Shown here one piece after another: positions 1-50,753 of a stretch of DNA of 50,753 bases (position 1 is the stretch's first letter; the number at the start of each line of letters is the position of its first letter). Origin of the DNA: an uncultured Planctomycetales bacterium (GTDB lineage Bacteria; Omnitrophota; Gorgyraeia; Gygaellales; JAHJCI01); NCBI GenBank assembly GCA_964592485.1, contig CAZQEY010000010.1, positions 1 to 50,753 on the forward strand, in the 5' to 3' direction. The notes beneath the pieces are model-generated. The model had not been told where the DNA came from, did not search any database, and was given only the letters and a program-made list of their open reading frames with translations. Position numbers and translations under genes: made by a program.

Positions 1-194
1 CTCGCCGCCTTCGCGTTCTCACCCGTAGGGTATTCCTTTAGATAGGCCTCCCAGGCTTCGATTGTGTTTTGGTTTCTCGCTGCCTGGTAATCCTCTTGTT
101 CGCCAGCTTGGAGCGACGATGAAAGCGCAAGCAATAGCAGGACCGAGAGGACCGCTGTGAGTGCCTTGCCGATGATGCACCTATCTGAATTCAT
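1..194 (-). CDS. Partial CDS (N-terminus only) of a secreted protein with a signal peptide; runs off the window edge
   Basis: ATG at complement 192-194 preceded by a GGAGGTG SD. N-terminus MNSDRCIIGKALTAVLSVLLLLALSSSLQAGE is a signal peptide. Locally higher GC than the neighbouring island. Confidence 0.45.
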   Translation of the reverse strand, partial: MNSDRCIIGKALTAVLSVLLLLALSSSLQAGEQEDYQAARNQNTIEAWEAYLKEYPTGENAKAA

Positions 195-386
195 GATTGC
201 ACCTCCTGACGTTTTCTTTTGGAAACATAACAATTAATAGACGAACTTCTCTTTTGTGTTACTTCATAAATTTAACCTCTTTTTGACCTCATTTAACCAC
301 TCCTTTGTGGTTTATGAGTAAATGGTACTCTCTTTGGTAGAAAAAGTTAATTTCAAATTCTTTTACATCAGATCGCATGTTGTATA

Positions 387-1643
387 CTATCTTAAACAAT
401 ATGGATCCATTCCATTAATTTTTCCTGTTTTAACCCAAGCAACCACCCAGCATCCACCCCAACATCCTTTACCATAATCTTTGCATGAATTACACTCATC
501 GGATTTACCAGCATATTTTACGTTCTTTAAGACTTCACTGTGAAGCCAAATGTCTAATAAACTATTTCCATGTGTTATAGTTCCAGCCAAGAATGTTTTT
601 TCTTTATCAGCTTCCTGGACAAAACCACAAGGATAAACCTCTCCTGTATGGGTAACATGCACCCCCCATAACGGTGCACCACATGAAACAGGTCTATGGA
701 GATCGTAAATTGGAACTTGTCGCCCTTCTTCAAATATATCAAAATTGAATGTAATTGGTACACCTGTTTTTTGCCTTAATCTTGTTGCATGTATAGTATA
801 CTCCCTAAGTTGTTCCTTTGAAGGAACTTCTTCCCAAAACTCTGATGCTTTCCCAATTGGCCTCAGTGGAATAGGTTGAAAACCAGCGGAATATTCTTGA
901 GCAAGACCTACTAAATGTTCGAGCTCTTTTGTATTGCACGAAGACCTGAATATGGTAGTACTTATCCTCGGGTTTAATCCATACTCAGATAGTTTAGCTA
1001 ATGTATCTACTGTTTCCTTATAAGTTTCCTTACCCCTAACAGATTCATGAAATTCAGGTGTTCCCTCTATGCTAATCTTTGTTTGTATAATATTATCATA
1101 ATTTGCTAACTCTTTTAGGAATTGTTCTTTTCTATCGATACAATGCCATACACCATTGGTGGAAAGTATAACTGCTAAACCAAGCTTCTTAGTTTTCTCA
1201 ATTACACCTAAAAGATCATAGCCCCTTATTCCTATCTCGCCACCAGTTAATTGTATTTGAAATGACCCAGCGTCAGCAATTTCTTGAAGTAAAAAATCTT
1301 CTGTTTCTTCTGGAGCAGGTTTAAATTCATCATGGAAATCTCGTGGGCCACAAAATTTACATGCTAAATTACATCTTGGTTCAATACCATAATAAATTCT
1401 TAAAGGTCTATTAAGGCAATTGGCTTCTTCATCAATTATATCAACTTTGGCACCTAAGGCGTTTCCCTTAAAAAATATATTTAATTCATTATACTTTCGA
1501 GATAGGCTTCTTAAGCCAGTTTTATAGTTGGCCTTAACAAAATCAATCTCTTCCCTAGATAGTAAGATTCTTCTCATTCTTCCTTTTTGATCTTGAGTTA
1601 TTAAACCATCAGGGTCTAGTCTGATTCTTTTTAAATTAGTCAT
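387..1643 (-). CDS. Radical SAM enzyme with a C-terminal SPASM domain and a ~85 aa N-terminal extension (possible RRE-like peptide-recognition domain)
   Basis: CNLACKFCG (CxxxCxxC) and a GGE motif. C-terminal Cys cluster C..C...GN..W...CNSCKDYGKGCWGGC is typical of SPASM. A 9 bp gap to the upstream rSAM implies an operon. Confidence 0.85.
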   Translation of the reverse strand: MTNLKRIRLDPDGLITQDQKGRMRRILLSREEIDFVKANYKTGLRSLSRKYNELNIFFKGNALGAKVDIIDEEANCLNRPLRIYYGIEPRCNLACKFCGPRDFHDEFKPAPEETEDFLLQEIADAGSFQIQLTGGEIGIRGYDLLGVIEKTKKLGLAVILSTNGVWHCIDRKEQFLKELANYDNIIQTKISIEGTPEFHESVRGKETYKETVDTLAKLSEYGLNPRISTTIFRSSCNTKELEHLVGLAQEYSAGFQPIPLRPIGKASEFWEEVPSKEQLREYTIHATRLRQKTGVPITFNFDIFEEGRQVPIYDLHRPVSCGAPLWGVHVTHTGEVYPCGFVQEADKEKTFLAGTITHGNSLLDIWLHSEVLKNVKYAGKSDECNSCKDYGKGCWGGCWVVAWVKTGKINGMDPYCLR

Positions 1644-1652
1644 TTCTTAACC

Positions 1653-2723
1653 CTATATAAATTGAAATCTATACCAATCGCTTTTGATAAAATCTATCAC
1701 TGGATTGTATCTTAACATTGGGCAATTTGGAACGCATGTTGCAGGATCAACAGCATCAAAAACCTCCTTATGACGTGGGGAATCCCAATGTCTAAAAAAG
1801 CCACCCTCATGTATATTTCCTAAAGAATGCTGTTTTTTTCTGTGTTCAAAAAAGGCGCAAACATATATTTCTCCATCCCAATCAACCACAGGATGCAAGA
1901 AAGTCATAAGACACTTCTGATATGTCCGCTTCCCTTTATATGTAGGAACAAGTTCAGCAACTAAAGGTTGATCTTTAACAGAATCGATTTGTTCCTGTAT
2001 CTTTTCTGTCAATTGATTGATTTCCTGATTTGGTAATATCAAGTTCATAGGATACCCTAAAAATTTAAATTGAAGGTAATCTGCCCTTAATTCAAGAGCT
2101 TCATTAATTGCTAATAGAGAATCTTCAGCATTTAACTTGGATATCAATGTCTTAAGACCAATTTTAGGTGTCTCATCAGCCATATCTACAAATTCGGAAA
2201 TGGATTGCTTTAAATTCTTATAACTAATCTCTTTTCTTCCATGGACTCTTTTATAAGTTTCATTAGTAAAAGCATCAACTGAGAATCTAATCCAATTACA
2301 ACATTGTATAGCTTTCTCTTTTAGCGTACTTGAATCAGTAAATCTGTAGCCATTTGTGATTAGACCGACACGAAATCCTCTTTGAATGAAATAATCAAAA
2401 ATTTGTTCAATTTGAGGATGCATTAATGGTTCTCCTCCGCCCGACAATTCAATAGCATGAATATTTCTCTGATAAAGTTCATCCAAAAGGTTCTCCAAAG
2501 CAGCTATATCCATATATGTTGAATTATCCCCACGATACTCTCTGGACCTGCAGTGGGGACATTCAAAATTACAAAAATTAGTGGGGAATATCTCAACAAC
2601 TTCAGGATCAGGAATTTCGTTCCTTAAGACCTGTAATACCTTCGGCCATGCTGAAATTAGTTGAATTACTGAACTATCATATTTACGATAAATTCCCTTT
2701 TCATCTTTCTTTTCATTCTTCAT
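1653..2723 (-). CDS. Radical SAM enzyme with a SPASM/twitch-like C-terminal Cys region
   Basis: FPTNFCNFECPHC (CxxxCxxC) and ELSGGGEPLMHP. C-terminal C...YVC...LGNIHEGGFFRHW...CVPNC. Confidence 0.8.
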   Translation of the reverse strand: MKNEKKDEKGIYRKYDSSVIQLISAWPKVLQVLRNEIPDPEVVEIFPTNFCNFECPHCRSREYRGDNSTYMDIAALENLLDELYQRNIHAIELSGGGEPLMHPQIEQIFDYFIQRGFRVGLITNGYRFTDSSTLKEKAIQCCNWIRFSVDAFTNETYKRVHGRKEISYKNLKQSISEFVDMADETPKIGLKTLISKLNAEDSLLAINEALELRADYLQFKFLGYPMNLILPNQEINQLTEKIQEQIDSVKDQPLVAELVPTYKGKRTYQKCLMTFLHPVVDWDGEIYVCAFFEHRKKQHSLGNIHEGGFFRHWDSPRHKEVFDAVDPATCVPNCPMLRYNPVIDFIKSDWYRFQFI

Positions 2724-2850
2724 AGTATCATCTATTGAGTTAAGATTTATAACAAAAAATGGCGTCAGCTTTTATTTCTTATTATGCTTATTTTCTCAAA
2801 ACCAGCCACTGATGGCTGATATCCCTTAATTTTAGGGTACGGTATTGCGT

Positions 2851-2905
2851 ATAACTTAAAATAACTGAATTGCTTCGTAATCCTCCTTCTAAAACAAAAA
2901 AGCAG
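2851..2905. repeat. Copy A of an intergenic repeat (ATAACTTAAAATA...TCCTCCTTCTAAAACAAAAAAGCAG), upstream of rSAM gene 2
   Basis: Near-identical to 3553-3646 but lacks the inner 10 bp inverted repeat and loop. On the minus strand it reads CTGCTTTTTTGTTTTAGAAGGAGGA. Confidence 0.7.
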
Positions 2906-3047
2906 AACCCTCTTTCATTATTATTGAGGAAATTAGCTAACGGGTTTAGGGATTTAAATAGAGATGGTGCTTAACGATGTACATGTTTATGAAGCCCGAA
3001 GGCACGAAGTCAGATACGCTCTGTTATGTGAAGTTGTCCATTCTCTC

Positions 3048-3506
3048 TTAGGTTGAACGACCAACCGAACAAAACGCCTTAACTCTCTTACTGTGAAAAT
3101 AAAAGAAGAATAATACAATTATCAGTGTTTGTACTGCTGTGTGAAACAACATTTCCGGGTTAATCGCCAAGGCTTGTATAGCCGAGGACAATATATTGAT
3201 TACCCATACGACGTGGATGGCTACCCATGCCCAGTACCGTCCATAACGTAGTCCAATGAGAATTGCGATTCCTGCCGTGTTGATCAAAAATGCCAAAATC
3301 GCGGCGGGATTTTGCCCGATTTGACCCAATGACGCTATAGCTAACAGAACCAATATAATGGGACCCAGCAATGTCACTACAGCAAGAAGCGTTGGGCGCA
3401 AACTCGCATTACACTTCGTACAGCGGAAAACACCGGGCTTGTTTGCCTCACCACACTTTGGGCACTTTACAATTATACTGTGCAAATCCACCTTCTCTTG
3501 TACCAT
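3048..3506 (-). CDS. Membrane protein with an N-terminal zinc-ribbon (CPKCG...CTKC) and ~4 TM helices
   Basis: Strong SD AAGGAGGTACAAAA before the ATG. CxxC...CxxC followed by hydrophobic segments. Confidence 0.6.
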   Translation of the reverse strand: MVQEKVDLHSIIVKCPKCGEANKPGVFRCTKCNASLRPTLLAVVTLLGPIILVLLAIASLGQIGQNPAAILAFLINTAGIAILIGLRYGRYWAWVAIHVVWVINILSSAIQALAINPEMLFHTAVQTLIIVLFFFYFHSKRVKAFCSVGRST

Positions 3507-3552
3507 TTTTGTACCTCCTTTCCTCGCTCCTCCAAGAAAAGAGCAATTTCAT

Positions 3553-3646
3553 ATAACTTAAAATATCCGAATTACTTCGTTTATGCCTCTACATTAGCAC
3601 ATTTTCCGAAGTAATTAATAATTCTCCTTCTAAAACAAAAAAGCAG
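3553..3646. repeat. Copy B of the intergenic repeat; contains a 10 bp perfect inverted repeat (AATTACTTCG/CGAAGTAATT, ~27 nt loop)
   Basis: The same 5' (ATAACTTAAAATA) and 3' (TCTCCTTCTAAAACAAAAAAGCAG) blocks as copy A. Lies between the stop of the 122-aa gene and the Zn-ribbon gene. Confidence 0.7.
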
Positions 3647-3654
3647 CCCCCGAC

Positions 3655-4023
3655 TTAGAGCGTTGCTTCTTTCACATTGCTATTTTTGTCTTTCAATAGC
3701 GTTAAAACTCTTAATGTAGTAATTAATACTGTAGTAAATATCAACATAGAACTCCAGAATAAATTTTTTAAATACATAAAGAATAAACCCCAGGAAGAAA
3801 AATAATGTAATAACATTTGGAAACCATTTAATTTTGTTGAGTGTGCTTGCATATATCTTATTGCTTCCCCATAAGGCATAGTTTCTATTTTAGCCCAATC
3901 TTCAGGAGTCATACCTTCTATGCTCGACCCATGGCCGAAAATAATGATAGATAAGATTGAATAAAAGAATGTTATAACTATGCTTATTAGTAGAATATTT
4001 AATAAAACCTTTCTTGGTATCAT
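3655..4023 (-). CDS. Small integral membrane protein (3-4 TM)
   Basis: SD AAAAAGGAGTGAGA before the ATG; hydrophobic composition. Confidence 0.5.
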   Translation of the reverse strand: MIPRKVLLNILLISIVITFFYSILSIIIFGHGSSIEGMTPEDWAKIETMPYGEAIRYMQAHSTKLNGFQMLLHYFSSWGLFFMYLKNLFWSSMLIFTTVLITTLRVLTLLKDKNSNVKEATL

Positions 4024-4076
4024 CTCTCACTCCTTTTTCTTAATTATATCACCGTAATCTCAAAATGGTAAGGAAT

Positions 4077-4175
4077 TTAAGGAAGAGAAGCCACCAACTC
4101 AAACTCAATGCCCTCAGGCGTATTGTGTACACATTGTAAGAGTATTATAGACGAAGGAGGCGATTTAATAGGCAT
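4077..4175 (-). CDS. Candidate 32-aa small ORF (MPIKSPPSSIILLQCVHNTPEGIEFELVASLP); possible small peptide or precursor, speculative
   Basis: AAAGGAGGG SD 7 nt upstream of the ATG. Same orientation as the island operon. The SD can pair with codons 5-7 (CCTCCTT) in a hairpin. Not in the ORF track (<60 aa). Confidence 0.25.
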   Translation of the reverse strand: MPIKSPPSSIILLQCVHNTPEGIEFELVASLP

Positions 4176-4287
4176 AAAAAATCCCTCCTTTCTACTTATG
4201 ATAGACGAGAAAGAAGGGTAAATCTAACTTAAGAAGTTATAGTTTATTTAGTAACAACTGGTTATAATACCACAGGGTGGCACCTTG

Positions 4288-4299
4288 AGGGACGTCCCT
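4288..4299. promoter_or_regulatory. Perfect 12 bp palindrome AGGGACGTCCCT in the leader region between the island genes
   Basis: Seen directly in the sequence. Sits ~110 nt upstream of the small ORF and downstream of the SPFH gene stop. Confidence 0.3.
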
Positions 4300-4340
4300 A
4301 GATTTAGGATTTAGATATAATTATTGTACTGGTCAGGTCG

Positions 4341-5369
4341 CTATCTCTTTATTCTTTCTATCTTAATTATTTCAAGACTAAGAAGATCGATACCAACCGT
4401 AGATAAATGTTGTTTAACTCGGCGTATTATTTCTTTCTTAAACTCATCAGATCGAGAATTTATCATTTCTTCATAAAGATAATTTTTTGCAACTGTCCTC
4501 TTTATAGCATCGGAAATCTGAAAATTCATCTCTGGTTCATAATTCCCATCAAGATCTTTAAATTTTTTATACATTTCCTGCAATCTGTCAACAATTAGTT
4601 GAAATTGAACTCTAACATAAATATTTACAGATTTTCCTTCTTTATCTATGCATCTTATAGGATCAGGGTCGCCCTGTAAAGGATTCATATTATAAGTAAG
4701 TATCTTTCCATTAGAAAATTTAACGTTATAAGGATAAGGTTTAACTTTTGCAGTTTCTTGGTTAACTTTTTGCCAAGCAGATATAACCTCTGGAATTCCT
4801 CCAATAAGATAGCATAAAATAGCCACTATGAATATGGTCATAATGACAATAATACCTGATTTAATCTTAGAAAATTCTGACAACACCCTAATTGCTAAAA
4901 TTAAAATTAATAACTGCCATATAATAAAAGTAATCATTGTATAAAAATAAACAGACTTATTTAATAAATGAGAAATGCCCAATATAAAAATAACAACATA
5001 AGCAAGTATACTAATAAGATAAGTAGAAAAATAGGCAACAAAAATACTTCGTAATGTACACCTATTTGAACTCCTTCTTAGAAAAAACCAAAATAAAAGA
5101 GGAATAAATAATAAGTTACCTACTCCCTGAATAATTATATCGGAATTAGTTTGCGTAAAAACATAAGGTATAAAAACTCTATATTTATGATTTATTAACA
5201 ACGTGAGTATGTAGCTTGCAAAAACACAAAAAACTCCAAATATGAATGGTATCTTATTATTTTTTACCGATTCAAAAAAATGCTTCGGCCTGAAGAATAA
5301 ATTTAATATATTTTCCACTGGCATCAACTCCTTAATAATTCGTGGAGAAGCCTTAATGAGATTAATCAT
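4341..5369 (-). CDS. Polytopic membrane protein (~6 TM) with a C-terminal SPFH/band-7-like domain
   Basis: C-terminal ...AIKRTVAKNYLYEEMINSRSDEFKKEIIRRVKQHLSTVGIDLLSLEIIKIE matches the SPFH consensus pattern. N-terminal two thirds are hydrophobic. Confidence 0.55.
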   Translation of the reverse strand: MINLIKASPRIIKELMPVENILNLFFRPKHFFESVKNNKIPFIFGVFCVFASYILTLLINHKYRVFIPYVFTQTNSDIIIQGVGNLLFIPLLFWFFLRRSSNRCTLRSIFVAYFSTYLISILAYVVIFILGISHLLNKSVYFYTMITFIIWQLLILILAIRVLSEFSKIKSGIIVIMTIFIVAILCYLIGGIPEVISAWQKVNQETAKVKPYPYNVKFSNGKILTYNMNPLQGDPDPIRCIDKEGKSVNIYVRVQFQLIVDRLQEMYKKFKDLDGNYEPEMNFQISDAIKRTVAKNYLYEEMINSRSDEFKKEIIRRVKQHLSTVGIDLLSLEIIKIERIKR

Positions 5370-5501
5370 CGCTTAACCAGACGTTTTAGTTAATTATAAC
5401 TCAATCAATAGGTGGCGCAACAAATATTCTACTTGGGCTTCTTGGACAATATTGACTCTTACAGGATTTCTTTTGGAAGGGATTTAATTAGAAAGGGTTA
5501 G

Positions 5502-6722
5502 CTAAAGCGTCTGGGAGTCCTGTTTGTTATGTTGGTTCTTCTGTATAAAATGGGGTAGAGTAAAGTAGAATTTACTGCCTACTCCTAATTCAGACTCGGC
5601 CCAAATTTCACCACCATGTTTTTCTATCAACCCCTTTGCAATAAAAAGCCCCAGACCCACTCCTTTTCTCACTCTGCCTGGTATTTTAGAAACATGGACA
5701 AACCTGTTAAACAATTTAGGTAAATCTTGTTTGGCTATTCCGATGCCTGTATCCATTACTCCTATTCTAATCTTGGTTTCCAAAACTTTGAGTTCTATCT
5801 TAATTCTCCCGTTCTCTTCAGTAAATTTTATAGCGTTGTTAATAAGAATTGAAAGAACTTGTTTTATTCTGGCGGCATCTATAGAAATATTGATTTGCTC
5901 TTTAGGCGGCCGATAGTCTAAAGCAAGACTTTTATCATGTGCCATTTTTTTAAAAAAGTCTGATGAATTTTGTACTAAATCATTAAGATTAACCCGAGAA
6001 TAATGCAATTTAAGCCTGTCACTTTCAATCCGGGATGTATCAAGCAGCTCCTCGACCACATCCTTCAGGCGCTCTATGTTATCCTCCGCTTTTATAAGGA
6101 GCTTTTTTTGTTTGTCATTAATCGCCCCGGGGATTTCATCAGAAATGAGCATAACTGCCTCTTTAATGATTGCCAGAGGAGTTCTCAGCTCATGCGAAAC
6201 AACCGAGATAAATTCGGTCTTCATCCTATTTACCTCTTCCAGCCCTTCTAACTTTTTCGCAATGCGTTCCTTTTCTTCTCTCAAACGCTCGAGTTGCATA
6301 CGGTGGGTGATATCTCTGGTGATACCCATTAAGCCTATAATCTTTCCTTCTTTATCATATCTAGGTATTTTAGTAGTAGTTACATAATTATCCACCCCAT
6401 CTGGCCGTGTAGCTCTTTCAATTTTGTCAATTATAGGTTTACCAGTCTTTAGCACATACATATCATCCTTAGCCATTATTTCAGCCCGTTTTTTTGGGAA
6501 AATATCAAAATCTGTTTTCCCCACAACCTCTTCGGGCTTAAGGCCTAAACCCCTTGCGTGGGCCTGATTTACCATAATGAGTCTTCCCTTTTTATCCTTG
6601 AAATAAATAACATCGGTAATATAGTTCATAAAATCGGATAAAAGCTTGTATTTATATGCCAAATCTTTGTAGTTAATTAACCTTTTTGCTTTCCTCTGGT
6701 TAATTTTTGTTTTCTTTTTCAT
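5502..6722 (-). CDS. Cytoplasmic PAS-domain sensor histidine kinase (HisKA + HATPase_c); no cognate response regulator in the window
   Basis: H-box SHELRTPL, N-box LINNAIKFT, G-boxes DTGIGI and GLGLFIAK. GAGGA SD. Confidence 0.85.
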   Translation of the reverse strand: MKKKTKINQRKAKRLINYKDLAYKYKLLSDFMNYITDVIYFKDKKGRLIMVNQAHARGLGLKPEEVVGKTDFDIFPKKRAEIMAKDDMYVLKTGKPIIDKIERATRPDGVDNYVTTTKIPRYDKEGKIIGLMGITRDITHRMQLERLREEKERIAKKLEGLEEVNRMKTEFISVVSHELRTPLAIIKEAVMLISDEIPGAINDKQKKLLIKAEDNIERLKDVVEELLDTSRIESDRLKLHYSRVNLNDLVQNSSDFFKKMAHDKSLALDYRPPKEQINISIDAARIKQVLSILINNAIKFTEENGRIKIELKVLETKIRIGVMDTGIGIAKQDLPKLFNRFVHVSKIPGRVRKGVGLGLFIAKGLIEKHGGEIWAESELGVGSKFYFTLPHFIQKNQHNKQDSQTL

Positions 6723-6764
6723 TTTTTCCTCTGTTTAGCCTGGGGCTACTATATTATTTAATCA

Positions 6765-7181
6765 TCATCTTTTTATAGCTAAGACCCATGAGCAACCTGT
6801 TTTAAAATAACCAAAGGGCAACAAGTCAATATAATCTACATAAATGCATGCCTCCAGCGCATTAACAATTTCTGCAGGCCCGGGCTTCTGATAAACTCGC
6901 GAACGCGGCTTGCCTATATGAAACGCAATAAATTTAGATACTGAGCCGGACCGAACAATCATCCATCCTATCCAATATTTTTGCCCATCAATCTGGACTT
7001 CTTTATATTCGTATCCCTTGCCCATTTTTTGCAATAAAGTACTGAAACCAGCATAGCCAAGCTCTTCAACCTCTTTTTCTAAAAGCGCATTTGCTGTTTC
7101 TGATTTGGTAAAATATTGGTAACCAATCCAAATTCCCCATACTAACAGAATTACCAAAATAATCCTATTTATAATTTTCAT
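6765..7181 (-). CDS. Hypothetical membrane-anchored protein (N-terminal TM)
   Basis: GGAGGAGACAT-ATG SD; N-terminal hydrophobic helix. Confidence 0.5.
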   Translation of the reverse strand: MKIINRIILVILLVWGIWIGYQYFTKSETANALLEKEVEELGYAGFSTLLQKMGKGYEYKEVQIDGQKYWIGWMIVRSGSVSKFIAFHIGKPRSRVYQKPGPAEIVNALEACIYVDYIDLLPFGYFKTGCSWVLAIKR

Positions 7182-7415
7182 ATGTCTCCTCCATGCTGAT
7201 ACTTATAATAATATCTTATCGTTAAAACCCCAGATAACTATAAATAAGCGCTATTGAATCTATGCCGCAAGATGTATACATTATTCGTTAGGAAAATTCT
7301 ACCGCTTCCAAACGATTTTTCAAGAAAAATAATGTAGGCTGAATAGTGCGGGACAATCTTCAATAGCCTTAAAAAATATAGACAGGAGGAACTAATTAAT
7401 ATAATATATTTAACT

Positions 7416-9035
7416 ATGGAAGATAAGGAAATGGAATTGATTAAATTAGCTGAAGATTATTTTGGATTTATGGCTTGCACCTATCCAGTGATGAGCCTGT
7501 CTGACGAATTCTATTTCTTCCCTCGCGCCAAGAAGGCAATTCAATATCTGGAGCGCCTAGACAGTCTGGATGAGGAAAAGATAAAACAGGATATCTCCTA
7601 CATTAAAACCCTTAAGCGAAGTTTAGAAAGATTGAATACAAAACATATGAGTCTAGAAGCGCAGATTGACCAACAGCTTCTTAAGGCGAGTATGGCCGGA
7701 TTCTTGCGAGAGTTTGAACAAATAAAAATCTGGCAAAGCGACCCTATTCTTTATCTTAAAATAACTGCCTTGGGGATAGAACAGATTGTGAACAAATTAT
7801 CGATGATAAAAACAGATATCCGGGAAGAACTCGCTTCCCGAATCAAGCAGATTCCCTCCCTTTTAAAAGAGGCAAGACAAAACTTAAAGAAAATCCCTCT
7901 TCTTTATCAAGAGACAGCAATTCAGATGGCTAAAGCAGGAACGGAGTATCTTGGAGGCTACTTCCCTTTATTTTTAAAAGCGAAATCCCTGGATACAAAA
8001 GGACTTAGAGTTTTGGCCAAAAGGGCTATTCAATCATTAGAAGATTTTAAAAAATTCTTAAAGCTAAAGCACGGCCATGATAAATTTATCAAGGATAGGA
8101 GTATCCTTGAAGATATAATCATCAACAGCTTCTCTTATAAGCGCGGGCTCTCGGAAATATTTGAAATCGCCTCGGATGAATACCAAAGAATAATAATCAA
8201 ATTAAAAAAGGTAGCCAAGCCTATCTCTCCTTCTAAAAGTTGGCAGGATATCCTATTGGGTTATAAATTAAAAGCACAAAATACACGGGAATTGCTAAAA
8301 ATCTATTCTGCGCAGATTATTAATCTAAAAGATTTTCTTGTAAAGAGTCAGCTCATCAGTATTCCAAGGATGCAGAATATCAAGGTCCTGCAGACCCCTG
8401 TTTATTTAGCGCCGATTAGGGCCTCAGCCTCCTACGCCTGCCCCTTGACCAGAAATCAGAAAGAATCAGCATTTTTTTATGTGAGCATTGATAGGGCTGG
8501 GGAGAATATCCATCAGGAATATATCTTTGTTACTGCCCATGAGACCTATCCCGGGCATCATTTACTTGATTCATTCAGGCGCAATATTAAAAGTCCCATC
8601 CGCCAACAGATTGAATCACCGCTCTTTTATGAAGGCTGGGCCTCCTATGCGGAAAGGTTAGTTGATGAATTTGGGTATCTAAATGAACCGGAGCAAAAGC
8701 TGGTTGGCTTAAGGAGACAGGCCTGGAGAGCAATAAGGGCAAAACTGGACGTGGGTATAAGGATAAATAAAATAAAAATCTCTGAGGCAGCAAGAGAATT
8801 ACGCCGACTGGGTTATGACTCATCCAGAGTCAAGGCAATGCTTAAACATTATGTGCTTACCTATGGGTATCAGTTATGTTATACTATTGGCAAATTTGAG
8901 ATTGAAAGATTAAAGAAAGAATTTGCTCCCCAAATGGGGATAAAAAATTTCCATAACTTCCTGCTTACCGGGGGGCAACTTCCCTTTGATTTAATTAAAA
9001 AGAGGATGGAGAAATTATGCCGGAAGAATTCTTAG
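7416..9035 (+). CDS. Putative zinc metallopeptidase, DUF885-like (HExxxxHH motif). The true start may be the ATG at 7431, which is SD-preceded.
   Basis: The HETYPGHH motif matches my recollection of the DUF885 HE[ST]xPGHH signature. No search was done. Confidence 0.5.
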   Translation: MEDKEMELIKLAEDYFGFMACTYPVMSLSDEFYFFPRAKKAIQYLERLDSLDEEKIKQDISYIKTLKRSLERLNTKHMSLEAQIDQQLLKASMAGFLREFEQIKIWQSDPILYLKITALGIEQIVNKLSMIKTDIREELASRIKQIPSLLKEARQNLKKIPLLYQETAIQMAKAGTEYLGGYFPLFLKAKSLDTKGLRVLAKRAIQSLEDFKKFLKLKHGHDKFIKDRSILEDIIINSFSYKRGLSEIFEIASDEYQRIIIKLKKVAKPISPSKSWQDILLGYKLKAQNTRELLKIYSAQIINLKDFLVKSQLISIPRMQNIKVLQTPVYLAPIRASASYACPLTRNQKESAFFYVSIDRAGENIHQEYIFVTAHETYPGHHLLDSFRRNIKSPIRQQIESPLFYEGWASYAERLVDEFGYLNEPEQKLVGLRRQAWRAIRAKLDVGIRINKIKISEAARELRRLGYDSSRVKAMLKHYVLTYGYQLCYTIGKFEIERLKKEFAPQMGIKNFHNFLLTGGQLPFDLIKKRMEKLCRKNS

Positions 9036-10396
9036 GATATCATTCGGAATGGAATATGGGTAGTCCCGGCGGGTGGGATTATCAAAGGATGGCGCAAGAA
9101 ATAGCCAGATTCTCCTGGGGCAAGATTAAAGAGCAATCTGGTATTGATATAGATTTAGATATTGACCATCCGATTCTTAATCCTCTGCCTGCATTCGCTG
9201 ATATGCTCCTTGAAGCACATAAGAGGGATTTCGGCAGGCAGAAGCCGTTTATTGCCCTGGTGGCTGAGGAAGAAACCCTCAAGAAGGTAGGCGAGAATAT
9301 CCACTTTATCCAATATCTAAATAACCTGCCTAATGTCTCTGCCTGTCTGGTCAGCCCGGACAAACTGGAGTTAAAAAATAAACGGGTTTTTGTGGGCAGA
9401 AACAGAATCACCTTAATCTTTCTGGATTTCAACAACAATGTGATTGTAAAATTAAAAAAGAAATACAATCTTCGCCCGCTCATTGAGGCAATAAAACAAG
9501 GAGCAGTCGTAAATCCGCGAGGAATGGAACCGGTTGGCGCAAAGGGGATATTTGAGGCAATAACCTCAGAATATAGAAACCTAATCAGCCAAACCACGCT
9601 TAAGAGAACTCCCTGGACAAGGCAGTTCTTCTCCCGCACAACCACCGGCCCGGAAGAAGAAAAAATCCCTGATTTAATTAAATGGGTAAAGGAAAACTGG
9701 GATAGAATTATCCTAAAACCAGTACATGGCTATTCCGGCAAAGGGATTATCATCGGCCATAAAGAACCTGATAGTGATAAATGCATACAACAGGCATTAA
9801 AAAGCGGCGATTATATCATCCAGCCCCTTATTCCGATGAACCTCTGGGCCGAAGAGTTTCCCTGGATTGATAAAGAAAATAAAAAGATATTCCTGAAATC
9901 CTGGCAAACTGACTTTCGCTGCTTCATTACTCCCCGAGGCCTGATTGGCTTTGTCACCCGATTTGGCGGCATACCTACCAATGTTGGCTCAGGCGGAGGA
10001 GTACAGAGCACAGCAATCTTACACTCTAAGATTTCGGTCAATGAGGCAATTGAAAGAATTAACGAAGCCATATTGAATTTGGGATTTGATTTTATTGCCC
10101 AACTCCAAGCAGAGATTGATAAAAAGTCTATCCGGATGGGAAATGTATATCTATTAGGCCCGATTATGTCCACGCTAAGGCCGAGGATAATTACCCCTAA
10201 GCATATCTTAGAGTTACAAACTTATGCCAAAAATCTCTGGGATGATGCAAGGAAATTAGAGAGGCTGTGGCAGGAGGGAAAGTTGACAAGATATGTTCAA
10301 ATAAGCAAAGAGGAAGAGGAAATTGCCCGCCTTGCTCCCTGGCAAGGAAATCCTGCCTTAATTGCCTCCGATGGTCTTTTCGGTTTCGAGAAATAA
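9017..10396 (+). CDS. ATP-grasp family ligase (nucleotide-binding ILKPVHGYSGKGIIIG mid-protein; possibly the circularly-permuted type)
   Basis: ATP-grasp K-P...G-S-G-K-G motif. Overlaps the upstream gene by 19 nt, implying an operon. Confidence 0.55.
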   Translation: MPEEFLGYHSEWNMGSPGGWDYQRMAQEIARFSWGKIKEQSGIDIDLDIDHPILNPLPAFADMLLEAHKRDFGRQKPFIALVAEEETLKKVGENIHFIQYLNNLPNVSACLVSPDKLELKNKRVFVGRNRITLIFLDFNNNVIVKLKKKYNLRPLIEAIKQGAVVNPRGMEPVGAKGIFEAITSEYRNLISQTTLKRTPWTRQFFSRTTTGPEEEKIPDLIKWVKENWDRIILKPVHGYSGKGIIIGHKEPDSDKCIQQALKSGDYIIQPLIPMNLWAEEFPWIDKENKKIFLKSWQTDFRCFITPRGLIGFVTRFGGIPTNVGSGGGVQSTAILHSKISVNEAIERINEAILNLGFDFIAQLQAEIDKKSIRMGNVYLLGPIMSTLRPRIITPKHILELQTYAKNLWDDARKLERLWQEGKLTRYVQISKEEEEIARLAPWQGNPALIASDGLFGFEK

Positions 10397-10436
10397 GGTA
10401 ACAGCAGGTAAAAGGGACCTCCCCATTTAGTATTCC

Positions 10437-11210
10437 ATGATTAGGGTAAAAAAGAACTGGTGGAAAGACTTTTTCAATAATATTTATTTAATTACTGATG
10501 CCCGCAGCGTAGGCGATGTTCATCTTACCTGCCGCGAGGTTGATTTATTAGAGAAGGTTTTGCGCTTGGATAAAACTGACCGCATCCTTGATTTATTTGG
10601 CGGGCAGGGGAGGCACTCAATAGAGCTGGCAAAACGCGGCTATCGAGATTTAACCGTGCTTGATTATTCTGATTATTTGATTAATTTAGGAAGGTGCTCA
10701 GCTAAAAAAGAGAATCTCAAGATAAATTTTTATCAGGGCGATGCACGTTCTACTAAACTTGCAAATAGTAATTATTCTGTTATTATCATAATGGCTAATT
10801 CCTTCGGTTATTTCACCAATGAAAGAGAAAATGAAAAAGTATTAAGAGAAGCACACCGGTTACTTAAAACCGGAGGCAGGTTGCTTCTGGATTTGATAAA
10901 TTCTGAACATGTTAAAAATACCCTCAAGCCCACTTCCTGGCATAGAATTGACAATGATATTGATGTGTTTCGAAAAAGAGAAATTAAAAATAACCTGGTT
11001 AAAACCAAGGAGACTGTAATCTCTCAGCGGAAGGGACTGATTAGGGATGGTAGTTATTGCGAGCGCATTTACACCAAAGCAAGAATCTGCCGATTACTTA
11101 AGAAGGTGGGTTTTAAAAATATTAACATAAAAAATAATCTTTCCCTCCATAAAGAAAATCAAGATTATGGTTTGCTTACCTCAAGGATGATTGTTACCGC
11201 AAATAAATGA
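10437..11210 (+). CDS. Class I SAM-dependent methyltransferase
   Basis: Motif I LDLFGGQGRHS; post-I D; motif LLKTGGRLLLD. Confidence 0.8.
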   Translation: MIRVKKNWWKDFFNNIYLITDARSVGDVHLTCREVDLLEKVLRLDKTDRILDLFGGQGRHSIELAKRGYRDLTVLDYSDYLINLGRCSAKKENLKINFYQGDARSTKLANSNYSVIIIMANSFGYFTNERENEKVLREAHRLLKTGGRLLLDLINSEHVKNTLKPTSWHRIDNDIDVFRKREIKNNLVKTKETVISQRKGLIRDGSYCERIYTKARICRLLKKVGFKNINIKNNLSLHKENQDYGLLTSRMIVTANK

Positions 11211-11287
11211 CCCCCCTATCCTTAATAAAGAAAACTAAAATTATGGTTTACTTACCTCAAGGATGATTGTTACCGCGAACAAATAAA
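11161..11287. repeat. Tandem duplication (~48 bp unit, 75 bp period) of the 3' end of the methyltransferase gene, including the stop codon
   Basis: AAGATTATGGTTTGCTTACCTCAAGGATGATTGTTACCGCAAATAAATGA and AAAATTATGGTTTACTTACCTCAAGGATGATTGTTACCGCGAACAAATAA. Confidence 0.9.
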
Positions 11288-11314
11288 AACTCCTATCTTA
11301 ACCTGAGATTTGTC

Positions 11315-12340
11315 TTAAGGACAGCTGATTTGAGCTAACTCTTCAACTGCTTTTTTAATCCGCAACATTCGTTCAGGGGAGGAAGGATGGGTAGAAAGGT
11401 AATTTCTAATCATTGACTGGGGAATCTCAATGGCAAACCTTTCCTGAAAATTTGCGCATACACAGGGGTCAAAACCAGCAAAATAGGTGAATCTCATGCC
11501 AAAATAATCTGCTTCCCTTTCCAGGTCTCGAGAATAACGTGCTTTAAATAAATCAGCGGTACGCATCACTAAATTACCGGTTCCTGGCGCAGCCTCATCG
11601 GCAATCAAGCCCAAGGGTATCCCGAATAAAAGTGATAAAAACGAGCTCAGCTGCGCCTTACTTACGTGGCCACGCACAAAATGCGCCAACTCATGACCCA
11701 GAACCGCAGCAATCTCATCATCTGATTTAGCAAAATTCAACAGGCCATAGGTAACATAAATCGCATTGCTACCAGCTGCCGCGTTAACCTCCTGGATATC
11801 AACCGTTATAATCGGCACATTTACGGGGATTGAACCGACAGTTAGAACAATCTCATCAGACACGCCTCGCCTTTGAATATGTAGTCTGATTGAATCTCCG
11901 ATATTTAATCTGCGGCGATATTGATTAAAATCACTGGTAGAAAAAAACCTATTGCCATCAATAGAAACCAAAATATCTCCTGGTACTATCCCCGCTGCCT
12001 TTGCCGGCGAACCATCAACCACAGCAATAACCGCCAGGCCCTTATCTACCTGAAGGTTATATAACTGCTTAAGATATTTATCCACTTCTGATACATATAT
12101 ACCCAAATAGGACTGAGGCTCTTTTGTGATTTTAACTTCTTCTTGGGGGATATGGGCAATCAGCTGATAGCCGATGTTATTAACCTTGGTTAATTGATTA
12201 AGCCGAAACCCCAAGGATTTGACCTTCAACTCCTCCTGCGCCCTTAAGATTTCCCCCTCTTCAACCGAGGGTCCGGTAATCGTAGCACAGCCGCTTAGGA
12301 AAAATAGGGCTAGAGTCAATAAAATTACATACCGCATCAT
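11315..12340 (-). CDS. Lipoprotein with a PDZ domain and an M48-family Zn-metallopeptidase domain
   Basis: Lipobox LSGC; PDZ GDILVSIDG; HELAHFVRGH (HExxH). The start is placed at MMRYVIL; the ORF-track start is a TTG. Confidence 0.75.
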   Translation of the reverse strand: MMRYVILLTLALFFLSGCATITGPSVEEGEILRAQEELKVKSLGFRLNQLTKVNNIGYQLIAHIPQEEVKITKEPQSYLGIYVSEVDKYLKQLYNLQVDKGLAVIAVVDGSPAKAAGIVPGDILVSIDGNRFFSTSDFNQYRRRLNIGDSIRLHIQRRGVSDEIVLTVGSIPVNVPIITVDIQEVNAAAGSNAIYVTYGLLNFAKSDDEIAAVLGHELAHFVRGHVSKAQLSSFLSLLFGIPLGLIADEAAPGTGNLVMRTADLFKARYSRDLEREADYFGMRFTYFAGFDPCVCANFQERFAIEIPQSMIRNYLSTHPSSPERMLRIKKAVEELAQISCP

Positions 12341-12582
12341 TGTTTTTGTTTTCTCTTTTCGTAATAGCAAAGTAGAATGGCCAATAATATCGAAGGAGGT
12401 AATATAACAGTCAAGGCAAACCCCTTCCCCATCCTCATACTAAATATAACCAAGCCGAGAAATACCATAAACCAGAGAAGTTTTCTTAAGATATGTAATT
12501 TAAACCCGTCACAAAAACAAAATCCCACGAATGAAGCAAATAAGCTCAGGGTTAACCACTGCCAGAAGATTGTATTACCCAT
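12337..12582 (-). CDS. Possible small membrane protein (81 aa, 3 hydrophobic segments)
   Basis: ORF fills the gap between folE and the M48 gene. ATGA-type overlap with the downstream start. No functional motif. Confidence 0.35.
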   Translation of the reverse strand: MGNTIFWQWLTLSLFASFVGFCFCDGFKLHILRKLLWFMVFLGLVIFSMRMGKGFALTVILPPSILLAILLCYYEKRKQKQ

Positions 12583-12583
12583 T

Positions 12584-13144
12584 TTATTTGCCCCCTATTA
12601 GCGCTAAGGTCTCGGCACGCGTCTTCTCGTTCTCTTTAAAAATCCCGCGCACAGCTGAGGTTACTGTCATAATGCCAGGTTTTTTTATCCCCCTGAAAGA
12701 CATACACAAATGTTCTGCCTCGATTACTACCATAACCCCCCGTGGTTTAAGTTTTTTCATAATAATCTCGGCAACCTGAGTGGTGAGCCTCTCTTGAACC
12801 TGAGGTCTCCTAGATAGCGTGTCAACAACGCGTGCTAATTTGCTCAAGCCAGTAACCCTTCCTCCCTTAGGAACATAAGCAATATGGGCACGGCCGACAA
12901 AAGGGATAAGATGATGCTCACAGACCGAGTAGAGTGGTATTCCTCTAAGCAGAATTATCTCATCATGTTTCTGCTCAAGGATTACGTCGAGTTCCTTTTC
13001 CGGATCCCGACTGACTCCCCCGAATATCTCTTCATACATTTCAGCAACTCGCCGCGGCGTGTCCCTCAAGTCTCTCTTCGTGGGGTCCTCGCCAATTGCA
13101 ACCAAGATATCTCTTATTGCCTTTTCTATTTTTTTCTTATCCAT
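12584..13144 (-). CDS. folE: GTP cyclohydrolase I
   Basis: [21 protein letters not shown] signature; 186 aa; AAAGGAG SD. Confidence 0.95.
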
Positions 13145-13213
13145 CCCCCCTCGCTCCTTTCAGTCGCTCAGGAGAAACCAGAGAACAAAATACAGATTTT
13201 CTGGTTTCTTTAA

Positions 13214-14656
13214 TTATTTACCTATACAAAATTCACTGAAGATTCTATCCAACAGTCCATCGGAAAAACGCCCACCCAAAATCTCATCTAAAAAACCAAT
13301 TGCCTCTTGGAGGTCCTGGGCGATGAACTCAAAAGGTAAATTCGCATTAGCTGATTTTCTCGCCCGCATAATTGATTTCTTTACCTTTCTAAGTTGCTGA
13401 ATATGCCTTAGATTAGTCACCCATACCGGAGTGTCTGATTTAATTTTACCACTAAATACAAATTGGGCAATTGCTTCTTCCAGCAGGTCGATATTTTTTT
13501 GTTTTTTTGCCGAGACCTGAACAACCTGCGGGAAGCGTTGAGCAATTTTATCGTACTCGATATTCTGCTTCAGGTCTATCTTGTTAATTAAAGCGATAGT
13601 CGGTTTGGAGTTAATCTTGCGCATTAAGACCCTATCTTCATACGATAAATCCCTGCTGCCGTCAAAAACAAGTAAGACCAAATTCGCCTCTCGGATATAG
13701 CGCTGGCTGCGGGAAACTGCCTTTTGTTCGATTAAATCGCCTGGTTCGATTATTCCGGCAGTATCAACAATCCTTATCGGAATGCCCCTAATATCTAAAA
13801 TGTCCTCAATTGTATCGCGGGTGGTCCCCGCAATCGGAGTAACGATTGAACGTTCACATTTTAATAATGCATTTAAAAGCGAGGATTTTCCGACATTGGG
13901 CCTGCCGCAAATAACCACCTTTATGCCTTCACGAAAAACCCTGCCCCTTTTTGAATTCTCCAAGAGAAATTCTAATTGATGATTTATTCGGTCTATACTT
14001 ATAGTGATATTCTTGATATCCACTGCTTCCAAGCCCTCATCGGGAAAATCAATATTTGCCTCCAAGATGGTAAGTAGTTCTAATAATTTATCTCTTAACT
14101 GATTCAACCTTTTTGAGAAATCCCCCTTCAATTGCTCAACGCTTGCCCTTAAGGCAGTATCCGTTTTTGCCCTAATAATATCTAATACTGCCTCAGCCTG
14201 GGTAAGGTCAATCCGACCATTTAAAAAGGCGCGCTTAGTAAATTCTCCCGGATTACTCAAGCGGGCGCCTAAACTTAAAACTAATTCCAGAGTTTTTCTT
14301 AAAGGGATAATCCCCCCGTGACAGTTAATCTCCACAATATCTTCGCGTGTATAACTTTTAGGCCTACGCATCACTGTCAGTATAACCTCATCAACAATAT
14401 CTGATTTTTGTCCGCCTTCATTTAATTTCGGCGAACAACCCGCCGAAGTCTTGACGAAGGCGGGTTGATTTTTCACAATCCATCCGTAATGAGTCGTATA
14501 GGTTTTAAAATTGGAAGGCTTTTGACCATCCTTGGAAACAAAGATCTTATCCGCAATAGTTATTGCCTTACTCCCGCTAATTCTCACAATACCAATGCCT
14601 GACTCACCAACCGGAGTGGAAATTGCCGCAATCGTATCATTTAGATTAAAATTCAT
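13214..14656 (-). CDS. mnmE: tRNA modification GTPase MnmE (TrmE) carrying a ~20 aa in-frame insertion
   Basis: GRPNVGKSSLLNAL, DTAG and C-terminal CIGK. The insertion PAFVKTSAGCSPKLNEGGQKS is encoded by a palindromic element. Confidence 0.95.
   Translation of the reverse strand: MNFNLNDTIAAISTPVGESGIGIVRISGSKAITIADKIFVSKDGQKPSNFKTYTTHYGWIVKNQPAFVKTSAGCSPKLNEGGQKSDIVDEVILTVMRRPKSYTREDIVEINCHGGIIPLRKTLELVLSLGARLSNPGEFTKRAFLNGRIDLTQAEAVLDIIRAKTDTALRASVEQLKGDFSKRLNQLRDKLLELLTILEANIDFPDEGLEAVDIKNITISIDRINHQLEFLLENSKRGRVFREGIKVVICGRPNVGKSSLLNALLKCERSIVTPIAGTTRDTIEDILDIRGIPIRIVDTAGIIEPGDLIEQKAVSRSQRYIREANLVLLVFDGSRDLSYEDRVLMRKINSKPTIALINKIDLKQNIEYDKIAQRFPQVVQVSAKKQKNIDLLEEAIAQFVFSGKIKSDTPVWVTNLRHIQQLRKVKKSIMRARKSANANLPFEFIAQDLQEAIGFLDEILGGRFSDGLLDRIFSEFCIGK
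14412..14464. repeat. GC-rich nested palindromic element inserted in-frame in mnmE
   Basis: Outer arms CCGCCTTC/GAAGGCGG. Inner hairpin TTCGGCG-aacaacc-CGCCGAA. No counterpart in E. coli MnmE. Confidence 0.7.
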
Positions 14657-14662
14657 CCTCTT

Positions 14663-16120
14663 TTAAGGGACACTCTTTGAGCCAATCGGGAAGGTGTCCC
14701 TACTCCTCAAGAGAAAATCCCTTGCCTCACCTACCAGAAATAAAGAACCGGTAACTAAAATTAAATCCTCGGGATTTGCTTTTTTGACGGCTAATTCTAT
14801 GGCCTCCTTTACCTTTCTAGTCTTATTTATGTGGGAACTGTTAACTGCGAGTTGTAAACTAACAGCCTGTTCAATCATATCCACGCCCCCTGCCCGGGGA
14901 TTATCTGCCTGAGTCAAGATAAGTTCATTACTCATCGGGACAAGCACCCGACAGATTCCCTTTATATCCTTATCCTGAGAAATGCCCAGAACCAAGATTA
15001 TGCGCTTATCAGGGAAGTTCGTAACAACTGTCTGCTGAAGCGCCTGGGCAGAAGCAACATTCTGCGCCCCGTCGAGAACTATCGAGGGCCTCTCTGAAAT
15101 AATCTCGAATCTACCCGGCCAAATAGTATTATATAACCCGGCTCTTATGAGTTCAAGATTCGCCCTTAATTGATAAAATCTGATTAAAACTAAAATGACC
15201 GCTACTGCCAGAGTAGCATTGACTACTTGATGCCTTCCTAACAATCTTATCCTTAAATCCACCCATTTACCTAAGGCTCCATTTATATTAAAACATTGCT
15301 GATTTCGTCCGCAATCCTTTGTCTGGAAAATTATATCCTTCCCAAGTTCATATAAAATTGCATTCTGCTTTCTGCATCTATCTCTGATTATTTCCATAAC
15401 TTCTTCATTCTGTGGCGCACTGATAACTACCAACGGCAGGTTGTCAACCGCCAACTGCGAACTATTCTTTATAATTCCTGCTTTCTCTCGAGCAATCTCA
15501 CTCAGGGTCTCACCCAACAGTCTTGTATGCTCATAACTTATTGGGGTTATTGCTGCAATTAAGGGATTAACTATATTGGTTGCATCCAGTCTTCCGCCCA
15601 GGCCTGTCTCTAATATAGCAAAATCTATCCTTTCCTGTCTAAAATATTTAAAAGCCAAGGTAGTATATACCTCAAAGAAGGAAAGTGCACCATATCTTGA
15701 CTGAGAATTATATTCCTCAATGTAGGGTCTTAGCTCCTCTACCAAATCTATTAATTCTCTTTCGGAGATCAAGCCTTCAAACTCAATTCTTGATTCTTGA
15801 TTCCTGTTTCCTGTTTCTCGCTGTCCTTGGCGAGGATTTAATATACGAATCCTCTCTCTAAAATCCGATAAATGCGGTGAAGTGTAGAGACCAACTTTGG
15901 AGCCAGCCTCACGCAATATATAGGCAATAAATGCCGAGGTCGAACCTTTACCTTTGGTCCCGGCAATATGAATGAATCTTAAATCGTCCTGGGGATTATT
16001 TAGTATCTTAAGGAATGCCTCTATCCGTTCTAATTTAAAGGATTGCCCATAAGGGTATTGGGAAATTTTTTCATAGTCAATAAATGAATTAAGATATTTA
16101 ATTGCTTCCGGGTAGGTCAT
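14663..16120 (-). CDS. folC: Folylpolyglutamate synthase / dihydrofolate synthase (Mur ligase family)
   Basis: HIAGTKGKGST P-loop. Start taken at MTYPEAIKYL, because the ORF-track start is a TTG inside a hairpin. Contains an in-frame low-complexity insertion (RQGQRETGNRNQES). Confidence 0.9.
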   Translation of the reverse strand: MTYPEAIKYLNSFIDYEKISQYPYGQSFKLERIEAFLKILNNPQDDLRFIHIAGTKGKGSTSAFIAYILREAGSKVGLYTSPHLSDFRERIRILNPRQGQRETGNRNQESRIEFEGLISERELIDLVEELRPYIEEYNSQSRYGALSFFEVYTTLAFKYFRQERIDFAILETGLGGRLDATNIVNPLIAAITPISYEHTRLLGETLSEIAREKAGIIKNSSQLAVDNLPLVVISAPQNEEVMEIIRDRCRKQNAILYELGKDIIFQTKDCGRNQQCFNINGALGKWVDLRIRLLGRHQVVNATLAVAVILVLIRFYQLRANLELIRAGLYNTIWPGRFEIISERPSIVLDGAQNVASAQALQQTVVTNFPDKRIILVLGISQDKDIKGICRVLVPMSNELILTQADNPRAGGVDMIEQAVSLQLAVNSSHINKTRKVKEAIELAVKKANPEDLILVTGSLFLVGEARDFLLRSRDTFPIGSKSVP

Positions 16121-16160
16121 ATTCGTTATTGCGTTCTTGCGTCCTTCGATAAACTCAGGA

Positions 16161-16192
16161 CGCAATCCTGAACTTGTTGAAGGATTGCGTTA
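16161..16192 (-). promoter_or_regulatory. 10 bp perfect inverted repeat hairpin between purH and folC (ACGCAATCCT...AGGATTGCGT), followed by a direct repeat AACGCTATAAC x2
   Basis: Seen in the sequence. No U-run follows, so it is not a classical terminator. Confidence 0.4.
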
Positions 16193-16228
16193 TTGCGTCA
16201 AACGCTATAACCCAATAACGCTATAACG

Positions 16229-17788
16229 TTAATGTTTGAAGTGTCTCCTGCCGGTGGTAACCATAGCAATATTATATTTATTGCAGGCCTTGATGATTTC
16301 CTCGTCGGAGATTGAGCCGCCGGGTTGGATTATTGCCTTCACACCTGCGCGCGCCGCCTGAATAACCGCATCGGCTTTGGGGAAAAAGGCATCTGAGGCA
16401 AGACAGGAGTTAGAGCTAAGCTTTCCTGCTTTTCTTTTGGCAATAATGACTGAATCTACGCGGGACATCTGGCCTGCTCCGATGCCTACGGTTTTAGTCC
16501 CCCGGACAAGAACGATGGCATTGGATTTGACGTGCTTGACTACCTTCCAGGCAAAGATAAGGCTATCCAGCTGATTACGGGTTGGCTTTTTCTTGGTTAC
16601 AACCTTAAGATTATTTATCTCATCCAATTCTATATCTTTATCCTGAATTAATAACCCTCCGCTTATCCTCTTGAGGTCAAATTCATTAAGCTTTTCTAAA
16701 TCCATTAATTCCAATAAACGCAGATTCTTCTTTTGCTTAAGTAGATTTAACGCATCCTGTTGGAATCCGGGGGCGATGATACACTCTATAAACCCGCTGC
16801 GCAGGATTAGGCTCGCTGTTTTTGAATTTACCTTTCTATTTAAACCTACAATACTACCAAAGGCAGAGAGGCTATCGCACTTCCAGGCATTCAGGAAAGC
16901 TTGTTCCAAGGATTTATCCTCGGCTGCGCCGCAGGGATTATTGTGTTTGGTAACTACTGCTGCAGGCTGTTTAAACTCAATTACCAATTCCCAAGTGCTG
17001 TTCAGGTCTAGGATATTATTAAAAGAAAGCTCCTTACCGTGAAGCTGTCTTAGATTAATCAAGCCTTGCCTTGCCTGCTTTTGTTTATAAAAAGCTGCCC
17101 CCTGATGGGAGTTTTCTCCATAACGCAATTCTTGAAGTTTACTAAATGCCAGATTTAATTCCTGAGGAAATTCCGCCCTTTGCCCCTTGATTTCTTGTTT
17201 TTTGCTGCTCAAATAATCATAAATCGCTGCGTCATAATGCGCAGTTAAGTTGAATACCTCAACCGCTAAACGCTTGGCTGTCTGAGTGCTTATTGCTCCT
17301 TTATTCTGACTGAGTTCTTCCAATATCGATTTATACTGATTGGAGCTGGATACAACTACCACTGACTGGTGGTTTTTGGCTGCCGAACGCAACATTGACG
17401 GTCCGCCAATATCAATATTCTCAATTGCCTCTTCTTCGGCTACGCCCGGTTTGGCAACTGTCTTCTCAAACGGATAGAGGTTTACTACTACCATATCAAT
17501 CAGGCCAATTCCGTGTCTTTCTAATGTCTGCATATGTCCGGGATTATCTCGCAAGGCAAGAAGCCCTGCATGAATCTTGGGATGCAAGGTTTTTACTCTC
17601 CCATCCAGCATCTCAGGGAAACCGGTATAATTAGAAACATCAATTACCGGGATATTATTTTCTTTTAATAATTTCGCTGTGCCGCCAGTAGAAAGAATCT
17701 CTACACCAAATTTAGACAAACTGCTGGCAAAATCAACAATCCCTGTCTTATCAGATACACTAATTAAAGCACGCTTAATTACAATCAT
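16229..17788 (-). CDS. purH: Bifunctional AICAR transformylase / IMP cyclohydrolase
   Basis: N-terminal [10 protein letters not shown]; 519 aa; AGGAGG SD. Confidence 0.95.
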
Positions 17789-17865
17789 TCTAAAGCCTCC
17801 TATTTTTTATGAATTAATATATGTCTGAGGACACCCTCCCGATTGGTTCAAAGGATGTCCCTTGA

Positions 17866-17896
17866 TTGGCAAAAAGTCTGCCTGCCGGCAGGCAGG
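17866..17896 (-). terminator. Rho-independent terminator after the ychF-like gene (palindrome CTGCCTGCCGGCAGGCAG, then ACUUUUUGCC on the minus strand)
   Basis: GC-rich perfect palindrome followed by a U-run on the transcribed strand. Flanked by a direct repeat GGATGTCCCT x2. Confidence 0.6.
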
Positions 17897-17907
17897 GATG
17901 TCCCTAT

Positions 17908-18612
17908 TTATTTATTAAAGCGGAATTTGATTAAATCACCGTCCTGGACAATATAATCCTTACCCTCTATGCGCTGATGGTTATTTGCCCGCGCCTGATT
18001 TATGCCCCCGTCATTAGTCAAATCATTAAAGCTGATTACCTCGGCACGGATAAAGCCCTTTTGGATATCGGAATGGACTAAACCAGAGGCCTGCCAACAA
18101 CTCATCCCCTGTTTAATCGGCCAAGCACGGGCATCCTTCTCATTAGCAGTAAAAAATGAAATGTAGCCGAATAAGGTATAGGCTGGATGTAAAATCTTAT
18201 GCCTATCCTCCAAATCAGCCGGCTCAGCCAAGAAGACCGGCCGGAAAGTCAATAAGGAATATCCTGAGGCAATCCTATTTTCTTCCTCGGACAGTTGTAA
18301 CTCAAAGATAAAACCCTCCTTCTCTAATTGCTCCTTTAATTTCTTCAACAAACTTCTCTCATCATCCTCCTGGACATTAGTCAGCCTCTTCTCAATAAAT
18401 TCCATATCAGTAAGAATTAAATCAATGCGTTTTTCCTTCAGCGTGATTATGCCGTCGCATTCCCTAAGCCTCTGACGGTCAGTAATAATTTCTACCTCGA
18501 TATAGGTCTTCTTGGCGGAATTAGCCATCTGTTTTACTGTATCCAGACGCTTATCAATGATGTTTTCCTTGCCGGAAGAAAAATTATTACATTCAAAAAT
18601 GCCGATTTTCAT
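17908..18612 (-). CDS. YchF-like protein retaining only the C-terminal YchF/TGS region; G domain degenerate or deleted
   Basis: C-terminus aligns with the E. coli YchF C-terminus (KGFIRAEVISFNDL..., EGKDYIVQDGDLIKFRFN). P-loop position reads ECNNFSSGKEN. 234 aa versus ~363 aa. Confidence 0.7.
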   Translation of the reverse strand: MKIGIFECNNFSSGKENIIDKRLDTVKQMANSAKKTYIEVEIITDRQRLRECDGIITLKEKRIDLILTDMEFIEKRLTNVQEDDERSLLKKLKEQLEKEGFIFELQLSEEENRIASGYSLLTFRPVFLAEPADLEDRHKILHPAYTLFGYISFFTANEKDARAWPIKQGMSCWQASGLVHSDIQKGFIRAEVISFNDLTNDGGINQARANNHQRIEGKDYIVQDGDLIKFRFNK

Positions 18613-18669
18613 ACTACAACGCCTTTCTCTATAAAGGTGCTCAATTGAAAACTAAGATTTATAACCGGA

Positions 18670-20619
18670 TTAGGTCTGTTCTGCTTTTTTTTGTGCCTGG
18701 TACCTGCTGATAATCTCATTGGCTATTTTGGCAGGAACCTGTTCATAGTGGGAAAATTTCATTGTGTAGCTACCGCGACCACCGGTAATTGAACGCAGGT
18801 CATTGGCGTAGGTAAATATCTGAGCAAGGGGAACCTGGGCTTTTACTACCTGGTTTTTTCCTTTTACCTCCATTCCCATTACTCGTCCGCGGCGGGAATT
18901 AAGGTCGCCGGAGATTTGGCCTAAATATTCCTCAGGAATGAATACCTCTACATCCATTATTGGCTCAAGAAGGACCGGGCCGGCCTCCAGCACCGCCTTT
19001 CTTAAAGCCATCGAGCCGGCAATCTGAAAAGCCATATCTGAAGAATCTACCTCGTGGTAAGAGCCGTCATAAAGCTTAACCTGTATATCAACTAACTGGC
19101 ATCCGGCTAAAACCCCTTCAGACATTGCCTGCCTTACTCCCTTTTCTACAGAGGGAATAAAGTTGCGCGGTATAGCTCCGCCGACAATCTTATCCACAAA
19201 CTCAAATTCCTTACCTCGCTCAAGAGGACTTACCTCAATCCAGCAGTCACCGTATTGACCACGGCCACCTGATTGACGCTTGTATTTACCCTGGACACTA
19301 GCGGTCTTGGTGATTGTTTCTTTATAGGCAACCTTGGGTGTGCCTAAATCAACCTGAACATTAAATCTTTTTTTTAACCGATTAATCATTACATCTAAAT
19401 GCTGGTCTCCCATCCCGGAAATAATCAGTTCCCTGGTCTGCTGGTCGCGCGATACCTTAAAGGTAAGATCCTCAGCCACGAGCTTAGCCAATGCCTGGGA
19501 AATCTTTTCCTCGTCCTGGCGCGAATGTGGCTTTACTGAAGCAGAGATCATTGTCTCGGGGAAATCTATGGATTTAAAGATTACCGGATGTTTCGCTTCA
19601 GCCAACGAGTCTTGTGTCTTGGTCTGTTTTAACTTCGGTATTGCCACTATATCTCCGCAAACAGCTTGCTCTACAGGCCTTTGCTCCTTTCCCTGAACTA
19701 TATAAATCTGCGTAAAACGCTCTGTTATTTTCTGAGTAGCATTATAGAAGCTGCTACCAGTTGAGAGTTTACCAGAAAAAACACGCAATAAACTTAATTG
19801 ACCGACATAAGGGTCAAAGATGCTCTTAAAGACAAAGGCAGAAAATGGCGCATCGGCACTGAACTTAATCTCCCCCTCAACCTCTAAAGGTGTCCTTTGC
19901 TCAGGCGAAGCCAAACAGTCCTTAATAGCCTTTAGCAACTCCTTGATGCCTGCGTCTTGAGCGGCCGAGCCTGAGATTATAGGAAAGATTTTTGCCTCAA
20001 CTACTGCCCGGCCCAAACCAGAAGCCACCTCCTGAGGGTTTAGTTTTCCTTCGGCAAGATATTTCTCCAGGAGCTTATCATCGGCCTCAGCGACTAATTC
20101 GATTAATTCCTCAGAATTCTGCTGGCCCAAAAGAACTGCCTTTTTGGACAGTGCTGATTTTATGTCCGCAACTGCTTTATCAACATCGGCCCCCTCTTTA
20201 TCGGTCTTATTGATAAAGATAATCCGCGGGAGTCTTAATTCTTCTAAAAGGGCCCAGGCTTTTTCTGTGCCCACTTCAACCCCAGCTGTTGCATCAACCA
20301 CAAGAATAGCATTATCAACTGCACGGATTCCCGAGACGACCTCACCAAAGAAATCGGCATAGCCAGGGGTATCGATTATCTGGATATTTATACCCTCATA
20401 ATCGCAATAAAGCAAACTGGAATTGATTGAGTGCCTCTTTTCAATCTCATCCCAGCTATAATCACTTACAGTATTGCCCTCCGTAATGCTGCCCTTGCGG
20501 CTAGTGGCACCGCAGGTAAAAAGCAAACACTCGGAAAGCAAGGTCTTTCCCGACTGGGCATGACCAAGGAGAATAATTGTTCGTTTATCCTGAACAGGCA
20601 TTTTAACCGTTTGTCCCAT
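18670..20619 (-). CDS. EF-G-like translational GTPase paralog; G3 motif is DTPGY (catalytic His replaced by Tyr)
   Basis: G1 GHAQSGKT, G3 DTPGYADF (canonical DTPGHVDF), G4 NKTD. EF-G domains II-V are recognisable. 649 aa. Confidence 0.85.
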   Translation of the reverse strand: MGQTVKMPVQDKRTIILLGHAQSGKTLLSECLLFTCGATSRKGSITEGNTVSDYSWDEIEKRHSINSSLLYCDYEGINIQIIDTPGYADFFGEVVSGIRAVDNAILVVDATAGVEVGTEKAWALLEELRLPRIIFINKTDKEGADVDKAVADIKSALSKKAVLLGQQNSEELIELVAEADDKLLEKYLAEGKLNPQEVASGLGRAVVEAKIFPIISGSAAQDAGIKELLKAIKDCLASPEQRTPLEVEGEIKFSADAPFSAFVFKSIFDPYVGQLSLLRVFSGKLSTGSSFYNATQKITERFTQIYIVQGKEQRPVEQAVCGDIVAIPKLKQTKTQDSLAEAKHPVIFKSIDFPETMISASVKPHSRQDEEKISQALAKLVAEDLTFKVSRDQQTRELIISGMGDQHLDVMINRLKKRFNVQVDLGTPKVAYKETITKTASVQGKYKRQSGGRGQYGDCWIEVSPLERGKEFEFVDKIVGGAIPRNFIPSVEKGVRQAMSEGVLAGCQLVDIQVKLYDGSYHEVDSSDMAFQIAGSMALRKAVLEAGPVLLEPIMDVEVFIPEEYLGQISGDLNSRRGRVMGMEVKGKNQVVKAQVPLAQIFTYANDLRSITGGRGSYTMKFSHYEQVPAKIANEIISRYQAQKKAEQT

Positions 20620-20817
20620 TAGAAATATTTATTCTGTCTTTTGGCAGAATGGTTTTTTTAAACAGCATTTATTCTGGGAACAAAATACTCTAGAGATAAA
20701 GGATAGATTATTATGGTATGAAATATTATACGAAGGAAGGTGGGGTGCGTCAAGAAAAATTCATCTCAAGCTTATATTATTTGTAACCAACCGTTGTAGT
20801 ATTTTTACAATTGATAA

Positions 20818-21840
20818 CTAAAATCTATATTTCACAACTGCGGAAGCTATCCAAAAGCAGGAAGTTATTCTATCGTCTACATCAGAAGTTACGCCGACAT
20901 AGGGGCCTGCGTAATAGGATTGGTGCTGGGTGCCGTCCGTATCAATATCCGTGAATTCGCCGCTTATTTGCAGTACCCAGTTAGGCAGGAATTGCCAATT
21001 AGCATCTACATTGACAATATAGGCATCTCCATCGCAGTCTCCCTCAGAAAGTTTATATCTTAAAATATGGTCGTCTCTATCTTCGGCATTAGCCGAAGGA
21101 CTATAGCCAAATCTCAAATTCAACTGAAATTTATCCCCGAATAAGACATTGGTATTGAAACCAAAATAGGGAATCTTGTATTCTACCTCATAATCAAGTG
21201 TATTGCCCGTAACATATGTGGTGTAATCGCCGGCATACGGACCATAACCGACCTGATTCGTATCGCTAATCTCGTATTCAAATTTTTGATACCTGTATCC
21301 TACCATCGGGCCGATACTTATATTCTCGGCAGGATAAAAACTAAACACATAGTTTATGTCAATTATATCAACATCCGCATCTGCTTCTGATTCCGAATAA
21401 ATATCCAACCCGGGGTGAGTGGTGCCGTAATAGTAAATGTCATAAGCATCATTCAACCAGTCAGAATCTTTCATTTCTCCTGCGTCATTAGTAATATCGG
21501 TAAACCACCCTAAAGTTAATCTGGCCCTGTCTTGCTTTTCATTATAGGGATTTTTATAAGCTAAGGCTGCCTCAACGCCTAATAAAAAATTATCTAAAGG
21601 AAACTCTAACTCGCTCTCTCCTTCATAAATGACAGCTTCAGTAAAATTTATATGGTAGGTTGTATCTCCTCTGATATACCCTGTCTGCAATCCCAAGGTA
21701 GCGCGCATATTCCCCATCCAGTCTAATTCTTCTTCGGTGAAGATATTTCGCAAATCTGCAAAAAGAGAACTCTCTTGAGCAAATAAAAGAGTAGGAAAAA
21801 TTAGAAACAAACCAAGAATACAGATTACTTTAGACCTCAT
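20818..21840 (-). CDS. Outer-membrane beta-barrel protein
   Basis: Signal peptide MRSKVICILGLFLIFPTLLFAQ. Rich in alternating Y/G/T/D. C-terminal ...VKYRF with a terminal Phe. Confidence 0.6.
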   Translation of the reverse strand: MRSKVICILGLFLIFPTLLFAQESSLFADLRNIFTEEELDWMGNMRATLGLQTGYIRGDTTYHINFTEAVIYEGESELEFPLDNFLLGVEAALAYKNPYNEKQDRARLTLGWFTDITNDAGEMKDSDWLNDAYDIYYYGTTHPGLDIYSESEADADVDIIDINYVFSFYPAENISIGPMVGYRYQKFEYEISDTNQVGYGPYAGDYTTYVTGNTLDYEVEYKIPYFGFNTNVLFGDKFQLNLRFGYSPSANAEDRDDHILRYKLSEGDCDGDAYIVNVDANWQFLPNWVLQISGEFTDIDTDGTQHQSYYAGPYVGVTSDVDDRITSCFWIASAVVKYRF

Positions 21841-21854
21841 TTTATTCTCTCTAC

Positions 21855-23036
21855 CTATTCTAAATATGTATAGATTTTGCCGCGGAAATTTCGCAGGACG
21901 TATTTGCCCTTTGCCTGAGACAGGAGGTAATTCGGCCCAACGGGAATCTTTCCCCCTCCACCCGGGCCATCAATCACATAGATAGGGACTGCGTATCCTG
22001 AGGTATGTCCGCGCAGTTTCTCAATAATATTTATCCCTGCGGCAACTGGTGTACGGAAGTGCTGGGTTCCTTTCACCGGGTCACACTGATAGATATAGTA
22101 GGGACGAACGCGTATCTTTAAGAGTTCGTGCATAAGTTTTTTCATAATAAAAGGCCGGTCATTTATCCCTTTTAGAAGTACAGTCTGACTTCCTAAAGGA
22201 AAACCATTATCAGTAAACATATCGCAGGCAATCCGGCAACGCTTGGTAATCTCTTTGGGATGGTTAAAATGAATGCTTATCCAGATTGGGCTATACTTCT
22301 TCAGCATCAAAATTAAGCCTTCGGTTATCCGCTGAGGCAGGGTTACTGGAAGGCGGGTGCCAATCCTTAAAAACTCCACATGAGAAATGCTACGGATCTT
22401 CTTGATTAATTCCTCTAAAACATTATCCTTAAGCATTAAAGGGTCCCCGCCGGAAATTAGCACATCGCGAATCTTACGATTAGCTTTTATGTATTCAATA
22501 GCCTCATTACAGTTATTATTAGCATTTGTTCTTTTATTCTCACCTACCAGCCTTCTTCTTGTGCAGTGACGACAATACATTGCGCACTGCTCAGTAGCCA
22601 GAAGAAGTACACGGTCAGGATAGCGGTGAACAAGATGAGGCGCAGGAGAATCACGGTCTTCTGCGCAAGGGTCGACCATCTCATGCGGACCAATCTGTGA
22701 CTCGTAGATAGTAGGAACGGACTGGCGCCTAATTGGACAGCGAGCATCTTCAGGGTCGATAAGGGTGAGCCAGTAAGGAGTAATTGCCATGCACATCCTG
22801 CCACGAGCCTTCTTTATCCCTTCTGTCTCTTCGGGGGTAAGTTTTATAATCTGACTTAGTTGTTCAATGGTTGTAATTCGATTCTTTGCCTGCCAATGCC
22901 AATCCTCCCAATCTAAGGGATTGACATCCTTAAACAATCCTATCTGCTGATAATCTAACTGCGCCCTTCTTCTTATTGAAACTACTGGCGCAGTAAGCAC
23001 ACTCCCCGGCATCTTTTGAGTCTGGACTTCCATCAT
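21855..23036 (-). CDS. kamA: Lysine 2,3-aminomutase family radical SAM enzyme (KamA/AblA-like; EpmB not excluded)
   Basis: CAMYCRHCTRRR cluster typical of the KamA family; 393 aa. Confidence 0.8.
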   Translation of the reverse strand: MMEVQTQKMPGSVLTAPVVSIRRRAQLDYQQIGLFKDVNPLDWEDWHWQAKNRITTIEQLSQIIKLTPEETEGIKKARGRMCMAITPYWLTLIDPEDARCPIRRQSVPTIYESQIGPHEMVDPCAEDRDSPAPHLVHRYPDRVLLLATEQCAMYCRHCTRRRLVGENKRTNANNNCNEAIEYIKANRKIRDVLISGGDPLMLKDNVLEELIKKIRSISHVEFLRIGTRLPVTLPQRITEGLILMLKKYSPIWISIHFNHPKEITKRCRIACDMFTDNGFPLGSQTVLLKGINDRPFIMKKLMHELLKIRVRPYYIYQCDPVKGTQHFRTPVAAGINIIEKLRGHTSGYAVPIYVIDGPGGGGKIPVGPNYLLSQAKGKYVLRNFRGKIYTYLE

Positions 23037-23119
23037 AGATATAGCCTGCTATTTTTAAAACACCTCACAGTAAATTATCCAACTTCTCAAGCTAAATGAA
23101 CTCTTGAGAAAATCACAAA

Positions 23120-24109
23120 TTACAGGTTATAACGCTTAAATGCGCTCTGTAATATCTTATCAAGCATCTGGGGATAACTGATGCCTAAAACCTTAGGAAT
23201 CAGCATAAATACATCCTCAGTAGCCAAACAAGGCAAAGGGTTAAGCTCTAAGACATAAGGGTTATCCTGTTCGTCCACGCGAAAATCCACCCTGCCAAAA
23301 TCAAGACAGTCAACTGCCTGGTAAGCACGAAGCGCTATCTGTTTAAGTTTATCCTCCAATTCTTTGCTGATTGGAGCAGGGCAAATGTATTCTAATGCGG
23401 GTGAGGTAATATGTGCAAAGGTATAAAATTTCTCTCCCAAATCCAACTGGCCTTCAATTTTTACCTGCACGGGAGGAAACGCCTCAGGGGCATCATTTCC
23501 CACAATTGCCACAGTAAATTCCTTCCCCTTGACAAACTCCTCTACTAATGCGGGCTGTCGATAGGTAGTGATTATATAATCGACCCTCTTAATTAAATCT
23601 CGGTGATTATGTATCCGCGCATTTTCATCAATACCCTTGGAAGAGCCTTCAAAGCGAGGCTTCACCATAAGGGGAAATTTAAAATGATTGGTATTAATTA
23701 AAGAATCTGTCCGCTTAACCTCAATAAATTTAGGCGTAGGAATCCCCTCAGCAAGAAATACCTTTTTAGCCATTAGTTTATCCAGTGTAAGCGCCTGAGT
23801 TAAGCCGTCTGAACCAACAAAAGGAATACCCTTCATCTCCAGAATAACCGGAACCTGTGATTCACGATTTCTCCCACTTAAGCCTTCTGAGATATTAAAG
23901 ACGATATCCACACCTAGATTCACCAGATTGTCAAGGAGTAAAGAGACATTGCCAATTCTTTTCACCCGATACCCCAGGGATTCGATTGCCTGGGTAATCA
24001 GGTCTATCGTAGCCGGGTGGTCAAACTCAGCATTAGCATCGTCTGGATCGTCTTCTTTTAACTGATAATCGGTCTTTAAATCGTAGGTTAATCCAATAGT
24101 CTTGCTCAT
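23120..24109 (-). CDS. D-alanine--D-alanine ligase-like ATP-grasp ligase
   Basis: ATP-grasp fold motifs: ...MVKPRFEGSSKGI..., ...ELNPLP.... Immediately downstream of kamA. Confidence 0.6.
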   Translation of the reverse strand: MSKTIGLTYDLKTDYQLKEDDPDDANAEFDHPATIDLITQAIESLGYRVKRIGNVSLLLDNLVNLGVDIVFNISEGLSGRNRESQVPVILEMKGIPFVGSDGLTQALTLDKLMAKKVFLAEGIPTPKFIEVKRTDSLINTNHFKFPLMVKPRFEGSSKGIDENARIHNHRDLIKRVDYIITTYRQPALVEEFVKGKEFTVAIVGNDAPEAFPPVQVKIEGQLDLGEKFYTFAHITSPALEYICPAPISKELEDKLKQIALRAYQAVDCLDFGRVDFRVDEQDNPYVLELNPLPCLATEDVFMLIPKVLGISYPQMLDKILQSAFKRYNL

Positions 24110-24366
24110 ATAGAAAAAAAGGGATAGTCGCTCTATCCCTTAACTTTAATTCTCCTGGTTTTTCTCAATTTTATTTTCCTTTTCTCAAGAAGATTTATTT
24201 CGCCAAGGTTTTTTAAAAAACCTCGTCGATATCTTCGAGAGTTTTATTCCTCCTTAAAAATTTTTAGAATTTTTTATTCTTATTTAATTTTTATCACAAA
24301 AAAATATATTGTCAAGAAAAATTTATAAAATTTTTCAAAATCTGCAATAAAAATAAAAAGATTTGA

Positions 24367-25116
24367 TTAAAAAATATCCTCAACCAGTTCAATCTCACCC
24401 CAACTTGCGAGATTATTGCCCAAGATTATTACTACGCCTGATACTCCCATAATATTTCTGGCAAACTCAATTGCTTTATTAAAATCATTTTTTGATTTAA
24501 CTAAATTGCAGGTTGCCGTAGCCACAGCATCAGCTAAGGCAGCATCTTTAGCTATAATTACCACGCTATCCGCATTGCCAAAGCTTAACGAATGCCCAAA
24601 GGTAGCCGAAGAGGTGCAAATCCCACAAGGAGTCTGGGATGGCCTAATCAATAAGGTTAGCTTGTCAGAGAATTTTGAATCTCCTGCAAAGATTAAAACC
24701 TTGCGATTCTTTCTCTGTCTGGTTAGAAAAATGTCACCACCATTTTCAATGATTAGTTCGTTATATCCTTTGTTTAATAAATCCTCGGCGAGCAGCTGGG
24801 CGATACTTCCGGCGACTGCCGCCATTGGACCAACATTGGTGAGCTTGCCGGCCTGTGACATTCGTTTAATTATCAAAGGAGAATCTAACTCTACATTTAT
24901 TGGTTTAAGAGATGCGAGAAAAGACCTATCCTTTGCAATATAGTTCTTGATATCCTGACGGTAATTTAAAATCTGCTGTTTCAGCCATGTTTTATTCGGG
25001 GTTTTATCGCTGAGAATCTCCAAGTCTGTTTCCTCAACAGAGATATGAGTTCTAATGAGATCGCCTGCTTTTATTCCTCGACGATAAAAGCGTTTTTGAT
25101 AACTATCTTGTTTCAT
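24367..25116 (-). CDS. Hypothetical protein (possibly UPF0280/ApbE-like)
   Basis: No diagnostic motif recognised. GPMAAVAGSIA and CGIC segments. Downstream of hypE. Confidence 0.4.
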   Translation of the reverse strand: MKQDSYQKRFYRRGIKAGDLIRTHISVEETDLEILSDKTPNKTWLKQQILNYRQDIKNYIAKDRSFLASLKPINVELDSPLIIKRMSQAGKLTNVGPMAAVAGSIAQLLAEDLLNKGYNELIIENGGDIFLTRQRKNRKVLIFAGDSKFSDKLTLLIRPSQTPCGICTSSATFGHSLSFGNADSVVIIAKDAALADAVATATCNLVKSKNDFNKAIEFARNIMGVSGVVIILGNNLASWGEIELVEDIF

Positions 25117-25227
25117 TGTTTAAACCTAAACCAGAACCGGTGTCCCACCGCGCAGGTGGGGCGGGAATGTAGCATCGTAGACGGGATGGGAAAGGGATAG
25201 ATTTGAGCAATATGATAATATAATAAT

Positions 25228-26346
25228 TTAACAAATACGAGGCAAGGGTTCAGAGGTCAACATATCAAGGATGCGGTCTGTACCCAATGTGGTTTTAAGC
25301 AACACCATACCCCGAGGCTTAGAGACTATCCTGCCTATAATTCGGGCAAATCTTCCGAGCTTCTGCCGCTTAAGATATTTTAAGACACTGTCCGCCGAAT
25401 CAGATTTAACTACCAGAACTGCCTTTCCTTCATTAGCAATGTATAAAGGGTCAATCCCCAATAATTCACTCGCTGCCTTTATCCGACTGGCAATGGGAAT
25501 CTTTGCCTCGTGGACAACAATGCCCAAATTAGCGGCCCGGGCAATTTCATTCAAGGTTGTCGCCAATCCTCCGCGGGTAGGGTCGCGCATAAATTTTATC
25601 CCGCACCTTCTTGCCTTACTGCTATTTTTCCCTCGAGAAGGTGCGGGATTTATTGCCTCATCTTTTAATAAGGGAATCAACAGCTTATCCAGGCTAGCGC
25701 AATCGCTCTTAATATTTAGACCAAAATCCATTCCCTTGCGCTGGGTTAATATGCTTAATCCGTGTTCAGCAATCCTTCCTGTGATGATAATCTTGTCGCC
25801 GACTTCGATATTTTTTATTTTAAAATCCCTGATAACCCTGCCTATACCTGTAGTATTGATAAACAACTTATCGCAGGCTCCCCTCTCTACCACCTTTATA
25901 TCGCCGGTAATAACCTTAACCTGAGAACTCTTAGAGGCAGAAGAGATGGCATTAACCACGCGCTCTAATAATGAATAATCCAGCCCCTCCTCAATAATTA
26001 AGGCCAGGGACAGATAAAGGGGCAAGGCGCCAGAAACTACCAGATCATTTATCGTGCCAGAAACAGCAAGTTTACCAATATCCCCACCGAGGAAAAATAG
26101 GGGATGGACTACAAAGGAATCGGTAGTAAATGCTATTGCCTTATCCCAAACCTTTGGATATCTATAGAGGACTCCGCCACGTGGAAGGGTGAGAGAATTA
26201 TCTTTAAAGTCAATAACTGCGCTATCAGTTAATTTATTTAGCAGCGAATTACTGAATTTGGGCAGGATTAGATCTCTGATTAAATTATGCGTTAACTGAC
26301 CACCGCTTCCATGAGCTAATAGAATCTTCGAATTTTGTTTTATCAT
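25228..26346 (-). CDS. hypE: Hydrogenase maturation protein HypE (carbamoyl dehydratase), with a 17-codon in-frame insertion
   Basis: N-terminal LAHGSGGQL and C-terminal LPRIC. 372 aa versus ~336 aa. The insertion SAPSRGKNSSKARRCG sits where E. coli HypE has no counterpart. Confidence 0.9.
   Translation of the reverse strand: MIKQNSKILLAHGSGGQLTHNLIRDLILPKFSNSLLNKLTDSAVIDFKDNSLTLPRGGVLYRYPKVWDKAIAFTTDSFVVHPLFFLGGDIGKLAVSGTINDLVVSGALPLYLSLALIIEEGLDYSLLERVVNAISSASKSSQVKVITGDIKVVERGACDKLFINTTGIGRVIRDFKIKNIEVGDKIIITGRIAEHGLSILTQRKGMDFGLNIKSDCASLDKLLIPLLKDEAINPAPSRGKNSSKARRCGIKFMRDPTRGGLATTLNEIARAANLGIVVHEAKIPIASRIKAASELLGIDPLYIANEGKAVLVVKSDSADSVLKYLKRQKLGRFARIIGRIVSKPRGMVLLKTTLGTDRILDMLTSEPLPRIC
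25599..25649. repeat. 51 bp palindromic element (ATCCCGCACCTTCT...AGAAGGTGCGGGAT) inserted in-frame within hypE
   Basis: 14 bp perfect arms with a 23 nt loop. Length is divisible by 3. Same core as the elements at 32420, 35554 and 49829. Confidence 0.8.
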
Positions 26347-26372
26347 TTTTAATGTCGCACTTTCAATTACGA

Positions 26373-26410
26373 GTATCTAGTTATCTAGTATCGAGTATCC
26401 AGTATCAATT
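26373..26410. repeat. Tandem heptamers (TATCNAG x5) in the leader immediately upstream of hypE
   Basis: GAGTATCTAG TTATCTAG TATCGAG TATCCAG TATCAAT. Confidence 0.6.
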
Positions 26411-26444
26411 ATAAAACTTTGTGTCCTTAACTTAGCCAGAATAA

Positions 26445-27452
26445 TCAATTACCTTTGTCCTTCGGCTTCTTAAAAAGGTCTAAGAATCTATCTTCGTATT
26501 CCTTATAAATACTCCACTTATCCAATTCTTGCTTTAATTCATTTGCTTTGCTGATATCCTTTTTGGCTAACTCAAAGAACTTCTCAATCTTTTCTTTTAC
26601 TGAACGGGGCAGGCGGGTTAATTGGGTTAAGGACTTCTTTATCTTTTCAATTTCTATATCACTAATCGGACCCAATCCGCCCGCGCCAGGCAGACCGATA
26701 CCTTCCTTAAGATAATCGACGAGTTTATTAATCTCCCCTTCAATAAACTGGGCCTGGTTTTTTAAATCATTTAAATCCAGGGATAGATTTAAAATCTTTT
26801 TTAATCTTTCTAATATTGCGAATACTGCTTTGGGATTCTCAATTTGAATCGTATATATGGGAATCTCACCCAGAAGGCAGAACCCAGAAAAGCCCTTTTT
26901 TTTGGCCAATCCCAAGAATAAACCATTCATCCCGCTAATCTCTCCTTCACTCATCATCTTAAGATCATAACTCTGCAGAAGCTTAAACAATTCTTTATTG
27001 GTAGCGGTAAGCCAAACACCTGGTTGCTGGATATGGTCGATTGGTACAGGCATTGCCGCAAAACTGACAACCAATTTAACCTTATATAAACGCGCTACCT
27101 CCAAAATATCATCTACATAATCAGCTGCTCTGGATAAATCAGGCTGAGTATTGCTAAGGAAGATTATTAAATCATTGACCATTGTTCTTGGGCCGATTTT
27201 TGTATCGGGATTCCTCCAATAATAAAAATAATTTTGCGGTAATTCTTTGCTACTTAATATTCCGTTCTTTATAATACTTGATGTCGGATAGAAGTAATCA
27301 GTGCTAGTCAAATAAGCAAATTTCTCTGATTTTAATTTCTCTACCAGATAACTTGCGCTTCTTAAAGCGACCTCGCCCATCCCCGGCCAGGCAACAATAA
27401 GAATTGGATTTAAAAGATGCGGCTTTTTAAAATACTTAATACTTTTCTGCAT
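26445..27452 (-). CDS. PAC2-family (proteasome assembly chaperone-like) protein with a C-terminal coiled coil
   Basis: N-terminal ILIVAWPGMGEVALRSASYLVEKL resembles the PAC2 G-rich motif. GGGAGGA SD. Confidence 0.55.
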   Translation of the reverse strand: MQKSIKYFKKPHLLNPILIVAWPGMGEVALRSASYLVEKLKSEKFAYLTSTDYFYPTSSIIKNGILSSKELPQNYFYYWRNPDTKIGPRTMVNDLIIFLSNTQPDLSRAADYVDDILEVARLYKVKLVVSFAAMPVPIDHIQQPGVWLTATNKELFKLLQSYDLKMMSEGEISGMNGLFLGLAKKKGFSGFCLLGEIPIYTIQIENPKAVFAILERLKKILNLSLDLNDLKNQAQFIEGEINKLVDYLKEGIGLPGAGGLGPISDIEIEKIKKSLTQLTRLPRSVKEKIEKFFELAKKDISKANELKQELDKWSIYKEYEDRFLDLFKKPKDKGN

Positions 27453-27478
27453 AGGTTCCTCCCATTAATTGAACTCCG

Positions 27479-28627
27479 TTAAAGAGAATTCTCTAACGGC
27501 CTGAATCTAAAGTTTTTAAGAAACCCCTCCAGCACCTTAGCGCCCTTATAAAGATAATCGATCTTGATATACTCATTGCTGCTATGCGCACAACCTGAAC
27601 AGCTAAATCCGGTAGCAACTGCAGGAATATTCTTGTTTTGGAAAAAGGTAATTACCGTTGCCCCCTCACAGCCGGCTATCCTTGGCTTTGCTTTTAAAAA
27701 ACTATGCATTGCCTTTTTTAAATACTCCACCAAGGGATGACGGCAATCAATCTGCGTTGGTGGCTGGACTGCTTCAATCTCGATTTTAAATCTCCTGGCA
27801 TAACCCTTGATAATCTTTCTTATATCCTGAATAATCTTGGAAGCAGACATCCCGGGCAAGAATCTTAAATCTAACTCAAACTCACACCAATCAGCAACAA
27901 CATTAACCTTATCTCCGCCGGATATCTTGCCAATATTTATTGTCGGCGGGCGAAGATAGGGATTCTTTTTATAAATAAACTTGTGCGACTTTATTTCTGA
28001 TAAAGCTTTTAACGCCGCATCAATGGCATTTATTCCCTGCCAGGGATAGGCTCCGTGGGCAGACTTTCCTTTAATCTTTACCTTAAGATGAATTAAGCCT
28101 TTTTGCACAACTACAATCTTAAATTCATCTGCATCTAGAATCAGGCCAGCCTGCGGTTTTAATATTCCCTTATCAAGCAGAGGAATAAGGCCGAGGCTTG
28201 AACCGGTCTCTTCATCAGCCGTAGCAGCAAGAATTAAATTATAATCCAAGATGTGTCTTTGTTCAACAAGGCTCTTGATTACCTCTAAGAGCAGTGCCAG
28301 ATTTCCTTTATCATCTGAAGCGCCCCGGCCATAGATACGACCATGCTGCAGCACTGCCCTGAAAGGCGGAAACCTCCAATTATTGCCTGCCGGAACAGTA
28401 TCCAGATGGGGACTTACCAAGAGATTACAATGCCTATTCCTTCCCTTTAAGGTCGCTACCACATTGCTGCGATTCTTTTTAAACTCATAGATTTTTGGCT
28501 TAAGCCCTAGATTCTCTAAATACCTTTTTACAAAACAGGCAATTCGGTATTCATTTCCTGGCGGATTCTCCGAAGGGATACGGATTAACTGCTGTGTTAA
28601 TTTAATCAAATGCTTTTTATCAATCAT
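27479..28627 (-). CDS. M20-family metallohydrolase (ArgE/DapE-like)
   Basis: HLDTVP and GASDDKG motifs. Start overlaps the upstream stop (ATGA). Confidence 0.85.
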   Translation of the reverse strand: MIDKKHLIKLTQQLIRIPSENPPGNEYRIACFVKRYLENLGLKPKIYEFKKNRSNVVATLKGRNRHCNLLVSPHLDTVPAGNNWRFPPFRAVLQHGRIYGRGASDDKGNLALLLEVIKSLVEQRHILDYNLILAATADEETGSSLGLIPLLDKGILKPQAGLILDADEFKIVVVQKGLIHLKVKIKGKSAHGAYPWQGINAIDAALKALSEIKSHKFIYKKNPYLRPPTINIGKISGGDKVNVVADWCEFELDLRFLPGMSASKIIQDIRKIIKGYARRFKIEIEAVQPPTQIDCRHPLVEYLKKAMHSFLKAKPRIAGCEGATVITFFQNKNIPAVATGFSCSGCAHSSNEYIKIDYLYKGAKVLEGFLKNFRFRPLENSL

Positions 28628-31044
28628 TTCTGCTGAAAAATCATCCTTTCCTTAATCTGAGTTGATATGCCCTCAATAAAGGTTTTAAATTTTAAATATT
28701 CCGAAAGCGCAACATATCTTTTTTTTATCTGGGTTCTCTGTTTAAAGCGAAGATGACCATCTTCAAAGTGGTATTCAACACTTAAATCTAACCAAGGATT
28801 GCTTTCCTGAAAATCAGCCGGTAAATACTTTAACTTAACCCCTCGCGGTAAAACCACATCCAACTCAGCCTCCCGAATACTTGGCATTCCTAAATCAATA
28901 GGATATCGCCGCGATTGTTTTGCAATCACTGAAGTATCCAAAAGCGCCAATTGAGGAAATATCCTTAGATTACCGGCCTTAGTCCAATATTCTCGACCAG
29001 AGAAAGAATAATTCAAGATTACATTCTTATTGAGGTCATCTAAATTCTGGATATCATATTTTATTAACCGGGCAGCGGTGGATACCCCTTGGATTGCCTG
29101 CTTGAGGCTTTCGGAGATTGCCTCTTCGGTAGAGTACTTAAGCCAGAGACGCTGACCCGCATCATATAACCCTGTGGTAGCAACCATCTTTTCTGCCTCG
29201 ATTGTTCCATCAGGACTAATCTCCATTTTAAGAATCTGCCTTAGACTATTATGCTGAGCAGAATAGACAGGCGTTGTTTCAATTTGATAACCAGTATCGG
29301 TAAGGATAAAAATCCTTCTTTGCTGGTCATCGGCCGGCAAATTTCCAAAAGAACAGGTTGAGCAGGTAGGGTCAAGAAAGACCAAATCCTCATCTAACTT
29401 GACTACGGCAATACAATGATTAAAATTAACCGAAGGGAAATCTTCTTCTAAGTCAAGATAATCATCCGTGCCGATTAATACCGGGTAGCTCTCAAGGCCA
29501 ATTTCGCGTAACATTGCAACCAGAAGTATCGCCTGGTCCTTGCAATCGCCATATTTATTAAAAAAGATATCAATTGCTTTATGCGGCTCATACCCCGCCT
29601 GACCATATTCTACGGCAACATAGCGGATATCCTCGGCGCTGAAGTTATAGATTGCTCGCGCCTTATCCAGAATTGTTTCCTTATCCTGGGTTAAATCCTT
29701 GACCTTCTGTTTTATTGCTTGATTTACCTGAATTTTATCTTTGGCTAAATTCCACCACCAGTCATAAATCTCCTGCCAGGAATCAAAGGTAGAAATAAGA
29801 ATAATCGGATTAATCTTTGAATTCGAAGGCATATTTGCCTCAGGAATGATTGCCGGGATATCCTTAAATTCCCAAAGATATTCCTTGTATTCTGAATATT
29901 CTTTTACCACCGGCTCTAACTCTGCCTGGAATTTATTGTAATCTGAATTAAAGATTTTGTAGTGCAGTGGTTTTTCTGCCGGAATAACAAACTTAAAGTT
30001 AGCCTGAATAACCGGCTCGAGTTCCTGCAAATGATAAGAAATAACAAGATCGTCTTCATTAATCAATTGATTGCGATAAATTTTGTATTTATATTCGATA
30101 ATACAACCATGGGTAATCTCAGGGAACGAGATTATCCGTGCCCTGGCATTGCTATAAAGGGGAAAATTTAAATATTTAGAAACATCGCGTATATGGCGGC
30201 TACCCACAGGAACAACCACACCATCCGGCAGAATAGTACGCGCATATTCTAACTCTACCTTTTCATAGGTAGAATCATAACTAATCACAATTTCAGAGAA
30301 ATCCTGTTTACCCCGTTCATTTAAAATCTTAATAAGGAGATGTTCGGAAAAGACAGCCGAATTTTGCAGACTGAGTTCGACCTCTTCATCACAAAACAAG
30401 ATTAACGCTCCGGCATTAGGGTATTTTTCCGGCAGAGGAGCAGCTTTAATTATCTCCTGCAGGCTGGGTGATAAATCCTCTAAACGTAAATTCTCCCCTA
30501 ATCGGGTAATTAACTGGATTCGGTTCTGGGCGCGAGTTCTAAATAGCCCCTCATTAATCTGGCGATAAATATCCAAGGCCTGGTCATAGAGATTGAGCTT
30601 TTCGCAAACCTCTCCGTGATAATACAGAGCTTCACTGTCCGGATTATCTATCTTCTTGAATGCATCCCTTGCCTCGGTAAAATTATTAGTCTTATATAAA
30701 GCAAGGGCACGGTATTTTTTTGCCTCGGGGAGAGTTGTCTCTGATAGGTATTGGCTGGCTAATTCATATTCGGCCTGCTGATAATAAAGCAGGCCCAATT
30801 CGAAATAAGCTTGGTCTAAATCCTTGCCTTGGGCAATCAAGTCCTCGTATTTAGCAATGGCACGTTGGTAATAAGCCCGTGATTGCTTAGTATAATCCCG
30901 CGCTTCATCAAGTTTGCTCTTTTGAGTACAACCAGTTGAAAAATTCAAAATACAAAAAGCAAATATTAAAATGATAGACTGGAATTCAAAATTCTTTAAA
31001 AGATTTTTGATTTTTGATTTTCTATTTATATTTATAATACGCAT
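28624..31044 (-). CDS. Secreted or lipoprotein with N-terminal TPR repeats, a DUF3857-like region and a transglutaminase-like cysteine protease core
   Basis: YGDCKDQAILLVAMLREIGL is a TGase-like Cys motif. Start placed at MRIININ (AAGGAG SD); the ORF-track start lies inside hypD. Signal peptide ILIFAFCILNFSTGC. Confidence 0.7.
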   Translation of the reverse strand: MRIININRKSKIKNLLKNFEFQSIILIFAFCILNFSTGCTQKSKLDEARDYTKQSRAYYQRAIAKYEDLIAQGKDLDQAYFELGLLYYQQAEYELASQYLSETTLPEAKKYRALALYKTNNFTEARDAFKKIDNPDSEALYYHGEVCEKLNLYDQALDIYRQINEGLFRTRAQNRIQLITRLGENLRLEDLSPSLQEIIKAAPLPEKYPNAGALILFCDEEVELSLQNSAVFSEHLLIKILNERGKQDFSEIVISYDSTYEKVELEYARTILPDGVVVPVGSRHIRDVSKYLNFPLYSNARARIISFPEITHGCIIEYKYKIYRNQLINEDDLVISYHLQELEPVIQANFKFVIPAEKPLHYKIFNSDYNKFQAELEPVVKEYSEYKEYLWEFKDIPAIIPEANMPSNSKINPIILISTFDSWQEIYDWWWNLAKDKIQVNQAIKQKVKDLTQDKETILDKARAIYNFSAEDIRYVAVEYGQAGYEPHKAIDIFFNKYGDCKDQAILLVAMLREIGLESYPVLIGTDDYLDLEEDFPSVNFNHCIAVVKLDEDLVFLDPTCSTCSFGNLPADDQQRRIFILTDTGYQIETTPVYSAQHNSLRQILKMEISPDGTIEAEKMVATTGLYDAGQRLWLKYSTEEAISESLKQAIQGVSTAARLIKYDIQNLDDLNKNVILNYSFSGREYWTKAGNLRIFPQLALLDTSVIAKQSRRYPIDLGMPSIREAELDVVLPRGVKLKYLPADFQESNPWLDLSVEYHFEDGHLRFKQRTQIKKRYVALSEYLKFKTFIEGISTQIKERMIFQQK

Positions 31045-32161
31045 TACAGGCTCCTTCGCTAGAAACCATGCAGGGACCATAAGGATTTGCAGGGGAACAA
31101 ATCTTGCGAAATAAGGAGCACTCGGGAGGCTGAATTATTCCCTTCAGCACTTCCTTGCAGCGGCATTTCTCAAGTTTTTTGTTTGGTATTTCATATTTTC
31201 CCGTCTTTACATTTCTTGCTATAGCGGGATTCCGCTTGAAACGGGAAATATTAGGAAACACTATTCTTTTGGTCTCGAAACTTGAGAATGCATCCTTTAA
31301 CTCCAATCCACTTTGAGGAATTTCACCGAGTCCCCGCCAGGTAGCATTATCAGTCTTAAAAACCTTGAATATTTCTGCCTTTGCCTTTAGATTTCCCTCC
31401 TTTTTTACCACCCGTATATACTGATTTTCCACGCACGGTTTGTTCTGAATAACTTGACGAAGCAGGAAATAAATCCCCTCCAAGATATCCAAGGGTTCAA
31501 ATCCAGCCACACAGCAGGCAATCTTGTATTTTTTAGGAATAAACTCATATGCCTGGCTGCCGATGATTGTTGAGACATGTCCGGGACAGAGAAATCCGTC
31601 AATCTTAACTTGTCGGTCAAAAACCAATGCCTCCATTGCTGGAGGGATAAGTTTTAAGGCAGAAAAAAAAGAGAGATTGTTTAATCTTTCTTTTTTAGCT
31701 GCCTGCAGCGTAAGAGCTAAGGTCGAGGCAGTAGTCTCAAAGCCTACCGCCAGAAAGATTATCAACTTTTTTGGATTTTTTCTTGCTATACTCAGACTAT
31801 CCCAAGCAGAATAAACAACACGGACATCGCTACCCTCGGCCCTTTTCCTCTCAAGACTCGTGTTTGTCCCTGGTACCCGTAACATATCTCCAAAACTTAA
31901 GATGATTATATCCTTAAACTCGCTTAATTGGATTGCTTTATCAATATAATCCTGGTCAGACACACAAACCGGACACCCGGGCCCGGCAATCAAGTGTAGA
32001 TTCTTGGGAATTAACCTGTCTAAGCCAAAGCGGTGAAAACACTGAGTATGGGTACCGCAAACCTCCATCAGACGAATTGTGGTCTTCGGTATAATCTCAA
32101 ATATTTTCTGAGAAATCCGCTTGATAAGCTCTTTGTTGCGGAACTCATCAATAAATTTCAT
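31022..32161 (-). CDS. hypD: Hydrogenase maturation protein HypD
   Basis: MKFIDEFR N-terminus, MEVCGTHT, GPGCPVCV. Start placed at the ATG; the ORF track uses a TTG. Confidence 0.9.
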   Translation of the reverse strand: MKFIDEFRNKELIKRISQKIFEIIPKTTIRLMEVCGTHTQCFHRFGLDRLIPKNLHLIAGPGCPVCVSDQDYIDKAIQLSEFKDIIILSFGDMLRVPGTNTSLERKRAEGSDVRVVYSAWDSLSIARKNPKKLIIFLAVGFETTASTLALTLQAAKKERLNNLSFFSALKLIPPAMEALVFDRQVKIDGFLCPGHVSTIIGSQAYEFIPKKYKIACCVAGFEPLDILEGIYFLLRQVIQNKPCVENQYIRVVKKEGNLKAKAEIFKVFKTDNATWRGLGEIPQSGLELKDAFSSFETKRIVFPNISRFKRNPAIARNVKTGKYEIPNKKLEKCRCKEVLKGIIQPPECSLFRKICSPANPYGPCMVSSEGACNAYYKYK

Positions 32162-32366
32162 CTTCCCCTTCAAGCAATTGCAATGTCTGACGAGCAGCCT
32201 CCGGATTAACTATCTCTATGGCAAAACCTGCATGAACAATAACATAATCGCCCGGCTTTACCAAAGGCACCATTTGAACATTTACCTGACGCCTTAGCCC
32301 GCCGGTCTTAACCCAGGCAAATTGACCTTCTATCCTAGTAACCCTCATCGGTATTCCTAAACACAC
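32148..32366 (-). CDS. hypC: Hydrogenase maturation chaperone HypC, GTG start giving (M)CLGIPMRV
   Basis: Obligatory Met-Cys N-terminus found only with a GTG start, which is preceded by GGAAG. 72 aa. Overlaps hypD. Confidence 0.75.
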   Translation of the reverse strand: MCLGIPMRVTRIEGQFAWVKTGGLRRQVNVQMVPLVKPGDYVIVHAGFAIEIVNPEAARQTLQLLEGEDEIY

Positions 32367-32381
32367 CTGATATCTTCCTTC

Positions 32382-32522
32382 TTCAATTCGCCCGCCAAAG
32401 TTCTGTGGCGGGCGAATTGAACCCCGCACCTTTTTCCTACGAAGCAACTCTGCACAGTAGAAAGGTGCGGGGTTAATTCCGACTTACAACTTATGTCCTT
32501 TGAATAAACTCAGGACATAAGT
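32382..32522 (-). promoter_or_regulatory. Three consecutive strong hairpins in the hypC leader: a 15 bp TTCAATTCGCCCGCC hairpin, a 14 bp AACCCCGCACCTTT hairpin and an 11 bp ACTTATGTCCT hairpin
   Basis: Perfect inverted repeats at 32382-32421, 32420-32474 and 32489-32522. Confidence 0.7.
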
Positions 32523-32603
32523 TGTGTCGTCATTAAAATTCTATCATATCTGTCTTAAATTATCCAGAAAAGATTGCTTTTGCTTTGCTTGGCTTGAATC
32601 TGG

Positions 32604-33794
32604 TTAATGGGTCCAAGAGGCAACCGCTGCCTGCCCTAGACTGATGCTTATATCCGAGCAAGGCAGCATCTTATGAGTTAAAATATGAAATCCCGCTTTT
32701 TCTAATAAACCCAAACTTAACTTAAGTAGAATCTTATTCTGGAATACTCCGCCGGTTAAAATAACAGTATTAATCCGGGTGCCGCCTCTTATTCTCAGGC
32801 AGGTCTTTCTAATCATATCGGCAACAGTCAGATGAAAACAAGCAGCAATCTCTTCCTTACTGCAGTCATTTTTCAAATCAGCAATAATCTCCCTAAGGGT
32901 CAAAACCGGATCGATGACAAAAACCTGCCCAATCTTTTTAATCGCAAACTGATAACTTCTCGGCTGAGATTTATAACCAGAAGCGAGCCTTTCTAAATTT
33001 ATCGCTGCCTCAGCCTCGAATCCAACCCGGTAAATCTCTAAGACCAGGCAAGCAATAGCATCAAAGAGCCGACCAATGCTTGAGGCGGGAGGTGAATTAA
33101 AATTCTGCCTCCACATCTTTTCTAGGATAATCCAATTTTTTTTATTTATCCGTTTGAGAAAATCCAAATCTAAATCTAAAAAATTATTTCCAAAAGCCAG
33201 ACAAAGCCAAGCCGAAGCTACTCTCCAAGGTTCATAAATCGCTTTCTTGCCTCCTAAGAGAGGGATATATCTTAAGTGGGCTGCCCGTTTGAAATCCCGA
33301 TAATCAGCAACTAAGAATTCTGCGCCCCAGAGTGTTGAATCACTTCCAAAACCAGTGCCATCAAAGGCAACACCAATAACCCTTTGATTGCTAAGTTTAT
33401 TCTCAAGCATACAAGAAGCAATGTGGGCATGGTGATGTTGAACAGGAATAAGTCTTGGCCCATCAGAAATTTTTGCTCTGCATTTTGCTAAAGCACTATT
33501 TCTAGCGGAATTTATATTTTTTACTTTTTGCAAGTCGAGGATATATTTCGTCGAGAAATATCCCGGATGTTTGTCATAGGCAATAATCCTGGGTGACAGA
33601 CCAAAGCGTTGGGGAATTAAACTTATTCTCCTTTGAAATTTTTTAAAATTATCCGGTATCTCTAAATCGTTGATTACTTCGTTGATAAAAGCAGATCTAC
33701 GGTAAGCAAAGCAAAGGCTATTCTTTATATCTGCTCCCACTGCCAGTATTGGCTTCTTAATTTTAAAGGGTAAATCTATTTCTGACCAAGACAC
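32604..33794 (-). CDS. hypF: HypF-like carbamoyltransferase, Kae1/YgjD-like C-terminal domain only. No acylphosphatase, Zn-finger or YrdC domains in this ORF.
   Basis: PILAVGADIKNSLCF and QHHHAHIASC match HypF C-domain motifs. GTG start. 396 aa versus ~750 aa for full HypF. Confidence 0.65.
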   Translation of the reverse strand: MSWSEIDLPFKIKKPILAVGADIKNSLCFAYRRSAFINEVINDLEIPDNFKKFQRRISLIPQRFGLSPRIIAYDKHPGYFSTKYILDLQKVKNINSARNSALAKCRAKISDGPRLIPVQHHHAHIASCMLENKLSNQRVIGVAFDGTGFGSDSTLWGAEFLVADYRDFKRAAHLRYIPLLGGKKAIYEPWRVASAWLCLAFGNNFLDLDLDFLKRINKKNWIILEKMWRQNFNSPPASSIGRLFDAIACLVLEIYRVGFEAEAAINLERLASGYKSQPRSYQFAIKKIGQVFVIDPVLTLREIIADLKNDCSKEEIAACFHLTVADMIRKTCLRIRGGTRINTVILTGGVFQNKILLKLSLGLLEKAGFHILTHKMLPCSDISISLGQAAVASWTH

Positions 33795-34690
33795 TTGTCT
33801 TCTCCTATTTCTAAATTTAATATATTGTCAATCCTAAAGGTTCTTTCCTGCCTTCTCAAATTACAAAACCCTACGAGGTAAACCCCTTTAGAGACATCAT
33901 ACTCTTTTTCTGTTGCCCTATAGTCTCTAATGGCGCCCCCTTTCTGAATTATTGCCTTAGGTATAACCTCCCGTTCGGTAAGCTTGGCGCCAGCTCCGGA
34001 GAGATACCTTATCTTAAGACTTACTCCTAAATCCAAAGCTCGTTGAATTTGGGCAATCTTAGCGCTATTTATATTATCTAACAATTGTGAGTTTAAACCA
34101 AAAAGGCTAACAAATTGCTCAAAATCAACGACTCCTTTCCCAATAAGGGTGGAATTCAGACGATTAAAAACCTCCGCAGCTAACTGGGCGTCAGAAAGCG
34201 CACGATGCTTCTGGAGACTGTCTATGCCGAGTGTCTTGGCTACAAATCCGAGCGAATAGCTCCCTAAACCGGGCAACATCCTCTTTGCCATAATCAAAAT
34301 ATCCACTATCTGTAATCGCTCAGGAAGCCGGCAGTTGATTAAGTTTGACTCTGAAGATAAAAAGGCAAAATCAAATGGGGCGTTATAAGCAGCGAGGCAG
34401 GATTCAGAGATAAAATCCAAGAATGAAGGCATTACCTCGGAAATATCAGGAGCATCTTTAAGCATCTCCGGAGTAATCTGATTGACTACGAACGCAGCGG
34501 GAGAAATTCTTCTTTCTCCCGGATTTACCAGAGACTGAAATACCTCTAATCTCTGCTTATGCTTGTGCTTGTGCTTGTGCCTTAATCTAACTGCAGCAAT
34601 CTCAACAATACGGTCACCCGATTCTGGAGTAAGACCAGTGGTTTCCAAATCAAAGACACTGAATTCTATCTCGTTGATATTTTTAAGCAT
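33776..34690 (-). CDS. DnaQ-like DEDDh 3'-5' exonuclease fused to a C-terminal WYL-like domain; contains an (HK)4 repeat
   Basis: Exo I FDLETTGL and Exo III H...D. C-terminal YLVGFCNLRRQERTFRIDNI is WYL-like. Start taken at MLKNINEI. Confidence 0.65.
   Translation of the reverse strand: MLKNINEIEFSVFDLETTGLTPESGDRIVEIAAVRLRHKHKHKHKQRLEVFQSLVNPGERRISPAAFVVNQITPEMLKDAPDISEVMPSFLDFISESCLAAYNAPFDFAFLSSESNLINCRLPERLQIVDILIMAKRMLPGLGSYSLGFVAKTLGIDSLQKHRALSDAQLAAEVFNRLNSTLIGKGVVDFEQFVSLFGLNSQLLDNINSAKIAQIQRALDLGVSLKIRYLSGAGAKLTEREVIPKAIIQKGGAIRDYRATEKEYDVSKGVYLVGFCNLRRQERTFRIDNILNLEIGEDKCLGQK
34555..34578. repeat. Hexanucleotide microsatellite (GCTTGT)4 encoding HKHKHKHK inside the exonuclease-WYL gene
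   Basis: gcttatgcttgtgcttgtgcttgt. Confidence 0.8.
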
Positions 34691-34808
34691 AGGCACAATT
34701 TTGTCTCTTAATAATATAATCCAGATAATTACATGTAGAATTGGGAGAAATTTACCCCATTAGAAAGAAAGCATAATTCCAGAGATAGATGCAACTTTCT
34801 AACGGCGT

Positions 34809-35537
34809 TTACCTTCCTACAGAAAGGCGAGCTGCCAAAAATGAAGGCAAGCCACAAGCCAAAATCTTTTCCTGAGCAGATTTGATATCATAGCCTACCC
34901 TCTTAATCAATACCTCTTTTCTTTCAATATCGTAGATACAGAAGCTGGCCTTATTGTCGCCGTCCCGGGGCTGACCGACACTGCCTACATTAACAATATA
35001 TCGGTAGCCTTCTTGGAGTTTGAATCTTGTCTCTCTTTGAAAATCAATTCTTCCATCCTTATCTTGGATAAAAACGCCGCCTACGTGGGTGTGCCCAACA
35101 AAACAGATTGATTTATTCATCAATCTAAAAGTTTGTGCGGCTTCAGAAATATCGGTTATATAATGAAACTCCTGTGGTGAATTTAAACTACCGTGCACCA
35201 AGGTGAAATCCTCATTTTCATAAATAAACCTCAATGATGCCAAAAAATTATGATTGGTCAAATCCATTTTCCTCTGCGTCCAGATAACCGCCTGTTTTGC
35301 CCAATCATTGAAATACTCTAAAGAAAATAAACCAGCCACTGCCCAATCGTGATTTCCTGCGATAATCATCTGGGCAATATCCTTGACTATCTGGATACAC
35401 TCAACAGGGTTAGCCCCATAGCCGACTAAATCCCCAAGGCACAAATACATATCAATCTTTTCGGATTCATATGCCTTGATTACTGCCTCCAATGCCTCTA
35501 AATTGGAATGTATATCCGAGAAAATCCCGTAACGCAT
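34809..35537 (-). CDS. Calcineurin-like metallophosphoesterase
   Basis: GIFSDIHSN, LCLGDLVGYG, GNHD. Confidence 0.8.
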   Translation of the reverse strand: MRYGIFSDIHSNLEALEAVIKAYESEKIDMYLCLGDLVGYGANPVECIQIVKDIAQMIIAGNHDWAVAGLFSLEYFNDWAKQAVIWTQRKMDLTNHNFLASLRFIYENEDFTLVHGSLNSPQEFHYITDISEAAQTFRLMNKSICFVGHTHVGGVFIQDKDGRIDFQRETRFKLQEGYRYIVNVGSVGQPRDGDNKASFCIYDIERKEVLIKRVGYDIKSAQEKILACGLPSFLAARLSVGR

Positions 35538-35553
35538 AAGACAACAGACAATT

Positions 35554-35632
35554 CGCCCCGCACCTTTTCTTTATTCTTCTGGTTTTTATTTACAAATTTA
35601 ACTATATTTGAACATCAAGAAGGTGCGGGGCG
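35554..35632. repeat. Palindromic element copy (CGCCCCGCACCTT...AAGGTGCGGGGCG, ~53 nt loop) between acyP and the phosphoesterase gene
   Basis: 13 bp arms with compensatory flanking CG. Starts 2 nt after the acyP stop. Confidence 0.75.
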
Positions 35633-35633
35633 A

Positions 35634-35906
35634 TTAAAATCTTATTCCAAAATCTCTAAATTCTCCAGTTGGCTCCTGCCATTGAATATCTGCAGCCTGA
35701 ATGTAACTGCGAAAATATTGCTCAATGCGAGAAAGAAAATCCTTTAATACCGACTCCTCTGCCTCGGCAACCAACTCAACTTGACCACCGCGCAGGTTCC
35801 TTACCCAACCAGTAACTCTTGAATCCCGGGCCAAATCTTCAGTAGTAAAGCGAAAACCAACTCCCTGAACCCTACCTGAATAAAATACATGAATGCGTCT
35901 TAACAT
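35634..35906 (-). CDS. acyP: Acylphosphatase (stand-alone)
   Basis: GRVQGVGFR and GWVRNLRGGQVE signatures; 90 aa. Confidence 0.85.
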   Translation of the reverse strand: MLRRIHVFYSGRVQGVGFRFTTEDLARDSRVTGWVRNLRGGQVELVAEAEESVLKDFLSRIEQYFRSYIQAADIQWQEPTGEFRDFGIRF

Positions 35907-35914
35907 AATTAAAA

Positions 35915-35999
35915 TGGTGCGCGGGAGGAGATTTGAACTCCTACGGGTTGCCCCACTACCCCCTCAAAGTAGCGTGTCTGCCAGTTCCACCACCCGCGC
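35915..35999 (-). tRNA. tRNA-Leu (anticodon GAG), class II with a long variable arm, CCA encoded
   Basis: Hand-folded. 7 bp acceptor GCGCGGG/CCCGCGC. Anticodon loop UUGAGGG with U33. T-loop TTCAAAT. D-arm GGAACUGGCAGAC is Leu-like. Confidence 0.8.
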
Positions 36000-36008
36000 A
36001 AATTATCA

Positions 36009-36080
36009 CTGCCCCGTCTGGACTCGAACCAGAATACCAAGATCCAGAGTCTTGTGTCCTACCGATTAGACGACAGGGCA
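36009..36080 (-). tRNA. tRNA-Gln (anticodon CUG), U1-A72, G73 discriminator, CCA not encoded
   Basis: Hand-folded. Acceptor UGCCCUG/CGGGGCA. U8. Anticodon loop CUCUGGA. T-arm UCUGG-UUCGAGU-CCAGA. Confidence 0.7.
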
Positions 36081-36085
36081 AATCT

Positions 36086-36259
36086 TACCAGAGATTTTCG
36101 CGTATCCACTCATCTATCTTCTGAGCGCTTTGCCAATCCTTAGCAAATCCCTCTGCCCCACCCCTCGCTGCCCCCTTAAGCGTCTCACAGCCGCTAATAA
36201 TCATCACCAGGAGACACAATCCGCAGATTGTTAAAGCCAAAGTCGAGCGGAAATGCATG
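36086..36259 (-). CDS. Unannotated 57-aa small lipoprotein ORF (MHFRSTLALTICGLCLLVMIISGC...)
   Basis: AAGGGGGG SD 5 nt before the ATG. Lipobox IISGC. Fills the gap between the gltX stop and tRNA-Gln. Not in the ORF track (<60 aa). Confidence 0.45.
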
Positions 36260-36260
36260 G

Positions 36261-37574
36261 CTACCCCCCTTTTTTAATCCATCTGCTTAACCTTGCCTTG
36301 GTTATCTGTTTGCCTAGACAGAATATTACGTCAAACAGACCCGGCCCAATAGTCTTGCCGGTTAAGGCAACCCTTAAGGGATGAATTAATTGTCGCGAAT
36401 TCATGTTAAGCTCCTTTACCAAATCCCTGAATGTTTTCTCGATACCAACTACCGTAAACGACTCTAATCTTTGCAATCTCTCTATAAATAGACTAAATTC
36501 CCTTGATAAGTCCTGGCTTAAAAATTTGTCTTTTAGACTTTCCCCTATCTCAATCTCATCCAGGAAGAAAAAGTCCGCCCAATCTAAAAAATCCTCCAAT
36601 GTATTAATCCGGCCCTGATATAATTTCACCACTCCCGCTAACCTCTGCTTAGATAAACAGTAACTTTCTGCCTGAGGAAATCTCTTCTTAATCATGGGAA
36701 TGAGCAAATCAATAAGCCTCTCCGCAGAAGTGTTTTTGATATATTGATTGTTAATCCAATTAAGTTTATCCCGATCAAAAATTGCTGCAGTCTTATTTAT
36801 ATTGCTGATATCAAAAATTTTTATTGCTTCCTGAATATCAACAATCTCACGATTCTCTCCGGGTGACCAACTAAGAAGTAAAAGATAATTGACTAACGCC
36901 TCCGGTAAAAAACCGAGTTGGTGATATTCGCTAATCGCGGTTGCGCCGGTTCGCTTGGAAAGCCTGGAGCCGTTTTTGCCTAAGATTAAGGGAAGATGAG
37001 CAAATATAGGTATATTGTATCCCAGTGCTTGATATAAAAGAACCTGTTTGGGCGTATTGGAAATATGGTCATCCCCCCTGATTACATGAGAAACCTCCAT
37101 TGTAGCATCATCTACCACGCAGGCAAAATTATAGGTAGGCATACCATCGGATTTAATCAGCACCTGGTCTTTAATTGTGCTTGCGTCAAACTCAATCTCT
37201 CCGTGGATTAAATCATTTATCTTAACCTCACCCGGGTTAATTTTAAAGATAATTGCCTCTTGCTTATGGTTTTTGTCTTGGGTCTTATCAAAATATGCCT
37301 TCCCCTGATTTAGCAGTTTCTGGGCATGCTCTCTATAAATATCCAAACGCTTGCTTTGGTAATATATCTGGTCCCAATTAAATCCCAGCCAAGTAAGGCT
37401 CTGTAAAATCTCATCCAGGTATTCCTTCTTTGAGCGCTCCTGGTCAGTATCCTCAATCCTCAATACGAGCTGGCCCTTGTTTGCTTTAGCATAAAGCCAG
37501 TTAAACAAAGCGGTGCGCGCTCCGCCGATATGTAAATTCCCTGTTGGTGAAGGCGCGAATCTGACCTTTATCAT
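36261..37574 (-). CDS. gltX: Glutamyl-tRNA synthetase
   Basis: RFAPSPTGNLHIGGARTAL (HIGH) and KLSKR (KMSKS). Confidence 0.9.
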   Translation of the reverse strand: MIKVRFAPSPTGNLHIGGARTALFNWLYAKANKGQLVLRIEDTDQERSKKEYLDEILQSLTWLGFNWDQIYYQSKRLDIYREHAQKLLNQGKAYFDKTQDKNHKQEAIIFKINPGEVKINDLIHGEIEFDASTIKDQVLIKSDGMPTYNFACVVDDATMEVSHVIRGDDHISNTPKQVLLYQALGYNIPIFAHLPLILGKNGSRLSKRTGATAISEYHQLGFLPEALVNYLLLLSWSPGENREIVDIQEAIKIFDISNINKTAAIFDRDKLNWINNQYIKNTSAERLIDLLIPMIKKRFPQAESYCLSKQRLAGVVKLYQGRINTLEDFLDWADFFFLDEIEIGESLKDKFLSQDLSREFSLFIERLQRLESFTVVGIEKTFRDLVKELNMNSRQLIHPLRVALTGKTIGPGLFDVIFCLGKQITKARLSRWIKKGG

Positions 37575-38116
37575 CTTGCCAGCTTTATTCCCTTCTCTAT
37601 TGCTCGTTTATTAATTTCAATCAAGCCCTTTTTATCTGCCGGAGCAATATCCTCTATTGCAGAAAAAACAATTTGTTTATTAAGAATCTTCCGTTTTGCG
37701 ATATAGCCACCCAGAGCAACCATATTCGCAACCCTTATATTGCCCAACTCTACAGCAGCTTCAGTAAAAGGCAAAAATACTTGTTTGTTGCTCGACGCCC
37801 TATGTCCTGTCTTATCAGTATTTACCAAAGAACTATTAACCAATAACAAGCCTTTTTTGTTTATTCTCTGATTGAATTTAGAAAAAGACAAATCATTCAT
37901 AATTATTATTGTATCTGCTTTATCAATATAAGGAGAGGGAATATCGCCGGACGAAAGTTTTACCATACAATAAGCAGCCCCGCCCCTTACCTCCGCACCA
38001 TAGGTGGGAAACCAGGTTACATTCATCCCCTTGCCTAAAGCAGCTGCGGCAATCACCTTGCCTAGTAGCATTATCCCCTGACCGCCACTGCCCGCAACTA
38101 TAATCTGCTCAAGCAT
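37571..38116 (-). CDS. 2-oxoacid:ferredoxin oxidoreductase gamma subunit
   Basis: VAGSGGQG motif. ATGA overlap with gltX. Confidence 0.85.
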   Translation of the reverse strand: MLEQIIVAGSGGQGIMLLGKVIAAAALGKGMNVTWFPTYGAEVRGGAAYCMVKLSSGDIPSPYIDKADTIIIMNDLSFSKFNQRINKKGLLLVNSSLVNTDKTGHRASSNKQVFLPFTEAAVELGNIRVANMVALGGYIAKRKILNKQIVFSAIEDIAPADKKGLIEINKRAIEKGIKLAR

Positions 38117-38844
38117 TATTTAATTCTCCCAAGGGGAAACTCTTTGCTCATTACATCGCGAATCCAATCCATTGCCTTCTTTGGCGGCATCTGCCAGTAT
38201 GTGGGGCAAGGAGAAAGTACCTCAACCAAAGAAAAACCCAGATTATCAACCTGATTAACCAATGCCTGTCTTATTGATTTTTTTGCCCGGATTACTTCCT
38301 GGGGGGAATAGACCGAAACCCGCTCCACATACTTTACTGCCGGCAATTGAGCCAGTAATTCAGAAATCTTCAAAGGATAACCGCTAATCTTTACATCGCG
38401 ACCCCAAGGGGTAGTGGCTGTTTTCTGGCCCAATAGTGTGGTAGGCGCCATCTGCCCGCCAGTCATTCCGTAAACAGCATTATTGATAAATATTGCGGTT
38501 AAATTCTCTCCCCGGTTTGCAGTATGAATTGTCTCTGCTGTTCCGATTGCCGCTAAATCTCCATCTCCTTGATAGGTAAAAACGACATTTTCTGGCCTCA
38601 CCCTCTTTATTCCCGTTGCTACTGCCAGGGCCCGGCCATGAGCTGCTTCACAACAATCAAAATCCCAATAATCGTAAGCAATTACCGCGCAGCCTACGGG
38701 TGCCACCGCTATTGTCTTCTCCCTTATCTCTAACTCATCAATAACCTCGGCAACCAGACGATGAACAATACCATGACCGCAACCTGCGCAATAGTGTGTT
38801 GCTACCTTACGCAAAGATTCAGGATGACTAAATATTTTCTTCAT
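38116..38844 (-). CDS. 2-oxoacid:ferredoxin oxidoreductase beta subunit (TPP-binding)
   Basis: CAGCGHG and GDGD motifs. Confidence 0.9.
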   Translation of the reverse strand: MKKIFSHPESLRKVATHYCAGCGHGIVHRLVAEVIDELEIREKTIAVAPVGCAVIAYDYWDFDCCEAAHGRALAVATGIKRVRPENVVFTYQGDGDLAAIGTAETIHTANRGENLTAIFINNAVYGMTGGQMAPTTLLGQKTATTPWGRDVKISGYPLKISELLAQLPAVKYVERVSVYSPQEVIRAKKSIRQALVNQVDNLGFSLVEVLSPCPTYWQMPPKKAMDWIRDVMSKEFPLGRIK

Positions 38845-38914
38845 ATTATTGTTATGTCCGTTTGGTCTGTTATGTCTGTTTAGTCCGTTAACAGAGCTAA
38901 CGGAATTAACGGAC
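38845..38914 (-). promoter_or_regulatory. Intercistronic hairpin/repeat region between the alpha and beta subunit genes (GTCCGTTAA...TTAACGGAC; repeated YTAACGG motifs)
   Basis: 9 bp inverted repeat abutting the alpha-subunit stop. Direct repeats TTATGTCCGTTT/TTATGTCTGTTT. Confidence 0.5.
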
Positions 38915-39997
38915 CTAACGGGCTAAATGATTTATCTTACTTATTATCTCTTGTTCCGACGGTATTCCTCCGCCAGCACGGCCAAAGAATTCCACTGGAG
39001 CTTTTCCTCCCACAGCTAACTTTACATCTTCAAGCATCTGACCATAAGACATCTCAGTCACTACATAACGGATTTTTTTTGAGGGATTATGATCAAATGC
39101 CTTCTGAGGGAACGGCCAGAGGCTGATTGGTTGAATAAGCCCGATTCTCATATTCTGTTTTCTCAATCTGTTTACCACATTTTGGGCAATTCTTGCCATC
39201 GTTCCATAAGCAACCAAGACAATCCGGGCATCATCCAGAAATAAACTCCTCCAGCGCTGCTGCTGACTTTGCATCTTTTGATATTTCTTCTGCAAACCCT
39301 TATTAGCCTCTTCCAGTGCCCCCTCGGGTAAATAGAGCGACTTTATAACATTGGGCTTGCGATTCCTGCAGCCAGTCAACGCCCATTTCTTAATTGAGAG
39401 TTCACGGTCGACGGTTGACGGATTTTTTCTGTGAACTGTGGAGTGTGAACTGTGAACTAAAAGGGGTTCCATCATCTGTCCAAGCATCCCATCACCTAGA
39501 ACGATCACTGGATTCCTGTATTGCCAAGCCAGCTTGAATGCCAATAGCATCAAATCAAATGCCTCCTGAACCGAAGAAGGAGCAAGAACAATACAGCGAT
39601 AATCTCCATGCCCTCCGCCTTTGGTTGCCTGAAAATAATCTGATTGCGATGGAGCGATATTGCCCAGGCCTGGACCGCCGCGCATAATATTAACAATTAC
39701 GGCAGGAAGCTCGCATCCAGCTAGATAAGAAATCCCCTCCTGCTTGAGGCTGATTCCCGGGCTGGAAGAAGAGGTCATTGCCAGCGCGCCGGCAGCGGCG
39801 GCGCCAAAAACCATATTTATTGCGGCTAATTCTGATTCTGCCTGAATAAAGATACGATTCTCCTCAATCATTCTTTTTGCCATATAAGCAGTGAGTTCAT
39901 TCTGAGGAGTAATTGGATATCCAGCATAGAAGGCGCAATCTGCCTGAATCGCTCCTTCACCAATTGCCTCATTACCCGTCATTAATATTTTTTTCAT
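38915..39997 (-). CDS. 2-oxoacid:ferredoxin oxidoreductase alpha subunit, with a repeat-encoded in-frame insertion
   Basis: Alpha-subunit N-terminus MTGNEAIGEGAIQA. Insertion HSSHSTVHRKNPSTVDR is encoded by TGTGAACT repeats at 39398-39459. Confidence 0.9.
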   Translation of the reverse strand: MKKILMTGNEAIGEGAIQADCAFYAGYPITPQNELTAYMAKRMIEENRIFIQAESELAAINMVFGAAAAGALAMTSSSSPGISLKQEGISYLAGCELPAVIVNIMRGGPGLGNIAPSQSDYFQATKGGGHGDYRCIVLAPSSVQEAFDLMLLAFKLAWQYRNPVIVLGDGMLGQMMEPLLVHSSHSTVHRKNPSTVDRELSIKKWALTGCRNRKPNVIKSLYLPEGALEEANKGLQKKYQKMQSQQQRWRSLFLDDARIVLVAYGTMARIAQNVVNRLRKQNMRIGLIQPISLWPFPQKAFDHNPSKKIRYVVTEMSYGQMLEDVKLAVGGKAPVEFFGRAGGGIPSEQEIISKINHLAR

Positions 39998-40200
39998 TTA
40001 AAGACCTCAATACAACAATCCGGACAAATTAGCGCACATTGCAAACAACCCAGGCATTCTTGATTATTATCAATAAATTTAACCGGCTTTACCCCGCGGG
40101 AATTCAAGCTGTTATCCAATTTTATCAAACCGCGGGGACAAAAACTAATACAGAGCAAACACCCCTTGCATTTTTCTCGGTCAATAGTTATTCTGGGCAT
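39994..40200 (-). CDS. 2-oxoacid:ferredoxin oxidoreductase delta subunit (2x[4Fe-4S] ferredoxin)
   Basis: Two CxxCxxCxxxCP motifs. Confidence 0.85.
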   Translation of the reverse strand: MPRITIDREKCKGCLLCISFCPRGLIKLDNSLNSRGVKPVKFIDNNQECLGCLQCALICPDCCIEVFK

Positions 40201-42017
40201 GCCTTTATCCTTTCGGCAATACCCTTAGACGTTAATCCGTAATTCTCTAATAATATATCTCGACTACCATGAGGAATAAACTCATCAGGCAATCCCAGCC
40301 GATAAACCGGCCTACCCAAAACCTCCTGCACTGCTGAACCGAATCCGCCACTGGCTATTCCTTCCTCAACAGTAAAAATAATCTTTGTTTTTATGTTATT
40401 TAATAAATCTGCATCCAAAGGCTTAAGAAAGCGGGAATTAATCACTGAGCAAGAAACCCCTTCCTTTTCTAATAAATCCGCTGCCTCCAGGCTGGACAGA
40501 ACCATAGAACCTAAAGCAACTAAACTCACGTCCTTGCCCTCTTTTAAAACCTCTGCCTTACCTAATTGTAAGGGGCTGGCAGCCGGGCCGGCAGACAACA
40601 GGCAATCGGATTTTGGATACCTTATTGCCACCGGCTTATTCAGATTCAAAGCAAACTCAAGCATCTCTTCTAATTCCCGACCATCCTTCGGAGCCATTGT
40701 CACCAAATTAGGGACACTCCTTAGATAAACAAGGTCAAATACGCCTTGATGGGTTACTCCGTCTGCACCGACAATCCCCGCGCGGTCAATTGCTAAAACC
40801 AGACCTAAATTCTGCAGAGCCACCCCTTCAATAATCTGGTCATAAGCCCGCTGGAGAAATGTAGAATAGATTGCTACTACTGGTTTAAGCCCGCCGTGGG
40901 CAAGTCCTATAGCAAAACAGACTGCATGCGACTCTGCGATACCCACATCAAAAAATCTGTCAGGATAAGCATCGCGGAATTTGTCTAAACCTGTGCCTTC
41001 GGGCATAGCGGCAGTAATTGCTACAACACGGGGATTATCCTTGGCTAACTCAACTAATTTATCACTGAAAATCCCTGTATAGGTTTTGACACCAGAATCT
41101 TTCCTGCGGGCTTGACCAGTAGGAATATCAAAAGGAACCGCGCTGTGAAATCTTATTGGCTGCTCCTCTGCTGGAGAATATCCTTTGCCTTTAACAGTTA
41201 CCAGGTGTAACAGGCGCGGGCCAGAAAGTTTAAGGATATTCTTTAAGGCCGGGATAAGTGTCTCAAGGTTATGGCCATCTAAGGGCCCAAAATAACGGAA
41301 TCCTAGTTCCTCAAAGAACATGCCCGGCACAAATAAACCCTTAATTGCCTCTTCAAACTTATCCACTATCTTTAAAATGCGCTGACCCCGAGGAATGCGT
41401 GTCTTTAGTAGATTATCTACTGCATTACGAAAACGGTTATATATCGGCAGCGAAATAATCTTATTAAGATACTTACTCAACGCCCCGGCGTTGGGGGCGA
41501 TGCTCAGTTCGTTTGTATTTAAAATCACCAACAGATTGCATTTCAGCTGTCCGACATTATTCAGACCCTCAAAACAAAGTCCGTTGCTTAAAGAGCCGTC
41601 GCCAATTACGGCAACTGTTTCAACCTGGGGATTGCCTACTGCTAACCCCAGGGCAAGAGATATCGCTGTACCGCTATGCCCGGTAACAAAGACATCGTAG
41701 GCTGACTCTTCAGGATTAGGAAATCCGCTTAAACCCCCGTATTGGCGCAGCGAGGAAAATTGTTTATTTCTGCCGGTTAAGATTTTATGAGTATAAGATT
41801 GGTGACCCACATCCCAAACAATCTTATCTTCAGGCATATTCAAACAATAATGCAAAGCCAGGGTTAATTCTACTACGCCGAGGCTGGAAGCAAGATGTCC
41901 TCCGGTTGAAGCCACCACTTCAATAATGCGTAGACGAACCTCCTCAGCGAGTCTAGAAAGCTGACTGACCTTTAACCTTTTTAGATCCTGGGGCGAATCA
42001 ATCTTTTCCAAATACAT
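40188..42017 (-). CDS. dxs: 1-deoxy-D-xylulose-5-phosphate synthase
   Basis: GHSGTAIS and GDGSLSNG TPP motifs; 609 aa. Confidence 0.95.
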   Translation of the reverse strand: MYLEKIDSPQDLKRLKVSQLSRLAEEVRLRIIEVVASTGGHLASSLGVVELTLALHYCLNMPEDKIVWDVGHQSYTHKILTGRNKQFSSLRQYGGLSGFPNPEESAYDVFVTGHSGTAISLALGLAVGNPQVETVAVIGDGSLSNGLCFEGLNNVGQLKCNLLVILNTNELSIAPNAGALSKYLNKIISLPIYNRFRNAVDNLLKTRIPRGQRILKIVDKFEEAIKGLFVPGMFFEELGFRYFGPLDGHNLETLIPALKNILKLSGPRLLHLVTVKGKGYSPAEEQPIRFHSAVPFDIPTGQARRKDSGVKTYTGIFSDKLVELAKDNPRVVAITAAMPEGTGLDKFRDAYPDRFFDVGIAESHAVCFAIGLAHGGLKPVVAIYSTFLQRAYDQIIEGVALQNLGLVLAIDRAGIVGADGVTHQGVFDLVYLRSVPNLVTMAPKDGRELEEMLEFALNLNKPVAIRYPKSDCLLSAGPAASPLQLGKAEVLKEGKDVSLVALGSMVLSSLEAADLLEKEGVSCSVINSRFLKPLDADLLNNIKTKIIFTVEEGIASGGFGSAVQEVLGRPVYRLGLPDEFIPHGSRDILLENYGLTSKGIAERIKACPE

Positions 42018-42189
42018 AATCTTGATGTTTTACTTTCACCTTTAGTCGCTTTTGAACGAGACTTGCTAAGTGAAGTTCATCTTTAATTCGTCAACTTGAG
42101 AAGTAGTATAGTATAACTTGAGATTATTTTTAACATGACTGCCACTATTAATTTTCTGACTTTCTTCAACTTAACGGATTCAATACAAA

Positions 42190-42380
42190 GTTCACTTAGT
42201 AAGCTAAGCTTATATCCAGCTGAAGGCTGGAGTAAAACATTAATCTCTACTAAATCTTTGGGAGAATCAATCTTTTCCAGATACATAATTTTGTAAGCTA
42301 AGCTTTTATCCAGCGGAAGGCTGGAGCAAAACATTAATCTCTACTAAATTCTTGGGAGAATTAATCTTTTCCGGATATAT
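42190..42380. repeat. Tandem ~93 bp duplication that includes the dxs translation start (MYLEKIDSP) and an upstream CCAGC-TGAAG-GCTGG hairpin
   Basis: Units at 42200-42290 and 42293-42380 plus the native copy at 41990-42020. Creates the artefactual 83-aa ORF 42083-42334. Confidence 0.85.
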
Positions 42381-42615
42381 CTTGATTTTCCTCTTCGGGC
42401 TGGAATTCCTCAGTAATCTCGATTCCTTGTTTTTTTACCAATTTCTCTACTCTTGCCTTTGCCTCTCTTAACATTTTGGAGCAATTCCTGGATAATTCAA
42501 TGCCCTCCTCATATTTCTTAAGTGCTTCATCGAGTGAAAGATTGCCTTCCTCTAAATCCTTAACTATCCTTTCCAATTTTTTTAAAGATTTCTCAAAATC
42601 TATTGTCTTTGACAT
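42361..42615 (-). CDS. xseB: Exodeoxyribonuclease VII small subunit
   Basis: LSLDEALKKYEEGIELSRNC; GGAGGT SD. Confidence 0.9.
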   Translation of the reverse strand: MSKTIDFEKSLKKLERIVKDLEEGNLSLDEALKKYEEGIELSRNCSKMLREAKARVEKLVKKQGIEITEEFQPEEENQDISGKD

Positions 42616-42674
42616 AGGATTTTACCTCCAGTTTATTTTTTACCATAAAGGCTCAAAGTCACAGAGTTTTTTAA

Positions 42675-42790
42675 GAAAACTTTGTAACCACAGATAAACA
42701 CAGGTAAACACTGTTAAATTTTCATAATAAAAATACGAAAGTCTTTTTCTTTCTTCTGTGTTCATCTGTGGTTTATGCTTTCTTATGCTT
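42675..42790. mobile_element. MITE-like element copy 1 with terminal inverted repeats (AACCACAGATAAACAC...GTGTTCATCTGTGGTT), between xseA and xseB
   Basis: Ends are conserved with copy 2 (46289-46405); the internal sequence differs. An extra partial end CCTCTGTGGTT lies at 42827-42842. Confidence 0.7.
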
Positions 42791-42847
42791 TAAGATTTTC
42801 TTTTTCTCTGTGTCCCCTACGTCTCCGTACCTCTGTGGTTTTTTCTT

Positions 42848-44152
42848 CTAAGAATCTATCTGAGTCACTTCAGATTGAAAACTGCCTTTGGCTAATTTTG
42901 TATTTACTCGATCACCCTTTTTAAGGGAACTGGCCTTTAGAATAATCTTGCCATCTATGCTCGTAGTTAAACTGAAGCCGCGAGATAAAATCGCCAGCGG
43001 ATTAAGTGCCTGATATTTTCCGATGACCGCAGCCAGCCTCTGCTCAGTTAAATGAATAAGATGCTGAATTACTAGAGACGCGGAGTGCGTCAAGCTATCG
43101 GTATCCTGCTGAAATTCCTCAATCTTCTGTAATGGATGCTTAAACGCGGGGCTGGTAGAAAGCAGATTGAATCTTTGTTTTAAATCATTGCTTTTTTCTC
43201 TGATTAAGTTAACCAGCAATAACTGGCTCTGCTCCAATAGCTTTAGTATCTCGTTCTTCTTGTTCACAAATAATTTGGCTGCCGCTGTGGGAGTCTCCAC
43301 ACGCAAATCAGCAACTAAATCAGCGATGGTAGTATCGACCTCATGACCTACCGCAGATATAACTGGAATCTTAGAATTAAATATTGCCCGGGCAACAATC
43401 TCTTCATTAAACGCCCAGAGGTCTTCAAGACTGCCGCCCCCTCGGCCAATAATCAAAACATCAACCTGAGAATATTCGTTAAATTCGGCGATGCCTAAAG
43501 CAATATCATATTTCGCCTGTTCACCTTGCACAACCGTTGGCCGCACAACAATGCGTAAGAATTTCACCTCCCTATTTAGGATTTTAAGAATATCCTCGAC
43601 TGCCGCACCGGTTGCTGAGGTAATGATGCCTACGGAAAATGGCATCAGGGGTATGGGTTTTTTACGGGCCACATCGAATAATCCCTCTTTGAATAATTTA
43701 TCTTTGAGTTGCTCAAATGCCAATTGCAAAGAACCAATTCCCTTAGGCTCAATCTTCTCAATGACTACCTGATACTGCCCGCGTTTTCCGTATACAGTAA
43801 TGCGTCCAAAACAAATTACCTTTAACCCATCTTCTAATTTAAATTTTAAAGTCTGATTCACATTCTTAAATAAACAAGCATTAATTATCGCATTTTCATC
43901 TTTGAGGGAAAAATACATATGGCCGGACAAATGATGGGTAAAGTTGGAAATCTCCGCCTCCAGCCAAATTGAAGAAAGGTTATTCTCCAGGATTAATTTT
44001 ATATCCTGGGTTAACTCACTTACCGTATAGATATGTTGAGTCGAATATTTATCTCGCACCTTCCCTTGTAACGGGGCCGCCCGGGAAGATAGAGAAATGC
44101 GGGATTTATCATCTAATTGGGATTGTTTATTTAAATTGATTCGCGTAGGCAT
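42848..44152 (-). CDS. xseA: Exodeoxyribonuclease VII large subunit
   Basis: OB-fold N-terminus IYTVSELT...; length and architecture typical. Confidence 0.9.
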   Translation of the reverse strand: MPTRINLNKQSQLDDKSRISLSSRAAPLQGKVRDKYSTQHIYTVSELTQDIKLILENNLSSIWLEAEISNFTHHLSGHMYFSLKDENAIINACLFKNVNQTLKFKLEDGLKVICFGRITVYGKRGQYQVVIEKIEPKGIGSLQLAFEQLKDKLFKEGLFDVARKKPIPLMPFSVGIITSATGAAVEDILKILNREVKFLRIVVRPTVVQGEQAKYDIALGIAEFNEYSQVDVLIIGRGGGSLEDLWAFNEEIVARAIFNSKIPVISAVGHEVDTTIADLVADLRVETPTAAAKLFVNKKNEILKLLEQSQLLLVNLIREKSNDLKQRFNLLSTSPAFKHPLQKIEEFQQDTDSLTHSASLVIQHLIHLTEQRLAAVIGKYQALNPLAILSRGFSLTTSIDGKIILKASSLKKGDRVNTKLAKGSFQSEVTQIDS

Positions 44153-44478
44153 TCCTGAACAACATTCTCAATTCTTGAGCGGTCGGGTTCTTGGATATCG
44201 ATAAATTCGATTCCCGTATCAAAATTACCCCCTCTTCGAAGCGCCCAAGCAATCCTCCCATTACACTCTATAGGAACTCCTCCATCCTTTAAATAAAGAA
44301 GAATCTCCACAGGACAAGACTGAGGCAATGCCTTGGATAGAACTACGCAAATTCCTCCTGCACCTATATTTTCGGTATGAGTAGAGAAAACATGTTTTAA
44401 ATCACTTCTTAAAACAACAACCTTGCATGGATAATCTGCGCGCGGAAACCGGCGCCTATTAATGCTATTCCGCCTCAT
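44131..44478 (-). CDS. PilZ-domain (c-di-GMP binding) protein
   Basis: RRFPRADYP (RxxxR) and NIGAGGICV (D/NxSxGG-like). Start at MRRNSI, which has an AAGGAG SD. Confidence 0.65.
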   Translation of the reverse strand: MRRNSINRRRFPRADYPCKVVVLRSDLKHVFSTHTENIGAGGICVVLSKALPQSCPVEILLYLKDGGVPIECNGRIAWALRRGGNFDTGIEFIDIQEPDRSRIENVVQECLRESI

Positions 44479-46390
44479 CTTGCCCTGCTCCTTTCTTCTG
44501 GCCTTCATTAGGTTTTTCCCCTATCGGCTCTTCAGGCTTAATCGGGGTTACTTGCTCCGCCTCTTCAACCTCCACAGAGACTTCTGGTTTTTTATCCATC
44601 ACAATCAAGACCACTGAATACGGCTCCAAAATTAAGGTCTCCTTATAGGTAGTAACATCCTTAATCTCTTTTTCTTCTCGCGGCATAAATGCGCAATCCA
44701 ATCGGCAGGATTTATCTACGATATATTTTTTATAGATATAATCATCCTTAAGATTGGTCAAATTTAAATTTATATTCTGAGACTGGGTAATCAAGGATTT
44801 CGCCATTTTATTTAAAGTAATTGCCTCTTCAATCTTTGCCTTTATCCTTTTGTCTAAGCGCAAGGTTTTTAGAGGAATCTCTGAATTTTTAATCCTCTCC
44901 CATTTATCGGAATGTATTAAATTTACCAATATTCTTGCCAATCTGGGGTGCAATTCAGCCAGATGTCGAGAAAGATAATCCCTGGCAAGCCTGGGGTCAA
45001 TATATTTGAACAAAAATAAGGCGAGGCCTGTTTCTGTCTTGGTGGCAATTATGCCGACAAATTCATCATCCAGGCGCGAGGCAATAAACATCTCGCTACC
45101 CAGCATATTGAGCATACTAATTACATTAAACATCGATTTTGCTCCGCCGGTGTATTTGACATGCTCCGACTCAAACCAGAATAAGCCGACATTTCGATTT
45201 ACCCCTTGTTTATTATTTTTAAAATCCTCCAGGCAAAAGAATATTTGATAATCAATGCCTGACTTTAGCATATTCCTTATCCGGCTGGGGATAAAGCTGG
45301 CAGCGACATAAGACTCCCAGCCTCGCTTGGGTTCAAAGTTTAACCCCGTATCGTAGTTCCATTCACTAATAATTAGAGGTATAGTTGAGTCTAGGCCAAA
45401 ATACGAAAGCCATTCGCGAATAAGTTTTGGAACTATATTTTTATAACAGGTAATTTCACTTTCGGCCAATGGGTCGCTGGTATAGGCATGCCAGCTAATA
45501 AAGTCCAGAGGAAGTCCCTGTTGAGAACAGAAGCGAATAAATTCGTAGATAAGGCTTTCTTCGGGATAGAAAACGGTATTGCCTTCCAAATTCTGGAACC
45601 ACCATGTTACTGCCGGGCCGCCGATGCGAATGTCACGGTTAGTCTCTTTTTCTAATTCCTTTACGCTCTGGGCTACTGCTTGATAAATATTGAGATATTC
45701 TTTTTTCTGCCCTAAAAAGAAATCGTCCGAATCCGGAGCGTTCCATATCTCGTACCAGATATCATAACCCTTCTCGCAACTCAAATAGCGGATAATATGC
45801 TTAACCAGCTCCTTGAACGCGCCGATATCCCAGGGGGAACTTTTCTTATCCAAGACCTTACCTAAGCCCGGAGGCATACCATACAAATTCAAAAGAATGA
45901 TTCCTCCAGCCGAATTTATATTTTTAATCACTGTCGAATAGTTTTCCAGAAATTCGGCCTGCATCTCTTTATCCTTAGCCAGTTGGATAAACTCCCAAAG
46001 GTCAAACTGTAAATGAAAAATACCTCCGCTCAAATCAAGACGTTCGTTGAGTTGGGCTAATACTTCGGGCGCAGCCAAGTTCTGCGGCCAGGTCGGCTGA
46101 TAATGAAACCCCCGGCCGCTTAAATCTATGCCTGGCTTTCTAAGAAGATTCGGCGTTGGTTTTGTCTTACCGGTTATATCCAAGTTGAAATCGATATCGT
46201 TACCTTGAGCGAAAGTAAAATCGCCTATAAAATTCAAAATGCAAAATGCAAATATAAGAATAAAAAAACAAAATCCAGATATTTTTAAAAAATCTTTGCA
46301 ACCACAGATAAACACGGGTAAACACTGCTTAGCATAGAGAATGCTATAAATACCGACCGCTTTTCTCCTCTTGTGTTTATCTGTGTTCAT
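44465..46390 (-). CDS. Secreted TIM-barrel glycoside-hydrolase-like protein with an acidic low-complexity C-terminal tail. The N-terminal ~35 codons, including the ATG, are supplied by MITE-like copy 2.
   Basis: IWYEIWNAPD resembles the GH5/GH39 NEP motif region. Signal peptide ILIFAFCILNFIGDFTFAQ. Start uncertain. Confidence 0.55.
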   Translation of the reverse strand: MNTDKHKRRKAVGIYSILYAKQCLPVFICGCKDFLKISGFCFFILIFAFCILNFIGDFTFAQGNDIDFNLDITGKTKPTPNLLRKPGIDLSGRGFHYQPTWPQNLAAPEVLAQLNERLDLSGGIFHLQFDLWEFIQLAKDKEMQAEFLENYSTVIKNINSAGGIILLNLYGMPPGLGKVLDKKSSPWDIGAFKELVKHIIRYLSCEKGYDIWYEIWNAPDSDDFFLGQKKEYLNIYQAVAQSVKELEKETNRDIRIGGPAVTWWFQNLEGNTVFYPEESLIYEFIRFCSQQGLPLDFISWHAYTSDPLAESEITCYKNIVPKLIREWLSYFGLDSTIPLIISEWNYDTGLNFEPKRGWESYVAASFIPSRIRNMLKSGIDYQIFFCLEDFKNNKQGVNRNVGLFWFESEHVKYTGGAKSMFNVISMLNMLGSEMFIASRLDDEFVGIIATKTETGLALFLFKYIDPRLARDYLSRHLAELHPRLARILVNLIHSDKWERIKNSEIPLKTLRLDKRIKAKIEEAITLNKMAKSLITQSQNINLNLTNLKDDYIYKKYIVDKSCRLDCAFMPREEKEIKDVTTYKETLILEPYSVVLIVMDKKPEVSVEVEEAEQVTPIKPEEPIGEKPNEGQKKGAGQDEAE

Positions 46391-46405
46391 CTGTGGTTTA
46401 TGCTT
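46289..46405. mobile_element. MITE-like element copy 2 (same termini as copy 1), overlapping the 5' end of the GH-like ORF
   Basis: AACCACAGATAAACACGGGTAAACACTG...GTGTTTATCTGTGTTCATCTGTGGTTTATGC. Confidence 0.7.
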
Positions 46406-46429
46406 TTAATTGGAACCTTGATATACGAA

Positions 46430-47203
46430 TTAAATCTTCCTCTGAAGTCTCGTAATCGACCTTGCCTTTCCCGTATTCTCATCAATATCCAAAACTACGC
46501 CTTGTAACTGCGAGTCTTCGGAAGCCACCTCAAAACGATGGTCAACCTGCGTGATAAACCTTGTCAAAACATCTTCGATATTGCGACCGATAACTGAACG
46601 CTGAGGCCCAGTCATGCCCACATCAGTGATGTAGGCGGTGCCTTGGGGAAGAATCTTTTCATCAGCAGTCTGGATATGCGTATGCGTACCTAACACTGCA
46701 CTGACTAATCCGTCTAAATACCAACCCATTGCTACCTTTTCAGAGGTTGCCTCGGCATGAAAATCAACAATGATGACTTTACATCCGGCTTTATCGATTT
46801 CTTCCTTAACCACGCGAAAGGGGCATTCCCTTGCTTCCATAAAAACACGGCCTAAGATATTGATTAGAACAAGGGGGCTTTTAGTCTTGGTAATAAATTG
46901 CCCCGAACCTCTGCCTGGACTGGCCAAGGGAAAATTTGCGGGCCTAAGAAGCCTTGGCTCTTCATTAATTGTTGAGAGTATCTCTCTTTTTTTAAAAATA
47001 TGGTCTCCCGAGGTAAATGCATCTATTCCGAAACTTGCGAGTTCATAAGCTACCGGGGGAGTAACACCTGAACCTCCGGCAGCATTCTCTACGTTAGCAA
47101 TAACAAAATCAAGCGCAAATTCCTTTTTTAAGTCTGGCAGCAGAACTTTGACTGTTTCTCTGCCTGGCCTGCCGACGATATCACCTATAAATAATATATT
47201 CAT
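46430..47203 (-). CDS. ymdB: YmdB-like metallophosphoesterase
   Basis: MNILFIGDIVGRPGR N-terminus; 257 aa. Confidence 0.85.
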   Translation of the reverse strand: MNILFIGDIVGRPGRETVKVLLPDLKKEFALDFVIANVENAAGGSGVTPPVAYELASFGIDAFTSGDHIFKKREILSTINEEPRLLRPANFPLASPGRGSGQFITKTKSPLVLINILGRVFMEARECPFRVVKEEIDKAGCKVIIVDFHAEATSEKVAMGWYLDGLVSAVLGTHTHIQTADEKILPQGTAYITDVGMTGPQRSVIGRNIEDVLTRFITQVDHRFEVASEDSQLQGVVLDIDENTGKARSITRLQRKI

Positions 47204-47331
47204 CTTTTCGTAACTCGTAATTAAAAACTCTAATCAGTAAATTGTAAATAGTAATTTTTAAAAATGGGTTGTGAATTGCGAATCAATTACTAGTTACGAG
47301 TTACTAACGTACTAGTTACTATTCTTTATTA

Positions 47332-48885
47332 TTATTTTGCGTATTCAATCGCTCTAATTTCGCGAATTACAGTAACTTTAATTTGTCCAGGATATTCTAA
47401 GCCTTCTTCAATCTTCTTTTTTATATCTCGTGCCAGATTCACTGCTTCGTTATCGGAGATCCTTTGTGGTTCGACAATAACACGGATTTCGCGGCCGGCT
47501 TGAATCGCATAGGTCTTCTCCACTCCTTTAAAAGGGTTAGCAATCGCTTCTAATTTTTCCAATCTTTTTATATACGCCTCTAAGGTTTCTTTTCTTGCTC
47601 CTGGCCGAGCTGCACTTATTGCATCGGCAGCAACTGCCAGAATCGCATAAACTGTTAAGGGAGTTTGTTCCTCGTGATGTGACTCAATGGCATGAATAAC
47701 CTCAGCGGACTCTCCGTATTTCTTTGCCAAGCTCGCTCCGATACGGGCGTGGGTCCCTTCCTGTTGCTGATCAACTGCTTTGCCGATATCATGCAATAGC
47801 CCGATGCGCCGGGCTAAACGCCAATCAGCACCTAATTCCGAAGCCATCATCCCTAAAAAATAGGCTACTTCTATGGAGTGCTGGAGTGCATTCTGGCCAA
47901 AACTGGTACGGAAATTCAGCCGACCCAGGAGCCTGATCAATTCCGGACGTAATCCTTCAACGCCCAATTCGAAACAGGCAGCTTCGCCCTTTTGTTGAAT
48001 CTGCTCCTCCAAATCCTTGCGTGTCTTTGTTACCACCTCTTCTATGCGGGCGGGATGGATACGGCCGTCGCTAATCAGTTTTTCTAAGGATATACGCGCC
48101 ACCTCTCGTCTTATCGGATCAAAACTAGAGAGGATAACGCTTTCGGGAGTATCGTCAATAATCACATCAACACCGGTAACCATCTCCAAGGCGCGGATGT
48201 TCCTGCCCTCACGACCTATAACTCTACCCTTCATCTCATCATTAGGCAGATTAACCACGCTAACCGTTGTCTCCGCAGCATATTCTGCCGCATACCTTTG
48301 AATAGCCAAACTTATAATATCAGTAGCCATCTTATTAGACTGAGCGCGCAGTTCTTCTTCCTGTTTTCTAATCAAATTAGCCTTCTCCGCATTAAGTTCA
48401 TCGCTTATTCGCGCCAGAAGAATCTTTTTTGCCTCATCAGGAGACAAAGAGGATATTTTCTGAAGGCGTTCCTTCTCTTCAGCAATAAGATTAAAGAGTT
48501 GATTCTCTTTGACTTTTAGACTTTCCTCTTGACGACTAAAAGCTGTTGCCTTTGATTCAAGGTCCTTTTCCTTTTTCTCCAGTAATTCCAGACGTCGGTC
48601 AAGATTTATCTCTCTCTGGGCGAATTTCTTCTCTAACTCAGTCAATTCCTGACCGCGCTGCTTTGTCTCATTCTCAAAATCCTGGCGCAGGCGAAACATC
48701 AAATCCTTCGCCTCCAGCTCTATTTCTCGACGCCGGTCTTGAATCTCCTTATCTGCCTTCTCCAAAATAAACTGTGCTTTAGCTTCAGCGTCCTGAATCT
48801 TTCTCTCGGCAAGGTATCTTCTTAATAAGTAACCTCCGCTTAAGCCGACAGCCGCCGTAATAATCAATAGGATTGTAGTCAACAT
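47332..48885 (-). CDS. rny: Ribonuclease Y (N-terminal TM, coiled coil, KH, HD)
   Basis: [17 protein letters not shown]; HD LLHDIGK. Start placed at MLTTILLII with an AGGAGG SD; the ORF-track start is a TTG. Confidence 0.9.
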
Positions 48886-49057
48886 TTTATCAAAACCTCC
48901 TTTCCTTATTATAAACTGAGATTGAATTTTAAGCAAGCCCCGTTAGGAATTTTTATTTGACGTATTAGCAAGCAGTATTTCTAACGGGAGTCTAGTTATA
49001 ACTTTTTATTAACCTTTGGAATTCAGTTGAAACAATAAAGAGGAGATCTTTGTCCAA

Positions 49058-49285
49058 GCTTTAGCCTCAGCTAAAGTCAGGTATTGTTTCGGGCTGAACT
49101 TCGATTGAGACTAAACTTTGATCAAAGGCTTTGCTCAAACTCCAGCCTCAGCTAAAGCGCTGCTTTAAGCTTAAACTTCAGTCAAGACTAAACTTTGATC
49201 AAAGGCTTTGCTCAAACTTTAACCTCAGCTAAAGTAAAATATTGTTTTAGGCTGAACTTTGGTTGAGGCTAAACTTTGATCAAAG
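49058..49285. repeat. About 3 tandem copies of a 68-83 bp unit, each containing palindromes CTTTAGCCTCAGCTAAAG and CTTTGATCAAAG, in the long rny leader
   Basis: CTTTGATCAAAG at 49116, 49193 and 49274. CCTCAGCTAAAG occurs three times. Confidence 0.8.
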
Positions 49286-49287
49286 AA

Positions 49288-49854
49288 TTAAGCGGAGAGG
49301 ACTTTATCTACTGGCATATCAATTTGCTCGACGGGTAAGTGCGGCAAGATTTGGAAGTCAAAGGCCAAACCAATGGAATGCGTACGTTGGGGTAACCCTT
49401 TTAGGAAGCGGTCATAATACCCTTTACCTCGCCCCAGGCGATTCCCTTTCTTATCAAACGCAAGGGCGGGCACAATCACCAAATCCAATTCATCAACAGA
49501 CAAATCAATCTTAGTTTGGGGTTCCAATGTTTGGTATGGCCCTTTATCTAATTTGCTATCTTCCATCAAAATACATGGCTTCAAGGCCTTCTGTTTAGTA
49601 TCGCATACAGGAACAAAAATCTCTTTACTAAGGCCCCTTGCCTTATTAATCATGCTTTCTGTGTTTACCTCTCCGTCAAAAGCTAGATAAAACATTATCC
49701 TCTCTGCTTTAATAAATTCCTCCTGTTTTAAAAGTTTCTCTTCAATCAGCTTGCTTTTTTGCTTACGCTCCTGCTCCGTTTGTTGTTTTAATCTATTTAT
49801 CAATATATTACGTAATTGCCTCTTTGTCAACCCCGCACCTTTTTGAAAATTCAT
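49288..49854 (-). CDS. 5-formyltetrahydrofolate cyclo-ligase
   Basis: GRGKGYYDR motif; 188 aa. Confidence 0.85.
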   Translation of the reverse strand: MNFQKGAGLTKRQLRNILINRLKQQTEQERKQKSKLIEEKLLKQEEFIKAERIMFYLAFDGEVNTESMINKARGLSKEIFVPVCDTKQKALKPCILMEDSKLDKGPYQTLEPQTKIDLSVDELDLVIVPALAFDKKGNRLGRGKGYYDRFLKGLPQRTHSIGLAFDFQILPHLPVEQIDMPVDKVLSA

Positions 49855-49952
49855 TTTTTAATTATTGTCTTGAACCCGCCCTCTTAAAAGGTACGGAATG
49901 AATATTACCCAAAATCCACCAATAATATTTTAATACGTAAAAGGTGCGGGGT
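49829..49952. repeat. Palindromic element copy (AACCCCGCACCTTTT...AAAAGGTGCGGGGT, ~95 nt loop) spanning the 5-FCL start codon
   Basis: Left arm lies within codons 5-9 (KGAGL). Right arm is 15 nt after the upstream gene stop. Confidence 0.75.
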
Positions 49953-49966
49953 CAAGTTTTCGCTCA

Positions 49967-50620
49967 TTACTTTACTAAAATCTTGCTACGCGGCCGGGTA
50001 GTCTTCTTAAAATCTCTCGGTGCTTTTATCTTCTTAAACTCAGCGAGCTGTTTTTGCTTTTCCAGTTCCTGATAAATCAAAACCCAGGCACAGTCCTTAT
50101 CCTTATCCACCTCACATTTGCCCTTATCCATTCCGCCGCAGGGACCATTCAGCAGCCCTTTGGCGCAGAGGGTAAGGGGGCAGATACCGGCAGTTACTCC
50201 TAAAACACACTCCCCACAGGCAGAGCATTTCTCGTATAGATTTCCCTTGGCATCAACAACTCCTAAAAACTCCGTATTGCAAGCCGGTAAAACCACCAAC
50301 CCTAAGCGGTCATTTGCCTTGACTGATTGTACCCCCAGTCCACAGGCAAGAATCAAAATCGCCTGGCTTTCTCTTAATGCCTTCATATTCTTGGCTAATT
50401 CTGTCTTTACCTGAGCAGCAATACAGGGCGCCTGAGGAATAGTAAAGCCGGTAACTACCTTACCATTTTCCTCTAAGGCCTTTTTCATCGTGGCGACCTC
50501 GGCCTCTCCTCCGGTCTTACAAACTGTAGCGCACTCCCCACAGCCAACCAGAAAGACCTTATCGTATCCTTTTAAGCTATCAATTATCTCCTGAATCGGT
50601 TTTTGCTCTGTAATAATCAT
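49967..50620 (-). CDS. MetV-like Cys-rich Fe-S protein (methylene-THF reductase C-terminal-like domain)
   Basis: Multiple Cys clusters (GCGECA, CSACGEC, NGPCGG). AAGGAGA SD. Confidence 0.6.
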   Translation of the reverse strand: MIITEQKPIQEIIDSLKGYDKVFLVGCGECATVCKTGGEAEVATMKKALEENGKVVTGFTIPQAPCIAAQVKTELAKNMKALRESQAILILACGLGVQSVKANDRLGLVVLPACNTEFLGVVDAKGNLYEKCSACGECVLGVTAGICPLTLCAKGLLNGPCGGMDKGKCEVDKDKDCAWVLIYQELEKQKQLAEFKKIKAPRDFKKTTRPRSKILVK

Positions 50621-50753
50621 CTTATTCTCCTTAATTTATTATTTTACTACTAAATGGAGAGTTGGACAATGAGAATTTAGCCTATAAATGAACCTGGTGC
50701 TTTTTGAGCGAATGTCGATTTTAGCCAAAGCAGCTTGAGCAACGAGGGAATCC

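Follow-up and report, generated by a model that had tools for sequence, protein, structure and literature searches.

The window analyzed here, a stretch of 50,753 nt from a Candidatus Omnitrophota contig, contains the gene row rny-ymdB-GH39-PilZ-xseA-xseB-dxs on the minus strand, and this row is the home of two small hairpin elements, copy 1 and copy 2. Both copies have the same orientation within the co-directional genes. Pfam confirmed the gene identities XseA, XseB, PilZ, GH39 and YmdB. The spacer between xseA and xseB has a length of 232 nt and contains copy 1, so that the two genes are indeed separated by an element as predicted, but they are still adjacent and merely have a longer spacer. 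As a further tandem duplication in this spacer region, the 5' end of dxs is triplicated. The window contains no rRNA, and the search with Rfam 15 at gathering thresholds matched only two tRNAs.

Two inverted-repeat copies had been predicted at these places and were recovered as hairpins of 88 and 99 nt. The hairpin proper of copy 1 (42686..42773, minus strand) is composed of the 5' arm AACCACAGATGAACACAG, a loop of 52 nt and the 3' arm CAGTGTTTACCTGTGTTTATCTGTGGTT, with arms of 18 nt that are 94% complementary. That of copy 2 (46300..46398, minus strand) reads on the transcribed strand AACCACAGATGAACACAGATAAACAC as 5' arm, a loop of 47 nt and GTGTTTACCCGTGTTTATCTGTGGTT as 3' arm, with arms of 26 nt that are 88% complementary. 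The predicted RNA fold reached −40.2 kcal/mol for copy 1 (z −5.7 compared to shuffled sequence) and −40.3 kcal/mol for copy 2 (z −5.0). With up to 3 mismatches, the 16-mer AACCACAGATAAACAC matched at eight positions in the window, seven of them inside the two elements; 0.39 matches were expected by chance, and eight were reached in none of 100 shuffles. A profile of arms from other genomes found exactly the four arms of the two copies (E values between 4e-8 and 7e-5) and no further arm in the 50.7 kb searched. The arms are arrays of 10-nt tandem units and not simple inverted repeats, a detail missed before. While the loops of copies 1 and 2 are only about 60% alike, the likeness of both copies runs past the inverted repeats, by 9 to 12 nt at one end and by about 31 nt at the opposite end. 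No promoter- or terminator-like signal was present within either element in a scan for such signals, and a permissive Rfam scan of both copies yielded only chance-level matches (E of at least 0.24). One arm of a sibling hairpin type, AACCACAGAGGTACGGAGACGTAGGGGACACAGAG, stands alone 8 nt past the stop codon of xseA (42806..42840, minus strand), and this CACAGAG/CACGGAG arm type adjoins CACAGAT hairpins at two loci of other genomes, L026 and L097. The ends of both Logan contigs lie within the two hairpins, and these repeats do not reach the length of a typical k-mer.

The annotated start of the GH39-like open reading frame (44465-46390, the NCBI call P0121 with 641 aa) is an ATG in the 5' arm of copy 2 (46388..46390, minus strand), where CAG ATG AAC ACA GAT encodes M-N-T-D. 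Copy 2 provides the only in-frame ATG upstream of the signal peptide, as predicted, but an in-frame GTG that had not been mentioned is also there. This codon in the 3' arm (46313..46315, minus strand), 25 codons past the ATG, may serve as an alternative start, leading to MFICGCKDFLKISGF... before the signal peptide when read from the sequence. The N terminus of P0121 occurs in none of 26 GH39 homologues with 62 to 81% identity. Downstream of the hairpin, the tail GCAAAGATTTTTTAAAAATATCTGGATTTTG (46269..46299, minus strand) is native GH39 5' coding sequence, which encodes KDFLKISGF and is aligned in frame with its counterpart AAAAATGTTTTAAAAATATTCAAATTTTG in the relative L254, encoding KNVLKIFKF. 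On the other side, the 5' flank from the ymdB stop codon to the arm (46399..46429, minus strand) is what is left of the ancestral start region of GH39, without its ATG, and AATTAAAAGCATA in this flank aligns with AATTAAAATCATA in L254, codons 3 to 7. These alignments place the landing site of copy 2 within the ancestral first codons of GH39. Judged by its sequence, the gene has no native ATG and can start only at the ATG or the GTG of copy 2, and the first 31 residues of the 641-aa P0121 derive from the element.

The tail 3' of copy 1, ACAAAGTTTTCTTAAAAAACTCTGTGACTTTG (42654..42685, minus strand), is non-coding at this position and has diverged from the GH39-native tail of copy 2, of which it is a copy. 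In the segment ending with TTTG, 25 of 31 positions are identical with one gap, and the best local alignment comprises 40 columns, reaching beyond 42654..42685. The 5' flank of copy 1, TTAAAGCATAAGAAAGCATAA (42774..42793, minus strand), repeats the copy 2 flank AAAGCATAA, which is tandemly duplicated at copy 1. Since copy 1 bears GH39-native flanks on both sides, it is a later, secondary copy of copy 2 plus flanks, and the comparison indicates that about 150 nt of this region were copied to a site 3.6 kb downstream, in the xseA-xseB spacer. The host flanks carried by copy 1 point to imprecise or recombinational copying instead of precise transposition.

Evaluation of these shared flanks needs to consider the possibility that nothing mobile is involved, and that a single odd palindrome was multiplied by a local segmental duplication. 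The GH39-native flanks common to both copies would agree with such an event, as would the triplicated dxs 5' end in the same spacer region. The original prediction had named a local duplication, with no copies flanked by terminal inverted repeats elsewhere, as the outcome that would speak against it. Half of this scenario is true, because copy 1 looks like copy 2 plus flanks copied locally, but copies with these inverted-repeat ends exist in large numbers elsewhere. Copy 2 itself is missing from the orthologous site in relatives, and the same arms are found at 120 or more unrelated loci across phyla and, in addition, in viral contigs and plasmids. A local duplication is refuted as the complete explanation, and a palindrome without any mobile relatives is extremely unlikely; nevertheless, local duplication is the best account of the origin of copy 1.

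The gene order rny-ymdB-GH39-(PilZ)-xseA-xseB-dxs is kept in at least five relatives, with GH39 proteins that are 49 to 81% identical. Close relatives were reached via GH39 homologues; a metagenome scan with xseA yielded only relatives with up to 52% identity and was used for synteny, not for close empty sites. The sites of copies 1 and 2 are both empty in L150, L253, L254, and L259; L255 has an empty ymdB-GH39 site and an unrelated hairpin between xseA and xseB. The same operon in close relatives is free of hairpins, with junctions of about 0 to 50 nt (L254 and L259 are compact). Comparison of xseAB synteny, which had been proposed as a check, thus revealed the absence of the elements from the same sites in relatives. 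These compact and empty sites indicate that both elements are recent and were gained in the lineage of the Omnitrophota contig. Because the gene order is kept without the elements, the 3.5-kb segment is ancestral and not a composite unit: the genes for XseA, PilZ, and the mature GH39-like protein, which are bracketed by the copies (42848..46282, minus strand), are ancestral host genes instead of cargo, as indicated by Pfam and by synteny in L150, L134, L122, L253, L254, L255, and L259.

In a family scan using one genome per species, the same arms were found at 120 or more genomic loci in many phyla; among the matches listed, the hosts included Planctomycetota, Acidobacteriota, Verrucomicrobiota, Nitrospirota, Cyanobacteria, Chloroflexota, NC10, and Bacteroidota. 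The arms occur also in Nostocales, in viral contigs (35 of 55 matches), and in plasmids. A total of 128 of the 144 matches listed continue with the next decamer, for which the chance is 1/64, and an inverted partner is located not more than 300 nt away in 75 of these 144. For 77 elements, the median length was 89 nt and the modal arm length 30 nt. Most members are 60- to 100-bp hairpins with 30-nt arms. The arm consensus comprises up to three 10-nt direct repeats, AACCACAGAT GAACACAGAT RAACACAGAT, with a variable loop, and other hairpin types are nested in the loops. Several copies per genome are present elsewhere, for instance, in a Thermoguttaceae metagenome-assembled genome (L026, L052, and L100), and three at L033. 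The reading as a dispersed family of small non-coding inverted-repeat elements was supported. It had also been suggested that this family was undescribed, and no description was found in Rfam or in searchable open-access full text, albeit an earlier one may exist.

These data can now be used to evaluate the first interpretation of the copies as classical MITEs moved by a DDE transposase, two direct copies of which would form a composite, mobilizable xseA-PilZ-GH39 unit of 3.5 kb. Both elements are short (below about 600 bp), non-coding, and carry terminal inverted repeats, in agreement with MITEs, as is their presence here and absence at the orthologous sites in relatives, and the direct orientation of the copies would fit a composite unit. 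Against this, direct repeats of at least 3 nt were missing at offsets 0 to 5 in 65 family members, with 2-mers at about chance level, and a target-site duplication is also missing in the window, where the flanks differ (TTGT/TTGC versus TATG). A transposase gene was not found between any arm pairs 0.7 to 3 kb apart in about 1.2 Mb of loci. Ordinary host genes lie between these distant arms, which indicates chance pairings. The search for an autonomous, transposase-bearing copy had the same result, and the only coding version of the family carries a nuclease gene of the GxxExxY type. Moreover, the elements themselves have no transposase gene, the supposed cargo is not variable between relatives, its genes are in the same order and free of elements in at least five of them, and copy 1 derives from copy 2 with host flanks instead of an independent insertion. 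The composite unit is refuted by the conserved place and order of the bracketed genes, and the MITE interpretation as a whole is very unlikely.

The CACRGAT core of the arms is conserved with a strict 10-bp phasing. Mismatches between arms are mostly A/G transitions, and G·U is not more frequent than A·C on the sense strand (34 versus 44). These patterns show that the motif and not the pairing is conserved in the arms. Such phasing of a core conserved as sequence may also suggest that the decamer arrays bind a DNA-binding protein of the host, for instance a nucleoid protein or a regulator, and that recruitment brought them to these promoters or spacers. Near-identical arms in Cyanobacteria, Planctomycetota, and Omnitrophota would demand a universal partner, however, and we know of no universally conserved host partner for these decamers. 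The tight link to a small nuclease gene, the nesting within other hairpins, and the occurrence in viral contigs fit selfish DNA better, leaving a host-protein site with hardly any probability.

When 114 arms were read inward, at least two frames were closed in 74% of them (30% in shuffles), and when read outward, 85% were free of stop codons (33% in shuffles). Upstream open reading frames often terminate 10, 20, or 30 nt into the arm. The gene contexts of the family were tandem in 28, convergent in 8, and divergent in 7 cases, roughly the genomic proportions. Reading inward, TGA and TAA would close two or three frames, usually accompanied by an ATG. With these inward stops and the ATG, insertions at gene boundaries within operons may be tolerated.

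Alternatively, the hairpins could be RNA elements of the operon with a function for the host, such as RNase III sites, mRNA stabilizers, or attenuators, which are retained for their regulatory role and do not represent selfish DNA. The same orientation of both copies in a co-directional gene row would fit, as would stems of 18 to 26 bp that fold far better than shuffled sequences (z −5.0 to −6.3). Correia elements are likewise processed by RNase III. The intervening sequences (IVSs) of rRNA, with the same architecture, are also cut by this enzyme (PMC4990558). On the other hand, the same operon in close relatives has junctions of about 0 to 50 nt and no hairpins, no Rfam family matches, and the elements are without a promoter- or terminator-like signal. 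The R positions of the arms vary independently without a preference for G·U on the sense strand, and the 28/8/7 tandem, convergent, and divergent contexts are roughly those of the genome. A host-functional RNA element is therefore improbable.

The full-size version of the family, about 430 bp long (420 to 460 nt), contains in its loop a gene for a GxxExxY PD-(D/E)XK nuclease of 120 aa, the ATG of which is often located within the arm. These cassettes lie within operons and point in the same direction. All seven GxxExxY genes examined were bracketed by arms, four from the scanned loci and three reached via the protein, a number to be read with the fact that the family loci were picked by arm sequence, which makes the nuclease-arm link partly circular. 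Its main support comes from the three protein-selected loci and from statistics on the N termini: 61 of the best 120 GxxExxY homologues begin with an arm-encoded MNTD or MDTD. Residues D66, E76, and K78 of the nuclease are conserved. Its structural model (pLDDT 93.6) resembles the Cas4 and Hjc nucleases, and a fold search returned generic PD-(D/E)XK nucleases; a comparison with PDB sequences gave no informative match. Thousands of clusters of this protein exist, and for GxxExxY/PDDEXK_3 the function is given as unknown (PMC3424549). A GxxExxY gene is not present in the window, and a generic search for small open reading frames flanked by inverted repeats found no second clear cassette type.

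Taken together, both copies are probably, with a likelihood of roughly three in four, members without an open reading frame of a very widespread palindromic selfish family that has the GxxExxY cassette as its full-size relative. The six phased decamers would be putative protein-binding sites that all face the same side of the DNA helix. A GxxExxY nuclease that acts in trans may be their likeliest partner; the short hairpins would then be non-autonomous derivatives. Within the polycistronic transcript, either copy could fold into a stem of 18 to 26 bp, a plausible RNase III substrate, as with the rRNA IVSs and the Correia elements of Neisseria. A wider proposal is tentative. It is possible that these are undescribed, IVS-like selfish cassettes crossing phyla, the minimal nuclease of 120 aa recognizing phased decamer arrays and mobilizing the cassette of about 430 bp and the hairpins without an open reading frame, both without target duplication; that the arms close incoming reading frames and offer ATGs, by which the element can settle at gene boundaries within operons and even take over gene starts, as in GH39; that both copies in the window are decayed; and that the IVSs of 23S rRNA are a special case.

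If the family reading is true, a very common repeat of environmental bacteria would gain an identity and a candidate enzyme, and the long-unexplained rRNA IVSs would be connected with hairpin cassettes as a broader class. Assemblies are broken by this repeat, which also gives rise to spurious small open reading frames and displaces annotated start codons. An immediate lesson for annotation is that the 641-aa GH39 model P0121 has its start within a repeat.

Among known systems, REP sequences are short extragenic palindromic repeats without target duplication, each unit an imperfect palindrome with a conserved tetranucleotide; REPINs are non-autonomous hairpin doublets of them, and the single-copy RAYT gene, encoding an HUH (IS200-like) protein, is located between inverted copies of the same repeats (PMC3116915). 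The family resembles this system by hairpins without target duplication and by a gene flanked by the same inverted repeats. In contrast to REP, however, its arm is a tandem CACRGATRAA array that is not self-complementary, and the arm-flanked gene encodes a PD-(D/E)XK nuclease. No RAYT, an IS200/IS605-like Y1 transposase, was found in the window or flanked by arms in the loci scanned. Rickettsia palindromic elements, known only from Rickettsia, insert in frame within protein genes. As in GH39 with copy 2, a small palindromic repeat joins an open reading frame, but copy 2 replaces the gene start, whereas the Rickettsia elements add an internal peptide. Correia elements (NEMIS/CREE) of Neisseria are non-coding, intergenic sequences of 100 to 150 bp with inverted-repeat ends, which are co-transcribed, form long hairpins cut by RNase III, and can supply expression signals to neighboring genes. 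They are flanked by a TA target duplication, contain an IHF site, and are known only from Neisseria, whereas the hairpin family is without duplication, has decamer-array arms, and occurs in many phyla. Elhai et al. (2008) reportedly described cyanobacterial STRR hairpins with arms of tandem heptamers as very small mobile nested repeats; to our knowledge, they have been described in cyanobacteria only, with no associated gene reported. Tandem short-repeat arms, nesting, and presence in cyanobacteria are common to both, and the repeat units differ, decamer versus heptamer.

The closest known architecture is that of the IVSs of 23S rRNA. In these selfish inserts, the two ends are complementary and pair in a stem of about 28 bp, and the inserts exist as versions of about 430 nt with one open reading frame and of about 100 nt without any; the IVS of Coxiella burnetii has 428 nt with an S23p open reading frame and short direct repeats in its stem region, and those of Salmonella and Campylobacter contain no open reading frame (PMC4990558). 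Their sporadic distribution suggests horizontal transfer (PMC4990558). IVSs are located in helix 25 or 45 of 23S rRNA, and the copies described here at the ymdB-GH39 and xseA-xseB junctions; the IVS reading frame encodes the four-helix bundle S23p instead of a GxxExxY PD-(D/E)XK nuclease, the arm sequences are unrelated, and RNase III cleavage of the hairpin family is predicted from its stems. Both have in common a stem of complementary termini and an interior that is either variable or filled by one open reading frame, in cassettes of about 420 to 460 nt in the case of the hairpin family.

Copies 1 and 2 are genuine, lineage-specific insertions of a widespread family. Both hairpin elements were situated in the minus-strand gene row rny, ymdB, GH39-like, PilZ, xseA, xseB, dxs, copy 1 at position 42686-42773 with 18-nt arms that were 94% complementary and copy 2 at position 46300-46398 with 26-nt arms that were 88% complementary. 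With up to 3 mismatches, the 16-mer occurred 8 times in the window compared to an expected number of 0.39, and 7 of these 8 sites were within the two copies. A profile of the arms built from other genomes matched precisely the four arms of copies 1 and 2 and no further arm in the window, and the RNA folding z-scores of both copies were between −5.0 and −6.3 on either strand. This confirmed the original prediction of two inverted-repeat elements at these sites. The complementarity of the arms was also correctly seen, but not that the arms are arrays of a 10-nt unit, AACCACAGAT RAACACRGRT AAACAC.

The relatives of the GH39-like protein P0121 bear the name Ca. Omnitrophota. The order rny-ymdB-GH39-(PilZ)-xseA-xseB-dxs was retained in five loci from other genomes, L150 and the closer relatives L253, L254, L255, and L259 with 73 to 81% identical GH39 proteins, and none of the five carried a CACAGAT arm in the compared row. 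The ymdB-GH39 junction, which ranged in the relatives from an overlap to 50 nt, was occupied by copy 2 in the window, and the xseA-xseB junction of 1 to 15 nt was expanded to 232 nt containing copy 1; in L255, this junction was 108 nt long with an unrelated hairpin within. The short junctions and the same gene order indicate that the 3.5-kb segment between the copies is ancestral host DNA. The comparison of xseAB synteny, a check suggested with the original prediction, thus yielded compact junctions without CACAGAT elements, and the proposed composite unit around xseA was wrong. Neither had xseAB been split, since xseA and xseB are still neighbors in the row with a longer spacer. In other Omnitrophota-like relatives, different and unrelated hairpin repeats occupied the xseA-xseB, post-xseB, and rny-ymdB spacers of this operon (L145, 3489-3545 and 3784-3858; L255, 5010-5110; L254, 5020-5210), indicating that the operon junctions were repeatedly colonized.

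The window without copy 2 could be aligned with L254 through the start of GH39. The 5' flank of copy 2, AATTAAAAGCATA, corresponded to codons 3 to 7 of L254, the 3' tail encoded KDFLKISGF as an in-frame match to KNVLKIFKF of L254, and the window reads AAGGTT at the position of the GH39 ATG of L254. Alignment on both flanks places copy 2 inside the ancestral n-region of the GH39 signal peptide. The predicted start of GH39 is now reliant on the ATG in the arm (46390) or on a GTG (46315), so that copy 2 would indeed supply the start of this ORF as originally proposed, albeit with two possible sites instead of one. The N terminus MNTDKHK... was present in none of 26 GH39 homologs at 62 to 81% identity. 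Locally, the most useful result is that the GH39 gene model begins within a repeat. The GH39-like signal peptide has ILIFAFCILNF in common with that of an unrelated lipoprotein (ORF 28624-31080), and the surrounding 85-nt stretches (30925-31009 and 46214-46298) were 71% identical.

Copy 1 is located 3.6 kb downstream of copy 2 and adjoins a single arm that belongs to a sibling type (42806-42840). Its flank includes the AAAGCATAA of copy 2, here tandemly duplicated, the tails of both copies were identical at 25 of 31 positions, and a derived CACRGGT unit was common to both. GH39 is the native context of these flanks, and copy 1 therefore arose later as a duplicate of about 150 nt comprising copy 2 and its flanks. 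Among the Logan contigs of SRR14802574, L001 ended in copy 2 and L249 started in copy 1; these are short independent contigs from the same organism, one stopping in the loop and the other a few nucleotides short of an arm. A coverage drop at hairpins or heterogeneity of the loops are possible reasons.

Other repeats were found in the window. The first 40 to 90 nt of dxs (ATGTATYTGGAAAAGATTGATTC...) were present in three tandem copies at 41982-42387, taking up the xseB-dxs spacer of 345 nt (0 to 103 nt in relatives), and the C terminus of xseB extends into the last of these copies. The rny-ymdB spacer, 128 nt in the window versus 2 nt in L253, contained a hairpin with arms of tandem 7- to 8-nt units (AGTAACTCGTAACTAGTAATT / AATTACTATTTACAATTTACT; 47236-47305), plus an extra half arm immediately 5' of the ymdB ATG. 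A second hairpin family with arms CCCCGCACCTTTT / AAAAGGTGCGGGG and very unequal loops of about 30 to about 100 nt was represented by four copies (about 25580-25648, 32418-32476, 35552-35634, and 49827-49953), and upstream of rny, at 49047-49286, repeats of about 77 nt were arranged both in tandem and inverted (CTTTGATCAAAGGCTTTGCTCAAAC...AGCCTCAGCTAAAG).

When one genome per species was scanned for AACCACAGATRAACAC, at least 120 loci matched. In 128 of the 144 matches listed, the next decamer followed, compared to a chance of 1 in 64, and 75 of these 144 had an inverted partner not more than 300 nt away. Hosts among the matches listed included Planctomycetota, Acidobacteriota, Verrucomicrobiota, Nitrospirota, Chloroflexota, NC10, Bacteroidota, the cyanobacteria Nostoc, Calothrix, and Cylindrospermum, and others. 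On viral contigs, 35 of 55 matches were family members, four of them in a single 50-kb contig, and plasmids also carry the family, for instance, pTs485 of Thiodictyon in its fmd operon. On this plasmid, which comes from a cultured strain, one hairpin of the CACAGAT type and one of the sibling CGCAAATGAA type (L258, 2500-2640 and 4575-4860) are positioned between the genes for formylmethanofuran dehydrogenase, with no annotation in the RefSeq record. The median length of 77 complete elements was 89 nt, the most common arm was exactly 30 nt or three units, and loops of 4 to about 200 nt often contained other, nested hairpin families; in L021, a CACAGAT hairpin was conversely inside the loop of a CACCAAGG hairpin. 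Sibling types with the same architecture used other units, among them CACAGAG/CACGGAG, CGCAAATGAA, and CGCGGAT. Conservation of the flanks across the family was only about 6 nt, A-rich on the 5' and T-rich on the 3' side. A solo CACAGAT arm in a Ca. Ratteibacteria MAG (L113, 2364-2395), which has the CACAGGT variant of both window copies, was immediately 3' of the rny stop codon, its final unit fused with the ymdB start codon (CACAG ATG AAG).

Elements of 420 to 460 bp with the identical arm type enclose one ORF for a GxxExxY protein (TIGR04256, E = 1e-43; PF13366). All 4 GxxExxY genes among the arm-selected loci were bracketed by arms, as were all 3 loci reached independently via the protein. 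These latter three cassettes were within operons and co-oriented with their neighbors, an ABC transporter, a xanthine dehydrogenase, and a peptidase/exporter row. The GxxExxY ATG was often within the arm (CAG ATG AAC ACA GAT = MNTD), and among the 120 top-ranking clusters out of 7,549 homologous ones, 61 began with MNTD or MDTD. The protein retains the D...ExK residues, and its structural model (pLDDT 93.6) resembles Cas4, RecB-type, and Hjc nucleases. This link between arms and nuclease is the most interesting general lead.

Mismatches in the stems were mainly A/G transitions at degenerate positions, G.U mismatches on the sense strand were not in excess of A.C mismatches (34 versus 44), and the conserved core repeats at 10-bp intervals. 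This indicates that the motif and not the base pairing appears to be conserved. The arms may be phased protein-binding sites, for which the element-borne GxxExxY nuclease would be the obvious candidate partner. Read inward, 74% of 114 arms contained stops closing at least two frames (shuffled arms, 30%); read outward, 85% were stop-free (shuffled, 33%). Upstream ORFs often terminated 10, 20, or 30 nt inside an arm, and with such frame-closing arms, insertions at gene boundaries would be tolerable; the asymmetry also accounts for the new start gained by GH39. A terminator role was disfavored by the gene contexts, which were tandem in 28, convergent in 8, and divergent in 7 cases. Stems of Correia elements are processed by RNase III. 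In a transcript, the 18- to 26-bp stems would be putative RNase III substrates, which is plausible for the window copies by analogy with Correia elements and rRNA intervening sequences. The latter are cut by RNase III (PMC4990558).

Among known kinds of elements, the MITE-like nature originally assumed failed on two counts. No target-site duplication was found at any offset in the family members tested, and no transposase was present between the arms of any pair, the coding relative being instead the GxxExxY cassette. The arms are not palindromic units as in REP/REPIN sequences, and no RAYT gene was present in the window or between arms in the family loci. No Rfam family matched, and no published paper containing the arm sequences was found in open-access text; within this scope, the CACAGAT family can be classed as small palindromic selfish repeats not found described. 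Being rRNA intervening sequences themselves was ruled out by location. These sequences nevertheless have the closest architecture, sharing with the CACAGAT family a one-ORF form of about 430 nt, an ORF-less form of about 100 nt, and a long terminal stem that contains short direct repeats.

Follow-up and report, generated by a model that had tools for sequence, protein, structure and literature searches.

Rickettsia palindromic elements (RPEs) are short multi-copy palindromes that often lie in frame within unrelated genes, the gene surviving the added peptide segment; they measure ~150 bp, show conservation from end to end and occur only in Rickettsia (PMC10969869). Bacterial MITEs are small and non-coding, carry terminal inverted repeats, show target duplications and insertion polymorphism, form hairpins in mRNA and can supply or disturb the expression signals of their neighbours (PMC10969869, PMC3184786). 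At gene boundaries, ATGA and TAATG overlaps constitute translational coupling junctions (reviewed in PMC12548453 and PMC6728339).

The palindrome located at the start of the 5-formyltetrahydrofolate cyclo-ligase (5-FCL) gene, within the 50,753-nt stretch of DNA analysed here (the window), is a MITE-like (RPE-like) element of an apparently undescribed family, and a full-text literature search found no description of this family. By the structural features read from its sequences, namely small size, terminal inverted repeats, target duplication, many copies and both filled and empty sites, the family is MITE-like in structure, and in these general properties it resembles Correia/NEMIS of Neisseria, ERIC, RUP, Nezha and MITEAba12. 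The target of Correia elements is TA. In contrast, the present family has a TNNA target with a 4-bp duplication and different ends. Compared with known MITEs, it is associated to an unusual degree with RTGA starts and stop/start junctions; a start codon is regenerated by its right end together with the duplication. The resemblance to RPEs lies in the in-frame additions to the genes encoding HypE, a radical-SAM enzyme, a HIT protein, a metallophosphoesterase and an LMWPc protein. The family is nevertheless set apart by the RPE description itself, as it differs in size, only its ends are common to all copies, it makes TNNA duplications and its hosts are Omnitrophota, Patescibacteria and Planctomycetota. 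REP/REPIN sequences are likewise short palindromes that abound in the vicinity of genes. REPs remain outside genes and produce no target duplication, whereas the present family displays both duplications and intragenic in-frame copies.

The palindrome and its target site at the 5-FCL start

The 5-FCL gene and its MetV-like neighbour are all encoded on the minus strand. The features of the locus are as follows.

47332..48936, minus strand: RNase Y gene, a neighbour
49288..49854, minus strand: 5-formyltetrahydrofolate cyclo-ligase gene, 188 aa from ATG 49854 and 180 aa from TTG 49830
49827..49830, minus strand: downstream copy of the target-site duplication, TTGA, whose TTG (49830-49828) serves as start codon in the gene calls of NCBI and Logan
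49831..49951, minus strand: copy D of the palindromic repeat, 121 nt, CCCCGCACCTTTT...AAAAGGTGCGGGG on either strand
49831..49843, minus strand: 3' terminal inverted repeat of copy D (gene strand), AAAAGGTGCGGGG, containing the SD-like AAGGTG 5 nt before TTG 49830
49871..49902, minus strand: probable nested mini-copy in D, a degenerate arm-arm hairpin between two TTCA repeats
49905..49967, minus strand: remnant of the ancestral 5-FCL start, a 20-codon ORF, MSENLTPHLLRIKILLVDFG followed by a stop
49939..49951, minus strand: 5' terminal inverted repeat of copy D (gene strand), CCCCGCACCTTTT, now codons 6-10 of the leader ORF
49952..49955, minus strand: target-site duplication, upstream copy (gene strand TTGA, plus strand TCAA)
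49967..50620, minus strand: MetV-like gene (DUF5981, methylene-THF reductase C-terminal domain), whose stop overlaps the 5-FCL start in relatives

A repeat search recovers two 14-nt arms, at 49830-49843 (ACCCCGCACCTTTT) and 49939-49952 (AAAAGGTGCGGGGT), which are 100% complementary and separated by 95 nt, the arms of the hairpin reading CCCCGCACCTTYT / ARAAGGTGCGGGG. The palindrome straddling the 5-FCL start, as described in the original prediction, is therefore real. Its upstream arm does lie 3' of the MetV-like stop (TAA, 49969-49967), starting 14 nt further on along the gene strand. The downstream arm corresponds, as predicted, to codons 5-9 (AAA GGT GCG GGG TTG) of the long 5-FCL ORF MNFQKGAGLTK, seen in the frame 49288..49854. 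Of the 14 pairs, the outermost (A-T) is part of the target duplication at the flanks, and thus the element proper extends from 49831 to 49951. Allowing up to two mismatches, the window contains 9 occurrences of the 14-mer where 0.30 are expected, all of them arranged as facing pairs, and a chance origin of the inverted repeat is excluded. Folding of the leader, proposed beforehand as a check, gave the expected stem: as RNA, the 176-nt leader forms the same helix with 17 pairs, the extra ones being G-U pairs contributed by the flanking TTGA, with an MFE of -46 kcal/mol (z = -4.0; 0 of 200 shuffles as stable).

Comparison with the closest orthologue, L197 (85% identical, GCA_964588765.1), reveals an empty site. 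The L197 junction is uninterrupted and reads ATGAGCGAAAAC-TTGA-CAAAG (MSENLTK) or, over a wider span, GTCAAGTAATGAGCGAAAAC TTGA CAAAGAAG, with GTCAAGTAATGAGCGAAAAC TTGA CAAAGAAGCAATTACG as the longer reading past the TTGA. The window reads GTAAAGTAATGAGCGAAAAC TTGA (121 nt) TTGA CAAAGAGG or, written out, GTAAAGTAATGAGCGAAAAC TTGA (CCCCGCACCTTTT...AAAAGGTGCGGGG) TTGA CAAAGAGGCAATTACG. The alignment of the filled and empty states identifies ATG AGC GAA AAC TTG ACA AAG (MSENLTK) as the ancestral start, and the splitting of this sequence after TTGA places the insertion in codons 5/6 of a 184-aa gene. The 121-bp element, with 13-nt terminal inverted repeats YCCCGCACCTTYT, would thus have entered the TTGA spanning codons 5/6 (MSEN|LTK...) and duplicated it. 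The second possibility raised in the original prediction, an inserted element whose arm was turned into coding sequence, is correct, in agreement with this clean insertion with its 4-nt duplication and with the absence of KGAG from the 85%-identical orthologue. The N-termini of 120 5-FCL homologues, a comparison suggested at the same time, tell the same story: the nearest start MSENLTK, MSKYLTK or MSKTLTK and have no KGAG, and others read ...KGAGLTK. By this comparison KGAG is derived from the element. Orthologues that share the N-terminus and have no upstream arm had been named as possible counter-evidence, and the outcome of this check favours insertion: the nearest ones have neither KGAG nor the arm. 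In several orthologues farther removed, KGAG and an upstream arm are both present at this site.

With its observed inverted repeats, target duplication, empty site in the closest relative, further copies in the window and a family spanning three phyla, copy D is probably a non-autonomous MITE-like palindromic element that was inserted in the TTGA of the 5-FCL gene. For annotation this settles the N-terminus of 5-FCL: KGAG is transposon-derived, the native N-terminus is MSENLTK and the 20-codon leader is the fossil of the old start.

Copy D contains additional internal structure. The homologous copy of L198 measures 93 nt, and D is longer by 28 nt, consisting of TTCA plus TTCCGTACCTTTTAAGAGGGCGGG and lying beside a second TTCA (49902-49871). 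This 24-nt hairpin, TTCCGTACCTTTTAAGAGGGCGGG at 49898-49875, is absent from the otherwise homologous L198 element. In this single comparison, with L198, the segment 49871-49902 appears to be a mini-copy nested within D that consists of arms alone and is flanked by a TNNA duplication of its own, which we regard as probable.

Related copies in the window and in three phyla

Besides D, the window contains three further hairpins with the same arms.

25599..25648, minus strand: copy A, a 50-nt element in HypE (AIR-synthase-type ORF)
32422..32472, minus strand: copy B, 51 nt, in the HypF-HypC spacer, with flanks TGAA / TTAA equal at 3 of 4 positions
35556..35630, minus strand: copy C, 75 nt, with an acylphosphatase ORF on one side and a metallophosphoesterase ORF on the other

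The window copies range from 50 to 121 nt and enclose loops of 24-95 nt that are unrelated in sequence, the ends alone being common to all four. At the outer position the stems vary by paired changes (A..T, G..C, T..A). Perfect 4-nt flanks border copy D (TTGA/TTGA) and copy A (TAAA/TAAA) and are missing from B and C, no flanking duplication being visible at C. Copy A together with its TAAA duplication accounts for 54 nt, an in-frame 18-codon insertion in HypE (INPAPSRGKNSSKARRCG), and its peptide coincides with a 17-residue gap in the alignment with Desulfovibrio HypE 2z1t, just before the conserved MRDPTRGG. Among HypE orthologues the site is filled in three close ones (P0121, P0122 and P0127), shortened to an arm-only form (INPAP..AHRGGI) in P0124, P0126 and P0128, and empty in P0123, P0125, P0129 and others.

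Outside the window, the pattern CCCGCACCTT-N25-55-AAGGTGCGGG was scanned over one genome per GTDB species. Paired arms are present in at least 115 GTDB stretches, set against a rough estimate of a few tens of chance matches over the whole collection. The matches listed comprise 43 from Omnitrophota, 29 from Patescibacteria/CPR, 19 from Planctomycetota, 10 unclassified and 14 others. Copies outside the window have median sizes of 65-73 nt, and no copy contains a long ORF. Pairing is Watson-Crick at the outer pair, through the core and at the first two inner pairs and collapses further in, which defines an inverted repeat of 13 nt, YCCCGCACCTTYT. Interiors across the family extend from 20 to ~100 nt and are often unrelated, only the 13-nt ends being common to all; a 73-nt subfamily of Omnitrophota and Planctomycetota has a conserved interior, ...TATTCAA...GGTTT...TGAATAAGAAAG. 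An end conserved exactly over 13 nt in three phyla is unusual for a MITE.

Among the matches listed, with the element defined as 10-nt core arms plus one outer pair, the 4-nt flanks are identical in 50 of 120 copies (~42%), and a control displaced by 6 nt gave none. These identical flanks conform to TNNA in 44 cases (TGAA/TTCA 26, TTTA/TAAA 13, TCAA/TTGA 5), a bias that suggests TNNA as the insertion target. TNNA duplications occur at similar rates among the listed copies of Omnitrophota (20/50), Patescibacteria (15/31) and Planctomycetota (9/20) and in none of the 14 matches grouped as others. The latter, from actinomycetes, Prevotella and others, behave like chance hits in this duplication test. 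Wobble pairs in the stems display no bias toward the transcribed strand (6 sense vs 7 antisense), which fits a terminal repeat maintained at the DNA level better than a selected RNA helix.

Arms spaced 200-4000 nt from each other were sought throughout the sampled loci (~1.2 Mb), and no autonomous partner or transposase with these ends came to light; the ORFs in L078 and L107 are ordinary (YicC-like, Ndk-like, ParB-like and response regulator) and include no transposase. Mobility is thus read from footprints alone. That three phyla have identical 13-nt ends suggests a common transposase that would move horizontally; IS1380-like or IS5/IS701-like elements, which make 4-5-bp duplications, are a possible lead to it. 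Very small palindromic transposons would be common to Omnitrophota, Patescibacteria (CPR) and Planctomycetota, and little is known of the mobile elements of these lineages. Such elements add peptide segments to enzymes (HypE, radical-SAM, HIT) and split or remodel gene starts, and the family will mislead both gene callers and searches for RNA motifs.

In 43 of 130 copies the last element base and the duplicated TG form, at an exact offset, the ATG or GTG with which an ORF of 60 codons or more begins. For 18 of these 43 copies, a uORF starts from the duplicated start at the opposite end and runs through the whole element (MNPAPS...EGAG and a stop), its TGA overlapping the new start as RTGA. Between 13 and 15 copies lie exactly on a stop/start junction, and 45 of 118 (~38%) have no relation to a gene boundary. 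About 12 copies (~10%) are in frame within long open frames, element plus duplication being a multiple of 3. A Pfam check of four hosts of in-frame copies identified a radical-SAM enzyme, a HIT protein, a metallophosphoesterase and a YrdC-LMW phosphatase, the phosphatase domain of the last matching in two stretches that flank the insert. The three-phylum reach with identical ends and the strong association with RTGA junctions are what is unusual in this family.

The association with RTGA junctions may reflect targeting, built-in compensation or the mere survival of harmless insertions. It is possible, although on balance unlikely, that the element is adapted to RTGA starts and stop/start junctions and repairs the damage it causes, some of the Omnitrophota copies having been domesticated. 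Under such an adaptation the right end and the duplicated TGA(A)/TTGA would rebuild the start codon, the 3' arm would supply an SD-like AAGGTG at the right spacing, and the body would serve as a uORF (MNPAPS...EGAG and a stop) whose stop lies over the new start, keeping the interrupted gene translationally coupled. The Omnitrophota copies, including those of the recurrently occupied 5-FCL site, would then perhaps act as hairpin-gated coupling modules. If the association with start codons is due to targeting or compensation, the family would represent a natural transposon made harmless at gene junctions.

The same data could be read without any transposon, as a motif selected by the host whose arms bind, or are processed by, a conserved factor (the anti-SD, RNase III or a protein that binds dsRNA or DNA) and which was recruited at gene starts. 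The identity of the 13-nt arms over three phyla, the AAGGTG within the 3' arm and the copies that end on an RTG start, carry a through-reading uORF or sit on stop/start junctions are all in keeping with such a motif. TNNA duplications and empty sites, however, denote insertion events, the ~10% of copies in coding sequences of unrelated enzymes and the ~38% with no relation to a gene boundary do not suit recruitment at gene starts, and the wobble pairs do not favour the sense strand. The enrichment at gene boundaries can also be explained by random insertion followed by selection. A host-selected motif is for these reasons improbable, and the inserted MITE-like element remains the preferred explanation.

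Proposed consequences of the insertion for 5-FCL translation

In the window, ATG 49967-49965 overlaps the MetV stop as TAATG and opens the leader ORF, MSENLTPHLLRIKILLVDFG followed by a stop, which crosses the 5' arm and terminates in the loop at 49907-49905. The MSEN encoded by this leader matches the N-termini of two homologues, P0002 and P0004. Since the ancestral ATG overlapped the MetV stop as TAATG, the two genes were probably translationally coupled. The insertion would have separated the body of the gene from its native ATG, so that the old ATG would now drive the 20-codon leader ORF and 5-FCL would restart from signals brought by the element and the duplication. The 5-FCL ORF is intact in the window and likewise in other lineages in which the site is filled.

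Two start codons are candidates. The first is TTG 49830 of the downstream TTGA, 5 nt past the AAGGTG of the 3' arm, and the public annotation of this protein (180 aa, starting MTKRQLR) begins there. The second is ATG 49854 within the element, an in-frame codon whose use would extend the protein by MNFQKGAG, with the 3' arm then providing the K-G-A-G codons; it is preceded by an A/U-rich tract with no SD, and the Pfam domain of 5-FCL starts at residue 11 of this long form. SD-like motifs are found in only ~16 of 43 window genes, so that the SD argument is weak and does not choose between TTG 49830 and ATG 49854. A promoter scan matched TTGACC-17-TAAAAT (10/12) over the upstream duplication and the element and TTGACA-17-TATATT (11/12) at the gene start; two matches against 1.1 expected provide no evidence of a promoter.

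In the mRNA the arms would pair and bury AAGGUG and UUG, and ribosomes that arrive from MetV would open the stem as they translate the leader ORF across the 5' arm. Coupling of 5-FCL translation to upstream translation by unmasking of the hairpin is favoured because the stem buries AAGGUG/UUG and leader translation would free them; we infer it to be the likeliest way of expression, a view held tentatively and with less than even confidence. The leader stop lies 75 nt upstream of TTG, which makes termination-reinitiation unlikely. This arrangement is similar to that of MS2 coat-replicase and ermC-type leaders, in which an upstream ORF runs through one strand of a stem and the downstream RBS occupies the other. 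Unlike those hairpin-unmasking leaders, the arrangement in copy D is an accident of transposition, its coupling deduced from the layout. Occlusion of the SD-like AAGGUG and of TTG by the stem is plausibly a side effect, and any translational effect is a by-product of the insertion, not its purpose.

The first possibility in the original prediction had been a dedicated translational control of 5-FCL, with a stem that evolved to occlude the RBS and the start and thereby gates synthesis of a folate-salvage enzyme. A stable hairpin does enclose ATG 49854 and pair the SD-like AAGGUG and the TTG, and several 5-FCL orthologues have the same arm in the same place. As an account of what the structure is and where it came from, dedicated control is nevertheless not supported, given the presence of the same arms at three unrelated window loci, one of them inside HypE, and at more than 100 loci of three phyla. 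The closest orthologues, moreover, have no such structure, their MetV/5-FCL junction being intact and overlapping, the palindrome is flanked by a TTGA duplication, and its wobble pairs have no strand bias. Rfam models at gathering thresholds matched only two tRNAs in the whole window, and a permissive search (E up to 10) of 49780-50000 returned sub-threshold plant miRNA/hairpin noise, the best hit reaching 22.7 bits against a cut-off of 80. A purpose-built control is thus quite improbable; the same repeat across the genome and three phyla indicates an insertion that the gene survived and not a purpose-built regulator. A cis-regulatory leader RNA (riboswitch, attenuator or RNA thermometer) was likewise rejected, as the nearest orthologues have no stem and the stem occurs at unrelated genes.

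Mode of movement and history of the 5-FCL site

A REP/REPIN-type palindrome moved by a RAYT (IS200/IS605-like HUH) transposase would also be a short G+C-rich palindrome with many copies, mostly near genes. Single-strand transposition by HUH enzymes makes no target-site duplications. The copies described here do have target-site duplications and include intragenic in-frame ones, their loops of 24-99 nt differ from a tight REP hairpin, and no RAYT-like ORF was noticed in passing beside any copy, making this origin very improbable. The idea that the palindrome is spurious and was created at a junction inside the contig by faulty assembly or chimera formation has in its favour only that the source is a metagenome-assembled contig, and it is scarcely credible because the identical 121 nt are present in a second assembly (Logan contig of SRR14802574, L001), so that copy D is no assembly artefact, and homologous filled sites exist in JGI, ENA and NCBI contigs of other samples.

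Other classes of palindrome were considered and set aside. An integron attC does not agree with CCCCG...CGGGG ends that have no GTTRRRY or with copies at gene starts and in genes. An invertible promoter does not agree with spacers down to 24 nt and with copies that are in-frame coding. In a tRNA-minihelix, suggested by the arms and a flanking GTTCA similar to a T-arm, the 'T-loop' would be the variable target duplication.

By DNA alignment the 5-FCL site is empty in L197, L117 and L119; in L198 (76%) and L200 (69%) the same TTGA is occupied by an element whose interior is homologous to that of D. Identity between these elements is 93% in the final 30 nt and 88% in the initial 25. A BLAST search of the D interior against 1.2 Mb of loci gave matches only in the orthologous-site copies of L198, L199 and L200. 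With matches in these loci only at the orthologous site, an old shared insertion and repeated hits by one subfamily both fit. In a protein NJ tree the filled and empty states are interleaved, relatives closer than L198 and L200 being empty, and the upstream remnants are intact (MSEN in the window, MSKN in L198), each matching its nearest empty relative. The interleaving and the intact remnants imply that either a single hot TTGA was hit repeatedly or the element was excised precisely between its 4-nt repeats. Points that sit less easily with insertion are the perfect duplication in only ~42% of copies, its absence from copy C and this patchy filled state on the protein tree.

Relics such as ATGAATAAAGAAAAGGGTGTGCGG-TTGAC are found at the same place in orthologues that are only 52-56% identical, and in further lineages the same TTGA is occupied by palindromes from two other families, one reading CCCCGTTACAAAT...ATTTGTAACGGGG and the other being a TTGACCCTTCGA... 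element. Together, the relics and the other palindromic families at one TTGA support its interpretation as a hot spot. The TTGACA at the 5-FCL site is invariant in 79 of 80 loci.

Sequence and occupancy of the TTGA at the 5-FCL start

The TTGACA at the start of the 5-formyl-THF cyclo-ligase (5-FCL) gene is unchanged, including at its synonymous positions, in 79 of the 80 orthologous loci compared (L117-L196). In the window (49802-49830) and in close relatives a TATATT lies 17 nt 3' of this hexamer, and the resulting TTGACA-17-TATATT arrangement matches the sigma-70 consensus at 11 of 12 positions. The constancy of TTGACA and the sigma-70-like match may merely reflect a TTG start codon combined with codon bias.

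In distant 5-FCL orthologues the same TTGA that holds copy D, the MITE-like palindromic element of the window, is occupied by two further palindromic families, both likewise bordered by TTGA(C). The first of these shares its CCCCG...CGGGG tips with the family of copy D and is also found in Patescibacteria (CPR) loci. The sequences and loci are as follows.
Further palindromic families: CCCCGTTACAAAT...ATTTGTAACGGGG and TTGACCCTTCGAYTTCGCTCAGGGTCAATGGTGAGCGYAGTCGAACCA
Palindromes ~60-90 nt before the 5-FCL match: L158, L175, L189, L169, L127
Other loci with further palindromes at this TTGA: L154, L184, L131, L167, L168

A 1.66-kb segment in a Prevotella MAG (L033, 923-2578) is enclosed by perfect 16-nt inverted repeats, GCCCGCACCTTGGGCA. 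At the left end of the segment lies a hairpin of 67 nt whose arms are the same repeats. The arrangement looks like an invertible region of the Bacteroidota type and probably has no connection with the family of copy D.

Hairpins, insertions and gene organisation in the hyp region

Three hairpins follow one another in the HypF-HypC spacer (32382-32525), with copy B of the family in the middle.
32382-32421, hairpin 1, G+C-rich stem with 19-nt arms TTCAATTCGCCCGCCAAAG/CTGTGGCGGGCGAATTGAA
32422-32472, hairpin 2, copy B
32486-32525, hairpin 3, perfect 14-nt stem ACAACTTATGTCCT/AGGACATAAGTTGT

The gene for the hydrogenase maturation factor HypF (32604-35906) itself looks split or reduced. Between the two ORFs listed below lie two others, one for a metallophosphoesterase and one for an RNase T/WYL protein, and neither a zinc-finger nor a YrdC part was seen within 32604-35906.
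35634..35906, acylphosphatase ORF
32604..33794, Kae1-like HypF C-terminal ORF

In addition to copy A, HypE carries a second insertion, DNSLTLPRGGVLYRYPKVW, at residues ~48-68 (~26140-26205). The HypE structures solved so far lack this insertion, as do many HypE orthologues. Among close relatives both its length and its sequence vary, and it may represent another small inserted element.

Other repeats of the window

A separate palindromic repeat family, unrelated to copies A-D, displays the arms AACCACAGATAAACAC...GTGTT(T/C)ATCTGTGGTT, placed ~50-57 nt apart. Its two copies both adjoin gene ends.
46300-46398, first copy
42686-42773, second copy

The spacer between the 5-FCL stop codon and RNase Y (49047-49286) is filled by direct repeats of 77-80 nt that are 85-89% identical and whose core is formed by CTTTGATCAAAG palindromes.
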